Positions 1 to 64,000 are shown, counted from the first letter of the stretch. The stretch: DNA of 64,000 bases from an uncultured Gammaproteobacteria bacterium (GCA_963729605.1 CAVSNY010000007.1:1120001-1184000); one strand, 5' to 3'. Made by a program: numbers and translations. Notes: generated by a model from the sequence alone, not told the origin.

Positions 1-33
1 AGAAAAAAATCTCTTTAAGGTACCCACTTCGAG

Positions 34-1020
34 GTGGAAACCCGCAATGGCCTGACGGAATACAAACACTACATCAATGGTGCGGAAGGGCCGGTGGCGC
101 TCTATACCACGCGAAGCAATGGTACTAACCAAATCGCCTATTTACATAAAGATCATCTTGGCTCGGTGGAGTTGGTGACGGATGAAAGTGGTATAGCCAT
201 TGACGTGCGCAGCTTCGACGCGTGGGGCAAACCGCGTAATAGCAATTGGACCGATGCGGCCAGTCCGCTTGCCTTATATGAGACCCACCATGGCTATACC
301 GGTCATGAGCACTTGGATGAAGGTCTCAGTCTGATCCACATGAACGCGCGGCTGTATGATCCGAAGCTGGGTCGGTTTATCCAGGCCGATCCGATAGGGA
401 TAGAGGGGGGGATGAATTTGTATGGGTATGCCGCAAACAATCCCCTGGCATATGTGGATACAACAGGCCGTAATCCGCAGGCTCTATCTCGTTTTGCAAA
501 GCCTCCCGTGGTACCTGGCACGCCCGGATACCAACCGCACGATGATCCGCAACCCGTGGTTTGGATTTCGCCTGAAGCTGATAGATGGGTGAGTGATAAG
601 ATCAATGCACTAGGAGGGTTTGTTGGTGAAAGAATCAATTGGATTAATGCCGTAACAGGCTTCCCAATGCAGATCGGACAAGCGTGGCTGACATCCAGCC
701 CGTTATCAGAAGCAGGTTATCGAGATTTTTTACTGTTTAACGAGGTTGCAGGGGGCGCAGAAGATTTCTTTGCAGGCACCAACTACACTGACAAAGTTTT
801 AGGTCAAATGAAGCAGGGTGATCTTCATTCTTTCCCTGAAAGCGTTAAGGCATTTCAAGAGGCTGGCCAAGCCAGCAAAATTACCGGGGGAGACGGCATT
901 GCACGAGATATGCTGAAAATTCCTGGAGAATATCGAGGTAAACAGGGGGATTTTGAGTTCATCAAAGAAGCAGATGGTTCTATCAATCACCGTCTATTTA
1001 GACCTGCTCCGGGACAATGA
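34..1020 (+). CDS. Rhs-core protein fragment with C-terminal toxin (Ntox19-like predicted BECR-fold RNase); 5'-truncated orphan module
   Basis: Rhs core motifs DHLGS..TDESG, FDAWG, YTGHE, ARLYDPKLGRF, DPIG..GGMNLYGY..NNP..VDTTG. C-terminal tip has DxxxR (DGIAR), E and HxxF (HRLF). In-frame TAA at 16-18 closes the frame upstream. Confidence 0.85.
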   Translation: METRNGLTEYKHYINGAEGPVALYTTRSNGTNQIAYLHKDHLGSVELVTDESGIAIDVRSFDAWGKPRNSNWTDAASPLALYETHHGYTGHEHLDEGLSLIHMNARLYDPKLGRFIQADPIGIEGGMNLYGYAANNPLAYVDTTGRNPQALSRFAKPPVVPGTPGYQPHDDPQPVVWISPEADRWVSDKINALGGFVGERINWINAVTGFPMQIGQAWLTSSPLSEAGYRDFLLFNEVAGGAEDFFAGTNYTDKVLGQMKQGDLHSFPESVKAFQEAGQASKITGGDGIARDMLKIPGEYRGKQGDFEFIKEADGSINHRLFRPAPGQ

Positions 1021-1023
1021 TCG

Positions 1024-1359
1024 ATGGAAAAATTTTGGTCAAGTGAAGTCGATATTATTTTGGGTGTGGGCCGTCCATTGGAAGATGTCGGTGTTCGTAA
1101 CTGGGCGCTTAGTCGGGAAGACGCCTTAGCTGCACTCACTAAGTTCGCTGAAATTGGAATTGCCGTATTAGGTGGAGATGTTTACTCCGACAACGGTGGG
1201 GTTGTTGAATCGAACTACGACAATTGGTATTGCAACCGTGACGATCATGAGTCCGATTCAGCTTACGTTGAGCGGAGCATTGCAGTGGCGAGGAATTACA
1301 TTGAGAAGTACAGAATGCCAGAAAGCAAGGTGCTTTTTGCAATAGTGCCTAAGATTTGA
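1024..1359 (+). CDS. Immunity protein, Imm40-like
   Basis: Starts 3 bp after the toxin stop. NWAL..EDAL, LGGDVY and YDNWYC motifs recalled for Imm40, the usual partner of Ntox19. Confidence 0.75.
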   Translation: MEKFWSSEVDIILGVGRPLEDVGVRNWALSREDALAALTKFAEIGIAVLGGDVYSDNGGVVESNYDNWYCNRDDHESDSAYVERSIAVARNYIEKYRMPESKVLFAIVPKI

Positions 1360-1387
1360 TGTTGCAAAACGCGCGTAAGGCGTAATG

Positions 1388-1423
1388 GTAGGGCGCAATA
1401 ACCGGAGGGCATTGCGCCGGATG
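1388..1423 (+). repeat. GTAG-type REP, family A (left of RAYT)
   Basis: GTAG-GGCGCAAT-AACCGGAGGGC-ATTGCGCC-GGATG imperfect palindrome. Confidence 0.85.
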
Positions 1424-1446
1424 TAAATGACTATGATACTTGCGCA

Positions 1447-1974
1447 ATGCCTGATTATCGACGCGCCTGGTGCCTCGGTGGCACGTATTTCTTTACGGTC
1501 AACCTGCTGCAAAGGCACGGCAATGATCTGCTGGTTCGCCGTATTGATACTTTGCGAGGCGTTGTGAAATCAGTTCGGGCACGCCATCCATTTCTGATTC
1601 ATGGATGGGTCGTGTTGCCTGAGCATCTTCATTGTGTGATCGAATTGCCGCCCGGTGATGGTGATTTTCCACCCGCTGGCGATTAATCAAAATGGAATTT
1701 TCCAAATCACTCCCGCAACGGAACGACGATCGCTTGTAAGGCGAAACGAGGTGAAAGGGGGATATGGCAGCGGCGTTACTGGGAACATCTGATTTGTAAT
1801 GAAGCGGATTTTCGCGCCCATATGGACTATGTGCATATCAATCCATTAAAACATGGATTAGTAGGGCGGGTCCGCGACTGGCCCTATTCGACGTTCCATC
1901 GCTTAGTCGACCAAGGCGTTTACCCCGAGGATTGGGCTGGAGGTGATGAGAATGCATTGGGCTATGACGATTGA
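1447..1974 (+). pseudogene. REP-associated tyrosine (Y1 HUH) transposase, RAYT/TnpA-REP, with three apparent 1-bp deletions
   Basis: GGTYFFTV and VVLPEHLH (HUH), then across frames TRWRLIK..FS, RGERGIWQRRYWEH, YVHINPLKHG, DWPYSTF. Premature TAA at 1684-1686; natural stop TGA at 1972-1974. Confidence 0.9.
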
Positions 1975-2010
1975 CATCCGGCGCAATGCCCTTCGGTTAT
2001 TGCGCCCTAC
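1975..2010 (-). repeat. GTAG-type REP, family A (inverted, right of RAYT)
   Basis: catccggcgcaatgcccttcggttattgcgccctac is the reverse complement of 1388-1423 with 1 mismatch. Confidence 0.85.
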
Positions 2011-2396
2011 GCGAGCTGATTCATGGATGGGTCGTGTTGCCTGAGCATCTTCATTGTGTGATCGAATTGCCGCCCGGTGATGGTGATTTTCCACCCGCTG
2101 GCGATTAATCAAAATGGAATTTTCCAAATCACTCCCGCAACGGAACGACGATCGCTTGTAAGGCGAAACGAGGTGAAAGGGGGATATGGCAGCGGCGTTA
2201 CTGGGAACATCTGATTTGTAATGAAGCGGATTTTCGCGCCCATATGGACTATGTGCATATCAATCCATTAAAACATGGATTAGTAGGGCGGGTCCGCGAC
2301 TGGCCCTATTCGACGTTCCATCGCTTAGTCGACCAAGGCGTTTACCCCGAGGATTGGGCTGGAGGTGATGAGAATGCATTGGGCTATGACGATTGA

Positions 2397-2432
2397 CATC
2401 CGGCGCAATGCCCTTCGGTTATTGCGCCCTAC
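2397..2432 (-). repeat. GTAG-type REP, family A (duplicated copy)
   Basis: Identical to 1975-2010. Confidence 0.85.
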
Positions 2433-2453
2433 GCGAGCTAACGGAGGTATACG

Positions 2454-2861
2454 GTGATGAAGGTTTCTTGCCGCTACCTAGCTCTTTCCGAATTGCCGGG
2501 CACTTTTGATATGACCGCGTATAAGGAATTTGTTCGTCCTTTGGATTATGATTTTAGTCTTGTTCGCGGTGCCGACTATCTGGTGATAGGTGTCGTACAA
2601 AGAAAAGGGACGATATGGTTGTATGTAGTTCCGAGTAACGGTGAACTGGAACTCGATTTTGTTCCCGCAGCGTTATTTGTTTTCGACGAAGCGAAGATTC
2701 CAGTGGGTATGGTTGTAAGAATGGTTAATGAACCGCGACCAAGCCTAGAAATTTTGCCAGAAAGTCTAGCCCGCATTGAAGGATGGTTTGAGCGCTACAC
2801 AGACGAGGATGAGGAGATCGTCAAAATAATCAAATCTGAAGTTGAACGTCACAGTAAATGA
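2454..2861 (+). CDS. Hypothetical protein, probable orphan immunity protein
   Basis: 135-aa acidic ORF of lower GC with a GGAGG RBS at 2443, in a toxin locus and with no toxin directly upstream. Confidence 0.6.
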   Translation: MMKVSCRYLALSELPGTFDMTAYKEFVRPLDYDFSLVRGADYLVIGVVQRKGTIWLYVVPSNGELELDFVPAALFVFDEAKIPVGMVVRMVNEPRPSLEILPESLARIEGWFERYTDEDEEIVKIIKSEVERHSK

Positions 2862-2870
2862 TGTGATTTC

Positions 2871-2947
2871 AAAGTCCGGTAGGTTGGGCTGAACGTTTTT
2901 TGTGAAGTCCAACATTACAACGGAGGCGAATGAAACGATGCGTTACC
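2871..2947 (+). repeat. 77-bp repeat copy 1, containing GTAG REP family B
   Basis: GTAG-GTTGGGCT..AGTCCAAC hairpin plus tail; matches 3969-4045 with 4 mismatches. Confidence 0.85.
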
Positions 2948-3016
2948 GGCGAGCCGATGCGGCGGATGGAAAAAGATGAACGCATCCGCTCAAGCCGAGT
3001 AGCCTAACGCGAGTGA

Positions 3017-3179
3017 GCCAAGTAGGGTGCATTCCATGCACCATTGCATGAGTTGGTATAACGATGGTGTTTTGATGATTAACACCATCATGGAATGAAA
3101 TGCCATGCGTAGGTGTATGACCGCTGGCGGTGGTTGTGTTGACGTGGATTGAAGGCGCATGAAATACACCCTACTTGGC
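3017..3179. repeat. REPIN-like inverted doublet, GTAG REP family C
   Basis: gccaa-GTAG-GGTGCATTCCATGCACC (3017-3042) and inverted ggcgcatgaaatacacc-CTAC-ttggc (3154-3179). Confidence 0.75.
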
Positions 3180-3241
3180 CTGGCGCTCGTGGCGTTTTGC
3201 GGTTCAAGATGAATTAATCGGTGGTTCCTTGGCTTGAATAT

Positions 3242-3937
3242 ATGATGCATCCAATCATCCGCATCGCCAGTTTTGTCGTGTTCACCCTGATGCTTGTCAC
3301 CGGCGGGAAGGGTTCTCTGCTGATGGGCGCTGGTCTGCTCGCGGTTAGCTTTGCGCGGGCCGGAACAGGGGCGTGGCATCCCTCGTGGCGTATGGTGTGG
3401 CGCATGCGGTGGTTGTTTTTGTCTTTGGCGGTGGTGTATTTCTGGTTTACACCCGGCACGACTATCCTGCCGTCTTCCGCCGCCGTGGCCGCTTGGCTGC
3501 CCACGGTGGAGGGGCTTATGCAAGGCGGTTTGCGCATCACGGCCTTGGTGTTGATGGTGATGGCCGCCAGCTTGTTATTGCAAGTCACGTCGCGCGATGA
3601 GTTGCTGGCCGCGGTGTACTGGCTGGCCGCGCCCTTGCGGGTGGCGGGTGTGGCCCGCGAGCGCTTGGCGGTCCGGATCGCGCTGAGCCTGGCGGCGGTG
3701 GGCGAAGTGCAAACGCAATTGCGCGAGGTGTTGGCGGAGCGGCGGACGAAGGATTCGCCGTGGGTCCGCATCGGCGGGGTCGCCGCGGCGGTGTTCGGCC
3801 GGGTGATGGCGAGGGCGGAGGCCGCGCCTTGCGTGACGCTGAGTTTGCCAATGCATTCGGCGCCGCCCGCGGTGCAGTGGGGCTGGCCGGCACTGGTCGC
3901 TGCGTCGATGTGGGCGGCGGGCCGTTTGGCGGGATGA
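3242..3937 (+). CDS. ECF transporter T component (CbiQ/EcfT family), orphan
   Basis: Hydrophobic; RMRWLFLSL..FWFTPG, EGL..GGLR, LL..TSRDELL, ERLAVRIAL. Confidence 0.75.
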   Translation: MMHPIIRIASFVVFTLMLVTGGKGSLLMGAGLLAVSFARAGTGAWHPSWRMVWRMRWLFLSLAVVYFWFTPGTTILPSSAAVAAWLPTVEGLMQGGLRITALVLMVMAASLLLQVTSRDELLAAVYWLAAPLRVAGVARERLAVRIALSLAAVGEVQTQLREVLAERRTKDSPWVRIGGVAAAVFGRVMARAEAAPCVTLSLPMHSAPPAVQWGWPALVAASMWAAGRLAG

Positions 3938-3949
3938 CGGCGCGGCGAA

Positions 3950-3972
3950 TTCAGCGCCGACCGGCGATAAAG
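3950..3972 (+). repeat. 23-bp direct repeat of the glgB 3' end (second copy at 4046-4068)
   Basis: ttcagcgccgaccggcgataaag versus ttcagcgccgatcggcgataaag, 1 mismatch. Confidence 0.85.
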
Positions 3973-4045
3973 CCCGGTAGGTTGGGCTGAACGTTTTTTG
4001 TGAAGCCCAACATCACAACGGAGGCGAATGAAACGATGCATTACC
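3969..4045 (+). repeat. 77-bp repeat copy 2, containing GTAG REP family B
   Basis: GTAG-GTTGGGCT..AGCCCAAC perfect stem; matches 2871-2947. Confidence 0.85.
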
Positions 4046-4046
4046 T

Positions 4047-6229
4047 TCAGCGCCGATCGGCGATAAAGACGATCGCCGCCAGCGGCGGCAGGTTGATGGC
4101 GATGGAATAGGGATAACCCATCCACGGTAAGTTTTCGGCCTCCACCTGGCCGGCATTACCCAGATTGCTCCCCGCATAAAGATGGGAGTCTGAATTCAGC
4201 GCTTCACGGTAAAGGCCGGGATAAGGCACGCCCAAACGGTAGTGCTCGCGCGGCACCGGCGTGAAATTGAGGACGATGACCGCGAGCTGTTCGCCGGCGC
4301 GGCGCAGATAACTCAATACCGATTGCGTCGCGTCGTGGCAGTCGATCCAGTCGAAGCCTTGGGCTTCGAAATCGTAGGCGTGCAGGGCGGGCAGTTCGCG
4401 ATAGAGTTTATTGAGATCGCCCACCAGCCGCCGCACGCCCTGGTGCAGAGGATAATCCAGCACGTACCAATCGAGTTCGGCGTCGAAATTCCATTCCCGC
4501 CCCTGGCCGAATTCGCAACCCATGAATAAGAGTTTCTTGCCCGGATAAGTAAACATATAGGTGTACAAGAGCCGCAGATTGGCGAAGCGCCGCCATTCGT
4601 CGCCGGGCATGCGATGGAGCAGGGAGGCCTTGCCGTGCACCACTTCGTCATGGGAGAAGGGCAGGATGAAATTTTCCGAGAAGCCGTACAACAGGCCGAA
4701 GGTGAGTTTGTCGTGGTGATAGTGGCGATGCACCGGGTCTTTTTGCATATAGGACAGGCTGTCGTGCATCCAGCCCATGTTCCACTTCATGCTGAAGCCC
4801 AGCCCGCCCAGCCAAGTGGGACGCGATACCATCGGCCAGGAGGTGGATTCCTCGGCCATGATCATGGTGCCGGGGAATTCGCTGTGGGTGACTTCATTGA
4901 GCTGGCGCAGAAAGGCGATGGCTTCGAGGTTTTCGTTGCCGCCGTGAATGTTCGGCACCCAATCATCGGCTTGCCGTGAATAATCGAGATACAGCATGGA
5001 GGCCACCGCATCGACCCGCAGGCCGTCGAGGTGAAATTCCTCCAGCCAGAACACCGCGCTCGACAATAAATAATTTTTGACTTCGTTGCGGCCGTAGTTG
5101 TAGATGAGCGTGCCCCAGTCGCGGTGTTCGCCGCGGCGCGGGTCTTCGTGTTCGTAGAGGGCGCTGCCGTCGAAGCGCGCCAGGCCGTGCGGGTCTTTGG
5201 GGAAATGGCCGGGCACCCAGTCGAGCAAGACGCCGATGCCGTGGGCATGGCAGTGATCGACGAAATAACGAAAGTCGTCCGGCGTGCCGAAGCGGCTGGT
5301 GACCGCGTAATTGCCGATGGTTTGGTAACCCCAGGAGGCGTCCAGCGGGTGTTCGGTGATCGGCAGCAATTCGATGTGCGTGAAACCCAGGGGCGTGACG
5401 TAGTCCACCAGGCGGTGGGCCAAGTCGCGGTAATTGAGAAAACCGCCCTGTTGATCGCGTTGCCACGAGCCGAGATGGACTTCGTATATCGACAAAGGCG
5501 CGTGTTGCCAATCATGAGTGGCGCGCGCGGTCATCCAAGGTTGATCTTGCCAGGTATAATCAGCTTCGCCGTGTACCACCGAGGCGGTGCTGGGGCGCAC
5601 CTCGAATTGTTGACCGTAGGGATCGGCCTTGAGCTGGATGGCGCCGCTGTCGCGGTTGCGCAGTTCGAATTTATACAATCGCGCCGGGCGCGAGTCCGGG
5701 GATGAACAACTCCCATACCCCGCTGCCGCCGCGGATGCGCATGGGATGACGGCGGCCGTCCCAGCGGTTGAAGTCGCCCACCACGCTGACCCGCGCGGCG
5801 TTGGGGGCCCAGGTGGCGAAGAGGACGCCGGCGATGCCCTCCACGACATGCGGGTGCGCGCCGAGCAGACGGTAGATATGCCAGTGACGGCCTTCGTTGA
5901 AAAGATGCAGATCGAATTCGGGGATCTGCGGCGGAAAACAATACGGGTCATAGCCGGTGACGACGGCGCCGCCGTCGGTCCGCCATTGCAATCGATAGCG
6001 GTCGGGCACCACGCCGCGGGCGCCCCGCCATTCGAAAAAGTCACCGCCCTTGACGCGCTGCATGGGCAACTTGCCGTCGAGGATCGCGACCGTTGCGGCG
6101 CCCGGCAGGATAAACCCGGACGAGTTCACCCCCGCGGCCGGGGTGTTTACCCAACACCGCGAAGGGATCATGATGCCGTGCTTCTACAATGAGCTGGAGT
6201 TCTTCTGGCGAGTGGCCGCTATTATCCAT
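4047..6229 (-). CDS. glgB: 1,4-alpha-glucan branching enzyme (frameshifts near 5680 and 6110)
   Basis: [67 protein letters not shown]; split over three ORFs. Confidence 0.92.
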
Positions 6230-6450
6230 CGAGATTAAGATGTCCTCTGGTGCGGTGTTACATTACGGGTCGCGCGCGGTTGAGCGGGTCGAGTCTGTTA
6301 TGGATTTTGATGTTACACCATTTCCATTTTGGCGCGGTTTTAATGTTAGCATATCGTTAAGATTGACTTGATCCCGAGGGGGCGTTAGCAACGCCGGGAT
6401 CGGCGATCCGCGCCGGGGTCACGTAAAAATACGGGAGGGAGAATAGCGTA

Positions 6451-7737
6451 ATGGATCGTATGCAAACGGAGCGTTTTGTCAGCCGGCTGACCCAAAACAC
6501 CCTGGCCTTGATTCTGGCCGGCGGGCGCGGTTCGCGTTTGAAGCAGCTGACTTACTGGCGCGCCAAACCGGCGGTGCCGTTCGGCGGCAAATTCCGCATC
6601 ATCGATTTTCCGCTTGTCCAATTGCGTCAACTCCGGCATCCGCCGCATCGGCGTGCTGACGCAGTACAAGGCGCACTCGCTGATCCGCCACATCCAGCAG
6701 GGCTGGGGTTTTCTGCGCGGCCGAGCTCAGCGAGTTCGTCGAACTGGTGCCGGCGCAGCAGCGGATCGACGACTACGTGGTACACGGGCACGGCCGACGC
6801 GGTGTTCCAGAATCTCGACATAATCCGCAGGCAACGATCCCGACTATGTCCTGGTCCTGGCCGGCGATCACATCTACAAGATGGATTACGGCCGCATGCT
6901 CGCCTATCACGTCGCGCAAGGGCGCCGACATGACCGTCGGCTGCATCGAAGTGCCGCTGGACGAGGCCACGCGCCTTCGGCGTCATGGCGGTCGACGAAG
7001 ACTGGCGCGTCACGCTTTCGACGAGAAGCCGCAGCAACCCGCGCCCATGCCCGGGCAGCCGCGACACGGCGCTGGCCAGCATGGGCATCTATGTCTTCAA
7101 CACCCAGTTCCTCTACGAGCAGCTGATCCGCGACGCCGACGACGCCGCACTCCAGCCACGATTTCGGCAAGGACATCATTCCCGCACTGGTCGCCGCGCT
7201 ATCGCGTGTTCGCGCCTATCCGCTTCGGAAGTGCGTAGCGAGGACGACAACGGCCCTACTGGCGCGACGTGGGCACGGTGGACGCGTACTGGGAGGCCAA
7301 CATGGAACTGATCGACGTGACGCCGGAGCTCAATCTCTACGACAAGACTGGCCGATCTGGACCTACCAGGAGCAACTGCCGCCCGCCAAGTTCGTCTTCG
7401 ACGACGAGGGCCGCCGCGGCATGGCGGTCGATTCGATGGTCTCCGGCGGCTGCATCATCTAGCGGCGCGACCGTGCGCCGCTCGCTGCTGTTCTCCAATG
7501 TGCGCGTCAGTCTCCGGATCGAATCGCAGGATTGCGGTGGTGTTGCCCGACGTGGAAATCGGCGAGCACTGCCGCGCTGCACCAAGGTGCGTGGTCGACA
7601 AGGGCTGCCGCATCCCCGACGGCACTGTCATCGGCGAGCGACCCGGAAGCAGGACGCCAAGCGCTTCTACGTCAGCGAAGAAGGCGTGGTGCTGGTGACG
7701 CCGGAAATGCTCGGGCAGAAATTCACCACGGCATTGA
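6451..7737 (+). pseudogene. glgC: Glucose-1-phosphate adenylyltransferase with many frameshifts (possibly a sequence artefact)
   Basis: [71 protein letters not shown] spread across frames. Confidence 0.88.
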
Positions 7738-9466
7738 TGTCCGCGTCATGCGACCGGCTGCAAGGTGGTGCTGTGCTGGCACATGCACCAGCCGGAATAT
7801 CGCGATCTGCTCAGCGGCGAATATCAGTTTCCGTGGACCTATCTGCACGCCATCAAGGATTACGTGGACATGGTGGCGCACCTCGAGCAGCGTGCCGGCC
7901 GCGCGGGCGGTGGTCAATTTCGCGCCGGTGTTGCTGGATCAGATCGACGATTACGCCGCGCAGATTCAGGTTACCTCAAGGACGCGCGACCGCTCTGCGC
8001 GATCCCTTGCTGGCGGCCTTGGATCGCGCCGGCCTTGCCGGTGCGCACCGAACAGCGTCTGGATTTGATCAAGATGTGCCTGCGCGCCAACCGCGGCCGC
8101 ATGATCGATCCCTATCCGCCGTTCAAACATCTCGCCGCAGATGGCGGATTGGTTGAAGGATGAACCGACGGCGGTCGAATATTTCAGCGAGCAATATCTC
8201 GGCGATCTGCTGGCGTGGTATCACCTGGCCTGGATGGGCGAGACGGTGCGGCGGCAAGACGCCCGCGTCGATCGGTTGATGAAAAAAGGCAGCGGCTACA
8301 CCTTGCATGAACGCCACGAACTGCTGATCGATGATCGGCGAGCTGGCGAGCGGCGTCATCGGCGCGTTACCGGGCCTTGGCCGAACGCGGCCAGATCGAA
8401 ATCTCGGTCAATCGCCGTACGCCCATCCCGATCGTGCCGTTGCTGATCGATCTCAGCAGCGCGCGACGAATCTTCGCCCGACGCGCCGTTGCCCTTGTTG
8501 CCGGCCTATCCCGACGGCGAGGCGCGCGCCCGCTGGCACATCGAACGGGGCATGGCCACTTTCGAGCGCCATTTCGGTTTTCGCCCGCGCGGCTGCTGGC
8601 CGTCGGAAGGCGGCGTGAGCGGCGCGGCGCTGAGTTTGTTCAATGAATACGGATTCCAATGGGCGGCCACCGGCGGCGGGGTATTGGGCAAATCGCTGCA
8701 AGCGGCCGGGATCGACGCGCGGCAAGACCGCGCACGCACATGGTATCGCCCCTATAAAATCACCGGCGGCGGCGACATCGCCTGTTTCTTCCGCGACGAC
8801 GCCTTGTCGGACAACTGTCGGGTTTCACCTACGCCACTTGGCACGGCGACGATGCGGTGGCCAATCTCGTGCATCAATTGGAAATCATCGCCGACCAGGT
8901 GGACGATCGGCAAACGTATCTGGTGCCCATCATTCTCGACGGCGAAAACGCCTGGGAGTATTATCCCAACAACGGCTACTATTTTTTAAACGCGCTTTAC
9001 CAAAAATTGTCCGCCCATCCGCGCCTCGAACTCACCACCTTCTCCGATTATCTGCGGAAGGGCGGACAAGCGGGCAGCTTGCCGCGCCTGACGGCGGGCA
9101 GCTGGGTGTACGGCACCTTCTCCACCTGGATCGGCGACGCCGACAAGAATCGCGCCTGGGATATGCTGGGCGCGGCCAAGCAGGCCTTCGATAAATCGCT
9201 GCGCTCCGGTTATCTGGTGGGCGACGCGCGCGCCGCCGCGGAGCATCAGCTCGCGGTATGCGAAGGCTCCGATTGGTGCTGGTGGTTCGGCGATTACAAT
9301 CCGGCGGCGACGCGTCAGCGATTTCGAGCGCCTGTACCGCCTGCACCTCGCCAATCTCTATCACCTGATCGGCGAGGAGCCGCCCGATTATTTGACCCAT
9401 GCCATCAGCCATGGCGGCGGCGGATCGCAGCATAGCGGTACCATGCGCCCGGGTCAGACGAGTTGA
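7737..9466 (+). pseudogene. Glycoside hydrolase family 57 protein with multiple frameshifts
   Basis: [53 protein letters not shown]; TGATG overlap with the glgC stop. Confidence 0.85.
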
Positions 9467-10943
9467 CCGATACCGTGAATAATCCATTGCTGCAACGGCG
9501 GGCCGGGATACTGTTGCACATCACGTCGCTGCCCGGTCCGGCGCGTTGCGGCACCTTGGGCGCCGAGGCCTATCGCTTCGTGGATTTTCTCGCGGCGGCG
9601 GGCCACAGCGTATGGCAGACCTTGCCGGTGGGGCCGCCGCACGACGACGGTTCGCCTTATCAATGCCTCTCGCTGCACGCCGGCGATCCCGCGCTCATCA
9701 GCATCGAGAATATGATTCAGTCCGGTTGGCTGGACGCCGCGGCAGCGGCGGAGCCCTGGAATGAATTGCTCGCCCATGCGCAGCGCGGCTTTGAGCGGCA
9801 CGCCGCCGCCGACCTGCAAAAACACTACGCCGATTTCGTCGCCGCCGAGCGCCATTGGCTGGACGATTACGCCTTGTTCCGCGTGTTGCGCGAAGAATGC
9901 CGGCACGCCGCCTGGGTCGATTGGCCCGCCGCGCTGCGCGACCGTGAACCCGCCGCGCTGGCGGCGGCGCGCCGGCGTTGTGAAGCGGCGATCCGGCTGA
10001 TCGGTTTCGAACAGTTCGTATTTTTCCATCAATGGCTGGCCTTGAAGGAATACGCCCACGGCCGCGGCGTTCTGCTGTTCGGCGACATGCCGATCTTCGT
10101 CGCCCACGACAGCGCCGACGTGTGGGCGCAGCCGCGATCTTTTCAGCTGGACGCGGACGGCCGGCCGACGGTGGTGGCCGGCGTGCCGCCCGATTATTTT
10201 TCGCGCCACCGGCCAGCGCTGGGGCAATCCCCACTATCGCTGGGAGCGCATGCAGCAGGACGGTTTCCAATGGTGGATCGGCCGGGTCGAGACGCAATTG
10301 CGGATGTTCGACCTGGTGCGCATCGATCACTTCCGCGGCTTCGAGAGCCTACTGGGAAATTCCCGCCGAGCACGCCGACCGCCATGCACGGGCGCTGGGT
10401 GCACGGCGCCGGGCGACGCCTTGTTTCAAGTGTTGCGCGCCTGTTTCGATCCGCTGCCGATGGTGGCGGAAGATCTGGGCATCATCACCGCCGAGGTCGA
10501 AGCGCTGCGCTTGAGCCACGGCTTTCCCGGCATGAAGATTTTGCAGTTCGCGCTTCGACGGCGGGCCGGCCAATCCTTATCTGCCGCACAATCACCAGGC
10601 GCTGTCGGTGGTCTACACCGGCACCCACGACAATGACACCACCCTGGGTTGGTATGCCGCGCTGGCGCCGGCGACGCGAACGTATGTCGACGACTACCTG
10701 CACGCCGCCGACGAGGCGATGCCCTGGCCGCTGATCCGCGCCTGCATGGCCTCGGTCGCCGCCTTGGCGGTGATTCCCATGCAGGATGCCCTGGCCTTGG
10801 ACGGCGCCCATCGCATGAACACCCCCGGCACCAGCGCCGGCAATTGGCGCTGGCGTTTCGAGTGGGCGCAAGTGGACGGCGCGCTGGCGCCGCGTCTGCG
10901 CCGTCTCGCCGAGCTTTATGGACGGGTGCCGCCGCGTCCGTAG
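9463..10943 (+). pseudogene. malQ: 4-alpha-glucanotransferase (GH77), frameshifted
   Basis: GILLHITSLPG, GDMPIFVAHDSADVW, GVPPDYFS, RIDHFRGF, AEDLG, YTGTHDNDT, RMNTPG..GNWRWR. Confidence 0.88.
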
Positions 10944-11096
10944 CTTGGAGCGCCTTTACGCTGTGTCCAGCGCGGGGAATTCAGGCACGGGAAGCGAAAA
11001 TGCGATTTTCGCTTCCTTAGATTTTCAAATGGCGTCATTGAAAATGGCGGCGCCTCCGTGTGCCGCGGGAACGTCTGAACAAATCGGAGGTTCCTC

Positions 11097-11132
11097 AATA
11101 AAATTTAAAGCAAGAATAAAATTTAAAACAAG
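11097..11132 (+). repeat. 18-bp AT-rich tandem repeat, two copies
   Basis: aataaaatttaaagcaag aataaaatttaaaacaag. Confidence 0.8.
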
Positions 11133-11320
11133 CCGCGTCGCGGCGGCGTCCGGCACAAATCCCCGCGACAAAGAAACAGGATTCCGCATACCCGCCGCGA
11201 GTCGCTCGGAACACATTGAGGTCTGCGAAGAGGAAACACGCCGTTCTGAATTCGGCGGGTCCACGAGGACGTTGCCTCGCGGACCCTCCCGGTGGGCCGC
11301 CTTCGCCGCGGCCTAAGCCT

Positions 11321-13883
11321 CTACAACCACTTCATGCAGCCCATCTCGAAGCGATGGCTGAGCAAGGTATGATGGGGATAGATGCGGATTTTATAGTATT
11401 GCAGGCCCGGCAACGGCGGCGCCAAGTCGAGCCGGTAGCGGGTTTCGCCTTGCGGATTGTGATCCACCGCTTGGAAGTGATGACTGGCTTGCACGACGAA
11501 CTCCTCGCTCTCCGCCATCGTGCCCACCAGACATTCCACCGTGACATCCTGCGCCTGCAAGCCGTTGAGGTTGACCGTCACCTCGAGCGGCAAGGTGTCG
11601 CCCGCCCGCATCTGCAGTTGGCCGGAATCGACGCGCTGTAGACTGACGCCCGCCCAGCGGGCGTTGACCTGGTTTTTCCAGTGGGCCAGTTCGCGGGCGG
11701 GGGCGTGATTCCGTTCCTGCATCGCGCGGTGCTGGCGGCTGGCGGGACCGTAGAAATGGGTCACGTAATCCATCAGCATGCGTTGCGCGTTGTAGCGCGG
11801 GATCAACGTCTTCATCGAGGTCTTGGACATCTTGACCCAGCGTTCCGGATAACCGTGGCCGTTGCGCTGGTAATAGGACGGAATGATTTCCTTCTCGAGG
11901 ATGTCCAGCAGCTCATTGCTTTCTTCGCGGTCGCGGAAGGCGGCGTCGTATTCCGGGCCGTGGGGGGTGATGGCCCAGCCGTTGTCGCCTGTAATAACCT
12001 TCGCCCCACCAGCCGTCCAGCACGCTGAGGTTGAGTACGCCGTTGATGCCGGCCTTCTCGCCCGAGGTGCCGCTGGCCTCCAGCGGATATTGCGGGGTGT
12101 TCAGCCACACGTCGACGCCGGTCACCAGTTTGCGGGCCAGCGACATGTCGTAGCCTTCGAGCAGAATGATCTTGCCCTCGAATTCCGGGCGGTGCGAGAG
12201 GTCGTGGATCTGCTTGATGAGGTGCTGCCCCGGGATGTCGTGGGGATGGGCCTTGCCCGCGAAGATCAACATCACCGGCCGCAACGGGTCGTTGAGCAGG
12301 CGCGCGAGGCGGCCCGGATCGGCGAACAGCAGGGTGGCGCGTTTGTAGGTCGCGAAACGCCGCGCGAAGCCTATCAGCAAGGTGTCGGTGTTGTCGGGGG
12401 AAAGGCAGGAGAGTGAGCCGCTTGATCTGGGTGGCGCTCAGGCCGCTGCGGCGATGCTGGCGCAAGGCCCGCTCGCGGGTCTCGTCGAGCAATTCCGACT
12501 TTAAGGATTGATGCAGGCTCCAGAAGCTGTAATCGGGGATTTCATCCACCCGCTCCCAGTATTTTTCATTGGAGAGTTGGTTGCGCCATTCGCCGCCGAA
12601 ACGCATGTCGAACAGGCTCATCCATTCCCGGGCGAGGAAGGTGGGTACGTGCACGCCGTTGGTGACGTAGCTCACCGGGTTTTCCGCGGCGGGGACTTCG
12701 GGCCAGATATAACCTTCCATCTGCGAGGCGATGCCGCCGTGGATGCGGCTGACGCCGTTGTGAAACCGCGAGCCGCGCAGCGCCAGGGCGGTTTGATTGA
12801 AGCCGCCTTCGTTGCCGGGACTGCTGCCCAGGGCCAGGAATTCCGCCATGCCGATCTTGAGCTGCTTGGCGTATTGGGAGAAATAGGTTTCCATCAACTG
12901 CCGGTCGAAGATGTCGTGGCCGGCGGGCACCGGGGTGTGGGTGGTGAAGACGGTGCCGGCGGCCACCAGTTCGCGGGCGGCGTCGAAGTCCATGCCCTGT
13001 TCCACTTTTTCGCGGCATGCGCTCGAGGATCTGGAAGGCCGCGTGGCCTTCGTTGATATGCCATACCGTGGGTTTGTAGCCCAAGGCGCGCAGCGCGCGT
13101 ACGCCGCCGATGCCCAGCACGATCTCCTGCTGGATGCGGGTGTGGATGTCGCCGCCGTAGAGTTGATAGGTGATGGAGCGGTCTTCGTCGGAGTTGTGCG
13201 GAACGTCGCTGTCGAGCAGGATAGAGCTTGATGTGGCCGGCGGTGACTTCCCACACCTTGAGCGTGACGCGCCGCTGGACGATGTCGACGTGGACGTAGA
13301 GTTCTTCTCCCTCGCCGTTGCGCGCCGGTTGCAAGGGCAATTGGTCGAAGTCGGTCCGCATGTAATGCGCGATCTGCTTGCCGTGTCCGTCGATGGTCTG
13401 GGTGAAATAACCCTGGCGGTACAGCATGCCCACCGCCACGAAGGGCAGGCCGAGGTCGCTGGCGGCCTTGCAGTGGTCGCCGGCCAGAATGCCGAGGCCG
13501 CCGGAGTAAATGGGCAGGCTCTCGTGAAAACCGAATTCGGCGCAGAAATAGGCGATCAAATCCTGCTTGGCGTCCAGATGCGGCACCACTTCGGGACGCA
13601 TGCCTTCATGGCGGTAGGTGTCGTAGGCGGACAAGGCGCGGTTGAAGTCCTCGACGAACACCCGGTCGTCGGCGGAGGCGTTGAGCCGCGCCTGCGAGAC
13701 GCGGCGCAGAAAGGTCTTGGGGTTGTGGCCGCATTGATCCCACAATTCGGGATCGAGTCGCACGAACAGCCCGCGTACCCGCCGGTCCCAGCTGTAAAGT
13801 AAATCGTTGGCCAGTTCCTCCAGGCGCCGCAGACGCGCCGGCAGCGCGGCTTGAACTTCAATGCTAAAACGTGTCCCCATCAT
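11321..13883 (-). pseudogene. glgP: Alpha-glucan (glycogen) phosphorylase, about 4 frameshifts
   Basis: [73 protein letters not shown]. Confidence 0.88.
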
Positions 13884-14095
13884 AAATTTGTTCCAATCCC
13901 TTCAGAGTGCCTTATGTATTTTCGTATGCGTAGCGCCATACTTGAGGCAATTAATATGCCTGAACCCAGCTTGCCGTATGGTTAGCGGATCGCGGCGAAA
14001 AGAATGTAGATTGATCTTAGGACATCACGGCGGCCTCTGGGTAGGTCCGCACATGTTTAATTATGAGGGGTATCGTTGTAATACCATTTTGGTCG

Positions 14096-14182
14096 TGGTG
14101 CCGGGAGGGAGAATCGAACTCCCACGATGTCACCATCACCGGATTTTGAGTCCGGCGCGTCTACCAGTTCCGCCATCCCGGC
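14096..14182 (-). tRNA. tRNA-Leu (anticodon CAA)
   Basis: Reverse complement GCCGGGATGGCGGAACTGGTAGACGCGCCGGACT-CAA-AATCCGG, long variable arm, GTTCGATTC, CCCGGCACCA; 87 nt with encoded CCA. Confidence 0.96.
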
Positions 14183-14194
14183 CGTCAGGCGGCT

Positions 14195-14222
14195 AGTATA
14201 TGAATTTATTCGCCGCGGGCAA
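14195..14222 (-). promoter_or_regulatory. Putative sigma70 promoter of tRNA-Leu
   Basis: TTGCCC-N16-TATACT followed by a GC-rich discriminator. Confidence 0.55.
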
Positions 14223-14279
14223 GTGATTTGTTGCGCGAACTTAACTTAAGTCGGGTGAACTTGATACTATGCGCGCGCC

Positions 14280-15314
14280 ATGCGCCGCAGTGACTTCCAT
14301 TATCCGCTTCCGCCCGCGCTCATCGCCCAGCGGCCCGCCGCCGAGCGCGGTGCCAGCCGTTTGCTATGTCTCGACGGTCCCAGCCGGCGGCTGGTCGATC
14401 GACGCTTTCGCGAGTTGCCGGACCTGCTGCGACCCGGCGATCTGCTTATCTTCAATGATACCCGCGTCATCCCCGCTCGCCTGTTCGGGGTAAAGGCCAG
14501 CGGCGGCAAGATCGAAGTGCTCGTGGAACGGGTGCTGGAGGAACGGCGAGTTTTGGCCCATATCAGGGCGAGCAAGGCACCAAAGCCGGGCATGTCTCTG
14601 TATCTGGAAGGCGGGCTGGAGGCCGAGGTGCGGGGCCGCGAGGGCGAGTTGTTCGAGCTGGTCTTCGGCGGCGAGCAGCCGGTGCTGAGTCTCTTGGAGC
14701 AACACGGCCACATCCCTTTGCCGCCCTATATCGACCGGCCCGATGCCGATGAAGATCGCGCCCGTTATCAAACCGTCTATGCCCGCCGGCCCGGCGCGGT
14801 GGCGGCGCCCACCGCCGGTCTGCATTTCGACGAGGCGATGTTGGACCAGTTGCGCACTCGCGGCGTGGAGAGCGCCTTCGTGACGCTGCACGTGGGCGCC
14901 GGCACCTTTCAGCCGGTGCGGGTCGATGAATTGAGCGCGCATCCCATGCACGCCGAATACGCCAACGTCAGCGCGGAAGTCTGCGAGCGTATCGCCGCCG
15001 CCCGCGCCCGCGGCGGCCGGGTGATCGCCGTGGGCACCACCGTCACCCGCAGTTTGGAGAGCGCGGCGGCGGGCGGCGAATTGCGGCCCTTCGCGGGCGA
15101 GACCCGTTTGTTCATCTATCCCGGTTATCGTTTCCGGGTGGTGGATGCCCTGATCACCAATTTTCATCTGCCGGAATCGACGCTGCTGATGCTGGTATGC
15201 GCCTTCGCCGGTTATGACTCGGTGATGGCGGCGTATCGCCACGCGGTGGAGCAGGAGTATCGGTTCTTCAGCTACGGCGATGCGATGTTCGTTACCCGTG
15301 ACGAGGGTGCCTAG
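14280..15314 (+). CDS. queA: S-adenosylmethionine:tRNA ribosyltransferase-isomerase
   Basis: [56 protein letters not shown]. Confidence 0.97.
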
Positions 15315-15341
15315 TCTAGTGCGCCACTCCGTGGGCACTCA

Positions 15342-15445
15342 TCCCCTCCTCGGTCGAGGAAGGGTGGCGGCGGAAGGAGCTCGCTTCTCAGTCTCAGCTT
15401 AACCACCCCGGCCCTGCGGGCCACCCCGCCTTGAAAAGGCGGGGA
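15342..15445. repeat. Inverted pair of CCCC/GGGG hairpin repeats (MITE-like)
   Basis: TCCCCTCCT..AGGAAGGGTGGC (15342-15368) and GCCACCCCGCCT..AGGCGGGGA (15420-15445); outer 9-bp inverted repeat tagtgcgcc/ggcgcacta at 15317-15486. Confidence 0.6.
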
Positions 15446-15647
15446 GAAACTTCTAGCCACACAGCTCCATTGTTGGCGGCGCACTACACTAGCCGGGCTT
15501 TACGCGAGTGCGGCCCGGGTGGGCCCGATTCAAAAAAGCTGATTGGCCGCCAAGGCGCGAAGGCCGCGGGGAGAAAAATCTCCGGATGCAGAGAAACGCT
15601 TGGCGATCGTGGTGTCTCGGCGGCGTGACGCTGGCGGGAACGGCTGT

Positions 15648-16424
15648 TTATTTTTCCACGAAGGCCCGTTCGATCACGTAGTGACCGGGTTCGCCGATGC
15701 GCGGCGAGATCTTGAAACCGCGTTGGTCGAGCAGGGCGCTGGTGTCCTTCAGCATGTGGGCGCTGCCGCAGATCATCGCGCGGTCGTGGGCCGGATCGAG
15801 CGGCGGCAGGCCGATGTCCGTGAACAATTTGCCGCTCTCGATCAAGTCATGCAGGCGGCCTTGGTTTTGAAATGATTCGCGAGTGACCGACGGGTAATAG
15901 ATGAGCTTTTCGCGGATCATGTCCCCGAGAAATTCATTGTGCTGCAAGGTCTGAGTGATGAAGTCCCGGTAAGCGAGATCGTTGACCTGGCGCACGCCGT
16001 GAAACAGCACGATCTTCTCGAAACGTTCGTAGGCGTCCGGGTCTTGGATAATCGGCATGAACGCGGCGAGGCCGGTGCCGGTGCTGAAGAGATACAGATT
16101 TTTTCCGGGGATGAGGTCGTCGATGATCAGCGTGCCGGTCGGTTTGCGGCTCACCAGCACGCTGTCGCCGACTTGCAGATGTTGCAGACGCGAAGTGAGC
16201 GGACCGTCCGGCACTTTGATGCTGAAAAATTCCAGATACTCTTCGTAGTTCGGGCTGACGATACTGTAGGCGCGCACTAAAGGCTTGCCGTTCACTTCCA
16301 GGCCGATCATCACGAACTGGCCGTTGATGAAGCGCAGGCCGGGGTCGCGAGTGGTTTTAAACGTGAAGAGTTTGTCGTTCCAATGATGGACGCTTAACAC
16401 GCGTTCTGTTGCATAGGTGCTCAT
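15648..16424 (-). CDS. fpr: Ferredoxin-NADP+ reductase (bacterial subclass I)
   Basis: RAYSIVS, GPLTSRL, STGTGLAAF, MICGS, C-terminal ERAFVEK. Confidence 0.95.
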   Translation of the reverse strand: MSTYATERVLSVHHWNDKLFTFKTTRDPGLRFINGQFVMIGLEVNGKPLVRAYSIVSPNYEEYLEFFSIKVPDGPLTSRLQHLQVGDSVLVSRKPTGTLIIDDLIPGKNLYLFSTGTGLAAFMPIIQDPDAYERFEKIVLFHGVRQVNDLAYRDFITQTLQHNEFLGDMIREKLIYYPSVTRESFQNQGRLHDLIESGKLFTDIGLPPLDPAHDRAMICGSAHMLKDTSALLDQRGFKISPRIGEPGHYVIERAFVEK

Positions 16425-16435
16425 GGTGTGGCCTT

Positions 16436-17383
16436 TTAACGTTGTGCGGATGTTTGCAGCGCCGCCACCAGGGCGGGCACGGCCTCGAAGAGATTCGCCA
16501 CCAGGCCGTAGTCGGCGACCTGGAAGATCGGCGCGTCCGGGTCCTGATTTATGGCGACGATGACTTTGCTGTCCTTCATGCCGGCGGTGTGCTGAATGGC
16601 GCCTGAGACGCCGACGGCGATATAGAGTTCCGGCGCCACCACCGTGCCGGTCTGGCCGACCTGGATGTCGTTGGGCGCGTAGCCGGCGTCGACCGCGGCG
16701 CGGGTGGCGCCCAGCGCGGCGTTGAGTTCCTTGGCGAGCGGGGCCAGTACCGCTTCGAATTGTTCGGCGCTGCCGAGCGAGCGCCCGCCCGACACCACCA
16801 CGCGGGCGGTCGCGAGCGCGGGGCGGTCGGAGACGTTGCGTTTTTCGCCCAGCCAGCGCGCTAAAGCAGTGGTGGCGGGCACGTCCCAGGATGTGATGCC
16901 GGCGCTGCCGCCGCCGGCCGCGGCGGTGAAACTGCTGGCGCGCACGGTCACGATCTGAATGGGGTCGCCGCTCTCCACCGTCGCGGCGACATTGCCGGCG
17001 TAAATGGTGCGTAAATAGGTCTTGGGGCCGGTGACGGCGGTCACGTCGGCGATCATCGCCACGTCCAGCAGCGCCGCGGCGCGCGGCAGCACGTTTTTGC
17101 TGAAGCTGGTGTGCGGCGCGAGGATGACCGCGTATCCACTGCCGTGGCGGACGAGCAGTTCGGCGACGTCCTCCGCAAGCGGGTGGGCGAGGTGTTCGGC
17201 ATCGGCGCGGATCACCTGCGCGACATCGGCTATGGCCGCCGCTTCTTCGGCGAGTGCGGCGGTGTCGTGACCCACTATCAGGATATGGACCGGTGCTTGC
17301 CAGCTCCGCGCGGCGGTGACCGCCTGGCGCGTCGCCTGTTTGAGTTTATGGCCGTCGTGTTCGGCGAGTATCAATACGCTCAT
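16436..17383 (-). CDS. etfA: Electron transfer flavoprotein alpha subunit
   Basis: ARVVVSGGR, GATRAAVDAG, QVGQTG, LYIAVGVSGAIQH, AINQDPDAPIF. Confidence 0.95.
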   Translation of the reverse strand: MSVLILAEHDGHKLKQATRQAVTAARSWQAPVHILIVGHDTAALAEEAAAIADVAQVIRADAEHLAHPLAEDVAELLVRHGSGYAVILAPHTSFSKNVLPRAAALLDVAMIADVTAVTGPKTYLRTIYAGNVAATVESGDPIQIVTVRASSFTAAAGGGSAGITSWDVPATTALARWLGEKRNVSDRPALATARVVVSGGRSLGSAEQFEAVLAPLAKELNAALGATRAAVDAGYAPNDIQVGQTGTVVAPELYIAVGVSGAIQHTAGMKDSKVIVAINQDPDAPIFQVADYGLVANLFEAVPALVAALQTSAQR

Positions 17384-18132
17384 GGCAACACCTTGGCTTC
17401 GACGCGGAGTTTTTCAACGAGTTCTTGCACGCTGGCGACTTTGCTGCCGGCCTTGCGCGCGGGCGGGTCGGCGACCTGGCGCTGGGTGAGGCGCGGGCCG
17501 GCATCGACCCCGAGTTCCGCCGCATTGATGGTCTGTATCGGTTTCTTCTTGGCCATCATCAGATTGGGCAGCTTGACGTAGCGCGGCTCGTTGAGGCGGA
17601 GGTCGGCGGTGATGACCGCCGGGAGGCGCAGGGCGAGGGTTTCGGTACCGCCGTCGATCTCGCGGGTGACTACGATCTCCTCGTCCCACACTTCGATCGC
17701 CGAGACGGCAACGCCTTGGCCGACGCCGAGCAGGGCGGCCAGCATCTGCCCGGCCTGGCCGGCGTCGCTGTCGATGGCCTGTTTGCCTAAAATGATCAGA
17801 TCCGGCTGTTCGCGTTCCACCACGGCCTTCAACAGCTTGGCCACCCCCAGCGGTTGCAGGACGGCGTCGGTCTCGACCAGAATGGCGCGATCCACGCCCA
17901 TGGCCAGCGCGTGACGCAGGACATCCTGGTTGGCGCTGCCGCCCAGCGACACGGCCACGACCTCGCTGGCCTTGCCCCGCTCTTTCAGGCGCAGCGCCTC
18001 TTCCACTGCGTTTTCGTCGAAGGGGTTGATGCCCATTTTGACGCCGGCGATGTCCACGTCCGAGCCGTCCGGCTTGATGCGGACCTTGACGTTGAAATCC
18101 ACCACCCGCTTGACCGCGACCAACACTTTCAT
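17380..18132 (-). CDS. etfB: Electron transfer flavoprotein beta subunit
   Basis: MKVLVAVKRVVD, NPFDENAVEEA, GKQAIDSD, DLRLNEPRY; GGAGG RBS. Confidence 0.95.
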   Translation of the reverse strand: MKVLVAVKRVVDFNVKVRIKPDGSDVDIAGVKMGINPFDENAVEEALRLKERGKASEVVAVSLGGSANQDVLRHALAMGVDRAILVETDAVLQPLGVAKLLKAVVEREQPDLIILGKQAIDSDAGQAGQMLAALLGVGQGVAVSAIEVWDEEIVVTREIDGGTETLALRLPAVITADLRLNEPRYVKLPNLMMAKKKPIQTINAAELGVDAGPRLTQRQVADPPARKAGSKVASVQELVEKLRVEAKVLP

Positions 18133-18203
18133 AACTACCTCCAATTGCGGGCTATTATGAACGCGGTTAAACTATTTGTGAAATAGATTGATTAGATAAT
18201 AGT

Positions 18204-18220
18204 TATCGTATTTACAGATA
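18204..18220. promoter_or_regulatory. LysR/FinR-type operator TATC-N9-GATA overlapping the regulator start codon
   Basis: TATCGTATTTACAGATA dyad in an AT-rich divergent promoter region; its last A is the A of ATG. Confidence 0.55.
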
Positions 18221-19146
18221 TGAGATACAGCTTACGACAACTGGAGGTGTTCGTCGCGGTGGGGCGCTGCGAGAGCGTATCGCGGGCGGCGGAGGCGCTC
18301 GCGCTGTCGCAGTCGGCGACCAGCACCGCCCTCGGCGAGTTCGAGCGCCAGTTCGACAGCCAACTGTTCGACCGCGTCGGCAAAACCTTGCGGCTCAATG
18401 AGCTCGGCCGGCAATTGCTGCCCAAGGCGGTCGAGTTGCTGGACCGGGCCCGCGAGATCGAGGACCTGCTGGAGGGCAAGGCCGGCTTCGGCGCCTTGCA
18501 GATCGGGGCCACCTTGACCATCGGCAACTACCTCGCGGCGCTGATCATCGCTTCTTTTCTTCAGCGCCACCCGGAAAGCCGCATCCGCCTGCAAGTGCAC
18601 AATACCGCCACCATCGTCCATCAGGTGGTGCATCACGAACTCGATCTGGGGCTGATCGAGGGCGATTGTCATCACCCCGACCTCGAGGTGCAGTCCTGGG
18701 TGGAGGACGAACTGGTGGTGTTTTGTTCACCCGAATACCCGCTCGTCCAACGCGGCGACGTGTCGCTGGAAGAATTGGCCGCGCAACCCTGGATTTTACG
18801 CGAACACGGTTCCGGCACCCGCGAGACCTTCGATCACGCCATGCGCCACCACCGCGTCCCGCTCAATATTCGCTTGGAACTGGAACACACTGAGGCCATC
18901 AAACGCGCCGTGGAGTTCGGACTGGGCATAGGCTGCATCTCGCGGCTGACCTTGCGCGAGGCCTTCCGCCGCGGCAGTCTCGTGCCTATCGCCACCCCCG
19001 CGTTGGATTTGCGCCGGCAGTTTCGCTTTCTCTGGCACAAGCAAAAATATCAGACCGCGGGCATGCGGGAATTCCTGGCGCTGTGCCGGGCCATGACCGC
19101 CGGTATTCAACGCAGTGACGAGATTCCGCTCCCGCTCATTTCTTGA
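18220..19146 (+). CDS. finR: LysR-family regulator, FinR/YeiE-like
   Basis: LRQLEVF HTH, GATLTIGNY, PWILREHGSGTRE, LELEHTEAIKRAVE; divergent from the fpr-containing operon. Confidence 0.8.
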   Translation: MRYSLRQLEVFVAVGRCESVSRAAEALALSQSATSTALGEFERQFDSQLFDRVGKTLRLNELGRQLLPKAVELLDRAREIEDLLEGKAGFGALQIGATLTIGNYLAALIIASFLQRHPESRIRLQVHNTATIVHQVVHHELDLGLIEGDCHHPDLEVQSWVEDELVVFCSPEYPLVQRGDVSLEELAAQPWILREHGSGTRETFDHAMRHHRVPLNIRLELEHTEAIKRAVEFGLGIGCISRLTLREAFRRGSLVPIATPALDLRRQFRFLWHKQKYQTAGMREFLALCRAMTAGIQRSDEIPLPLIS

Positions 19147-19162
19147 GACCAAGAGAGTTACC

Positions 19163-20818
19163 ATGCAACGTGATGTGATGAATTACGACGTATTGATCGT
19201 CGGCGCCGGCCCGGCCGGCCTCGCCGCGGCGATCCGTTTGAAGCAACTGGCCGCGGTCGCCGGCAAGGAATTGAGCGTGTGCGTGCTCGAGAAGGGCGCG
19301 CAGGTCGGTGCGCACATCCTGTCGGGCGCGGTGATCGACCCCATCGCCATCAACGAGCTTCTGCCGGACTGGCGCGCGCGCGGCGCGCCCATCGTCACCG
19401 CGGTCAGCGACGATCAATTCCTGCTGCTTAGCGAGACCGGCCATTTCCATATCCCGCACGCGCTGGTGCCGCCGCTGATGCGCAACGACGGCTATTACAT
19501 CGTCAGCCTCGGCAAATTGTGCGCGTGGCTGGGCGAGCAGGCCGAGGCCCTCGGCGTGGAAATTTATCCGGGCTTCGCCGCCGCCGAGGTGCTGTACGGC
19601 GACGACGGCGGCGTGCGCGGTATCGTCACCGGCGACATGGGCGTCGCCAAAGACGGCACGCCCAAAGCGGGCTACGCGCCGGGCATGGAGTTGCACGCTA
19701 AATACACGTTGATCGCCGAAGGCGCGCGCGGGTCGCTCGCCAAACAATTGCGGGCGCGTTACGCGCTGGGCGAGGGCCGCGAGGTGCCGAAGTTCGGTCT
19801 CGGCTTCAAGGAACTGTGGCGGGTCGATCCGGCACGGCATCAACCCGGCAAGGTGATCCACACCTTGGGCTGGCCGCTCGACGACCGCACCGGTGGCGGC
19901 GGCTTTCTCTATCACCTCGAAGGCAATCGCGTCGCGGTGGGTTACGTGGTGCACCTCGATTACGCCAATCCTTATCTCAGCCCCTTCGACGAGTTTCAAC
20001 GTTTCAAGACCCACCCGGCGCTGCGCGAGGTGTTTACCAACGGTGAACGCCTGAGTTACGGCGCGCGCGCGATCACCGAGGGCGGGCTGCAATCGATACC
20101 CAAACTCACTTTCCCCGGCGGCGCGCTGATCGGCTGCAGCGCCGGCTTCGTCAATCTGCCGCGCATCAAGGGCAGCCACAACGCGATGAAGACCGGCATG
20201 CTGGTGGCGGAGGCGGCGTTTCAAGCAATTTGTGTGGAAGGCCGCGGCGGCGACGAACTCGGCGCCTATGCGACGGCGGTCGCCGCGTCGTGGGTTTATA
20301 AAGACCTCGACGCGGCGCGCAACGTCAAGCCCGCGCTGTCGCGCTGGGGTCTGCGCGGCGGCATGTTATATGCGGGCGTCGAGTTGTGGCTGCGCCGGTT
20401 CGGCGTCCGTCTGCCGTGGACGCTGCGCCATAGCAAGGCCGATCATGAAGCGCTGGCGCCCGCGGGCAGCCGCCAGCCCATCAATTACCCCAAGCCCGAC
20501 GGTGTGGTGAGTTTCGACCGGCTGAGCTCGGTCTATCTCGCCGGTCTGAGTCACGACGAGGATCAACCGGTGCATCTCAAACTCGCGCGGCCCGAGATCG
20601 CCATCGAACATAATTTGAAAATCTACGACGCGCCCGAGCAACGCTACTGCCCGGCAGGGGTTTATGAGATCATCCGGCCGGCCAATGAGCGGCCGCGTCT
20701 GCAGATCAACGCCGCCAACTGTGTGCACTGCAAGGCCTGCGACATCAAAGACCCCTTGCAGAACATCACCTGGGTGACGCCCGAAGGCGGCAGCGGGCCA
20801 AATTACGTGGAGATGTAG
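19163..20818 (+). CDS. ETF:ubiquinone oxidoreductase
   Basis: GAGPAGLAAA, GAHILSGA, KGSHNAMKTG, YCPAGVYE, NCVHCKACDIKDP. Confidence 0.95.
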   Translation: MQRDVMNYDVLIVGAGPAGLAAAIRLKQLAAVAGKELSVCVLEKGAQVGAHILSGAVIDPIAINELLPDWRARGAPIVTAVSDDQFLLLSETGHFHIPHALVPPLMRNDGYYIVSLGKLCAWLGEQAEALGVEIYPGFAAAEVLYGDDGGVRGIVTGDMGVAKDGTPKAGYAPGMELHAKYTLIAEGARGSLAKQLRARYALGEGREVPKFGLGFKELWRVDPARHQPGKVIHTLGWPLDDRTGGGGFLYHLEGNRVAVGYVVHLDYANPYLSPFDEFQRFKTHPALREVFTNGERLSYGARAITEGGLQSIPKLTFPGGALIGCSAGFVNLPRIKGSHNAMKTGMLVAEAAFQAICVEGRGGDELGAYATAVAASWVYKDLDAARNVKPALSRWGLRGGMLYAGVELWLRRFGVRLPWTLRHSKADHEALAPAGSRQPINYPKPDGVVSFDRLSSVYLAGLSHDEDQPVHLKLARPEIAIEHNLKIYDAPEQRYCPAGVYEIIRPANERPRLQINAANCVHCKACDIKDPLQNITWVTPEGGSGPNYVEM

Positions 20819-20907
20819 TGCGGTGATGTCGGGTGCTGATCACATTTGCTAAAAGCGGTGTGAGCAAGACCGCGCTTGTTCGATGCCGGGCGGCGTTCAA
20901 GGTAAGT

Positions 20908-20933
20908 CCCCTCTCCCGCTAGCGGGAGAGGGG
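20908..20933. repeat. Perfect hairpin CCCCTCTCCCGC-TA-GCGGGAGAGGGG
   Basis: 12-bp perfect inverted repeat between ETF:QO and tgt. Confidence 0.7.
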
Positions 20934-20990
20934 GTTGGAAGGGCCGGCGCCGGCATCCGTCATTCGGCGCGGTGTGTTCAATGAGCATAG

Positions 20991-22124
<1,134 letters not shown>

Positions 22125-22193
22125 TACCGGCCTTTCGCGGCCCCCGGGCACGGTGGGTGGCCAAAGGAATTCAAGTAAGGAGAAGAGGTTGTC

Positions 22194-22520
22194 ATGAGTT
22201 TTTTCATTTCGGATGCGTGGGCGGAAGCGGCTCCCGCCGCCCAAGACCCGGGTTTGATGGGCTTCCTGCCCTTGATCATCATCTTTGTGATCTTCTATTT
22301 TCTGCTGATGCGTCCGCAGATGAAGCGCGCCAAGGAACATCGCAAGCTGGTGGAAGCCCTGGGTAAGAACGATGAGGTGGTCACCAGCGGCGGTATCCTC
22401 GGCAAGATCACCGACGTGGAGGAAAGCATCATCACCGTGGAGATCGCCGAGGGCGTGCGCATTAAAGTGCAAAAAAGCGCGGTGTCTTCCCTCCTGCCCA
22501 AGGGTACCGTGAAAAGCTGA
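22194..22520 (+). CDS. yajC: Preprotein translocase subunit YajC
   Basis: FYFLLMRPQ, DEVVTSGGI; position in tgt-yajC-secD-secF. Confidence 0.95.
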   Translation: MSFFISDAWAEAAPAAQDPGLMGFLPLIIIFVIFYFLLMRPQMKRAKEHRKLVEALGKNDEVVTSGGILGKITDVEESIITVEIAEGVRIKVQKSAVSSLLPKGTVKS

Positions 22521-22563
22521 TACGCATCACCGACCCGCCTGAGCTGAGAAAGCACGCCTTCCT

Positions 22564-24417
22564 ATGAATCGCTACCCGCTTTGGAAATATCTCTTCATCG
22601 CCTCCATATTGCTGGTCGGTTGCATCTATGCGCTGCCCAATCTCTACGGTGAAGACCCTGCCTTGCAGATTTCCTCCACCCGCGGCGCGACAGTGGACGC
22701 CGCCACCGAAAGCCGCATCAAGGTCATGCTGCAGGAGGCCGGTCTCGCCATTCGGGGCAGCGAGCTGACGCCGGGCAATTTGCTGGTGCGTTTCAACGAG
22801 ACTCAGACCCAGCTCAAAGCGCAGGACATGGTCAAGCGCGAATTGGGCGACGATTACATCGTGGCGCTCAACCTGGCGCCGACCACCCCCGCTTGGCTGC
22901 GGGCCATCAATGCCCAACCCATGTATCTGGGCTTGGATCTGCGCGGCGGCGTGCACTTTCTGATGGAAGTGGATATGGCAGCTGTGCTGGAGCAAAGGGC
23001 GGAGCGTTACGTTGAAGATCTGCGCACCACCCTGCGCGATGAAAAAGTGCGTTACACCTCGGTGGCGCGGCGCGGCGCTAGCGTCGAGGTCAAGTTCCGC
23101 GGCGTCGAGGAGCGCAATGCCGCACGCGAGCATTTCCGTAAAACTTTCCCCGAATTGCAGTTGACCGAGAGTGAAGCGGGCGACGGCCAGCTCTTGATCG
23201 CGCAATTGACCGAGCAGCAGCAGCGCGAGACTCAGCGTTTCGCCGTGCAGCAAAACATCACCACCTTGCGCAACCGTGTCAACGAACTCGGCGTGGCCGA
23301 ACCGGTGATCCAGCAGCAGGGCGTGGACCGCATCGTGGTGCAGCTGCCCGGCGTGCAGGATACCGCGCGCGCCAAGGAAATTCTCGGCGCCACCGCCACC
23401 CTGGAATTCCGCATGGTGGACGAAGGACACAGCGCCGCCGACGCCGTGGCGGGCCGGGTGCCGCCCTCGTCGCGGCTCTATCGCAGCCGCACCGGCGAGC
23501 CGGTATTGCTGCAAAAACGCATCATCATCACCGGCGATTCCATCATCGACGCCGCCTCGACCATCGATCAGCGCGACGGCAGCCCGGCGGTGTCGATCAC
23601 CTTGGACGCCAAGGGCGCGCGCTCCATGCAGAACACCACGCAGGAGAACGTCGGCAAGCTGATGGCGGTGGTGTTCATCGAAAACAAAACCGAGACCCGT
23701 TATGTCAACGGCGAGGCGGTGAAGACCAAGAAACGGGTGGAAGAGGTGATCAACCAGGCCACCATCCGCGAGCCCTTCAGCAAACGTTTCCAGATCACCG
23801 GCCTCGACAATCCGGACGAGGCGCGCACCCTGGCCCTCTTGCTGCGCGCCGGCGCGCTGTCGGCGCCCATCGACATCATCGAGGAACGCACCGTCGGTCC
23901 GAGCCTGGGTCAAGAAAATATCGACAAGGGCTTCATGTCCTGCGTGATCGGCCTGATCGCCATTACCCTGTTCATGAGCATGTATTACCGGGTGTTCGGC
24001 GTGATCGCCAGCATTTCCTTGTTCATGAACTTGATATTGATGCTGTCGATTTTGTCCATGTTGCAGGCCACCCTCACCCTGCCGGGTATCGCCGGTATCG
24101 CGCTCACCATCGGCATGGCCATTGATGCCAACGTGCTCATCTTCGAGCGGATTCGCGAAGAGTTGCGCAACGGCAACACGCCGCAGGCGGCCATTCATGC
24201 CGGTTACGAACGCGCCTGGGGCACCATCGTGGATTCCAATATCACTACGCTCATCGCCGGCTTCTCGTTATTCCTGCTTGGTTCCGGGCCGATCCGCGGC
24301 TTCGCGGTGGTGTTGTGTATCGGCATTCTCACCTCGATGTTCAGCGCGGTGCTGGTGTCGCGCGCCATGGTGAACCTGGTTTACGGCCAGCGTAAGCTCA
24401 GCAAGCTGGCGATCTAA
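22564..24417 (+). CDS. secD: Protein translocase subunit SecD
   Basis: LGLDLRGG, RVNELGVAEP, GPSLG, DANVLIFERI. Confidence 0.97.
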   Translation: MNRYPLWKYLFIASILLVGCIYALPNLYGEDPALQISSTRGATVDAATESRIKVMLQEAGLAIRGSELTPGNLLVRFNETQTQLKAQDMVKRELGDDYIVALNLAPTTPAWLRAINAQPMYLGLDLRGGVHFLMEVDMAAVLEQRAERYVEDLRTTLRDEKVRYTSVARRGASVEVKFRGVEERNAAREHFRKTFPELQLTESEAGDGQLLIAQLTEQQQRETQRFAVQQNITTLRNRVNELGVAEPVIQQQGVDRIVVQLPGVQDTARAKEILGATATLEFRMVDEGHSAADAVAGRVPPSSRLYRSRTGEPVLLQKRIIITGDSIIDAASTIDQRDGSPAVSITLDAKGARSMQNTTQENVGKLMAVVFIENKTETRYVNGEAVKTKKRVEEVINQATIREPFSKRFQITGLDNPDEARTLALLLRAGALSAPIDIIEERTVGPSLGQENIDKGFMSCVIGLIAITLFMSMYYRVFGVIASISLFMNLILMLSILSMLQATLTLPGIAGIALTIGMAIDANVLIFERIREELRNGNTPQAAIHAGYERAWGTIVDSNITTLIAGFSLFLLGSGPIRGFAVVLCIGILTSMFSAVLVSRAMVNLVYGQRKLSKLAI

Positions 24418-24431
24418 ATAGGCGATAGTCG

Positions 24432-25367
24432 ATGGAATTTTTCCACATCAAAAAAGACATTCCGTTCATGCGCTACGCCAAGATCACCACCGTGGTCTCG
24501 GCGCTCATGTTCGTGCTGGCGGTCGCCGCGCTGGGCATGCGCGGTTTGAATTTCAGCATCGATTTCACCGGCGGCACGGTGATTGAACTGCATTATCCGC
24601 AGGCCGCCGATGTGCAGAAAATTCGCGGCGCCCTCGAAGGCGAAGAGTACCGCGATGTGACGGTGCAGAATTTCGGCAGTACCCAGGATGTGATGATCCG
24701 GCTGCGTTTGCAGGAGGGCGTGTCTTCGGCCCAGGCCAGTGAAAGCGTGATGACTTTGCTGCGGGCGCAGGATCCCAACGTCGAGTTGCGGCGGGTGGAA
24801 TTCGTCGGCCCGCAGGTCGGCGAGGAGCTGTACAACGGCGGCGCGCTGGCGCTGCTCCTGGTGTGCGCGGGCATCATGGTTTATCTGGCGATCCGCTTCG
24901 AGTGGCGTTTCGCAATCGCCGCGGTCATCGCCAATATGCATGACGTGGTGATCATTATGGGCTTTTTCGCCTTTTTTCAATGGGAGTTTTCGCTGGCGGT
25001 GCTGGCGGGCGTGCTCGCGGTACTGGGCTATTCGGTGAATGAATCGGTGGTGGTGTTCGACCGGATCCGCGAAAATTTTCGCAAGATGCGCAAGACCGCG
25101 GTGCCCGAGATCATCGACAACGCCATCACCCGTACCATGTCGCGTACCATCATCACCCATACCACTACCGAGATGATGGTGTTGGCCATGTTGTTCTTCG
25201 GCGGCGAGGCCTTGTTCTATTTTGCGTTGGCTTTGACCATCGGCATCCTATTCGGCATTTATTCATCGGTGCTGGTGGCCAGCCCGATCGTGATGTGGCT
25301 GGGCGTGTCGCGCGATAACCTGATGCCGGTGAAAAAAGAAGGCGCGGAATTCGACGTTCGGCCGTAA
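24432..25367 (+). CDS. secF: Protein translocase subunit SecF
   Basis: IDFTGG, VGPQVGEEL, GYSVNESVVVFDRIRE. Confidence 0.97.
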   Translation: MEFFHIKKDIPFMRYAKITTVVSALMFVLAVAALGMRGLNFSIDFTGGTVIELHYPQAADVQKIRGALEGEEYRDVTVQNFGSTQDVMIRLRLQEGVSSAQASESVMTLLRAQDPNVELRRVEFVGPQVGEELYNGGALALLLVCAGIMVYLAIRFEWRFAIAAVIANMHDVVIIMGFFAFFQWEFSLAVLAGVLAVLGYSVNESVVVFDRIRENFRKMRKTAVPEIIDNAITRTMSRTIITHTTTEMMVLAMLFFGGEALFYFALALTIGILFGIYSSVLVASPIVMWLGVSRDNLMPVKKEGAEFDVRP

Positions 25368-25512
25368 GCGGACCGCTCGATGTCCGGCTGAATGGATTTG
25401 CGCTGCCGCCGCGCTGCGGCGTTAGTCGGAATGCTTGATTCCGCCCCCGGCATTCTTGCCGGGGCGCTTGTTATAAAAATCCCGTTGAAAGAGTGTAACT
25501 GCCCGGCCGGGT

Positions 25513-26901
25513 TCAGGCCGTGGAGGTGGATGTCGAAGTATTGCCGGTCGCCGCCGCTTCGGCGCGATCGAATTCGATGCGATTGCGGCCCAGCCGCTTG
25601 GCGCGGTACAGGGCGTGATCGGCGCGCTGGATGATGGCCTCGGGACTTTCGCCGGGGCGGTATAAAGTGAGTCCGGCTGAGAAGGTGGGCAAGGGAATGG
25701 TGCTGCCGTCGTATTGGAAATTGGTTTCCTGAGCGCGTTTTTGCACTTTACGAAGTGCCCGCAGCGCGCCTTCGATATGCGTATTGGGCAACAACACGGC
25801 GAATTCTTCGCCGCCGTAACGGGCGACCAGGTCGTGATGGCGGAAAATGGAGAGTATCTCGGCGGCGACCACCCGCAACACCTCGTCGCCGGCGGCATGG
25901 CCCAGTTTGTCGTTGACCGCCTTGAAGCCGTCGAGGTCGATCAAGGCCAGCGTCAACGGATTGCCGTAACGTTGCACGCGACCCACTTCATCTTGCAGGC
26001 GGCGCAGGAAGGCGCGGCGGTTGGGCAGGCCGGTGAGATCGTCGGTCAAACTCAAGAGGTGGATGCGGGTCAGCTCGTCGCTGAGTTGTTGGCTGTCGGA
26101 TTCGATGACACCCAGGAAATTTTGGGCTTCCTGCAATTTGTTGGCGATGGTCCGGTGTTCCACCAACAGCGATTGGGTCTCGCTGATCAATTGTTCGCGC
26201 ACCACAACGATGTCTTGTTGCGAATTGGTTTGTTGGAGTATCTCCAATTCTTTTTCCAGCATGGCGCCGATGGAAAGATTATTCTTGATACAGGCCGCCA
26301 CCTGATGCGCCAAGGCCTGTTGAATGCGTTGGATGCCTTGCCGTTTTTCGTCCAGATGGCGGCGATACGAACCGTCCACCCGTCGTTCGGGCGGAGAGGG
26401 ACGTTCGGGATGATCGGGCGCGACATCGGAGACGGGTTCCTCCATTTCGACGGCGGCGAGCGGAGCCGCCGCGACGAGCTCCGGCTTCCTGTCGCGAATA
26501 TTGAAACTTTCCAAGAGCGGCGCGATGCCCTGTTCGATGATGTCGTCGCTCTCGCGCATGCCGCGGGCGATGTCGTCGATATGCGCATCGAGAAACGCCT
26601 TCAGCTCGGCCAGGTCGCTCGCCGTGAAGGGCGGCGTGATTCGTACTTCCAATAGTTTCAGCTGGACTTGCAAGGGCGAATCGTCGGGTAACTGACGGGC
26701 GAGGGTGTCGAGCAGCAACATCAGCAGACCGGCGTAGGTCTGTTCGATTTCCTGGCTATGGGCTTCGGCGGAGCAGAGGGTTTGTTCGATGTAAGCGAAT
26801 ATGCTGGCGCCGCTTTCGCTGCGTTTGAGCGGTTCGAGCAGCCGTAGAATTTTCTTCGTCACGCTGGCACCCAAGATGTTTTCTTTTTTGTCCGGCAACA
26901 T
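25513..26901 (-). CDS. Cytoplasmic diguanylate cyclase (helical N-terminus plus GGEEF)
   Basis: DDLTGLPNRR, DLDGFKAVND, RHHD I-site, RYGGEEF. Confidence 0.9.
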   Translation of the reverse strand: MLPDKKENILGASVTKKILRLLEPLKRSESGASIFAYIEQTLCSAEAHSQEIEQTYAGLLMLLLDTLARQLPDDSPLQVQLKLLEVRITPPFTASDLAELKAFLDAHIDDIARGMRESDDIIEQGIAPLLESFNIRDRKPELVAAAPLAAVEMEEPVSDVAPDHPERPSPPERRVDGSYRRHLDEKRQGIQRIQQALAHQVAACIKNNLSIGAMLEKELEILQQTNSQQDIVVVREQLISETQSLLVEHRTIANKLQEAQNFLGVIESDSQQLSDELTRIHLLSLTDDLTGLPNRRAFLRRLQDEVGRVQRYGNPLTLALIDLDGFKAVNDKLGHAAGDEVLRVVAAEILSIFRHHDLVARYGGEEFAVLLPNTHIEGALRALRKVQKRAQETNFQYDGSTIPLPTFSAGLTLYRPGESPEAIIQRADHALYRAKRLGRNRIEFDRAEAAATGNTSTSTSTA

Positions 26902-27256
26902 GGATTGCTCCTGTTATTGTTATCCATCCATGTTGAACGCCCCCTTCTATCCAGGTGGTGGATGTCGGGCGGCAAGAATTCCGTTTATGTGCTTAAGTTA
27001 ACCTCATTATGGACTTAAGCCCAGGCTACACCCTTTTCGCATTTAGGGGCTTCCTGACGCTGGTCACAGGGCCATCATGGCCTACCTCATAGCATTGAGG
27101 CTCATTTTATAGTCCGCAACACGCGAATTAATATAACACGGATTATAAGGGGGTAAAAACGGTTCGTGGGCGGCGGACCCTCCGTACTGCAAGGCGGCGG
27201 AAAATCGGGTATCCTTCTCCCTTTTTCCAGCCCCATCAGCTTTGTCAGGTGAGAAG

Positions 27257-28513
27257 ATGTTTACACGAGATATGAGGATAGCCGGTTTTGATGACGCGCT
27301 GTGGACGGCCATGGATCAGGAGACCAAGCGCCAGGAGGACCACATCGAACTCATCGCTTCCGAGAATTACGCCAGCCCTCGTGTGCTGGAGGCGCAAGGC
27401 TCTGTCCTCACTAATAAATATGCGGAAGGTTATCCCGGCAAACGTTATTATGGCGGCTGCGAGTACGTGGATATCGCCGAGCAGCTCGCCATCGATCGCG
27501 CCAAGGAATTGTTCGGTGCCGATTACGTCAACGTGCAGCCCCACTCCGGTTCGCAGGCCAATGCCGCCGTCTATATGGCCTTACTCAACCCCGGGGATAC
27601 CCTGCTTGGCATGAGCCTGGCCCATGGTGGACATCTCACCCACGGCGCCAAGGTCAGTTTCTCCGGCAAGATTTATAACGCGGTGCAATACGGCCTCGAC
27701 GTCGCCACCGGCGAGATCGACTACGATCAGGTGGACGCGCTGGCGCGGGAGCACAAGCCGAAGATGATCGTGGCCGGTTTCAGCGCCTATTCCCGGGTGG
27801 TGGATTGGGCGCGTTTCCGCGCCATCGCCGACGAGGTGGGCGCCTATTTGTTCGTGGACGTCGCCCACGTGGCGGGTTTGATCGCCGCCGGTCTGTATCC
27901 CAACCCGGTGCAAATCGCCGACATCACCACCACCACCACCCACAAGACCCTGCGCGGCCCGCGCGGCGGCATGATCATGGCCAAGGCCAATCCCGAGATC
28001 GAGAAGAAACTCAATTCCATGGTCTTTCCCGGCACCCAGGGTGGCCCGTTGATGCACGTGATCGCCGCCAAGGCGGTGGCCTTCAAAGAGGCGCTGCAAC
28101 CGGATTTCAAGGCCTATCAACAGCAGGTGATCGACAATGCCCGCGCGATGGCCGCGGTGATGATGGAGCGCGGCTACAAAATCGTCTCCGGCGGCACCGA
28201 CAATCACCTCTTTCTGCTGGACCTGATCGACAAGGACATCACCGGCAAGGATGCGGAGGCCGCCCTCGGCGCCTGCGATATCACGGTCAATAAAAACGCG
28301 GTGCCCAACGATCCGCGCTCGCCGTTCGTCACCAGCGGCATCCGCATCGGCACGCCGGCCATCACCACCCGCGGCTTCAAAGTCGCGGAGTCGCGGGCGC
28401 TGGCGGGCTGGATCTGCGACGTATTGTCCAATCTGAACGATTCAACCGTATTGGACCGGGTGCGGGATCAAGTGGCGGACATCACCCACCGCTTTCCGGT
28501 TTATCAAAAATAA
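27257..28513 (+). CDS. glyA: Serine hydroxymethyltransferase
   Basis: [29 protein letters not shown]. Confidence 0.98.
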
Positions 28514-28558
28514 ACCGGTTACCTGGCCGCGGGACGCGGCGGCGAAATAGGAACCAGC

Positions 28559-29086
28559 ATGCGTTGTCCGTTTTGTGGTACCGATGACACCAAGGTGGTC
28601 GATTCGCGGCTGGCCAGTGAAGGCCACTCGGTGCGCCGCCGCCGCGAATGCCTGTCCTGCGCCGAACGTTTCACCACCTTCGAGACCGCCGAACTGACCC
28701 TGCCGCCGATCGTGAAGAGCGACGGCCGGCGCGAGGTCTTCGATGAAGCCAAGCTGCGCGGCGGCATGCTGCGCGCGTTGGAGAAACGCCCGGTCGCCAC
28801 CGAGCGTTTCGAGGAGAGCATCACCCATCTGCTGCATCGTCTGCGCGCCAGCGGCGAGCGGGAAATCAGCTCGCGTTCCCTGGGCGAGTGGGTGATGGAC
28901 GAGCTGCGCAATCTGGACGAAGTGGCCTATGTCCGCTTCGCCTCGGTGTACCGCAGCTTTCAAGACGTCAACGCCTTTCGCGAAGAGATCGAACGCCTGC
29001 AGAATTCGCCGCCGCCGGACGTCAACAAGCAGCAGATTTCGCTGTTGCCGGATCCGGCGGGCAAGCGTAAAAATCCGGCGGCGTGA
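28559..29086 (+). CDS. nrdR: Transcriptional repressor NrdR
   Basis: [29 protein letters not shown]. Confidence 0.97.
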
Positions 29087-29131
29087 GGCCGCTGCGCATG
29101 GCGCGCGTTCTTCTTGAGCGACACCCGTTTT

Positions 29132-30271
29132 ATGTTCACCAGCGCTGATCATCAATTCATGAACCAAGCCCTGCGGCTCGCCGCGCGCGGTTTGTATTCC
29201 ACCGACCCCAATCCGCGGGTGGGCTGCGTGCTGGTGCGCGACGGCGCGGTCGTCGGCAGCGGCTGGCACGGCCGGGCCGGCCAGCCTCACGCCGAGGTGT
29301 TTGCATTGCGTGAAGCGGGCGAGCGCGCCCGCGGCGCCACGGCCTATGTCACCTTGGAACCCTGTTGTCATCACGGCCGCACCCCGCCCTGCGGTGAGGC
29401 CTTGATCGCCGCCGGCGTGACGCGGGTGGTGGCGGCCATGACCGATCCCAATCCGCTGATGGCGGGAAAAGGCTTGGCGCAATTAGCGGCCGCCGGTATC
29501 GCGGTTGTATCCGGTTTACTGGCGGCCGACGCGGCGGCGCTCAATCCCGGTTTCAGCAGCCGCATGCAGCGCGGCCGGCCCTGGGTGCGGGTGAAATCGG
29601 CGATGAGCCTCGACGGCCGCAGCGCGCTTGCCAACGGCGTCAGCCAGTGGATCACCGGCGCGGCGGCGCGGCACGACGTGCAACGCTGGCGGGCGCGCAG
29701 CTCGGCGATCTTGACCGGGATCGGCACGGTGTTGGCGGATGACCCGGCGCTCAACCTGCGCTTATCGCCCGCCGAATGGAACGAGCAAGGCGAAGGCGAA
29801 ATCCGCCAACCGCTGCGAGTGGTAGTGGACAGCCGCCTGCGTCTGCCGATCGATGCGCGCGTGTTGCGGACGGCCGGTGCGACACAGGTATTCACGTGCA
29901 GCGAGGACGCCGCCCGCGCCGCGCGGCTGCGCGAGGCAGGCGGGACGGTGAGCGTGGTGCCGCCGGGCGCGGGCGGCGTGGATCTCGCCGCGCTGTTGCG
30001 TGCGCTGGGTGCGCAAGGCATCAACGAAGTGTGGGTGGAGGCCGGCCCGGCTTTGAGCGGCGCGCTGCTCGCCCAGGGTTGGGCCGATGAATTGATTCTA
30101 TACTTGGCGCCCGCCTTGCTGGGCGACGCGGCGCGCGGCGTGTTTCAACTGCCGCAGTGGACGGCGTTGAATGAAAGTCTGTCGCTCAATATCACCGACG
30201 TGCGCGCGGTGGGCGCCGATTGGCGTATCATGGCGCAAATAAATAATCGTACAGCGACGGCGCAAGACTGA
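29132..30271 (+). CDS. ribD: Riboflavin biosynthesis deaminase/reductase
   Basis: PNPRVG, HAE, TLEPCCHHGRTPPC, SLDG, VEAGP. Confidence 0.95.
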   Translation: MFTSADHQFMNQALRLAARGLYSTDPNPRVGCVLVRDGAVVGSGWHGRAGQPHAEVFALREAGERARGATAYVTLEPCCHHGRTPPCGEALIAAGVTRVVAAMTDPNPLMAGKGLAQLAAAGIAVVSGLLAADAAALNPGFSSRMQRGRPWVRVKSAMSLDGRSALANGVSQWITGAAARHDVQRWRARSSAILTGIGTVLADDPALNLRLSPAEWNEQGEGEIRQPLRVVVDSRLRLPIDARVLRTAGATQVFTCSEDAARAARLREAGGTVSVVPPGAGGVDLAALLRALGAQGINEVWVEAGPALSGALLAQGWADELILYLAPALLGDAARGVFQLPQWTALNESLSLNITDVRAVGADWRIMAQINNRTATAQD

Positions 30272-30273
30272 AC

Positions 30274-30945
30274 ATGTTTACCGGCATCATCCAAGCGAAA
30301 GGCGAGATCGCCGCGCTGCAACATCACGGCGGCGACGCCCGGCTGCGCATCGCCGCCGGCAAGCTCGATTTGAGCGATGCGTGCGTCGGCGACAGCATCG
30401 CCGTCAACGGTGTGTGTCTCACCGCGGTGGAATTGTTCGCCGGCGGTTTTCGCGCCGACGTGTCGGCGGAGACCTTGCGCTGCACCACCCTTGGCCGCTT
30501 GCGGAGCGGCGACGCGGTGAATCTGGAAAAGGCGTTGACCCTCGCGACGCCCTTGGGCGGCCATCTGGTGAGCGGTCACGTCGACGGCGTGGCCACGGTG
30601 ACGGAACGCGCCGAGATCGGCGGTTCGCTGCGGTTGGTGTTCGCCGTGCCCGCGCCCTTGGCGAAATACATCGCCGCGAAAGGCTCGATCTGCCTCGACG
30701 GCGTCAGCCTCACGGTGAACGCCGTGAACGGCGCGGTCTTCGAAGTGAACCTGGTGCCGCACACTTTGCAGGAAACCAACCTGGGCCGGCTCGCGGCCGG
30801 CGCCGAGGTCAACGTGGAGGTGGACCTGGTCGCGCGTTATTTGGAGCGTCTGGTCTTGGGCGACGACGCGGCCAAGCCGGCGGGCAGCGGTCTCACGCTG
30901 ACCGTCTTGACGCAACAGGGTTTTGTGAAAGGCGATGCGCGCTGA
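30274..30945 (+). CDS. ribE: Riboflavin synthase alpha chain
   Basis: MFTGII, GVCLT, GGHLVSGHVD. Confidence 0.95.
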   Translation: MFTGIIQAKGEIAALQHHGGDARLRIAAGKLDLSDACVGDSIAVNGVCLTAVELFAGGFRADVSAETLRCTTLGRLRSGDAVNLEKALTLATPLGGHLVSGHVDGVATVTERAEIGGSLRLVFAVPAPLAKYIAAKGSICLDGVSLTVNAVNGAVFEVNLVPHTLQETNLGRLAAGAEVNVEVDLVARYLERLVLGDDAAKPAGSGLTLTVLTQQGFVKGDAR

Positions 30946-30961
30946 CCCGCGGTCTCGCTGC

Positions 30962-32092
30962 ATGAGTGAAAGTAACGTGACGGCATTCAGTTCCACCTCC
31001 GAGATCATCGAAGACCTGCGGCGCGGCCGCATGGTGGTCATCGTCGACGACGAAGACCGCGAGAACGAAGGCGACCTGTTGATGGCGGCGGCCTGCGTAC
31101 GGGCCGAGGACGTCAATTTCATGGCCCGCTACGGGCGGGGCCTGATCTGCCTCACGCTCACCCAGGAACGCTGCGAGCGTTTGCGCCTGCCGCTGATGGT
31201 GGCGGGCACCCACGCCAAACACAGCACCAATTTTACGGTGTCGATCGAGGCGGCGCGCGGCGTGACCACCGGCATCTCCGCCGCCGATCGCGCGACCACT
31301 ATTCTCGCCGCGGTGGCGCCCGCGGCCGAAGCCGCCGATCTGGTGCAGCCGGGGCATATCTTTCCGTTGATGGCGCAGCCGGGCGGGGTGTTGACCCGCG
31401 CCGGCCACACCGAGGCGGGCTGCGATCTGGCGCGGCTGGCGGGTTTCGAGCCGGCGGCGGTGATCGTCGAGATCCTCAGCGAGGACGGCACCATGGCCCG
31501 CCGTCCCGAGCTGGAACGGTTCGCGGCGCAGCATGGCTTGAAGATCGGCACCATCGCCGACCTCATCCATTACCGCTTGCAAAATGAAAAGACCATCGAG
31601 CCGCTGGGTGAGTGCTCCCTGCCCACGGAATTCGGCGAGTTTCGTTTGTTGGCCTTCCGCGACAGTGTGGGTGGCGACAGCCATTTCGCGCTGGTGAAAG
31701 GGGTTTTGCGCGCCGACAGCCCGGTATTGGTCCGGGTGCATATGCTGGATACCTTGAGCGATTTGTTCGGCGCCGCCCGCAGCGACGCCCACTGGTCCTT
31801 GCGCGAGGCTTTGGCCCGTTTGGGGCGGGAGGACAGCGCGGTGGTGGTGGTGTTGCGCAAACCCGACGAGGCGCGCGCCTTGCTGGCGCGCATCCGCGAC
31901 TACCGCTTGCAGGCGCAGGGCGTGCATTTGCAGGCGCCGGCGGCGGGCGACGAACTGCGGACTTACGGCGTCGGCGCGCAAATCCTCGCCGAACTCGGGG
32001 TAGGCAAGATGCGGGTGCTGGGCACGCCCAAGCGGCTGCACGGCCTGGCGGGTTTTGGATTGGAAGTGGTGGAATACGTAGGGGACGACTAG
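30962..32092 (+). CDS. ribB: DHBP synthase fused to a degenerate GTP cyclohydrolase II domain (RibBX type)
   Basis: [29 protein letters not shown]; the C-terminal domain lacks the zinc-binding cysteines. Confidence 0.9.
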
Positions 32093-32144
32093 AATAGTCC
32101 CCCTCTCTCCGGCGGGCGCCGGATTTTTTTCAGGAAGCAGCGGC

Positions 32145-32618
32145 ATGACCAAGATCAATACCTTTTCCGGCGATTTCACCACCCGCGGCGGGCGTTACGC
32201 CCTGGTCGCCGGGCGCTTCAACAGTTTTATCGTCGAGCATCTCATCAACGGCGCGGTGGACACCCTGGTGCGTCACGGCGTCGAGGCCAAGGACATCGAT
32301 CTCATCCACGCGCCGGGCGCTTTCGAGATTCCATTGCTGGTGCAGAAGGCCGCCGCCAGCAAAAAATACGACGCGGTGATCGCGCTGGGCTGCGTGATCC
32401 GCGGCGCCACGCCGCACTTCGAATATGTGGCCGGCGAATGCGCCAAGGGCATCGCCCAGGTGGCCTTGAAGTTCGACCTGCCGGTCGCCTTCGGCGTCTT
32501 GACGGTGGACACCATCGAACAGGCGGTGGAACGCGCGGGCACCAAGGCCGGCAATAAAGGCGCGGAGGCCGCGTTGTCGGCGCTGGAAATGGTCAGCCTG
32601 TTGAAACGGATGACTTGA
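32145..32618 (+). CDS. ribH: Lumazine synthase
   Basis: [29 protein letters not shown]. Confidence 0.97.
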
Positions 32619-32678
32619 GATGATTTCATGCAGTCGGGTTTATCGTGACGTCATGCCCGCGCTTGTGGGCCGCGCTTC

Positions 32679-33110
32679 GTGAGCCGCGCGCGCAGCAAGG
32701 CGCGGCGCTGCGCGTTGCAGGCCTTGTATTCCTGGCAACTGGGGGGCCAGGATCTGGCCGACATCGAAAGGCAGTTTTTCGCCGAACAGGACGTCGCCGG
32801 CGCCGACCGCGCCTATTTCAGCGAACTGCTGCACGGCGTGCCCAAACAGACCACCGAATTGGATGCCCGCTACCGCGATTATCTCGACCGCAGCGTGGAA
32901 GACCTCGATCCCATCGAGCTGGCGATATTGCGCATCGGCGTTTATGAATTGACTCAGCATCCGGAGATCCCCTTCCGGGTGATCATCAACGAGGCGGTGG
33001 AATTGGCTAAGGTCTTCGGCGCCGATCAAAGTCACCGCTACATCAACGGCGTATTGGACAAGGTGGCGCGCACCCTCCGCGCCGTCGAGGTCAAGATGAA
33101 GGCGCCGTGA
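32679..33110 (+). CDS. nusB: Transcription antitermination factor NusB
   Basis: RSKARRCALQALY, INEAVELAK, YINGVLD. Confidence 0.95.
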   Translation: MSRARSKARRCALQALYSWQLGGQDLADIERQFFAEQDVAGADRAYFSELLHGVPKQTTELDARYRDYLDRSVEDLDPIELAILRIGVYELTQHPEIPFRVIINEAVELAKVFGADQSHRYINGVLDKVARTLRAVEVKMKAP

Positions 33111-33143
33111 CCGCCGCTGGACTTATCCTGAAAAAGCGATCGG

Positions 33144-33174
33144 CCACGGAGGACACGGGGTACACGGAGGAAAA
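33144..33174 (+). repeat. 9-bp-period CACGGAG repeat (copy left of thiL)
   Basis: c-cacggagga-cacggggta-cacggagga-aaa. Confidence 0.7.
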
Positions 33175-33447
33175 TAAGCGGAGGGTCTTTATCGAGGTCA
33201 CTCAGCCGGTAAACTCGCCCAACGCCGCAACGTTCGCTGTCACCTCCGCGGGTGGCATTCGCGATTTCAAGATTATCGCCCGGCCATTCTCCAACATGCG
33301 CAGGCTCCTGCTCTTGCGGGAACGGGGCGGGAGTAGAATATGGAAAAATCAGTGAGGCTATCGTTCCGCTTCATGTCCTTCCTCCAGGCAAGGCCTCGTG
33401 TCACGCGTTGACGGATCGATGAATCTTGAATTAACGACACCCCGATC

Positions 33448-34431
33448 ATGACCCTTTCCGAATTCGACATCATCCGCCGTTATTTCGCCGCCGCCGGCGC
33501 GCGCCGCGGCGATGTGGTGGTCGGCGTCGGCGACGACGCGGCGGTGGTGGACGTGCCGCCGGACCGGCAATTGGTCTTGGCCATGGATAGCTTGGTGAGC
33601 GGCGTCCATTTTCCCGAGGAGACCCGCGCCGAGGACATCGGCCACAAGGCCCTCGCTGTGAATTTGAGCGATCTCGCCGCCATGGGCGCCGAGCCGGCCT
33701 GGGCGACGCTGGCTTTGACCGCGCCGCGCAACGATCCTGCTTGGCTGGCGGCCTTCGCCGAGGGCTTCAGCGCCTTGGCCCGCGAGGCGGGTGTGCAGTT
33801 GATCGGCGGCGACACCACGCGCGGCCCGCTCACGGTCACGGTGCAAGTGCACGGCTTCGTGCCCCGCGGCCAGGCCGTGCTGCGCAGCGGCGCGCGGCCG
33901 GGCGATGTGATTTACGTCAGCGGCAGCCTCGGCGACGCGGGCCTGGCCTTGCGGCGCTGGCAACAGGGCATGGTTCCGAGTTCGGCCGATGAACGGTATC
34001 TGGCCACGCGTTTGAACCGTCCCGTCCCGCGTCTTCAAGAAGGCCGCGCGCTGCGCGGTCTGGCCAGCGCGATGATCGATGTCTCCGACGGCTTGGCGGC
34101 GGATTTAGGTCATATTTTGGAGGCGAGCGGGGTGGGCGCCACGCTCGAACTCGATACCTTGCCTTTATCGCCCGCCTTCCAGCGGGTGTGCGCGGCCATG
34201 GGCGAAACGCAGGGCGCGCGTCTCGCCCTCGGCGCCGGTGATGATTACGAACTGTGTTTCACCGTGCCCGCCGCGCGATGCGAACAAGTGGAGCGGGAAT
34301 TCGCGACCTTCGACTGCGGTTGTCGCGCCATCGGCGTTATCGAAGAGCGGGTGGGTTTGCGGGTGCGGCAGGCGGACGGGTCGCCGTTAGTGTTCGAGCG
34401 CGGCGGTCACGACCATTTCGCCGCGCCGTGA
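33448..34431 (+). CDS. thiL: Thiamine-monophosphate kinase
   Basis: GVGDDAA, VNLSDLAAMGA, GGDT, IDVSDGL, GDDYEL. Confidence 0.95.
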   Translation: MTLSEFDIIRRYFAAAGARRGDVVVGVGDDAAVVDVPPDRQLVLAMDSLVSGVHFPEETRAEDIGHKALAVNLSDLAAMGAEPAWATLALTAPRNDPAWLAAFAEGFSALAREAGVQLIGGDTTRGPLTVTVQVHGFVPRGQAVLRSGARPGDVIYVSGSLGDAGLALRRWQQGMVPSSADERYLATRLNRPVPRLQEGRALRGLASAMIDVSDGLAADLGHILEASGVGATLELDTLPLSPAFQRVCAAMGETQGARLALGAGDDYELCFTVPAARCEQVEREFATFDCGCRAIGVIEERVGLRVRQADGSPLVFERGGHDHFAAP

Positions 34432-34478
34432 TGGCACTCCGCGCCGCGCCGGTTCGACCGGGATGCGCGGGCCGCTGC

Positions 34479-34522
34479 TTTTTCTCCGTGATCTCGGTGA
34501 ACCCGGTGTCCTCCGTGGTCAA
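34479..34522 (-). repeat. 9-bp-period CACGGAG repeat (inverted copy right of thiL)
   Basis: Reverse complement ttgac-cacggagga-caccgggtt-caccgagat-cacggagaa-aaa. Confidence 0.7.
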
Positions 34523-34560
34523 CGGCTTTTTCCGGCTAATTGCCGCTTAAATAAAAACGA

Positions 34561-35070
34561 GTGAATGAATCGGTGAAATCATCCTACCCGCCTTTGCCCG
34601 CCGGTTTTTTCCGGCGCCATCCCGCGCATATTTTCGCCTTTGGGTTTGGCGCGGGGGCCATCCCGTTCGCGCCGGGTACCTGGGGCACCTTGGTCGCGGT
34701 GCCGTTTTGCCTGCTGCTGCAATATTTGTCCGCGCCGCAGTATGTCGCCTTCCTGGTCCTGACGTTTCTCCTCGGCGTCTGGCTGTGTCAGGTGGCCGGG
34801 AAAAACTTGGGCGTGTCCGATCATCCCGGCATGGTGTGGGATGAGATGGTAGGTTATTGGATCGCGGTGGCGCTGGTGCCGCCGCACTGGACGTGGTGGC
34901 TGGCGGCATTTGTACTGTTCCGGATTTTCGACATCTGGAAACCCTGGCCCATCGGTGAATTGGACCGGCGCCTGCACGGAGGTTTGGGCGTGATGGCCGA
35001 CGATGCGGTGGCGGGGATCTTCGCCGGCGTGATTCTATTCGCCGCGCACGGCGTGCTCAGCGCGGCGTGA
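34561..35070 (+). CDS. pgpA: Phosphatidylglycerophosphatase A
   Basis: APGTWGTL, VWDE, FRIFDIWKPWPI, GGLGVMADD. Confidence 0.95.
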   Translation: MNESVKSSYPPLPAGFFRRHPAHIFAFGFGAGAIPFAPGTWGTLVAVPFCLLLQYLSAPQYVAFLVLTFLLGVWLCQVAGKNLGVSDHPGMVWDEMVGYWIAVALVPPHWTWWLAAFVLFRIFDIWKPWPIGELDRRLHGGLGVMADDAVAGIFAGVILFAAHGVLSAA

Positions 35071-35134
35071 AACTGCGGCGGCGTTTAAATTTTTTAATGG
35101 CCAAGACGCCAGGTGTTTATCCATCGAGATAAGC

Positions 35135-37642
35135 CTAGTTGGGAATTAACGTTGCCCGTTGGGAGTTTGGTTCGCTCAGGCGCCAGCCCGATTCCTTGAG
35201 CCAGCGGGCCAGGGCCATCGCGGTCAGCGGCCGGCTGATGAAATAACCTTGCGCCATGTCGCAGCCCATCTCGATCAGGGTGTTCAGCACCGCTTGATTC
35301 TCGACGCCTTCGGCGACCACCCGCCGGCCCATGTTGTGGGCGAGGTCCACGGTGGAACGCACGATCACCATGTCTTCGTTGTTGTCGAGCATGTCGATGA
35401 CGAAGGATTTGTCGATCTTGATTTCGTCCACCGGCAACTGCTTTAAATAAATCAGCGAGGAGTAACCGGTGCCGAAGTCGTCGATGGCGAGGCCGACGCC
35501 CATCACGTCGAGTTGGGTGAGGGTGTCCATCGCCCGCAGCGGGTTGGCCATGATCGCGCTCTCGGTGATTTCAAACTCCAGCAGCTGCGGCGCCACCCCC
35601 CATTGCTGCATGGTCGCGGCGATCTTGCCGGCCAGCTGTTCGTCTTGCAGATGGCGCGCCGACAGATTGATGGCCATTCGCAATTGGAGTCCGGCCTTTT
35701 GCCAGAGGTGGATTTGATGCAGGGCCTCGTCGAGCACGAAGAAGGTGAGCGGCCGGATCAGCCCGGTGTGCTCGGCGAGCGGGATGAATTCATCGGGCAG
35801 CAGCAGCCCGCGTTGCGGATGATCCCAGCGCACCACCGCCTCCACCGCGCTGACCAGCCCGGTCTTGAGATCGATCTTCGGTTGATAGAACAACACCAGT
35901 TGTTTGTATTCGATGGCGTGGCGCAGCTCGCCGACCAGCGACAGGCGGCTGACGCTGTGCTGATCTTCCTTGGGATCGTAGAGGGCGAAGCCGGCGCTGG
36001 CGCGCTTGGCGACGTACATGGCCACGTCGGCGTGGCGCATCAGGGTCGCGCCGTCCTCGCCGTGCTCGGGATAGAGGGCGATGCCGACGCTGGCGCCGAC
36101 ATGGAAACTCTGCTCTTCCAAAAGGATGGGCTGTTCGAGGGCGGTGATGAGTTTGCGCGCGGCGCCGACCGCGTCGGCCTCGTTTTCGATGCCGGGCAGC
36201 AGCACGGCGAATTCATCGCCGCCGAGGCGGGCGATGGTGTCGGACTCGCGCAGCGCGCCGCGCATGCGTTGCGCCACCTGTTGCAGGACCAGGTCGCCGT
36301 AATGGTGGCCGAGGGTGTCGTTGATTTCCTTGAAACGGTCGAGGTCGGTGATGAGCAGCGCCAAAGGCGCGGCTTTGCGTTGCGCGGTGAGGATGGCATG
36401 CCGCAAGCGGTCTTGTAACAACAGACGGTTGGGCAGTTCGGTCAGGCCGTCGTGCAGGGCTTGATGTTCCAATTCGCGGTTGAGCGAGGCGAGTTCCCGG
36501 GTGCGTTTTATGACCCGCCGCTCCAGGTCTTCCTGGAGGGCCTTGAGTTCGGCCTCGGCCTGTTTGCGTTCGGTGATGTCGCGCATGATGCCGATGTAGA
36601 GCATGCCCTCGCTGCGCGGCAGTTCGCTGACCGCCATTTCCATCGGGAAGCTGTGCCCGTCCTTGTGGCGACCCACGGTTTCATGCGCCGCCAGGCGGGT
36701 GATCTCGTCGATCGAGGCGGCCGGTTCGCCATCTTCACGGCCGATGACCGGGCAGGCGTAGGCTTGTCCCAGCAGCAGGTTGAGATTTTCGCCGGCTATT
36801 TCCGCCTGGCTATAACCGAAAATCTGCTCCGCGGCGTGATTCATCGATTCGATATTGCCGCGCGCGTCGATGGTGACGATGCCGTCCACCATGTTATCCA
36901 TGATGGCGCGGATGCGCCGTTCCCGCACCGCGACCGCCTCGGCGTTGTTCACCAGTTTTTCGCGCATGCGTTCCAGGTCTTCGGCGAGACCGGCGATTTC
37001 GTAGATGCTGGAACGGACGCGCAAATGCCCCACCGTATCGTTGGCGGCGATGCGACGCGCCGCATCGCGCAACTGGCGCAAGGGCCGGGTCAATTGGGGT
37101 GTAATCACCGCCACCAGCAGCAAGGAAAGCGTGACGTAGCCGATGGCCAATAACACGCCGCGCTGGTAGGCCTGGTAGATCTGCGCCCGGGTCGCCGTTT
37201 CGTCGTAGCCCACCCGCAGGGTGGCGGCGCTCCGCAGCGACGGGTTGTGAAAGGGCACCCCGATGAAATAGACGGTGTTGGCGTGTTCTCCGAAATAAAA
37301 ATCTTCGTCGAACGTCTCGTTGCGGTTTTTATTGGCTACCGAGGCGATCTCGCCGCCGGTTTCGAGTATCACTTCGGCGTAGGCCAGACGGCCCGAGAAC
37401 ACCGCGTCGTCGAGCTGGGCGCGGATCTGTTCGGCATCGGCCTGTTCGGCGAGCCGTTCCGCCAGTTGCCGCGCGTCGTGGCGGACATAGTTGATGAATT
37501 GTTCCTTGTAACCCTCGGCGACGATGAACAACACGCCGCTGAACAAGAAGGGAATCAGCAGTAAATGAATGATGACCCCGCCGAGTATGATCCGGCCGGC
37601 GAAGCTGTGCAGAAAGGCCGCTAGTTTGCCCCGTTGCGCCAT
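35135..37642 (-). CDS. Membrane sensor: 2TM-HAMP-PAS-GGDEF-EAL
   Basis: Two TM helices, HAMP (ITPQLTRPLRQL), PAS (AEQIFGYS..GRHKDG), RLGGDEF, EAVVRW, DDFGTGYSSL. Confidence 0.92.
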   Translation of the reverse strand: MAQRGKLAAFLHSFAGRIILGGVIIHLLLIPFLFSGVLFIVAEGYKEQFINYVRHDARQLAERLAEQADAEQIRAQLDDAVFSGRLAYAEVILETGGEIASVANKNRNETFDEDFYFGEHANTVYFIGVPFHNPSLRSAATLRVGYDETATRAQIYQAYQRGVLLAIGYVTLSLLLVAVITPQLTRPLRQLRDAARRIAANDTVGHLRVRSSIYEIAGLAEDLERMREKLVNNAEAVAVRERRIRAIMDNMVDGIVTIDARGNIESMNHAAEQIFGYSQAEIAGENLNLLLGQAYACPVIGREDGEPAASIDEITRLAAHETVGRHKDGHSFPMEMAVSELPRSEGMLYIGIMRDITERKQAEAELKALQEDLERRVIKRTRELASLNRELEHQALHDGLTELPNRLLLQDRLRHAILTAQRKAAPLALLITDLDRFKEINDTLGHHYGDLVLQQVAQRMRGALRESDTIARLGGDEFAVLLPGIENEADAVGAARKLITALEQPILLEEQSFHVGASVGIALYPEHGEDGATLMRHADVAMYVAKRASAGFALYDPKEDQHSVSRLSLVGELRHAIEYKQLVLFYQPKIDLKTGLVSAVEAVVRWDHPQRGLLLPDEFIPLAEHTGLIRPLTFFVLDEALHQIHLWQKAGLQLRMAINLSARHLQDEQLAGKIAATMQQWGVAPQLLEFEITESAIMANPLRAMDTLTQLDVMGVGLAIDDFGTGYSSLIYLKQLPVDEIKIDKSFVIDMLDNNEDMVIVRSTVDLAHNMGRRVVAEGVENQAVLNTLIEMGCDMAQGYFISRPLTAMALARWLKESGWRLSEPNSQRATLIPN

Positions 37643-38082
37643 AACTCACCTATCGCGACCAGGTTGGGGTAGGCGGCGATGTCCGCCTCCCACATGTAAC
37701 TTACGGTGCCCGGTTGTTTGCGCAGCCTGTCGACCAGGGCTTGTTGCTCCTTGAAGGTCGGCGGCAGTTGACCGCCCAATTGTACGACGTTGCTCAATAA
37801 ATGCAGCTCGTAGACATTGGCGGACATGAAGACCACTTTTTGCAGAAAGACCTGGTAGAGCCGCGTTTCACTCTGGTTGATTACCGCCGTCAGCTGCTGA
37901 TTTTCTTTGTTGACGGGAAAACCGAGAAACAGCCGGCGGATTTCGCTGACCGACAAACTGGAGATGCCACTGGCCTGGTCGGTGACCAGCACCAGCCGTC
38001 CGTCGTGGCCGGCGCGGGCGACGTTGATTTGCCCCAGCATGATCAAACAGCCCAGGAGCAGGTGTGACCACCTCCGCATCAT
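37621..38082 (-). CDS. Small secreted protein resembling one lobe of a periplasmic binding protein
   Basis: Signal peptide ending VARA; LSVSEIRRLFLG and PGTVSY; ATG overlaps the porin TGA. Confidence 0.7.
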   Translation of the reverse strand: MMRRWSHLLLGCLIMLGQINVARAGHDGRLVLVTDQASGISSLSVSEIRRLFLGFPVNKENQQLTAVINQSETRLYQVFLQKVVFMSANVYELHLLSNVVQLGGQLPPTFKEQQALVDRLRKQPGTVSYMWEADIAAYPNLVAIGELWRNGAN

Positions 38083-39278
38083 GGCAAGACGGCGCTCCAT
38101 TGCAGGGTGGCCTGACTGTAACGTTGCCCGTATTGATCCAGGTTGGCCAGTTCGAATTTGAGGGCTTGGTTATCGCTAAGCTGATAACGCGCACCGACCA
38201 AGCCGCGCTGACGGATGTAGGCCGGGATTTGTTGCAGATAGAGATTGTCCGCGGCGCCTTCGCTGGCCTCGACGCGTCCGTAAAACGATAAGTCGGCTCG
38301 TTGCCGGTATTCGGGCTGCAAGTAGGCGTAGAAAAAGGCGTCATCCGTTTGGTTGCCGTTCGATAAATCGAGATCGGTGCCGATGCGCATCAGCGAGCCG
38401 CGGACGTGCCAGCGCTCTTGAGAATAATTGCTGTAGGCGCCGAGGATGTCGAGCCGGACCTGGTCGATGCCGTTTATCGAAGACGGGATCACGACATAAC
38501 CCATAAATACCCCGCTGTCGTCGAACGGCGTTTCCATCGCATGATGGGAGAGGGCCAGGGTGACCAGGAGTTGATGGTCGCCGCGCCCCGGTTCGAGGAT
38601 GTCGAGGGCGCTCAAATGTCCCGGTGTCAATTCCGGCCCCAAGCCGAGGTCGAGGGTGTAATAAAACATGTGGCTGGCGGTGTGCCGGGTTTTTTGCAGG
38701 CTGATGCCGGTGGCGTGGGCCGGGATGGCGCCGCCTTCCTCTTCGAACTCGATGAGGCCGGGGCGGTAGATGGTGGTTTGCAGATAAGCGCCGTGGTGAT
38801 GTTTGCGGTTCCATTGATCGAGCGCGGTGTGATAACGGCCGAGCCAGAGTCGGGTGTTCTCGGCGAGGACCCAGCCCACGGCCAGGCGTTCCATTTCCCG
38901 TTCTTCCTGGTCAATGAAAAACTCCGCGAGCAGGCGCGCCTGCCCGTACTCCGCGCTGTAGAAAAAATCGACGGCGGCGGTGGAACCGTGCTGGTCGAGT
39001 GGCGCGACATCCCGGTCGTTGAAATGCAGGGTGACCAGCGGAAACGGGATGAACTCGCTTTTATATTCGGCGTGTGCCGCGTTGCCGATCAAGAACAACG
39101 CCATGCCGGCCAGGACCACGAAAAGCCCGGGGCCGCGCGGTGCAGGCGAGCGGCGGCGAGGGACCGTTCGTATCGCCGCGGCGTGGCGCGGCGCGACTTG
39201 AACCTGATGTGCCGAGTGTTCGGGAATGGCGGGCCGTTGCCGTCGTGGCTGTGGGCGAATTTTCATCGGGGACACCAT
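38079..39278 (-). CDS. Putative outer-membrane beta-barrel/porin (true start likely downstream of 39278)
   Basis: Signal-like FVVLAGMALFLIGNAAHA; alternating amphipathic strands; GRYHT..WNRKHHHGAYLQT..RP motif; C-terminal LQWSAVLP. Confidence 0.65.
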   Translation of the reverse strand: MVSPMKIRPQPRRQRPAIPEHSAHQVQVAPRHAAAIRTVPRRRSPAPRGPGLFVVLAGMALFLIGNAAHAEYKSEFIPFPLVTLHFNDRDVAPLDQHGSTAAVDFFYSAEYGQARLLAEFFIDQEEREMERLAVGWVLAENTRLWLGRYHTALDQWNRKHHHGAYLQTTIYRPGLIEFEEEGGAIPAHATGISLQKTRHTASHMFYYTLDLGLGPELTPGHLSALDILEPGRGDHQLLVTLALSHHAMETPFDDSGVFMGYVVIPSSINGIDQVRLDILGAYSNYSQERWHVRGSLMRIGTDLDLSNGNQTDDAFFYAYLQPEYRQRADLSFYGRVEASEGAADNLYLQQIPAYIRQRGLVGARYQLSDNQALKFELANLDQYGQRYSQATLQWSAVLP

Positions 39279-39461
39279 CCTCGTTTCAGCTGCGGTGCTT
39301 GCCGCGCAATAGCGGGAAGCCGGCCGAATGCTGAGGATTCTAGGGTTTGTTGAGCGGATTGGCTAGCGGGCTAATCGGTTCCGGGTCGGGAAAACCGATA
39401 GTCGCCGATGAGTCCATCTCGATATGACCGAGGCGGCGCGGCGTATTGGTCCGCCGCCGGC

Positions 39462-40262
39462 TCAGCGGTCGGCGTTTTTGTCGCGGCTGATCTGGGCGTA
39501 GGCCGAGTGGTTGTGTATGGATTCGAAATTTTCCGTTTCCACCGTGTAGGCGAGGATGCGCGGGTCGGTGTTCAAACGCGCGGCGACGTCGCGCACCATG
39601 TCTTCGACGAACTTGGGATTGTCGTAGGCGCGTTCGGTGATGTATTTCTCGTCGGGGCGCTTGATGAGGCCGAAGATTTCACAGGAGGCCTCTTCTTCCA
39701 CCAGGTCGATCAGGTCTTCGATCGACACGCCTTCCGTGACGCGCGCGTTCACGGTGACGTGGGAACGCTGATTGTGCGCGCCGTAGTTGGAGATTTCCTT
39801 CGAGCACGGGCACAGGCTGGTGACCGGTACCAGCACCTTGAGCGCCACCTGGTCGGTATCGCCGCTGCGTTCACCGTACAACGTCACATCGTAATCGAGC
39901 GCGCTCGCGACCCCGGAGACCGGCGCTTTCTTGGTGATGAAATAGGGGAAGCGTATCTCGACGTGAGCGCTCTCGGCGTGGAGGCTGCGTTGTATGGTGG
40001 CGAGCAGTTGCCGTATCCCCGCCACCGACAGGGTGAGGTCGGTGGCGTTGAGTATTTCGACGAAACGCGACATATGGGTGCCGCGTTTATCGTGCGGCAG
40101 ACCGACGTACATGCCGAAGGCGGCGACGGTGTGTTGCACGCCGCCGTCGCGGCTGAGCACCCGCGCCGGGTGGCGGATGTCCTTGATGCCCACCTTGTCG
40201 ATGACGATGCGGCGGGCGTCGGCGCTGCCCTGCACATCGGCGATGGAGATGGCTTTGTTCAT
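39462..40262 (-). CDS. folE2: GTP cyclohydrolase IB
   Basis: [30 protein letters not shown]. Confidence 0.95.
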
Positions 40263-40277
40263 GCCCGCATTCCTTAT

Positions 40278-40658
40278 TTACTCTTCACTGTAGCGCACGC
40301 AGGCGCGTTCGGTTTCCCACAGCGTCACCGCGCCGACCCGGGTGCGCGCGCCGTTCAGCACGCGCGACAACTCGGCATATAAATACGCGGCGATGTTCTC
40401 CGCCGTGGGGTTGATCTCGTCGAAGGGCGGAATGTCGTTGAGGTGATGGTGATCGAGCCCGGCGATGATCTCCTTCGCCGCGCGTTTGATCGCCTTGAAG
40501 TCGAGGCCCATGCCCACCTCGTCGAGCGCGGTGGCGATCACGTCGACCTCCACCTTCCAGTTGTGGCCGTGCAGGCGGCTGCATTCGCCGGGGTAGTCGC
40601 GGAGCAGATGGGCGGCGGCGAAGTCGGTGACCACTTTCAATGTGTAACGGGCTGGCAT
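40278..40658 (-). CDS. queD: 6-carboxy-tetrahydropterin synthase
   Basis: FAAAH, C.RLHGHNW, NPTAENIA, LWET. Confidence 0.92.
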   Translation of the reverse strand: MPARYTLKVVTDFAAAHLLRDYPGECSRLHGHNWKVEVDVIATALDEVGMGLDFKAIKRAAKEIIAGLDHHHLNDIPPFDEINPTAENIAAYLYAELSRVLNGARTRVGAVTLWETERACVRYSEE

Positions 40659-40675
40659 AGTGGAGTGCTTGAGAG

Positions 40676-42580
40676 TTAGTGGGAATTTATCTGCGCGGGC
40701 AGGCCGTGGCACGCCTCACGGGCGTAGTGGGCCTTGATGCGCGCGGCGATGGCGTCGGCGGTGAGGCCGGCCTCCTTGAGTAATTCGGGGCGGCTGCCGT
40801 GGTCGAGAAAGACATCGGGCAGGCCGATCTGGATCAGCGCCGCGGTCGAGCCCTGCGCCGCGAGACACTCGCCCACCGCGCTGCCGGCGCCGCCCATCAC
40901 CGCGTTTTCCTCGACCGTGACGATCAAGTCATGCGTCTCGGCCAGGCGCGCGATCAGCCCTTCGTCCAGCGGTTTCACGAAACGCATGTTCACCACGGTG
41001 GCGTCGAGCGTGTCGCCCGCTTGCAACGCGGGCTGCACCATGCTGCCGAAGGCGAGGAGGGCGACGCGGCGGCCGTTGCGCAACACATCGGCCTTGCCGA
41101 TCGGCAGCGCGGTCATGGCTTTCTGTACCGGCACGCCGGGGCCACTGCCGCGCGGATAACGCACCGCCGCCGGCTGCTCCAGATGAAAGCCGGTGTAGAG
41201 CATCTGCCGGCATTCGTTTTCGTCGGCCGGCGCCATCACCACCATATTGGGCAGGCAGCGCAGATAGCTGAAGTCGAAGCTGCCGGCGTGGGTGGGGCCG
41301 TCGGGGCCGACCACCCCGGCGCGGTCGATGGCGAACAGCACCGGCAGATTCTGGATGGCGACGTCGTGGATGAGCTGGTCGTAGCCGCGTTGCAGAAAGG
41401 TCGAGTAGATCGCCACCACCGGTTTTTCGCCTTCGCAGGCGAGGCCCGCCGCGAGCGTGACGGCGTGCTGCTCGGCGATGCCGACGTCGAAATAACGCTT
41501 GGGGAAACGCTCGGAGTAGGCGACGAGGCCCGAGCCTTCGCGCATGGCCGGGGTGATGGCCATCAAGCGCGGGTCTTGCGCCGCCATGTCGCAGATCCAG
41601 TCGCCGAACACCTCGGTGTAGGTCGGCGCGCCGGCCTTGCCGGCGCTCAGGGTGCCGGTGCGCGGATCGAAGGCGCCGACGCCGTGATAGCCGCAGGGAT
41701 TGTCCTCCGCGGGTTTATAACCCTTGCCCTTCTTGGTGACGACGTGCAGGAACTGCGGGCCTTTGAGACCGCGCAGATTGCGCAGGGTCTTCACTAAGGT
41801 GGGCAGGTCGTGGCCGTCCACCGGTCCGATGTAGTTGAAACCGAGTTCCTCGAACAGGGTGCCGGGAATCACCATGCCCTTGACGTGTTCCTCGGCGCGG
41901 CGCGCCAGCTCCCACACCGGCGGCATGTTCTTGAGCGCCTTCTTGCCCTGTTCGCGCAGGTTCACGTAGAGCTTGCCCGACAGGATGCGCGCGAGGTGGT
42001 TGGACAGGCCGCCGACGTTGGGCGAGATCGACATGTCGTTGTCGTTGAGGATCACGAGCAGATCGGTGTGCAGATCGCCGGCGTGATTCAGCGCCTCGAA
42101 GGCCATGCCGGCCGTGAGGGCGCCGTCGCCGATCACCGCGACGACCTTGCGGTCCTCGCCCTGGCGCTCGGCGGCGATGGCCATGCCCAGCGCGGCGCTC
42201 ACCGAGGTGCTGGAGTGGCCGACGCCGAAGGCGTCATAGGGGCTTTCGCTGCGTTTGGGGAAACCGGCCAGGCCGTTCTTTTGCCGCAGGGTGGGCATGT
42301 CGCCGCGGCGGCCGGTCAGTATCTTGTGCGGGTAGCTTTGATGGCCCACGTCCCACACCAGTCGGTCGGCCGGGGTGTTGTAGATGTAGTGAAGGGCGAC
42401 GGTGAGCTCCACCACGCCGAGATTGGCGGCGAGATGGCCGCCGGTGCGACCCACCGAATCGATGAGAAAACGGCGCAATTCATCGGCGAGCGGCGCAAGC
42501 TGGCTTTCCGGCAGCGCGCGCAACTGGTCGGGGTGGTTTATAGCGTCCAGCAACGGATAAGGCATAGGGGTGGTCGTCAC
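40676..42580 (-). CDS. dxs: 1-deoxy-D-xylulose-5-phosphate synthase
   Basis: [40 protein letters not shown]. Confidence 0.97.
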
Positions 42581-42772
42581 TCACTTGACCATAAAGTGAA
42601 CAGCGCATTATCCGGGCTTGGGGGGTGGATGGCAAGCCGGCGAGAGGGGGCCGGGCGCCGTCCAAACCCTTTAATAAATAAATTGGATTGATGGGTGCGG
42701 GTGCCCGGGCTGGGGTCGTTCCGGCGGGCATGGCCGGGTATAGTGACCCCCATGGCTGGGTGAGGGGCGGGT

Positions 42773-43615
42773 ATGACTGGATGGTTGTTGAATCACGAGT
42801 TGGCGATCCGTCTCGGGGCGTTTTGCGGCGTCCTGGCGCTGATGGCGGTTTGGGAACGCGCCGCGCCGCGGCGGGGCTTGACCCTGCCCAAGGCAGGACG
42901 CTGGGCCGGCAATCTAAGCATCGTGATTCTCGATACGATAGTGGTGCGCTTGTTGTTCCCCGCCGCGGCGGTGGGCATGGCGGCCTTCGCCGCCCGCGAG
43001 GGGTGGGGGGTGTTTAATTACGTCGCCGCGCCGTCCTGGTTGGCGTTGGTGGTTTCCGTGGTGGTATTGGATTTCGCCATTTATCTCCAGCACGTGATGT
43101 TCCATGCCGTGCCCTTGTTATGGCGGCTGCACCGGGTGCACCACGCCGATCTGGATATCGACGTCACCACCGGCCTGCGGTTTCATCCCATCGAGATCGT
43201 GTTGTCGATGTTGCTCAAGTTCGCGGTGATCGCGGTGCTGGGGCCTCCGCTGATCGCGGTGGTGGTCTTCGAAGTGTTGCTCAATGCCGGTTCCATGTTC
43301 AATCACGGCAATGTGCGGTTGCCGCCGGCCTTGGACCGGGTGCTGCGCATGTTGATCGTGACGCCGGACATGCATCGTGTCCACCACTCGGTGGAGGACG
43401 ACGAGACCAACAGCAACTTCGGTTTTAATCTTGCCCTGTGGGACCGGCTGTTCGGCACCTATCGCGACCAGCCCGCCGCCGGGCACCGGGGCATGACCAT
43501 CGGCATACGCACCTTCCGCGATCCGCGGCTGTGCGCGCGTCTGCCGGGCATGTTGCGCATTCCGTTCATCGGAAAAGTGGAAGACTACGCGCTCAATCGA
43601 CGGCGTTGGCCCTGA
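42773..43615 (+). CDS. Sterol desaturase / fatty acid hydroxylase family protein
   Basis: His boxes HVMFH, HRVHH, FNH, HRVHH; SNFG..WDRLFGT. Confidence 0.9.
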   Translation: MTGWLLNHELAIRLGAFCGVLALMAVWERAAPRRGLTLPKAGRWAGNLSIVILDTIVVRLLFPAAAVGMAAFAAREGWGVFNYVAAPSWLALVVSVVVLDFAIYLQHVMFHAVPLLWRLHRVHHADLDIDVTTGLRFHPIEIVLSMLLKFAVIAVLGPPLIAVVVFEVLLNAGSMFNHGNVRLPPALDRVLRMLIVTPDMHRVHHSVEDDETNSNFGFNLALWDRLFGTYRDQPAAGHRGMTIGIRTFRDPRLCARLPGMLRIPFIGKVEDYALNRRRWP

Positions 43616-43743
43616 CTCGGCTGGTGCGAGGTTTTAACCCGGCCGCGCCGAGCGTCGCGGCGACGGTGATTCAATCCAATGTGGCGGACACGGCGGCCAT
43701 GCCGATTTGAGCTTCCTTCGCCGTGGCCGGCGGCGGACGCGGC

Positions 43744-44652
43744 TCAATGGCCGCGCGCGATGATGTAATGCGAGACCCCGCGCAGGGCATCGGCGCGCTG
43801 ATCGAAGTCCGCCAGACTCGCCAAGGCGTCTTCGTGCAGCAGGCGCGCCCGTTCTTTCGCCTCCGCCAGGCCGAGCAGGGACGGATAGGTGGGTTTGGCG
43901 AGGGCGATGTCGGCGCCCTGCCGTTTGCCCAAGGTTTCGGTGTTGGCTTCCACGTCCAGGATATCGTCGCGGATCTGAAAGGCGAGGCCGACGCATTTGG
44001 CGTAATGGTCGAGTCCCTGCAGCGTGGCGGCGTCGAGTCCGTTGCCGCACAGGGCGGCCAGGCGGACCGCGGCGCGGATCAGCGCGCCGGTTTTGTGGAT
44101 GTGCATGTCTTCCAACTGGGCGATGTCCAGTTGCCTACCGACCGCGGCGAGGTCGATGGCCTGTCCGCCGCACATGCCGCGCGAGCCGGCGGCGACGGCG
44201 AGGCTGGCGACCATCTCCACCCGCGCCGCGGGGCTGGCGGCCATGGCCTCGTTGCGGGCCAGGATCTGGAAGGCCAGGGCCTGCAGGGCGTCCCCCGCCA
44301 GGATGGCGGTGGCCTCGTCGAAGGCGCGGTGGCAGGTGGGTTTGCCGCGGCGCAGGTCGTCGTTGTCCATGGCCGGCAGGTCGTCGTGGATCAGCGAATA
44401 GGCATGGATCAATTCCACCGCGCAAGCGGGACCGTCCAAGCGTTCCTCGGGCAGGCCCAAGGCCAGGCCGGTGGCGTAGACCAGCACCGGGCGCACCCGC
44501 TTGCCGCCGCCCAGCACGGAATAGCGCATGGCCTCGTGTAAACGTGAAGGATGCAGGCCGGCGGCGGGCAGGCAACGGGCCAGGGCGTTTTCCACCCGCT
44601 CGCACCAGCCCGGCATGCGCCGGGTCAGTTCGGTGAGGGTTTTAGTCTCCAT
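43744..44652 (-). CDS. ispA: Farnesyl diphosphate synthase
   Basis: [34 protein letters not shown]. Confidence 0.95.
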
Positions 44653-44878
44653 CGGTGAAGGTTTGTACCACGGCTTGCCCGTCTTTTTCCAAGAGGATTT
44701 CCACTTTTTGTTCCGCGTCGCGCAGGGCCTGCTGGCACTGGCGGGTGAGGGCGACGCCGCGCTCGAAGTCCCCCAGCGATTCTTCGAGGCTGAGATCGCC
44801 GCGCTCCATTTTTTCCACCAGGGTTTCCAGTTCCTTGAGCGCGTCTTCGAAAGGGGCGGTCGATTTTTTCTTGGCCAA
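44642..44878 (-). CDS. xseB: Exodeoxyribonuclease VII small subunit
   Basis: [24 protein letters not shown]. Confidence 0.93.
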
Positions 44879-44980
44879 GGCTATGCTCCATTAACGAGGA
44901 CGCAACGTTAGCGCACCGTCTCTTGCCGGTCAACGCGTCAGGATAGGGCCGGGGGCGGGAATAAAGCTGGAAACCGAGGA

Positions 44981-45034
44981 TTGACAGGGCGCGGTCTCGG
45001 ACTTAGATTTAGGTCTCGATTAGAATTGTTCTAA
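44981..45034 (+). promoter_or_regulatory. Sigma70 promoter plus downstream palindromic operator (Fur-family-like)
   Basis: TTGACA-N17-TAGATT; TTAGAA-TTG-TTCTAA at 45020-45034. Confidence 0.65.
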
Positions 45035-45099
45035 AAACGACGAAAGGCTCTCGCGCTCATGGCGGGGATTTGGATAGATGTCCAGAAGGAGGAAGTATC

Positions 45100-45519
45100 A
45101 TGGCACTGAAAAACAGCAGGACCGAAGAGAATCTCAAGGCGGCCTTCGCCGGCGAATCCCAGGCCAATCGCCGTTATCTGTATTTCGCGGCCAAGGCCGA
45201 TGTGGAGGGTTATAACGACGTGGCGGCGGTGTTCCGTTCCACGGCGGAGGGCGAGACCGGGCACGCCCACGGTCATTTGGAATATCTGGAAGAAGTGGGT
45301 GACCCCGCCACCGGCCTGCCCATCGGCGGCACCGGCCTGAACCTCAAGGCGGCCATCGCCGGCGAAACCCACGAATACACCGACATGTATCCCGGCATGG
45401 CCAAGACCGCCCGTCAGGAAGGCTTCGACGAGATCGCCGATTGGTTCGAGACCCTGGCCAAGGCCGAACGCTCTCACGCCAACCGTTTCCAAAAGGCGCT
45501 GGACACCCTCGGCAGTTAA
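45100..45519 (+). CDS. rbr: Rubrerythrin (short, no rubredoxin domain)
   Basis: [36 protein letters not shown]. Confidence 0.93.
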
Positions 45520-45587
45520 TGCAGGTGACGCCGCTGGGGATCGACGTCCCCAGCGCGATTTTTCCGCCTTGAGTCTTAAGGAACGTT

Positions 45588-46934
45588 ATGACGGAAGCGA
45601 CGACATCGCCGCGGGAAGGCAGTCTCGAGGCGCCGACCCGCCACCCGCTCGATTGGCGGAGCCCCGAGTTCTACGACGAGGGCGCCTTGTTCAAGGAATT
45701 GGCGCGGGTCTACGACATCTGCCACGGCTGCCGCCGCTGCTTCAGTCTGTGCAACGCCTTCCCCACCTTGTTCGACGCCATCGACAACTCCGACACCTTG
45801 GAATTGGATGGCGTGCCTAAGCGTGTCTACTGGGACGTGGTGGATCAGTGTTATCTCTGCGACATGTGTTACATGACCAAGTGTCCCTACGTGCCGCCTC
45901 ATCCGTGGAACGTGGACTTTCCCCATCTGATGTTGCGCGGCAAGGCGGTGAAGTTCGCCAAGGGCGAGGTCAAGCCCCGCGACAAATTGCTCACCGCCAC
46001 CGATAAAGTGGGCAGGCTGGCGAGTATTCCGGTGGTGGTGGAAGTGGTCAACGCCGCCAACAAGAACCGAACGGCGCGCAAGCTGCTCGACAAGATGCTG
46101 GGCGTGCATCCCGACGCGCTCTTGCCCGAATATCACAGCGACACGCTGGCCAACCGCCTCGCCGGCCACGCCCGGCCCGATCTCGCACCGCAGCCCGCCG
46201 AGGGCACGCGGGGCAAGGTGGCCTTGTTCGGCACCTGTTACGGCAATTACAACGAACCCCATTTGGGCGAGGATCTGGTGGCGGTGTTCGAACACAACGG
46301 CATCCCCGTCAGTTTGATCGAAAACAGCCGCTGTTGCGGCATGCCCAAATTGGAACTGGGTGATTTGGATTCGGTGGCCGCCGCCAAGGACCACAATATT
46401 CCCCTGCTCGCCGCCCTGGTGGATGAGGGTTACGACATCGTGGCGCCGGTGCCGTCTTGCGTGCTGATGTTCAAACAGGAATTGCCACTGATGTTTCCCG
46501 AGGATCCGGCGGTGGCCAAGGTGCGTGCCGCGATCTTCGATCCCTTCGAATATCTGGCGCTGCGCCACAAGGCGGGCAAGTTCAACACCCAATTCAAATC
46601 CGCGCTGGGCAAGGTCGCTTATCACGTGGCCTGCCACCTGCGGGTGCAGAACATCGGTCTCAAGACCCGCGACATTTTGAGCCTGGTGCAAGACACCCAA
46701 GTGGAGGCCATCGAACGCTGCTCGGGACACAACGGCACCTACGCGGTGAAGCGCGAATTCCACGCCGACTCGATGAAGATCGGCAAGCCGGTGGTTACCC
46801 GGGTGCAAAAGGCCGAGGCCGATCATTACAGCAGCGATTGCGCCATGGCCGGCCATCAAATCGAAAACGGCCTGGACGACGGCAGCGCGCCGACCCATCC
46901 CATGAATCTGTTGCGACTCGCCTACGGTATCTGA
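45588..46934 (+). CDS. Rubrerythrin-associated Fe-S oxidoreductase (GlpC/HdrD-like)
   Basis: CHGCRRCFSLC, CYLCDMC...C, CCG and CSG domains. Confidence 0.9.
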   Translation: MTEATTSPREGSLEAPTRHPLDWRSPEFYDEGALFKELARVYDICHGCRRCFSLCNAFPTLFDAIDNSDTLELDGVPKRVYWDVVDQCYLCDMCYMTKCPYVPPHPWNVDFPHLMLRGKAVKFAKGEVKPRDKLLTATDKVGRLASIPVVVEVVNAANKNRTARKLLDKMLGVHPDALLPEYHSDTLANRLAGHARPDLAPQPAEGTRGKVALFGTCYGNYNEPHLGEDLVAVFEHNGIPVSLIENSRCCGMPKLELGDLDSVAAAKDHNIPLLAALVDEGYDIVAPVPSCVLMFKQELPLMFPEDPAVAKVRAAIFDPFEYLALRHKAGKFNTQFKSALGKVAYHVACHLRVQNIGLKTRDILSLVQDTQVEAIERCSGHNGTYAVKREFHADSMKIGKPVVTRVQKAEADHYSSDCAMAGHQIENGLDDGSAPTHPMNLLRLAYGI

Positions 46935-46945
46935 CGAGGAAGATC

Positions 46946-47530
46946 ATGCAAAAACTGAGACGTGAAGATCTGTTCACATTGGAAACGTATTCCGCCGAGC
47001 GCGCCGCCTTTCGCGAAAAGCTCATCGCCCACAAGAAAGACCGCCGCGTACAACTCGGCGAACACGCCACGCTCAATTTCGAGGACAGGCTCACCATCCA
47101 ATATCAAATCCAGGAGATGCTGCGCATCGAACGCATCTTCGAGGCCGCCGGCATCAACGAGGAATTGGCGGCCTACAATCCGCTGATTCCCGACGGCACC
47201 AATTGGAAGGCCACCTTCATGGTGGAATATGAAGAGGTTGAAGAACGCCGCGCCGCCCTCGAACGGCTGGTCGGTATCGAACACCGGGTGTGGGCGAGGG
47301 TGGACGATTTCCCGCCGGTGTTCGCGATCGCCGACGAGGACATGGACCGCGCGACCGCACAAAAGACCTCCGCCGTGCATTTTCTGCGTTTTGAGTTGAC
47401 CCCGCCGATGATCGCCGCCGCCAAAGAGGGCGCCGCGCTGGGTATGGGCATCGATCATCCCGCTTATCGTTGCGCGATCGAATCCCTGCCGGAGAACACC
47501 CGCGCCGCCTTGGCGCGGGACTTGGACTGA
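46946..47530 (+). CDS. DUF3501-like protein
   Basis: FEDRLTIQYQIQEMLRIE, YNPLIP, SAVHFLRF; third gene of the rubrerythrin cluster. Confidence 0.85.
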   Translation: MQKLRREDLFTLETYSAERAAFREKLIAHKKDRRVQLGEHATLNFEDRLTIQYQIQEMLRIERIFEAAGINEELAAYNPLIPDGTNWKATFMVEYEEVEERRAALERLVGIEHRVWARVDDFPPVFAIADEDMDRATAQKTSAVHFLRFELTPPMIAAAKEGAALGMGIDHPAYRCAIESLPENTRAALARDLD

Positions 47531-47677
47531 TCCCATCCGCCGTTCTGCGTAACGGCAAGCCGTGCGCACGCCGTTGCCGGATTGGCGAAGACGAAATTCG
47601 CGGTCCGCTGGAACGTTGGAAACAAGACAACTACGTCGGCGCTGATCGCCGCCGCGACCTATCGGACCGCTGAAAAT

Positions 47678-49279
47678 TTATTTCGCCAGCGTGAAGTAAA
47701 AACACGCGCCCTTGTCGGGCTTGGCCTCCGCCCAGATCCGGCCGCCGTGTTTGTGAATGATGCGCTGCACGATGGCCAGCCCGACGCCGGTGCCGGGCAT
47801 TTCGGCGCTCGAATGCAGGCGCTGGAAAGGCGTGAAGAGTTTTCCGGCATAGGCCATGTCGAAACCCATGCCGTTATCGCGCAGATAATAATAGGTTCCT
47901 TCGTTGGCATCCTCGGCGCGGCCGAATTCGATCCGCGCATGCTCGCGTTTCGAAGTGAACTTCCAGGCGTTTGAGATCAGGTTCTGCAGCAGGGCGTGCA
48001 TGAGGCCGGGATCGCCTGAGACGAAGATATCTTCCGGCAGAACGAAGTCGAGATGGCGTTGCGGCGGGAGTGAGCGCAGCTCGGAAATGATTTCGCGGGC
48101 GATGACGCTGAGATTCACCTGCTCGCGGCGCACCGGCACATGGCTCATCCGCGACAAGGTCAGCAAGTCTTCGATGAGTTGTTCCATGTGGTGCACCGAC
48201 CGCTTCAGGCGTTGCAGGTATTCCCGGCCTTCTTCGCCCAGTTGGTCGGAGCAGTCCTCGAGTAAAATGTTGCTGAAACCCTGCATGTGTCTGAGCGGCG
48301 CCCGCAGGTCGTGGAATACGGCGAAGGAAAAGGCTTCCAATTCCTTGTTGGTCGCCTCCAGCTGCGCGGTCCGTTCGCTCACCCGCTGTTCGAGTTCCGA
48401 ATACAGCCGGATGTTCTCCAAGGCGATCGACGTGCTGTCGGCGAGGGCTTGCAGCAGATTGAGTTCTTCCGGCGTCGCGCGGTGGTGATTCGCCCAGTAG
48501 TTGCCGATGGCGCCGATCGCGGCCGCCGGCCGAATGGGAATCATGGCCAGGCTTTTGACAAACGTCGGACGATAGGCGTCCACCGGAATCCGCGCATCGC
48601 TATAGACGTCTTCGATCACCGCTGCTTGGCCGTTCAACATCGTCCAACCGCTGATACAGGCATTCATGGGAAAACGCCGTCCCTTCCACAGCGGGCCGAT
48701 GGCGTTTTCTTCGACGTAATGACACTGGTCTCCTTCGCGCAACACCAGGGTGGCGCCGTCGGCGCCGGTGAGTTCGCGGGCGGCGTTGCGCACGATGGAC
48801 ATCACCTCTTCAAGCGTGTGCGCCAAGGAAAGTTCCTGGATCGCGGCGATCAAGCGCGCCGATGCGGAAGAGGTATACGATGGCTGGTAATCCTGAGTCG
48901 CCTGCCGATTTTTCGCCAAGGCGTTTTGCACGGCGCTCACCAGTTCCGGCAATTGCGCCTTTGACGCGTAGGCGGTAGCCCCCGCTGCTTCGATCTGTTC
49001 GATCCCGGCCTGGTCGAGATAACCCGATACAAAAATAAAGGGAATGTCCGGGCATTGTTCGCGGGCGATGCGGAAGGCCGATAGGCCGTCGAAGCCGGGC
49101 ACTTTGCTATCCGACAAAATGATATCCATATCACCGCTTTGGATCGCCATGAGGTATTTGTCGCGGGTGTCGACGATGTTGACCGTTGAGCCAATCACGT
49201 TTTTTTTCAAGGCATTGCGGACAAGCTCGGCCTCGTTAAGATCGTCTTCCAGATAGAGAATGCGCGGGGGGTTATTCAT
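47678..49279 (-). CDS. Cytoplasmic REC-GAF histidine kinase
   Basis: ILYLEDD..DIILSD receiver, GAF, HDLRAPL H-box, NLISNAWKF, DNGMGF, GTGVGL. Confidence 0.9.
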   Translation of the reverse strand: MNNPPRILYLEDDLNEAELVRNALKKNVIGSTVNIVDTRDKYLMAIQSGDMDIILSDSKVPGFDGLSAFRIAREQCPDIPFIFVSGYLDQAGIEQIEAAGATAYASKAQLPELVSAVQNALAKNRQATQDYQPSYTSSASARLIAAIQELSLAHTLEEVMSIVRNAARELTGADGATLVLREGDQCHYVEENAIGPLWKGRRFPMNACISGWTMLNGQAAVIEDVYSDARIPVDAYRPTFVKSLAMIPIRPAAAIGAIGNYWANHHRATPEELNLLQALADSTSIALENIRLYSELEQRVSERTAQLEATNKELEAFSFAVFHDLRAPLRHMQGFSNILLEDCSDQLGEEGREYLQRLKRSVHHMEQLIEDLLTLSRMSHVPVRREQVNLSVIAREIISELRSLPPQRHLDFVLPEDIFVSGDPGLMHALLQNLISNAWKFTSKREHARIEFGRAEDANEGTYYYLRDNGMGFDMAYAGKLFTPFQRLHSSAEMPGTGVGLAIVQRIIHKHGGRIWAEAKPDKGACFYFTLAK

Positions 49280-49348
49280 GGATACTCCTAACTCCTACTG
49301 CTTACTGCTCCTGATTACGGCTAACCGACTGCTGGGGCTACTCTATAG

Positions 49349-49375
49349 TCATCGTCGATAAGCGAATAAACATTA
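49349..49375 (-). promoter_or_regulatory. Putative sigma28 (FliA) promoter
   Basis: TAATGTTT-N11-GACGATGA versus consensus TAAAGTTT-N11-GCCGATAA. Confidence 0.4.
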
Positions 49376-49464
49376 ATTATAGACAGACACGCATAAATGC
49401 CTACTCGTCGGCTGCGACTGCCTTTGGTAGAGCGTGTTCATTCGTTGCGGTGAAATGACGCCGC

Positions 49465-49737
49465 TTAGACGGGGATTTCACCCGGTACGATTTCATCCAC
49501 GTAACACCAGATCCAAGCCTCGCCCGGTTCCGCCGAACGGATCAGCGGGTGTCTGGTCGCTTGAAAATGCCGGGTAGCATGGCGGTTCGGCGACGAGTCG
49601 CAACAGCCGACGTGGCCGCAACTGAGGCACAGGCGCAGATGAACCCAGCTGCCGCCGGTCTTGATGCAGTCGTCGCAAAAATTTTTTTCGGTGTGGGTGA
49701 TCCTGATCTGATCCAAATGCGTGCATTGCCGGGACAT
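49465..49737 (-). CDS. UBP-type zinc finger protein
   Basis: CTHL, CDDC, WVHLRLCLSCGHVGCCDSS..RHA..H, WCYVD. Confidence 0.9.
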   Translation of the reverse strand: MSRQCTHLDQIRITHTEKNFCDDCIKTGGSWVHLRLCLSCGHVGCCDSSPNRHATRHFQATRHPLIRSAEPGEAWIWCYVDEIVPGEIPV

Positions 49738-50003
49738 GATCTCCTCCAATCGCAGTCGATTGAGTTTCCTCGATCGATGGAATCCGTTCAGGAAGCGTTG
49801 GCCGGTTTAATAAAGCGGGAAGGCGGTCAGGCTATGGATGACTCCGATGACAGAAGAGTAGCCGCCGCATAGGGAATTACAAGTGCAGGAAAAAATATTC
49901 GTCGCGGCGGACAGTCTATTTCACACGCCGGCTGAAGGCGGATTTTTTCACCGGGGTGATCCGGGTGCCCTGTAAACCGCGGTGGCCGGAAGCGGCGTCC
50001 CCC

Positions 50004-50795
50004 TCAAAACGCGCTTTTGATGACGCCGCCGTCGACGCGCAACGCGGCGCCGGTGGTGGCGGAGGCCAGTGGGCTGGCGATATAAGCCACCAGCGACGCC
50101 ACCTCCTCGGTGGCGGCGAAGCGTTTGATCAGCGAGGTGGGCCGGACCTTTTCAAAAAATGCCTGTTCGAATTCCGCGAAGGATTTCCCTTCGGCCTTGG
50201 CCAAGGTATCGACGAAGTCGCCGACTCCGCGCGATTTGGTGGGACCGGGCAGGACGCTGTTCACGGTGATGCCGGTGCCGGCCACCGCCTCGGCCAGGCC
50301 GCGCGCCACGGCGATCTGCGCGGTTTTGGTCATGCCGTAGTGGATCATTTCCGCGGGGATTTGCACCGCGCTTTCGCTGGAGATGAAAATGATGCGGCCC
50401 CAGTTGCGGCGTTTCATCGCGGGGAGATACAGGCGGGCGAGGCGCACGCCGCTGAGCACGTTGACGTTGAAGAAACGTAACCAATCCTCGTCCGGGATAT
50501 CTTCGAAGGGCTTGGGCTCGAAAATCCCGAGGTTGTTGATCAATATGGCTACGTCCGGATATAAAGCCGCGAGTTGGTTGGCCGCCGCCGCCGTGCTCAG
50601 ATCGCCGGCGTAGCCGTAGATCTCGGTTCCTGTCGCGGACTTGAGCCTGGCCGCCACCTCGTCCACCGCGGCCTGTGACCGGCCGGTGATGATCACGCGC
50701 GCGCCTTCCTGTGCGAGCGCCGTCGCGATGGCGTGTCCGATCCCCGCCGTGCTGCCGGTGACCAGGGCCAGTTTGTCGGTCAATTTGAGATCCAT
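50004..50795 (-). CDS. SDR family oxidoreductase
   Basis: TGSTAGIG, NNLG, YGMTK, VDGG. Confidence 0.93.
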   Translation of the reverse strand: MDLKLTDKLALVTGSTAGIGHAIATALAQEGARVIITGRSQAAVDEVAARLKSATGTEIYGYAGDLSTAAAANQLAALYPDVAILINNLGIFEPKPFEDIPDEDWLRFFNVNVLSGVRLARLYLPAMKRRNWGRIIFISSESAVQIPAEMIHYGMTKTAQIAVARGLAEAVAGTGITVNSVLPGPTKSRGVGDFVDTLAKAEGKSFAEFEQAFFEKVRPTSLIKRFAATEEVASLVAYIASPLASATTGAALRVDGGVIKSAF

Positions 50796-51113
50796 GGTGT
50801 GCTACTTGGGTGAGGGGCCTGCACGCAAATCGCGATGAATCCCGGGGTCCGTTCATCGTCTCCGCGGACGACAAAGGCGAAATAACATTCTTGCGTCAGA
50901 AACTCGCTGAATCTCGCCGTTATTGCGTCGAGCTTGAAGTGGAAGGTATGAACGCCGGTCGCGTTCAGGATTTCGTACGGCGATTCGCCGGCCGGGGTTC
51001 CGATGTCATGCGCGGCTTCGGTCCGCGCCGGGTGGATGTCCGCGCTTATGTTTCGCCCCGAAAAAACCGCCGCTGAAAAATCCCGGGACCGGCGCATGAT
51101 GTCCGCTGACCGG

Positions 51114-52235
51114 TCAAGCCTTGCTTGCCGGCAGGGTGAAACGGAACGTTGAGCCGACGCCTTCCCGGCTTTCCACCGTCACTTTGCCGTGGTGGGCCTC
51201 GACGAAGGTCTTGACGATGGCAAGCCCCAGGCCCAATCCGCCTTCCTTATGATTGTCGGTCTCCAGTTTGTCGAAGATCTTTTCGAGACGATCGGCCGGG
51301 ATGCCCGCGCCGTTATCGCTCACCCAACACTCGACCACCGCCGCATCGGCCGACACGCGCGCGCCGATGACCACTTCGCCGCGCGGCGTGTAATTGATGG
51401 CGTTGGCGATCAAATTCTGAAAAATCCGCCGCAGCAGGCTGGCGTCCGCGTAAACGACCAGATCGTCGGGCACGTTGTTGACGAGTTGAGTACTGGCGCT
51501 GCCGCCCACCGGATGAAGGTCGTGAATCAGTGCCTCCACCAGCGGCCATAAATCCAAAAAGCGCCGTTGCAGCTTATCGCCGATTTCGCTGAGCGAGGCG
51601 GTGTTTTCCTGAATGATCTTGCTGACCAGGTCGTCGAGGTGTTGTACGTTGCGGCGCAAGGTCTTCACCATCTGGACGCTTTCAACGCGGGCGCCTTGCG
51701 CCGGCAGACTCATTTCGAGGACGCGGGCGGCCAGGGAAATGGCATTGAGCGGCGTGCGAAGATCGTGCGCCACGAACGCCAGATATTCTTCGCGGCGTTG
51801 CTGGATTTCCAAGGCGCGCTGCGTGGCGTAGGTTTGCACCGCCAGGCCGATGGAGGTGTCGAGGACGCGGTTGAGGATATGGAAGGAAGGGCCTTGCAGA
51901 GTTAAGCCGTTGGCATTGGCGAGGTCATGGATGCACCCGCGCAGGATGTTGTATTCGGCGACGACCTCGGTGATATCGAAACCGTCTTGCACCCGTTGTA
52001 TGCCATGGGCCGGCGGACTGCCTTCGCTGATCGCTTCCGGGATGGTCTCATCCGATCTCGAACGCAGGGCCTCGGCCAGTTCGTCGATCAGCATAGGGAT
52101 GTGATCGTTGAGCGTCGGCACATCGAGATGCTGGGCCGAGGGCAATTGCCGCACCTGTTCCCGCCACTGCGAGAGCAAGGTCGTGCGCTCACGTTTGATG
52201 AGCGCCGCCAGTTGGGCGAGATCGTTGCCGGCCAT
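51114..52235 (-). CDS. Cytoplasmic histidine kinase with RsbRD-N-like helical N-terminus
   Basis: HG.QR...GF.I.EVV.EY..LR N-domain; HDLRTPL, NLIANA, DNGAGI, GLGLGL. Confidence 0.88.
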   Translation of the reverse strand: MAGNDLAQLAALIKRERTTLLSQWREQVRQLPSAQHLDVPTLNDHIPMLIDELAEALRSRSDETIPEAISEGSPPAHGIQRVQDGFDITEVVAEYNILRGCIHDLANANGLTLQGPSFHILNRVLDTSIGLAVQTYATQRALEIQQRREEYLAFVAHDLRTPLNAISLAARVLEMSLPAQGARVESVQMVKTLRRNVQHLDDLVSKIIQENTASLSEIGDKLQRRFLDLWPLVEALIHDLHPVGGSASTQLVNNVPDDLVVYADASLLRRIFQNLIANAINYTPRGEVVIGARVSADAAVVECWVSDNGAGIPADRLEKIFDKLETDNHKEGGLGLGLAIVKTFVEAHHGKVTVESREGVGSTFRFTLPASKA

Positions 52236-52579
52236 CTTTCCTCCAATTGCCTGTCGCTGTAGCGGGGACATGGGTGCCGTGACGCGCGGGAATTTATATC
52301 ATAAGACGCCCGCCTGTGCGCATCCCCGCCAGTTTATTCGATCCTCCGCGGTCAAGGGTTTTTTCGGTTTCCGGGCGGACCGTATCGGCATGAGATGAAC
52401 GGGGCATCGCTTTATCGGTCCGGGAGCGATTTTTTGCGTCATGGCACCCGGTAATCGGACGGTTTCGGGCCCGCGCCGGGCGGCTTGTTTTGGCCCGGTA
52501 GGGTGTGTAGCATCCAGCCCGTCAATGAAATGCCCGATGCGTGTTCGCGCACGCGCCGCCAGTCATTTAAAGGATCGCA

Positions 52580-54466
52580 ATGAGCAGTAATTACGACGCC
52601 GCCGCCATCGAGGTGCTGACCGGCCTGGACCCCGTGCGCAAGCGTCCCGGCATGTATACCGACACCGCTCGTCCCAATCACCTCGCCCAAGAGGTGATCG
52701 ACAACAGCGTGGACGAGGCCATGGCCGGCCACGCCCGCCGTATCGAGGTCATACTTTATAAAGACGGTTCGTTGGAGGTGAAGGACGATGGCCGCGGCAT
52801 GCCGGTGGACGTCCATCCCGGCGAGCGGGTGTCGGGGGTGGAGGTGATCCTCACCCGCCTGCACGCCGGCGGCAAATTCTCCAACAAGAATTATCGCTTC
52901 TCCGGCGGCCTGCACGGGGTGGGGGTCTCGGTGGTCAACGCCTTGTCGAAAGAGTTGCAAGTCCGGGTCCGGCGCGGCGGCCAGGAATACCGGATGACCT
53001 TCGCCCATGGCGAGAAAGCTTCCGACTTGGAAGTGGTGGGTCAGGTCGGCAAAAACAACACCGGCACCACGCTGCGCTTCTGGCCCGAGCCCAAATATTT
53101 CGACACGCCGAAATTCCTGGTCCCCAAACTCAAGCACATCCTGCGCGCCAAAGCGGTGTTGTGCCCCGGTCTGCACGTGAAGTTTTTCGACGAGGCCGGC
53201 GGCGAACAGGAAGAGTGGCAGTATCAGAACGGGCTCAAGGATTATCTGCTCGACGCCCTGCACGGTTTCGAGCGGTTGCCGGAAGAACCGTTTACCGGTG
53301 TCATGGAAGGCAATCACGAGGCCGCCGAATGGGCGGTGGTGTGGCTGCCGGCGGGCGGCGAACTGGTCGCCGAGAGTTACGTCAATCTGATCCCGACCCC
53401 GCAGGGCGGCACCCATGTCAACGGTCTGCGCACCGGCCTCACCGAGGCGGTGCGGGAATTTTGCGAATTCCGCAATCTGCTGCCGCGCGGCGTGCGGCTC
53501 GCGCCGGAAGACGTGTGGGAGCGTTGCGCGCACGTGTTGTCGGTGAAGATGCAGGAGCCGCAGTTCAGCGGCCAGACCAAGGACCGCTTGTCGTCGCGCG
53601 AGTGCGCGGCCTTCGTCTCCGGTGTGGTGAAGGATGCCTTCAGTCTGTGGCTCAATCAGCACATCGAGGCCGGCGAGCGCATCGCCTTGTATGCGATCAA
53701 TAACGCCCAGGCGCGGTTGCGCGCGGATAAAAAAGTGGTGCGTAAAAAAGTCACCAGCGGGCCGGCGCTGCCGGGCAAGCTGGCCGATTGCAGTTCGCAG
53801 GATTTGGCGCGCACCGAATTGTTTTTGGTGGAAGGCGATTCGGCCGGCGGTTCGGCCAAGCAGGCGCGCAACCGGGACTTCCAAGCCGTGATGCCGCTGC
53901 GCGGCAAAATTCTCAACACCTGGGAGGTCGATCCCGCCGAGGTGCTGGGTTCGCAGGAGGTACACGACATCTCGGTGGCGGTCGGCGTCGAACCCGGTTC
54001 CGATAATCTGCAAGGACTGCGTTACGGCAAGATATGCATCCTCGCCGACGCCGATTCCGACGGCGCGCATATCGCGACCCTGCTCTGCGCGCTGTTCCTG
54101 CGCCACTTCCGCGCGTTGGTGACTGCGGGCCACGTGTTCGTCGCCATGCCGCCGCTGTATCGCATCGACGTGGGCAAAGAGGTGTTCTACGCCCTCGACG
54201 ACGCCGAGAAGGTGGGTGTGCTCGATCGCATCGCGGCGGACAAATTGAAAGGCAAGATCAACGTGCAGCGCTTCAAGGGGCTGGGCGAGATGAATCCTCT
54301 GCAATTACGCGAAACCACCGTCGATCCGGACACGCGGCGTCTGGTGCAACTCACCGTCGCGGCCAGCGACGAGACCGATGCCTTGATGGATATGCTGCTC
54401 GCCAAGCGCCGCGCCAACGATCGCCGCGACTGGCTGGAGAAGAAAGGTAATCTGGCCTTGGTATAA
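52580..54466 (+). CDS. parE: DNA topoisomerase IV subunit B
   Basis: EVIDNSVDE, LHAGGKF, SGGLHGVG, EGDSAGG, PLRGKILN, ADADSDG, RFKGLGEM. Confidence 0.97.
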   Translation: MSSNYDAAAIEVLTGLDPVRKRPGMYTDTARPNHLAQEVIDNSVDEAMAGHARRIEVILYKDGSLEVKDDGRGMPVDVHPGERVSGVEVILTRLHAGGKFSNKNYRFSGGLHGVGVSVVNALSKELQVRVRRGGQEYRMTFAHGEKASDLEVVGQVGKNNTGTTLRFWPEPKYFDTPKFLVPKLKHILRAKAVLCPGLHVKFFDEAGGEQEEWQYQNGLKDYLLDALHGFERLPEEPFTGVMEGNHEAAEWAVVWLPAGGELVAESYVNLIPTPQGGTHVNGLRTGLTEAVREFCEFRNLLPRGVRLAPEDVWERCAHVLSVKMQEPQFSGQTKDRLSSRECAAFVSGVVKDAFSLWLNQHIEAGERIALYAINNAQARLRADKKVVRKKVTSGPALPGKLADCSSQDLARTELFLVEGDSAGGSAKQARNRDFQAVMPLRGKILNTWEVDPAEVLGSQEVHDISVAVGVEPGSDNLQGLRYGKICILADADSDGAHIATLLCALFLRHFRALVTAGHVFVAMPPLYRIDVGKEVFYALDDAEKVGVLDRIAADKLKGKINVQRFKGLGEMNPLQLRETTVDPDTRRLVQLTVAASDETDALMDMLLAKRRANDRRDWLEKKGNLALV

Positions 54467-54649
54467 ATGCCGTCGGCCCGCCGGCGCGGGCTTCATTTAG
54501 CCCCCGTGGCGGCGCGCTTCTGTGGCATGTATGCCTTTATTTCAGGCCTTTTTATTGCCGACCGATCTAATCGGTTTTTCTATCTTTAAGAGTTAGTTAG
54601 CTTTTTTGTTTCCATAACCTACCATCCCCGTCATCATTCCAGCACAACG

Positions 54650-54676
54650 TAAAGGTTTAATTTCAAGGGCCGACAT
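54650..54676 (+). promoter_or_regulatory. Putative sigma28 (FliA) promoter
   Basis: TAAAGGTT-N11-GCCGACAT, 70 bp upstream of the MCP ATG. Confidence 0.65.
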
Positions 54677-54745
54677 CCTGTGGGGTGGAAGGGGAGATGA
54701 ACTCCCTCCATATGCCAGCGCGATGTAATATGGAAGGCTCTTAAA

Positions 54746-56368
54746 ATGATCGCAAATTTTTTATCCAATCTCAGCTGGAAGAAAAAGATTTTTGGCGTAG
54801 CCGGTTTGTTCATGCTGGGCATCATCATCGAAGCCCTGGTGGGAGGCTACACCATTATGACGCAGAACCACGCCATGCAGCAGGTTTTGCAAGCCTCGCA
54901 GAGCAAGGTTGACGCCGCCATGACCGCACGCACCGCCATTTTGGAAGTGGGGCGGGCGCAAGCCGAATTGATCAGTTACGCCGACCCCCAACAAATCCGC
55001 GCCTCGTCGGTGAACGCCATCCGCGCCTCTTCGGTATTGGAGGAAGCCGTGCAAGGTCTGACCCTGGCCTTGCCCGAGGATGCCATGGTGGCGGAGTTGG
55101 CGAAACTGGTTCAGGAAATCAAACCCGGCAAGATGGCGGTGATCAAGGCCGCCCGCGCCAATGATGATGCGCACGCCCTGGAATTGGACGCGGCGATGCG
55201 GGAACCCTTGCAGCGCATCGAAGAACTGTCGCGTAACTTGGTCGAGGCGCAGCGCAGCATGCTCGACGATTCGATGCAGCGGCAAGAGCAACAGGCGCGT
55301 TCGACGATATGGTTGTTGAGCATCTTCGTCAGCTTGGGCGTGATCGTTGGGATCATCATCAGTTTTGCCGCCGCTCATCTCATGACCAAACCGCTGGCGG
55401 TATTGGATCGCTCCATGGAGGCCTTGGCGAAAGGCGATCTATCCATTCAACTCCCCGGCGCGGGCCGGGATGAGATCGGACGCACCATCGGTTCCATGTC
55501 CAGCATGGTGCGCGATCTTCACGCGCTGGTGGAAAAAGTGTACGAGGGCGCGGGCAAGCTGTCCGTCCAAGCCGATAACGTGACCCGGACCGCCGACGAC
55601 ATCAAAGGCGGTTCGGCCACGCTGCATGAATCGGTGAAGGATATCAAACACGATGCCGAAGTGGTGCTGCAGGCGGCCGCCGCGGCCTTGGGGCAATTGG
55701 CGGCGGCCGGTAGCGCCGCTCAGTTCACCTCGGAAAATTCGACGCGGGTCGCCAAAGAAATAGACGACACGGTGGCCGGCTTTAAACGTTTCCAGGAACA
55801 GATGGCGTCCACCGCCAAGGTGACGCGCGAGTTGGCGCGTACCGCCGAAACGATCACCTCGATTACCAACACGATTCGCGATATCTCTTCGCAAACCAAT
55901 CTGCTGGCCTTAAACGCGGCCATCGAGGCCGCCCGCGCCGGCGAACAGGGCCGCGGTTTCGCGGTGGTGGCGGACGAGGTGCGTAACCTGGCCAAGCGCA
56001 CGGAAGATGCCACGGCGGAGATTTCCACCTTGGTGGAAAGCATCGGCGACAATATCGATCACACGGTGGGTTTGCTGGAAACCACCATGCAACAGGCCAA
56101 TCAAAACGTCGAACGTTTGCAAAAAGTCGCCGACGATACCACTAAGGGCAATGTGCAGGTGCGCGCCATGCAGGAAAGCATCGGCGGCATAGAGAATTTG
56201 ATGAATGATCAGGAGCAGGCCATCGCCGGTATTCATGCCGCGGTGGGTAATTTGTTCGCGCTCAGCACGGATACCAACACGCAGACCGAGTTGTTGAACG
56301 AGTTGGCCGGCAATCTGAATGTGGCGGCGGGCGAACTCAAGTTGGTGGTGGGAAAATTCAAGTTGTAG
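54746..56368 (+). CDS. Methyl-accepting chemotaxis protein (2TM, helical periplasmic domain, HAMP)
   Basis: [34 protein letters not shown] hairpin; two TM segments. Confidence 0.95.
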
Positions 56369-56407
56369 CCGGTGAACGGCGTTGCTGTATTGCGAGGAGG
56401 AGTAATT

Positions 56408-57394
56408 ATGAAATCGGGAATGATGATCGCGCTGTTGGGATTGGTGATGAGTCTGACGGTGCACGCCGCTCCAAGTGATAGTTATTTGCGGCCGGAGAAG
56501 GTGCCGGCGCCGCCGAATAATCTGGTTACGCCGGAGCGCGTCGCCTTGGGCAAGGCCCTGTTTTTCGATCCGCGGCTCTCGGGCTCCAATTGGATCAGTT
56601 GCGCGACCTGTCATAACCCCGCGCTGGGCTGGTCCGACGCCCTGCCCACCGCCATCGGTCACGGCATGAAAATTCTGGGTCGCGCCACCCCCACGATATT
56701 GAATACCGCCTACCAGCGTAAACAGATGTGGGACGGCCGCTTCCGCACCCTGGAAGAACAGGCGCTCGCACCGATCGAGGCGGATGTGGAGATGAGCCAG
56801 AATTTGGATGAGGTGGTCGCGGAACTCAAGGAGATCGCCGGCTATCATGCCTTGTTCGAAAAGGCCTACCCCGGCGAAGGTATCACTAAGGACACCATCG
56901 CCAAGGCGATCGCCAGTTTTGAACGCACCATCGTCTCCAGCGACGCGCCTTTTGACCGCTGGATCAAGGGTGACGAAAAGGCCATGAGCGATTCCGCCAA
57001 ACAGGGTTTCGCGCTGTTCGAAGGCAAGGCCAATTGCACGGCCTGTCATCAAGGGTTCAATTTCATCGATGACGGGTTTCACAATATCGGTTTGAAGGGC
57101 AATCAGGATGCGGGCCGCCATGCTGTGGTACCGGTCGCCGTGATGATGGGCGCCTTCAAGACTCCGACCTTGCGTGACGTCGCGCTCACCGCGCCTTATA
57201 TGCACAACGGTATGTACAATACCCTTGCTGAAGTGGTGGCCCACTACAACCGGGGCGGCGATGTCAAAGACAATCTCGATCCCAATATGAAGCCGCTTAA
57301 TCTGACGGATCAGGAGCAAAAAGATATCGTGGAATTTTTGAAGGCGTTGACCGGTGAACAGATGGCGGTCACCGTACCGCACTTGCCGCAATAA
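56408..57394 (+). CDS. Diheme cytochrome c peroxidase / MauG-family enzyme
   Basis: Signal peptide, LGKALFFDPRLS, CATCH, WDGR..LEEQA, CTACH, FKTPTLR..TAPYMHNG..VVAHY. Confidence 0.9.
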   Translation: MKSGMMIALLGLVMSLTVHAAPSDSYLRPEKVPAPPNNLVTPERVALGKALFFDPRLSGSNWISCATCHNPALGWSDALPTAIGHGMKILGRATPTILNTAYQRKQMWDGRFRTLEEQALAPIEADVEMSQNLDEVVAELKEIAGYHALFEKAYPGEGITKDTIAKAIASFERTIVSSDAPFDRWIKGDEKAMSDSAKQGFALFEGKANCTACHQGFNFIDDGFHNIGLKGNQDAGRHAVVPVAVMMGAFKTPTLRDVALTAPYMHNGMYNTLAEVVAHYNRGGDVKDNLDPNMKPLNLTDQEQKDIVEFLKALTGEQMAVTVPHLPQ

Positions 57395-57410
57395 ATGGAG
57401 GAGAGGTGTG

Positions 57411-57752
57411 ATGCGTGCGATGAAAGCGAAAGTGACGGTTATTTTATGCGTGATGACGCTGGCGGCGGGTGCCGCCGGTGCGGCGGAGTATACGGTATCG
57501 CAGCATAATAAGGCCTTTGAAAAAGACGGCGCCAAGATCGAAAAATTATCCATCAAGGTGGGTGACACCGTCCATTTCAAAAATCTCGATCCTTGGTTTC
57601 ACAATGTGTTTTCTTTGTCCGATATTAAGACCTTCGACTTGGGTTCCTATCCGCAGGGACAGCAAAAGTCCGTGGTGTTCGATAAGGCCGGTACGGCGGA
57701 GATCGAGTGCGCCATCCATCCGCAGATGATTCTGGAGTTGGAGGTCAAATAA
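57411..57752 (+). CDS. Amicyanin/plastocyanin-like cupredoxin
   Basis: Signal peptide; VGDTV.F.N.D..FHNV and C-A-I-H-P-Q-M type-1 copper ligand loop. Confidence 0.88.
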   Translation: MRAMKAKVTVILCVMTLAAGAAGAAEYTVSQHNKAFEKDGAKIEKLSIKVGDTVHFKNLDPWFHNVFSLSDIKTFDLGSYPQGQQKSVVFDKAGTAEIECAIHPQMILELEVK

Positions 57753-58412
57753 ATGCGGGCAAGGTTGTACTTGGCAGCCGCGGCCGCCTTGCTGGCTCAG
57801 CTGGCGCTGTGCGCCGGCGCCATGGCCACCGACAGCCGCGAGAGGGTCGAGATGGAAATCTCCAAACCGGCGGTGCGCGGCGCCATCGTGTTCAAGCACT
57901 ATTGCACGTTGTGCCACGGCGAGGTGGCCGATGGCACGGCGCGCGCTTCCAAACTTTACGGCGAATTGAATTTAACCATCTCTCCACAGTCGGTCGTCGA
58001 GTACGAAAAAATCATTCGCGGCGGTGGCGTGGCGGTGGCCAGATCGCCCTTCATGCCGCCGTGGGAGGGCGAGCTGTCCGAGGAGCAGATCAGCGACGTG
58101 ATCGCTTATCTGGCCTTGGTGGGCAACCCGGTGCGGCGCGGCGAGGTGGTGTTCAAGACCAATTGCGTGTTGTGTCACGGCGTCAAGGGCGACGGCAAGG
58201 GACGCGCCTCGGTGCTCTACGATCCGCCGCCCGCCAATCTCACGCTCAGTGACAAAAACGACCTGTATAAAGAGATGATCATCACCAACGGCGGCGCGGC
58301 CATGGGCCGTTCGGCGGTGATGCCGGTGTGGGGTGAGCAATTGTCGCCGCAGGAAATCAAGGATGTGGTGGCTTATTTACGCACGATTCTGCTGGTGCCG
58401 CCGCCGGAGTGA
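57753..58412 (+). CDS. Periplasmic diheme class I cytochrome c
   Basis: Signal peptide; CTLCH..MPPW and CVLCH..MPVW tandem domains. Confidence 0.9.
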   Translation: MRARLYLAAAAALLAQLALCAGAMATDSRERVEMEISKPAVRGAIVFKHYCTLCHGEVADGTARASKLYGELNLTISPQSVVEYEKIIRGGGVAVARSPFMPPWEGELSEEQISDVIAYLALVGNPVRRGEVVFKTNCVLCHGVKGDGKGRASVLYDPPPANLTLSDKNDLYKEMIITNGGAAMGRSAVMPVWGEQLSPQEIKDVVAYLRTILLVPPPE

Positions 58413-58568
58413 AGTCCGTCCCATCGACCCGGGCCGCGGCGCGGCTCGGGTTTTTCGCGGCCAAGCCCGTCCCGCGATCCCCTCCACGCCCGTCCTGATC
58501 ATGCCGTATAATGCCGCTGCCCGCGGCCCGCCTTGAGGTCCTCGGCATAATGCGACAGGTAGTCAGAC

Positions 58569-60824
58569 ATGAGCGGCACAGATGTATTGAACGTGGAAGG
58601 CGTCGAACGCCTGCCGTTAAAAGTATTCACCGAAAAGGCGTACCTGGACTATTCCATGTACGTGATTCTCGACCGGGCCCTGCCGCACATCGGCGACGGC
58701 CTCAAACCGGTGCAGCGCCGCATCGTGTACGCCATGTCGGAGCTGGGACTGTCGGCGGCGGCGAAATATAAAAAATCCGCGCGCACCGTGGGCGACGTGC
58801 TCGGCAAGTTTCATCCCCACGGCGATTCGGCCTGTTACGAGGCCATGGTGTTGATGGCCCAGTCCTTCTCTTATCGCTATCCGCTGATCGACGGCCAAGG
58901 CAACTGGGGTTCGCCGGACGATCCGAAATCCTTCGCTGCCATGCGTTACACCGAGGCGCGTCTCGCGCCTTACGCCGAGGTGCTGCTGAGCGAACTGGGC
59001 CAGGGCACGGTGGAGTGGGTGGCCAATTTCGACGGCACCCTCGACGAGCCGGCGATGTTGCCGGCGCGCCTGCCCAATGTCCTGCTCAACGGCGCCACCG
59101 GCATCGCGGTGGGCATGGCCACCGACATCCTGCCCCACAACGCCCGCGAAATCGCGGCGGCCTGCATCCGTCTATTGGACGAGCCGCAGGCCGGCGTCGC
59201 GCAGTTATGCGAACACGTGCTGGGCCCGGATTTTCCCACCGAGGCCGAGATCATCACCGCGCGCGCCGATCTGCTGCAGATGTACGAGACCGGCAACGGT
59301 TCGGTACGGCTGCGCGCCCGTTATGAAATGGAAGACGGCGACATCGTGATCACCGCGCTGCCGTATCAAGTGTCCGGCTCGAAAATTTTGGAGCAGATCG
59401 CGGCGCAGATGACGGCCAAGAAATTGCCGATGGTGGAGGACCTGCGCGACGAATCCGATCATGAAAATCCCACGCGGCTGGTGATCGTCACCCGTTCCAA
59501 CCGGGTGGACAGCGCAGCGTTGATGGCCCATTTGTTCGCGACCACCGATTTGGAGCGCAGCTACCGGGTGAATTTCAACGTCATCGGCCTCGACGGCCGG
59601 CCGCGGGTGAAGAATTTGCGCGAGATGCTGACGGAGTGGCTGGAGTTTCGTACCAAGACCGTGCGCCGCCGTTTGCAATATCGCCTGGATAAAGTGTTGC
59701 AACGTCTGCACATCCTCGACGGCTTGTTGATCGCCTATCTCAATCTCGACGAAGTGATCCGCATCATCCGTTACGAGGACGAACCCAAGCCGGCTTTGAT
59801 GGCGCGCTTCGCTTTAAGCGAGATCCAGGCCGACGCCATTTTGGATTTGAAACTGCGCCACCTCGCCAAGCTGGAAGAGATGAAAATCCGCGGCGAACAG
59901 GCCGACCTCGCCAAGGAACGCGATGGTCTGGAACGTACCCTCGGTTCGAAGAAACGCTTGCAGGCGCTGATCCGCGCCGAGCTCGAAGCCGACGCCGAAA
60001 AATACGGCGACCCGCGCCGTTCGCCGCTGGTGGCGCGCGGCGCGGCGCAGGCCTTTTCGGCGGACAGCCTGGTGCCCAGCGAACCGACCACCGTGGTGTT
60101 GTCGCAAATGGGCTGGGTGCGCGCGGCCAAGGGCCATGATATCGATCCGGCCAGTTTGAGTTACAAGGCGGGCGACGGTTACGCGGTCGCCGCGCGCGGC
60201 CGCAGCAATCAGTTGGCGGTGTTCATCGACTCCACGGGACGTACCTATTCCTTGCCCGCCCACAGCCTGCCCTCGGCGCGCGGTCAGGGCGAGCCGCTCA
60301 CCGGCCGGCTCAACCCGCCGCCCGGCGCGGTGTTCGCGGGGCTGATGCTGGGCAATCCCGAGGATCACTACCTGCTCGCCAGCGACGCCGGTTACGGCTT
60401 CGTGGTCAAGCTGGCCGATCTCTACGCCAAGAACAAAAGCGGCAAGGCGGTGCTGGCCTTGCCCAAGGGCGCGCGGGTACTGCCGCCCACGCCGGTGCGC
60501 GACCCGGCCGGCGATGTGGTGGCGGCGGTGAACAATCTCGGCCGGATGCTGGTGGTGCCGTTGAGCGAATTGGCCGCCCTCGCCAAGGGCAAGGGCGACA
60601 AGATCATCGGTATTCCGGGGCCGAAACTGGCGGCGCGCGAAGAATACGTGGTGGCCATGACGGCGTTGCCCGCATACGGCACGCTGATCATCCATGCCGG
60701 CCAGCGTCACATGAGTTTGAAGCCGGCGGATTTGCAGGCCTACGCCGGAGAACGCGGCCGGCGCGGTACGGCCTTGCCGCGCGGTTTTCAAAAGGTCGAC
60801 CGCCTGTCGGTGGAAACGGCCTGA
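58569..60824 (+). CDS. parC: DNA topoisomerase IV subunit A
   Basis: [28 protein letters not shown]. Confidence 0.97.
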
Positions 60825-60898
60825 AATTTCACGCGGGCCGGCGGGATAGAATTCCTGTTTTTTCTGTCGAACCGGAGGTTTATGGGAAAAGGTGGGGG

Positions 60899-60927
60899 CT
60901 TGAAATGGCCGCCGGTCATCCCCACCT
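60899..60927 (+). promoter_or_regulatory. Putative sigma32 (RpoH) promoter of htpX
   Basis: CTTGAAA-N14-CCCCACCT. Confidence 0.65.
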
Positions 60928-60963
60928 TGACACAAGTCCGTTATCACATTGGAGCCTTTTCAG

Positions 60964-61846
60964 ATGAAGCGCATACTGCTTTTCCTTGCCACCAACTTGG
61001 CCATCATCGTGGTGCTGAGTATTACCCTGCGTATCCTGGGGGTTGAGCGGATCCTCGATGAGCAGGGGGTCGGTTTGAACATGACTTCGCTGCTGATCTT
61101 CGCGGCGGTGTTCGGCATGGGCGGTTCGTTTCTTTCGCTGGCGATGTCCAAATGGACCGCCAAGCGGTTCACCGGTGCGCAGGTGATCGAGCAACCGCGT
61201 ACCCCGGAAGAGCGCTGGCTGGTGGAGACCGTGCAGCGCCAGGCGCGCGCCGCGGGTATCGGCATGCCGGAAGTGGCGATTTACGACGCGCCGGACATCA
61301 ACGCCTTCGCTACCGGCATGAGCCGTAACAAGGCCCTGGTGGCGGTGAGCACCGGATTGCTCCGCTCCATGAGCCGCGACGAGGCCGAGGCGGTGCTCGG
61401 TCACGAGGTGAGCCACATCGCCAACGGCGACATGATCACCCTCGCCCTGATACAGGGTGTGGTGAACACCTTCGTGATCTTCCTGTCGCGGGTCATCGGT
61501 CATTTGGTGGACCGGGTGGTGTTCAAGAATCGAGCGCGGCCACGGCCCGGCGTTTTGGGTGACCGCCATCGTCGCCGAACTGGTGCTGGGCATACTCGCC
61601 AGTATCATCGTGATGTGGTTCAGCCGCTGCCGCGAGTTCCGCGCCGATGCGGGCGGTGCCCAGTTGGCCGGGCGGCAGAAGATGATCAGCGCCTTGGAGC
61701 GCTTGGCGCAGGCGCACAGCGCGCCTTTGCCCGATCAGTTGGCGGCCTTCGGTATTTCTGGGAGCATCGCCCATGGTTTGAAGCGCTTGTTCATGACCCA
61801 TCCGCCGCTGGAAGAACGCATTGCCGCCTTGCGCGCGCAAGGCTGA
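60964..61846 (+). CDS. htpX: Zinc metalloprotease HtpX (single +1 frameshift near 61530)
   Basis: [17 protein letters not shown]; second frame gives FSR.REFRAD and THPPLEERI. Confidence 0.93.
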
Positions 61847-61879
61847 TATAGCGAGATATAACGAGATCGGCGGGACCAG

Positions 61880-61914
61880 ACGCCGCCGCCTGAAATAGGC
61901 GGCGGCGTTTTTTT
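61880..61914 (+). terminator. Rho-independent terminator between convergent htpX and the FimX-like gene
   Basis: acgccgccgcct-gaaat-aggcggcggcgt followed by a T run. Confidence 0.9.
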
Positions 61915-61919
61915 ATGAC

Positions 61920-63995
61920 TTATTCGTTTTCGTCGAAGTTGTAGGACAGGTCTTCGTCGGGGGCTTGCAGGAAGAAGCCGACGATGTAATCGACCTGGCA
62001 TTGCCACAGCGTGGTCATCTTGCTGGCTTCCTGAACGAAGGTGGCGATAGTTAACGTGCCGAGGTCGTGGGCCGCCTGCACCACGGTTTTAATCATCATT
62101 TCTTCTTTCGCGCCGCCGGACAGTTTGTCGACGAACGATCCCGCCAGTTTCACGAAATCGGCGCGCAATTGATCGAGATATTCCAAGGAACGCGGGTCGG
62201 CGCCGAAGTGGCCCAACGCGGTGCGGCAACGCAGTTGTTTCAAATTCAGCATCAATTGTTTCGCCGCCTCCGGATTACGCGCGGCGGCGGCCTCTTTGAT
62301 TTCGAAGATCAGCGTGTCGCCCGGCAATTGCATATCCAGCAATTGTTTGCCGATCCAGGGGGCCAAGCTTTGATCGTTCAGGCTGTCTTCCGACAGTTTG
62401 ACGATGAAGCTGGTTTCCTTGCCGCCCGCGCGTTGCTTGACCAAGACCTGCATGGTGGCCGAGATCACCCAGCGGTCGAGGGCCGGCATGAGCCCGGCCT
62501 TCTCCGCGATGGGCATGAAGTCGGCGGGCATCACTTCTTTGCCTTGCTCGTCGAGCATGCGCATCAACACGTCATAACATTGGAACGGTCCGCCGTGCAG
62601 GTTGACGATGGGTTGATAGACCAAGCGGAAACGATTGGCCGCCAGCGCGTCGCGCAGACGTTGCCGTGCGGCCAAGGCCTGGTCGTCGCCGACCGAGGTG
62701 TTGAGCGCGGGGTCGGCGATCTGCACGCGGTTGCCGCCGGCCTGTTTCGCGAATTGACAGGCGGTGTCGGCGTCGGCCAGGGCCAACATGCCTTTTTTGA
62801 CCTCGGCCGCGGGCGAGGAGACGCCGATGCTGCAAGTGGTCGTGATTTTTTGGCCGTTGCGCTGCCAGCTTTGTTGCGCCACATCCTGGCAAATCGCCCG
62901 CGCGATTTTCCCGGTCTGCTCCGCCGTAAGTTTGGGAAACAGCAGGGTGAAGGTTTGCGCCGAGTTGTGGCTGACCGTGGCGTCTTTACCCGCGCGCTTG
63001 ACGATGACGGCGGCGATGTCGCGGATGATGCCTTCCAGTTCCGCGTTGTCGGCGCCTTGCTTGATTTTGTCGAACTCGTCGATTTCCACGTAAGCGAGGG
63101 TCATCGGCGGACGTTGCGCCGCTTGCAGCGCGCCGTCCAAGCTGCTGATGAAGTCACCCGCGCTGAGCAGGCCGAGCGGATGGCGCGGCGCGGCCGGGCT
63201 GGCGGCCGGCCGGCCGATGTCGGCGGTCAATAGGATGGACAATTGTACGCACTGTTGGCCGTTAACATGAGCGCTGGAAGCTTCTACCGTGGTTTTGAAT
63301 TCGCGCCCGTCGGCGCCTAATACCCGCAAGCTTAATTGCTTGCCGTCGGCTTGTTGGCTGCTGATCTGTTTGATCAAGTCGATGAAGGCCGGACGATCGT
63401 CGCCGTGTACCAGTGTGTTGAGCGACACGGCGCCGCCTTCGGTCTGTCTTCCGGTCAGCATGTCGAAGGCCGGATTGCTGTAAATGATTTTGCCGGCCCG
63501 CACGCAGGCGATGGCGTTGCGGGAGCTTTCCAACAACGCCTGACAGCGCCGTTCGCTTTCGCGAAACATGCGTTCGTAGTAATGGCGGGCGCGGCGTTGG
63601 GTGAGGTCGCGTAATTCGCGCTCCACCACCATATGCAGTTGCTCGGTATTGCGTTTGTTGAGCAGCGCGCGCGCGCCGTTGCGCAAGGCTTCGGTGAGCT
63701 CGCGTTCATCGATCTGTTCGCAGAGGATCAGCAAGGGGATGTCGAGTTTGGCGTGTTTAAGCAGGGCGAGCGCCTGTTTGGCGGTGAATCCCGCGACCTC
63801 CTGCGGACTGAGTATGATGTCCCATTCCTGTTTCTTGAGGGCGACTTGAAATTCCAACGGCGTTTTGGCGCGCGCGGCGGTCACGGCATAACCCGCCTCG
63901 CGCAAGGGATCGATGAGCGTCTGGGCCTCCGAGGCAGATTCCTCCAAGACCAGGAGACGCAGCACGCTTTGTCCTGTTTGCGGTTTCTCAACCAA
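61920..63995 (-). CDS. FimX-like REC-PAS-degenerate GGDEF-degenerate EAL protein
   Basis: Non-canonical receiver, PAS, SAQTF in place of GGDEF, DVLMR in place of EAL, GHFG in place of DDFG; the start is at the window edge and uncertain. Confidence 0.8.
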   Translation of the reverse strand: MVEKPQTGQSVLRLLVLEESASEAQTLIDPLREAGYAVTAARAKTPLEFQVALKKQEWDIILSPQEVAGFTAKQALALLKHAKLDIPLLILCEQIDERELTEALRNGARALLNKRNTEQLHMVVERELRDLTQRRARHYYERMFRESERRCQALLESSRNAIACVRAGKIIYSNPAFDMLTGRQTEGGAVSLNTLVHGDDRPAFIDLIKQISSQQADGKQLSLRVLGADGREFKTTVEASSAHVNGQQCVQLSILLTADIGRPAASPAAPRHPLGLLSAGDFISSLDGALQAAQRPPMTLAYVEIDEFDKIKQGADNAELEGIIRDIAAVIVKRAGKDATVSHNSAQTFTLLFPKLTAEQTGKIARAICQDVAQQSWQRNGQKITTTCSIGVSSPAAEVKKGMLALADADTACQFAKQAGGNRVQIADPALNTSVGDDQALAARQRLRDALAANRFRLVYQPIVNLHGGPFQCYDVLMRMLDEQGKEVMPADFMPIAEKAGLMPALDRWVISATMQVLVKQRAGGKETSFIVKLSEDSLNDQSLAPWIGKQLLDMQLPGDTLIFEIKEAAAARNPEAAKQLMLNLKQLRCRTALGHFGADPRSLEYLDQLRADFVKLAGSFVDKLSGGAKEEMMIKTVVQAAHDLGTLTIATFVQEASKMTTLWQCQVDYIVGFFLQAPDEDLSYNFDENE

Positions 63996-64000
63996 TCCCG

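Follow-up and report, generated by a model that had tools for sequence, protein, structure and literature searches.

Why does a chemoreceptor (MCP) gene stand at the head of three genes for periplasmic redox proteins, between the two topoisomerase genes parE and parC, and does the receptor sense what these redox proteins do? The locus lies in a 64,000-nucleotide stretch of DNA from an uncultured Gammaproteobacteria bacterium, hereafter referred to as the window. To our knowledge, little is understood of the way in which bacteria navigate with respect to peroxide and other oxidants of the periplasm, and the redox or energy receptors that we know of act on the cytoplasmic side or carry a cofactor of their own.

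The four-gene cluster and its proteins

The parE-parC interval contains four co-oriented genes on the + strand, which encode an MCP, a dihaem enzyme, a cupredoxin and a dihaem cytochrome c and are separated, in this order, by 39, 16 and 0 nt. The coordinates and gene calls agree with the first-pass annotation, which had also noted four CxxCH motifs and one type-1 copper site in total. All of these are present: the enzyme and the cytochrome have two CxxCH motifs each, and the cupredoxin has one His/Cys/His/Met set. The features are as follows.

52580-54466: parE, 1018 bits, above the NCBIfam cut-off
54560-54586, + strand: terminator-like hairpin with a T-run, picked up by the consensus scan, between parE and the promoter-like site
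54650-54676, + strand: FliA (sigma-28)-like site TAAAGGTT-N11-GCCGACAT, ending 69 nt 5' of the MCP ATG
54746-56368, + strand: MCP, 540 aa
56408-57394, + strand: dihaem enzyme of the CCP_MauG superfamily, 328 aa, starting at an ATG behind GAGGAGG
57411-57752, + strand: small, secreted, amicyanin-like cupredoxin, 113 aa
57753-58412, + strand: secreted dihaem class-I cytochrome c, 219 aa, starting directly after the cupredoxin stop
58426-58456, + strand: terminator-like hairpin (12 pairs, then UUUUU) in the interval from the cytochrome gene to parC
58569-60824: parC, 1124 bits, above the NCBIfam cut-off

In the sister genus g2 (genomes G004 and G008) parE directly adjoins parC, and in the relative G003 the MCP, enzyme and cupredoxin genes are kept and the cytochrome gene is lost.

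As to the proposed sigma28-like promoter, the site is present and its -35 box is kept in relatives, with a TAAAG..TT box in the corresponding position of G002 and G003 and a weaker counterpart in G005, but its score of 13/16 against TAAAGTTT-N11-GCCGATAA, which we take to be the FliA consensus, is not unique, as 75 sites in the 3.48 Mb genome score at least 13/16 (both strands, spacer of 10-12). By arithmetic from this genome frequency rather than by a formal test, about 0.003 such sites are expected on the right strand of the 280-nt upstream stretch. The scored scan replaced a loose regular expression, whose 79 matches were mostly random. The genome encodes FliA, a flagellin and only 7 MCP genes. 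A predicted FliA-type site upstream of the operon is plausible, and because of this proposed promoter the unit would be expressed together with motility. The 124 nt 3' of parE fold with a z of -2.63; the stretch 58413-58470 folds at -27.3 kcal/mol, with a z of only -0.97 in this G+C-rich sequence, and its hairpin is absent from the list of the consensus terminator scan. The MCP-enzyme gap contains no promoter-like or terminator-like site according to either scan. Contigs from RNA libraries span the enzyme-cupredoxin junction (run X3) and the cupredoxin-cytochrome junction (run X2); the MCP-enzyme junction is spanned by a single contig, from run X1, whose RNA label is a guess, and by none from runs X2 to X4, whose contigs are short and come from relatives (90-99% likeness); stretches that no contig covers carry no weight either way. 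The four genes are probably transcribed as a single operon from the putative FliA-type promoter to the terminator-like hairpin before parC.

The MCP consists of TM1, a periplasmic four-helix-bundle (4HB) sensor (about residues 36-190), TM2, a HAMP domain (210-259) and a signalling domain (335-502), and its scores place it among MCPs (MCPsignal PF00015, 120.3 bits; HAMP PF00672, 33.5 bits). Although the sensor scores 17.8 bits with 4HB_MCP_1 (PF12729), under the cut-off of 27, its fold in the AF2 model of residues 1-205 (pLDDT of 92.8; helices 11-77, 81-108, 113-137 and 141-204) is that of a four-helix bundle, in which helices 11-77 and 141-204 cross hydrophobic stretches and are read as the two membrane helices. 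Foldseek matched this model to generic 4HB sensor domains only, the best being 4k0d at an E of 2e-3 and none reaching 0.001. The sensor constitutes a family of its own, with 221 clusters at an E of 1e-30 or better. Residues R85, I92, E100, L105, L118, P127, I133 and A144 are at least 90% conserved; R85 lies beside one membrane-distal loop, and N139 and D141 lie in or beside the other. No Trp, Tyr, Cys, His or Met is conserved in the periplasmic part among relatives, and that part of the copy at this locus contains zero Trp and zero Cys. Of the possible signals copper is the least probable, given that His, Cys and Met are all unconserved in the sensor, and copper sensing by the MCP was set aside.

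The enzyme matches CCP_MauG (PF03150) at 201.5 bits and has the hallmarks of canonical cytochrome c peroxidases (CCPs), namely the CCP_MauG domain, two CxxCH motifs, an inter-haem Trp and a Q/P/E distal pocket; C65, C68, H69, C210, C213, H214, W108, Q118, P122 and E128 are invariant in 28/28 enzymes. Where the canonical His/Met ligation of the electron-transfer haem would place Met, the enzyme has Tyr. Y280 is kept in 72/72 enzyme sequences, as is W108 (W75 and W185 are kept in 71/72 each), and aligns with the Met haem ligand of MacA and with MauG residue 294 (query 45-283 against MauG chain 11-297); by this alignment, Tyr280 is predicted to occupy the axial-ligand position of the six-coordinate haem, as in MauG. 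In the three other CCP copies of the genome, Met corresponds to Y280, Gly to W75 and Tyr to W185, and the enzyme is not the same as a housekeeping peroxidase. Both by sequence and by fold it is nearer to ordinary peroxidases than to MauG: its closest solved relative is MacA (4aal, 8.8e-70), and MauG (3l4m, 5.8e-24) is the 17th-best. The score with the MauG model TIGR03791 is 355.4 bits against a cut-off of 443.85, and that with the MbnH model TIGR04039 is 226.8 bits against 362.85. The earlier label "MauG-like" is nonetheless a fair one, given the position of Tyr280. The same annotation had seen no gene for MADH, MbnP or methanethiol oxidase in the window, and this absence extends to the 94.5%-complete genome, in which searches with PF02975 and PF06433 (MADH), TIGR04052 (MbnP-like) and for SBP56 found none. 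Of 400 genomes of the class, 13 have a MADH light chain according to PF02975, and the cupredoxin occurs in none of these 13; the 27 class genomes that do have the cupredoxin yielded no MADH gene, and no cupredoxin-profile match was found near MADH genes.

The cupredoxin scores 25.2 bits with Copper-bind (PF00127; cut-off 21.2), and its type-1 copper ligands H64, C100, H103 and M106 are invariant in 26/26 relatives and align to those of amicyanin. Amicyanin 1sfd is the best solved match of its profile (E of 6e-6, with the C-x2-H-x2-M loop aligned); the score with the amicyanin model TIGR02657 is 25.3 bits against a cut-off of 110.2. Its sole Trp, W62, is Phe or Tyr in relatives. Relatives carry the NCBI source names "methylamine utilization protein" or "mauL"; an identification as MauL, for which these names were the support, was not adopted, and PMC2474590 mentions MauL merely as an accessory protein. 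The cytochrome matches Cytochrome_CBB3 at 81.5 bits over two stretches and a ccoP-like model at 68 bits, under its cut-off.

Genomic association of the sensor with the redox genes

The first-pass annotation had named as a refutation that other genomes do not keep the MCP beside the redox genes; a neighbourhood search did not refute the link on this point. We surveyed 80 public loci with cupredoxin relatives, the best 80 of 587 confirmed, in which a MauG-like gene lies beside the cupredoxin gene at 72, a cytochrome c gene lies beside it at 71, and a homologous sensor is present at 42. Within 700 nt of the cluster, the sensor is carried by an MCP at 38 of these best 80 and by another protein at three, a different MCP is found at 17, and 22 have neither; for the 51 of them with 2 kb or more of sequence on each side, these classes hold 27, 1, 12 and 11 loci. 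The redox genes can work without either, because 11 of the 51 informative loci lack an adjacent MCP or sensor, and, with other sensor families in use at 17 loci, one conserved protein contact is not the general case. Searched from the other side, the 400 class genomes contain 19 strong matches to the sensor profile (E of 1.4e-44 or better), one per genome, and all 19 are on the contig of the cupredoxin and at most 3.4 kb away from it. As 27 of the 400 have a strong cupredoxin match, the sensor is found in 19 of 27.

The link is strong whichever of the two genes is searched from, and it persists when the output domain is exchanged. At Acidobacteriota loci the sensor is part of a hybrid histidine kinase (L029) or of PAS kinases (L036 and L041) beside the same redox genes, and the 14 sensor representatives scanned comprise nine MCPs, four kinases and one GAF-GGDEF protein. 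The pairing thereby spans Gammaproteobacteria, including Burkholderiales-type records, and Acidobacteriota, with differing gene orders and output domains. At 10 of the best 80 of 587 loci, msrP and msrQ are found after or inside the cluster, which we count in favour of a link between the module and oxidants; the neighbours of the Acidobacteriota kinase loci, which are housekeeping or unannotated genes (YceD, PlsX, a SnoaL-like protein, TPR and a molybdopterin enzyme), gave no clue. Over 35 loci, distances for the sensor correlate with those for the enzyme (r = 0.555), the cytochrome (0.52) and the cupredoxin (0.39), and with the signalling domain held constant the partial correlations are 0.41, 0.33 and 0.27, respectively, both sets being confounded by phylogeny and by the shortness of the cupredoxin. 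Records of Marinobacter, Catenovulum, Limnobacter, Pleionea and Glaciecola place the module in several cultured strains.

Proposed mechanism and its alternatives

What is directly established comprises the genes, the families to which they belong, the presence of Tyr in place of Met and the genomic association in both directions. From this, we propose that the four genes constitute a sensory-redox unit in which the enzyme reacts with an oxidant, the cupredoxin and cytochrome act as a relay and the MCP sensor reports the state of the chain. We give this reading, whose oxidant, direction of electron flow, protein contact and co-transcription we infer, a probability of about 0.45. The MauG-like enzyme would react with a periplasmic oxidant, most likely hydrogen peroxide, and would exchange electrons with both the amicyanin-like cupredoxin and the dihaem cytochrome c, its connection to the respiratory chain. 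The state of the redox chain would be signalled to the chemotaxis machinery by the MCP through its dedicated four-helix-bundle sensor, most likely by binding of this sensor to one of the three redox proteins, with the cupredoxin as the first guess; in other lineages the same sensor would drive histidine kinases or a diguanylate cyclase instead. More tentatively, the module may represent a new mode of signal input, in which a 4HB sensor reads the redox state of a blue copper protein that is oxidised by a Tyr-ligated, peroxide-activated enzyme and re-reduced by the respiratory chain via cytochrome c. If this is true, the cell would gauge the oxidant load in its periplasm relative to the reducing power that it commands and, according to lineage, pass the readout to chemotaxis, two-component regulation or c-di-GMP signalling.

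Contact between the sensor and a redox partner, which had been suggested for checking by structure prediction, was modelled with the cupredoxin, the sole partner folded. The sensor dimer plus cupredoxin scored 0.49 (runs of 0.49, 0.48 and 0.51) against 0.00 for the best of three controls, but this score falls in a band in which wrong passes outnumber right ones. The runs share at least 97% of their contacts, with a cupredoxin pLDDT of at least 89. In the calibration, the mark was reached by 116/157 solved complexes and 2/215 mismatched pairs, and with a score of 0.60 or less it was reached by only 18 of the 157 solved complexes and by both mismatches; our run, unlike the calibration, used its own alignments and a two-plus-one chain design. 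The model lends weak support to sensor-cupredoxin binding.

A different and possible, albeit doubtful, explanation is that the sensor contacts none of the proteins and binds a small molecule, a substrate or product of the redox chain, peroxide-derived or otherwise. The genes would then travel together because both handle the same compound, much as nitrate sensors are paired with nitrate reductases. The nearest folds found by Foldseek are indeed ligand-binding 4HB domains (MCP2201, Tsr, PcaY and Vc1313), the conserved charged residues R85, E100 and D141 could make a ligand site, and the kinases that are divergent from the genes they may control (L036 and L041) fit ordinary substrate induction. 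Moreover, the same redox genes occur with several sensor families that are unrelated to one another, which a shared chemical explains more easily than a shared protein contact. However, we know of no such helix bundle that binds peroxide, the sensor lacks a conserved redox-reactive residue, and its position beside the cupredoxin in 19/19 genomes is a stricter linkage than is usual for a plain ligand sensor; the complex score of 0.49 against 0.00 in controls also argues, weakly, for a protein contact.

It is improbable that the enzyme is a protein-modifying oxidase that, like MauG and MbnH, supplies the sensor or the cupredoxin with a protein-derived cofactor that sensing would require. Tyr in the place of the axial ligand, found in 72/72 sequences, is the hallmark of MauG, MbnH and BthA according to PMC6405878, the family-specific W75 and W185, which are missing from the canonical CCPs of the genome, could relay holes to the surface, and no other candidate substrate gene is conserved nearby; yet the periplasmic part of the sensor offers no conserved Trp, Tyr, Cys, His or Met, W62 of the cupredoxin is exchanged for Phe or Tyr in relatives, and the module occurs also without any sensor. 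Least probable of all, and very unlikely in our view, is that an ordinary FliA-dependent chemoreceptor happens to neighbour a spare peroxidase system. FliA promoters are common on MCP genes, cupredoxin and cytochrome donors are common for peroxidases, and, with run X1 and its guessed label set aside, no RNA-library contig bridges the MCP-enzyme junction. Against mere neighbourhood are the small number of MCP genes in the genome (7), the 19/19 sensor matches beside the cupredoxin and the persistence of the pairing across Gammaproteobacteria and Acidobacteriota with other gene orders and other output domains.

The best reading remains that the module is a predicted periplasmic oxidant- or redox-sensing unit. 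A sensor that travels with haem-copper genes in many distant bacteria points to undescribed oxidant or redox sensing outside the membrane, by a cofactor-free sensor family that is found only beside a haem-copper chain and occurs in about 5% of the sampled class genomes (19/400) as well as in Acidobacteriota. Orphan MauG-like enzymes, whose substrates are a standing question, gain a candidate physiological role, and the module is a concrete system open to gene deletion; experiments are feasible because several cultured strains hold it. In the literature on MauG or cytochrome c peroxidases with chemoreceptors or cupredoxins, within a coverage that leaves most subscription journals outside, no paper was found that describes this layout, which agrees with the earlier remark that no characterised system has it.

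Comparison with known systems

Like MauG of Paracoccus denitrificans, which functions in TTQ biosynthesis, the enzyme is a dihaem CCP_MauG protein, with Tyr280 at MauG residue 294 (PDB title "Y294H-MauG"), the same Q-x3-P-x5-E pocket spacing and the inter-haem Trp; the small cupredoxin adjacent to it is source-named "mauL" or "methylamine utilization protein", and the mau cluster of Methylobacterium contains a mauG-mauL pair. It differs in that it scores below the MauG model cut-off (355 vs 444) and that MADH genes were not found in the genome. Similarly, amicyanin is the best solved relative of the cupredoxin and has the same C-x2-H-x2-M loop, but its partner is MADH, which has no counterpart here, and the cupredoxin scores 25 bits against the amicyanin cut-off of 110.

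Bacterial dihaem CCPs (Geobacter MacA and those of Paracoccus pantotrophus and Pseudomonas aeruginosa) are the top matches of the enzyme (4aal at 8.8e-70, TM of 0.74-0.77, 36-43% identity); they are also periplasmic and have small redox partners, i.e., cupredoxin or cytochrome donors. Their ligand is Met where Tyr is found here, their loop His corresponds to H85, which is present in only 21/72 of the sequences here, the genome already possesses three Met-type copies, and the module here has a dedicated sensor attached. The MbnH- and BthA-type enzymes (6e1c and 6nx0) are, as here, Tyr-ligated members of the superfamily (6e1c at an E of 3e-57, TM of 0.74), and their His/Tyr dihaem centres serve non-peroxidase or unknown roles according to PMC6405878; the words "chemotaxis" and "cupredoxin" are both absent from the main text of this BthA paper. 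The enzyme scores 227 against the TIGR04039 cut-off of 363, and no MbnP-like gene was found in the genome.

In Campylobacter jejuni, docA, which encodes a CCP homologue, is directly 5' of docB, which encodes the MCP Tlp10; according to a review (PMC3156733), the CcP loci do not contribute to peroxide resistance, docA and docB matter for chick colonisation, and, unlike here, a cupredoxin or cytochrome partner is not reported. A peroxidase homologue thus adjoins a chemoreceptor gene in both cases, a likeness of gene layout.

The sensor belongs to the same fold class as 4HB receptors that sense through a partner protein, such as Tar, which senses through the periplasmic maltose-binding protein, and QseE-QseG (9m08) and LytS-XylFII (5xsj), which are among the fold matches. 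It has conserved polar residues in or beside its membrane-distal loops. The partner is a solute-binding protein or a lipoprotein in these receptors, whereas in the modelled complex it would be a redox protein.

The parE-parC interval and its expression

The four co-oriented genes that the first-pass annotation had described between parE and parC were confirmed, with intergenic gaps of 39, 16 and 0 nt. They encode a methyl-accepting chemotaxis protein (MCP), a dihaem CCP/MauG-family enzyme, a cupredoxin and a dihaem cytochrome c.

Features of the interval (window positions, strand)
52580-54466, + strand: parE, 5' flank of the cluster
54650-54676, + strand: FliA-like site TAAAGGTT-N11-GCCGACAT, 69 nt 5' of the MCP start
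54746-56368, + strand: MCP gene
56408-57394, + strand: dihaem CCP/MauG-family gene
57411-57752, + strand: cupredoxin gene, 113 codons
57753-58412, + strand: dihaem cytochrome c gene
58569-60824, + strand: parC, 3' flank of the cluster

As also claimed, the redox proteins together carry four CxxCH motifs and one His/Cys/His/Met copper site; all three translations, read by eye, have hydrophobic leaders ending in Ala-rich motifs. A consensus terminator scan places a T-run hairpin 3' of parE, while folding finds a 12-pair hairpin with five U 3' of the cytochrome gene, which is absent from the list of the consensus scan. In rhizosphere metatranscriptome runs, all four genes are partly covered by short contigs of 90-99% likeness. 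Such contigs bridge the enzyme-cupredoxin and cupredoxin-cytochrome junctions, but the only one that spans the end of the MCP gene and the start of the enzyme gene belongs to a run whose RNA status is uncertain; contigs are no proof of a single transcript. A contig of metatranscriptome run X2 omits 141 nt within the cytochrome c gene (58207-58349); the contig comes from a relative and has only 24 letters on its shorter side, so the skip may be an artefact.

The order parE-MCP-enzyme-cupredoxin-cytochrome-parC is also found in genomes G002 and G005 of the sampled class; in G001 the contig begins within the MCP gene, and in G003 the order is as in the window, minus the cytochrome gene. About 20 codons of the start of that gene are left between the cupredoxin gene and parC of G003 (locus L017, 8484-8646), the assembly of which is 75% complete, and the absence may be an assembly fault. 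G005 has an additional open frame (locus L018, 12244-13531) separating parE from the MCP gene; it is at most 234 codons long, and its C-terminal part looks PDZ-like by eye. The more distant public loci L024 and L025 keep the order with both flanks present, and L022 has both flanks and an extra run of cytochrome genes. The additional dihaem cytochrome c genes of L022, L024 and L025, one to several in number, follow the cluster as tandem copies ahead of parC. In two genomes of the sister genus of the host parE directly abuts parC; the cluster therefore sits at a position left unoccupied in close relatives, which is compatible with either insertion or loss.

The site 5' of the MCP gene matches the FliA consensus, in the form also quoted by the first-pass annotation, at 13 of 16 positions. 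Besides FliA (272.8 bits, above the cut-off) and a flagellin, the genome encodes only seven MCP signalling domains. The site is not unique, since sites of at least 13/16 number 75 across the 3.48-Mb genome (both strands, spacer 10-12); about a dozen of the 75 are near the fliA/flagellin region or other MCP genes, as judged by contig position. Another MCP gene has a 14/16 site and the flagellin gene a 12/16 site, and G002 and G003 have a TAAAG..TT box in the corresponding position, which is less well kept in G005. FliA control of the cluster appears plausible.

Association of the sensor with the redox genes

Scanning one genome from each species for the cupredoxin pattern gave at least 600 stretches; 587 of them were confirmed, and the best 80 of the 587 were studied. 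Among these 80 loci, the enzyme is encoded beside the cupredoxin in 72 and a cytochrome c in 71; a sensor profile detects a homologue of the MCP periplasmic domain (the sensor) in 42 of the loci. Sorted by what lies at most 700 nt from the cluster, the 80 comprise 38 with the sensor on an MCP, three with it on a protein of another kind, 17 with a different MCP and 22 with none of these, the last class including five truncated loci, four with a different, longer cupredoxin protein, and L040 and L076, in which an MCP is further away. The corresponding counts are 27, 1, 12 and 11 when only the 51 loci with 2 kb or more of sequence to either side are taken. The MCP gene may be upstream, downstream, divergent or amid the redox genes, and the sensors of the different MCPs fall into at least three recurring families. 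In the reverse search, strong sensor matches were found in 19 of 400 sampled class genomes, one each, and all 19 are within 3.4 kb of a strong cupredoxin match; the latter occurs in 27 of the 400. The conservation of the MCP beside the redox genes, on which the first-pass annotation had staked its reading, is thus borne out.

The sensor family comprises 221 clusters at E 1e-30 or better, drawn from 1.84 billion representatives. Output domains were scanned in 14 cluster representatives (the 12 longest and two of typical length), of which nine are MCPs, four kinases and one GAF-GGDEF. In Acidobacteriota, the same sensor is found on one hybrid kinase and two PAS kinases beside the enzyme and cupredoxin. 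The association in both directions and these output swaps make the case that the sensor acts jointly with the redox chain. We regard the module as real and widespread and, to the extent of our searches, undescribed; the earlier interpretation is partly supported, and the function is inferred.

Around the best 80 of the 587 loci, no further widely shared gene family was found except msrP and msrQ. This pair, a molybdopterin oxidoreductase gene and a ferric-reductase-like membrane gene, occurs at 10 loci (L034, L040, L045, L048, L051, L053, L054, L070, L081 and L088), either immediately 3' of the cytochrome gene or with the enzyme gene on one side and the cupredoxin gene on the other; Pfam was applied to the L034 pair only, and the other nine were tied to it by BLAST clustering. 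L030 and L044 each have two enzyme-cupredoxin pairs, L093 has a second enzyme gene, and a 485-codon frame of L047 (6506-7960), with no MCP nearby, matches both cytochrome c and the enzyme and may be a fusion. At four Acidobacteriota loci (L097-L100) the cupredoxin profile matches a longer protein (open frames of 270-346 codons) in a different arrangement, with no enzyme beside it and a HAMP histidine kinase near.

Candidate signal and mode of sensing

MCP residues 1-205 are modelled by AF2 as a four-helix bundle (pLDDT 92.8), which falls under the Pfam 4HB_MCP_1 cut-off and in a fold search shows only generic likeness to kinase and chemoreceptor sensor domains. R85, I92, E100, L105, L118, P127, I133 and A144 are kept at 90% or more, and N139 and D141 are also frequent; in the model, R85 adjoins one membrane-distal loop and N139 and D141 are in or adjoin the other. 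The sensor alignment contains no conserved Trp, Cys or His.

An oxidant, most likely peroxide, would be the favoured signal, because the pocket that activates peroxide (Q118, P122, E128) is retained in the enzyme and because 10 loci have msrPQ, which encode a system for periplasmic methionine sulfoxide repair, as part of the cluster. Since the sensor is without a redox-reactive conserved residue, sensing by protein contact would be favoured. The structure prediction that the first-pass annotation had suggested gave a score of 0.49 for the sensor dimer with the cupredoxin (runs 0.49, 0.48 and 0.51) versus 0.00 for the best of three controls, with at least 97% of contacts shared among runs and partner pLDDT of at least 89. 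The run used custom alignments and a design differing from the calibration, in which the mark was reached by 116 of 157 solved complexes and 2 of 215 mismatched pairs; scores of 0.60 or less comprised only 18 of the 157 together with both passing mismatches, and a pass in this range is wrong more often than right unless the pairing is likely a priori. The prediction thus lends weak support to a cupredoxin-sensor contact. The main rival, that the sensor and the redox chain share a small-molecule ligand, remains strong.

Comparison with known systems

By sequence the nearest relatives of the enzyme are bacterial dihaem peroxidases (MacA 4aal, 8.8e-70), and MauG is distant (3l4m, 5.8e-24); ranking the solved structures with the family profile or with the AF2 model (pLDDT 76.7) gives the same order. 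The enzyme differs from MacA by Tyr280, read as an axial ligand, which aligns with a MacA Met that we take to be the axial ligand from Met275 of the Pseudomonas enzyme and the observed 17-residue offset. Tyr280 is invariant in the 72 enzymes encoded beside a cupredoxin, whereas Met occupies its position in the three other CCP copies of the genome, all outside the window.

Further dihaem peroxidase genes of the host genome
C7:486674-487600: Met at the ligand position
C7:396851-397771: Met at the ligand position
C5:28549-29544: Met at the ligand position

Of the 72 enzymes, 71 have W75 and 71 have W185, where the paralogues have Gly and Tyr, respectively, and the canonical loop His is retained in only 21 of the 72. 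The residue of the MauG chain that aligns with Tyr280 is 294, which the PDB title 'Y294H-MauG' flags. The enzyme is below the model cut-offs for both MauG and MbnH. Genes for the MADH light and heavy chains (controls of both searches silent), MbnP-like protein and SBP56 were not found in the 94.5%-complete genome, consistent with the earlier statement that no gene for MADH, MbnP or methanethiol oxidase (SBP56) is in the window. The MADH light-chain search is positive in 13 of the 400 class genomes (including G305, flagged unpublished), none of them among the 27 cupredoxin-bearing ones.

Amicyanin is the closest solved relative of the cupredoxin (E 6e-6) and shares its C-x2-H-x2-M ligand loop, but the cupredoxin is far under the amicyanin model cut-off; its relatives bear database names such as 'plastocyanin', 'methylamine utilization protein' and 'mauL'. 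Literature searches found no published description of this layout, in accordance with the first-pass annotation, which knew of no characterised system of this kind, and neither 'chemotaxis' nor 'cupredoxin' occurs in the main text of the superfamily survey introducing BthA. In a review, docA of C. jejuni is described as a peroxidase homologue without protection against peroxide and as directly upstream of the chemoreceptor gene docB; the docA-docB pair, itself uncharacterised, is the nearest published parallel to the cluster.
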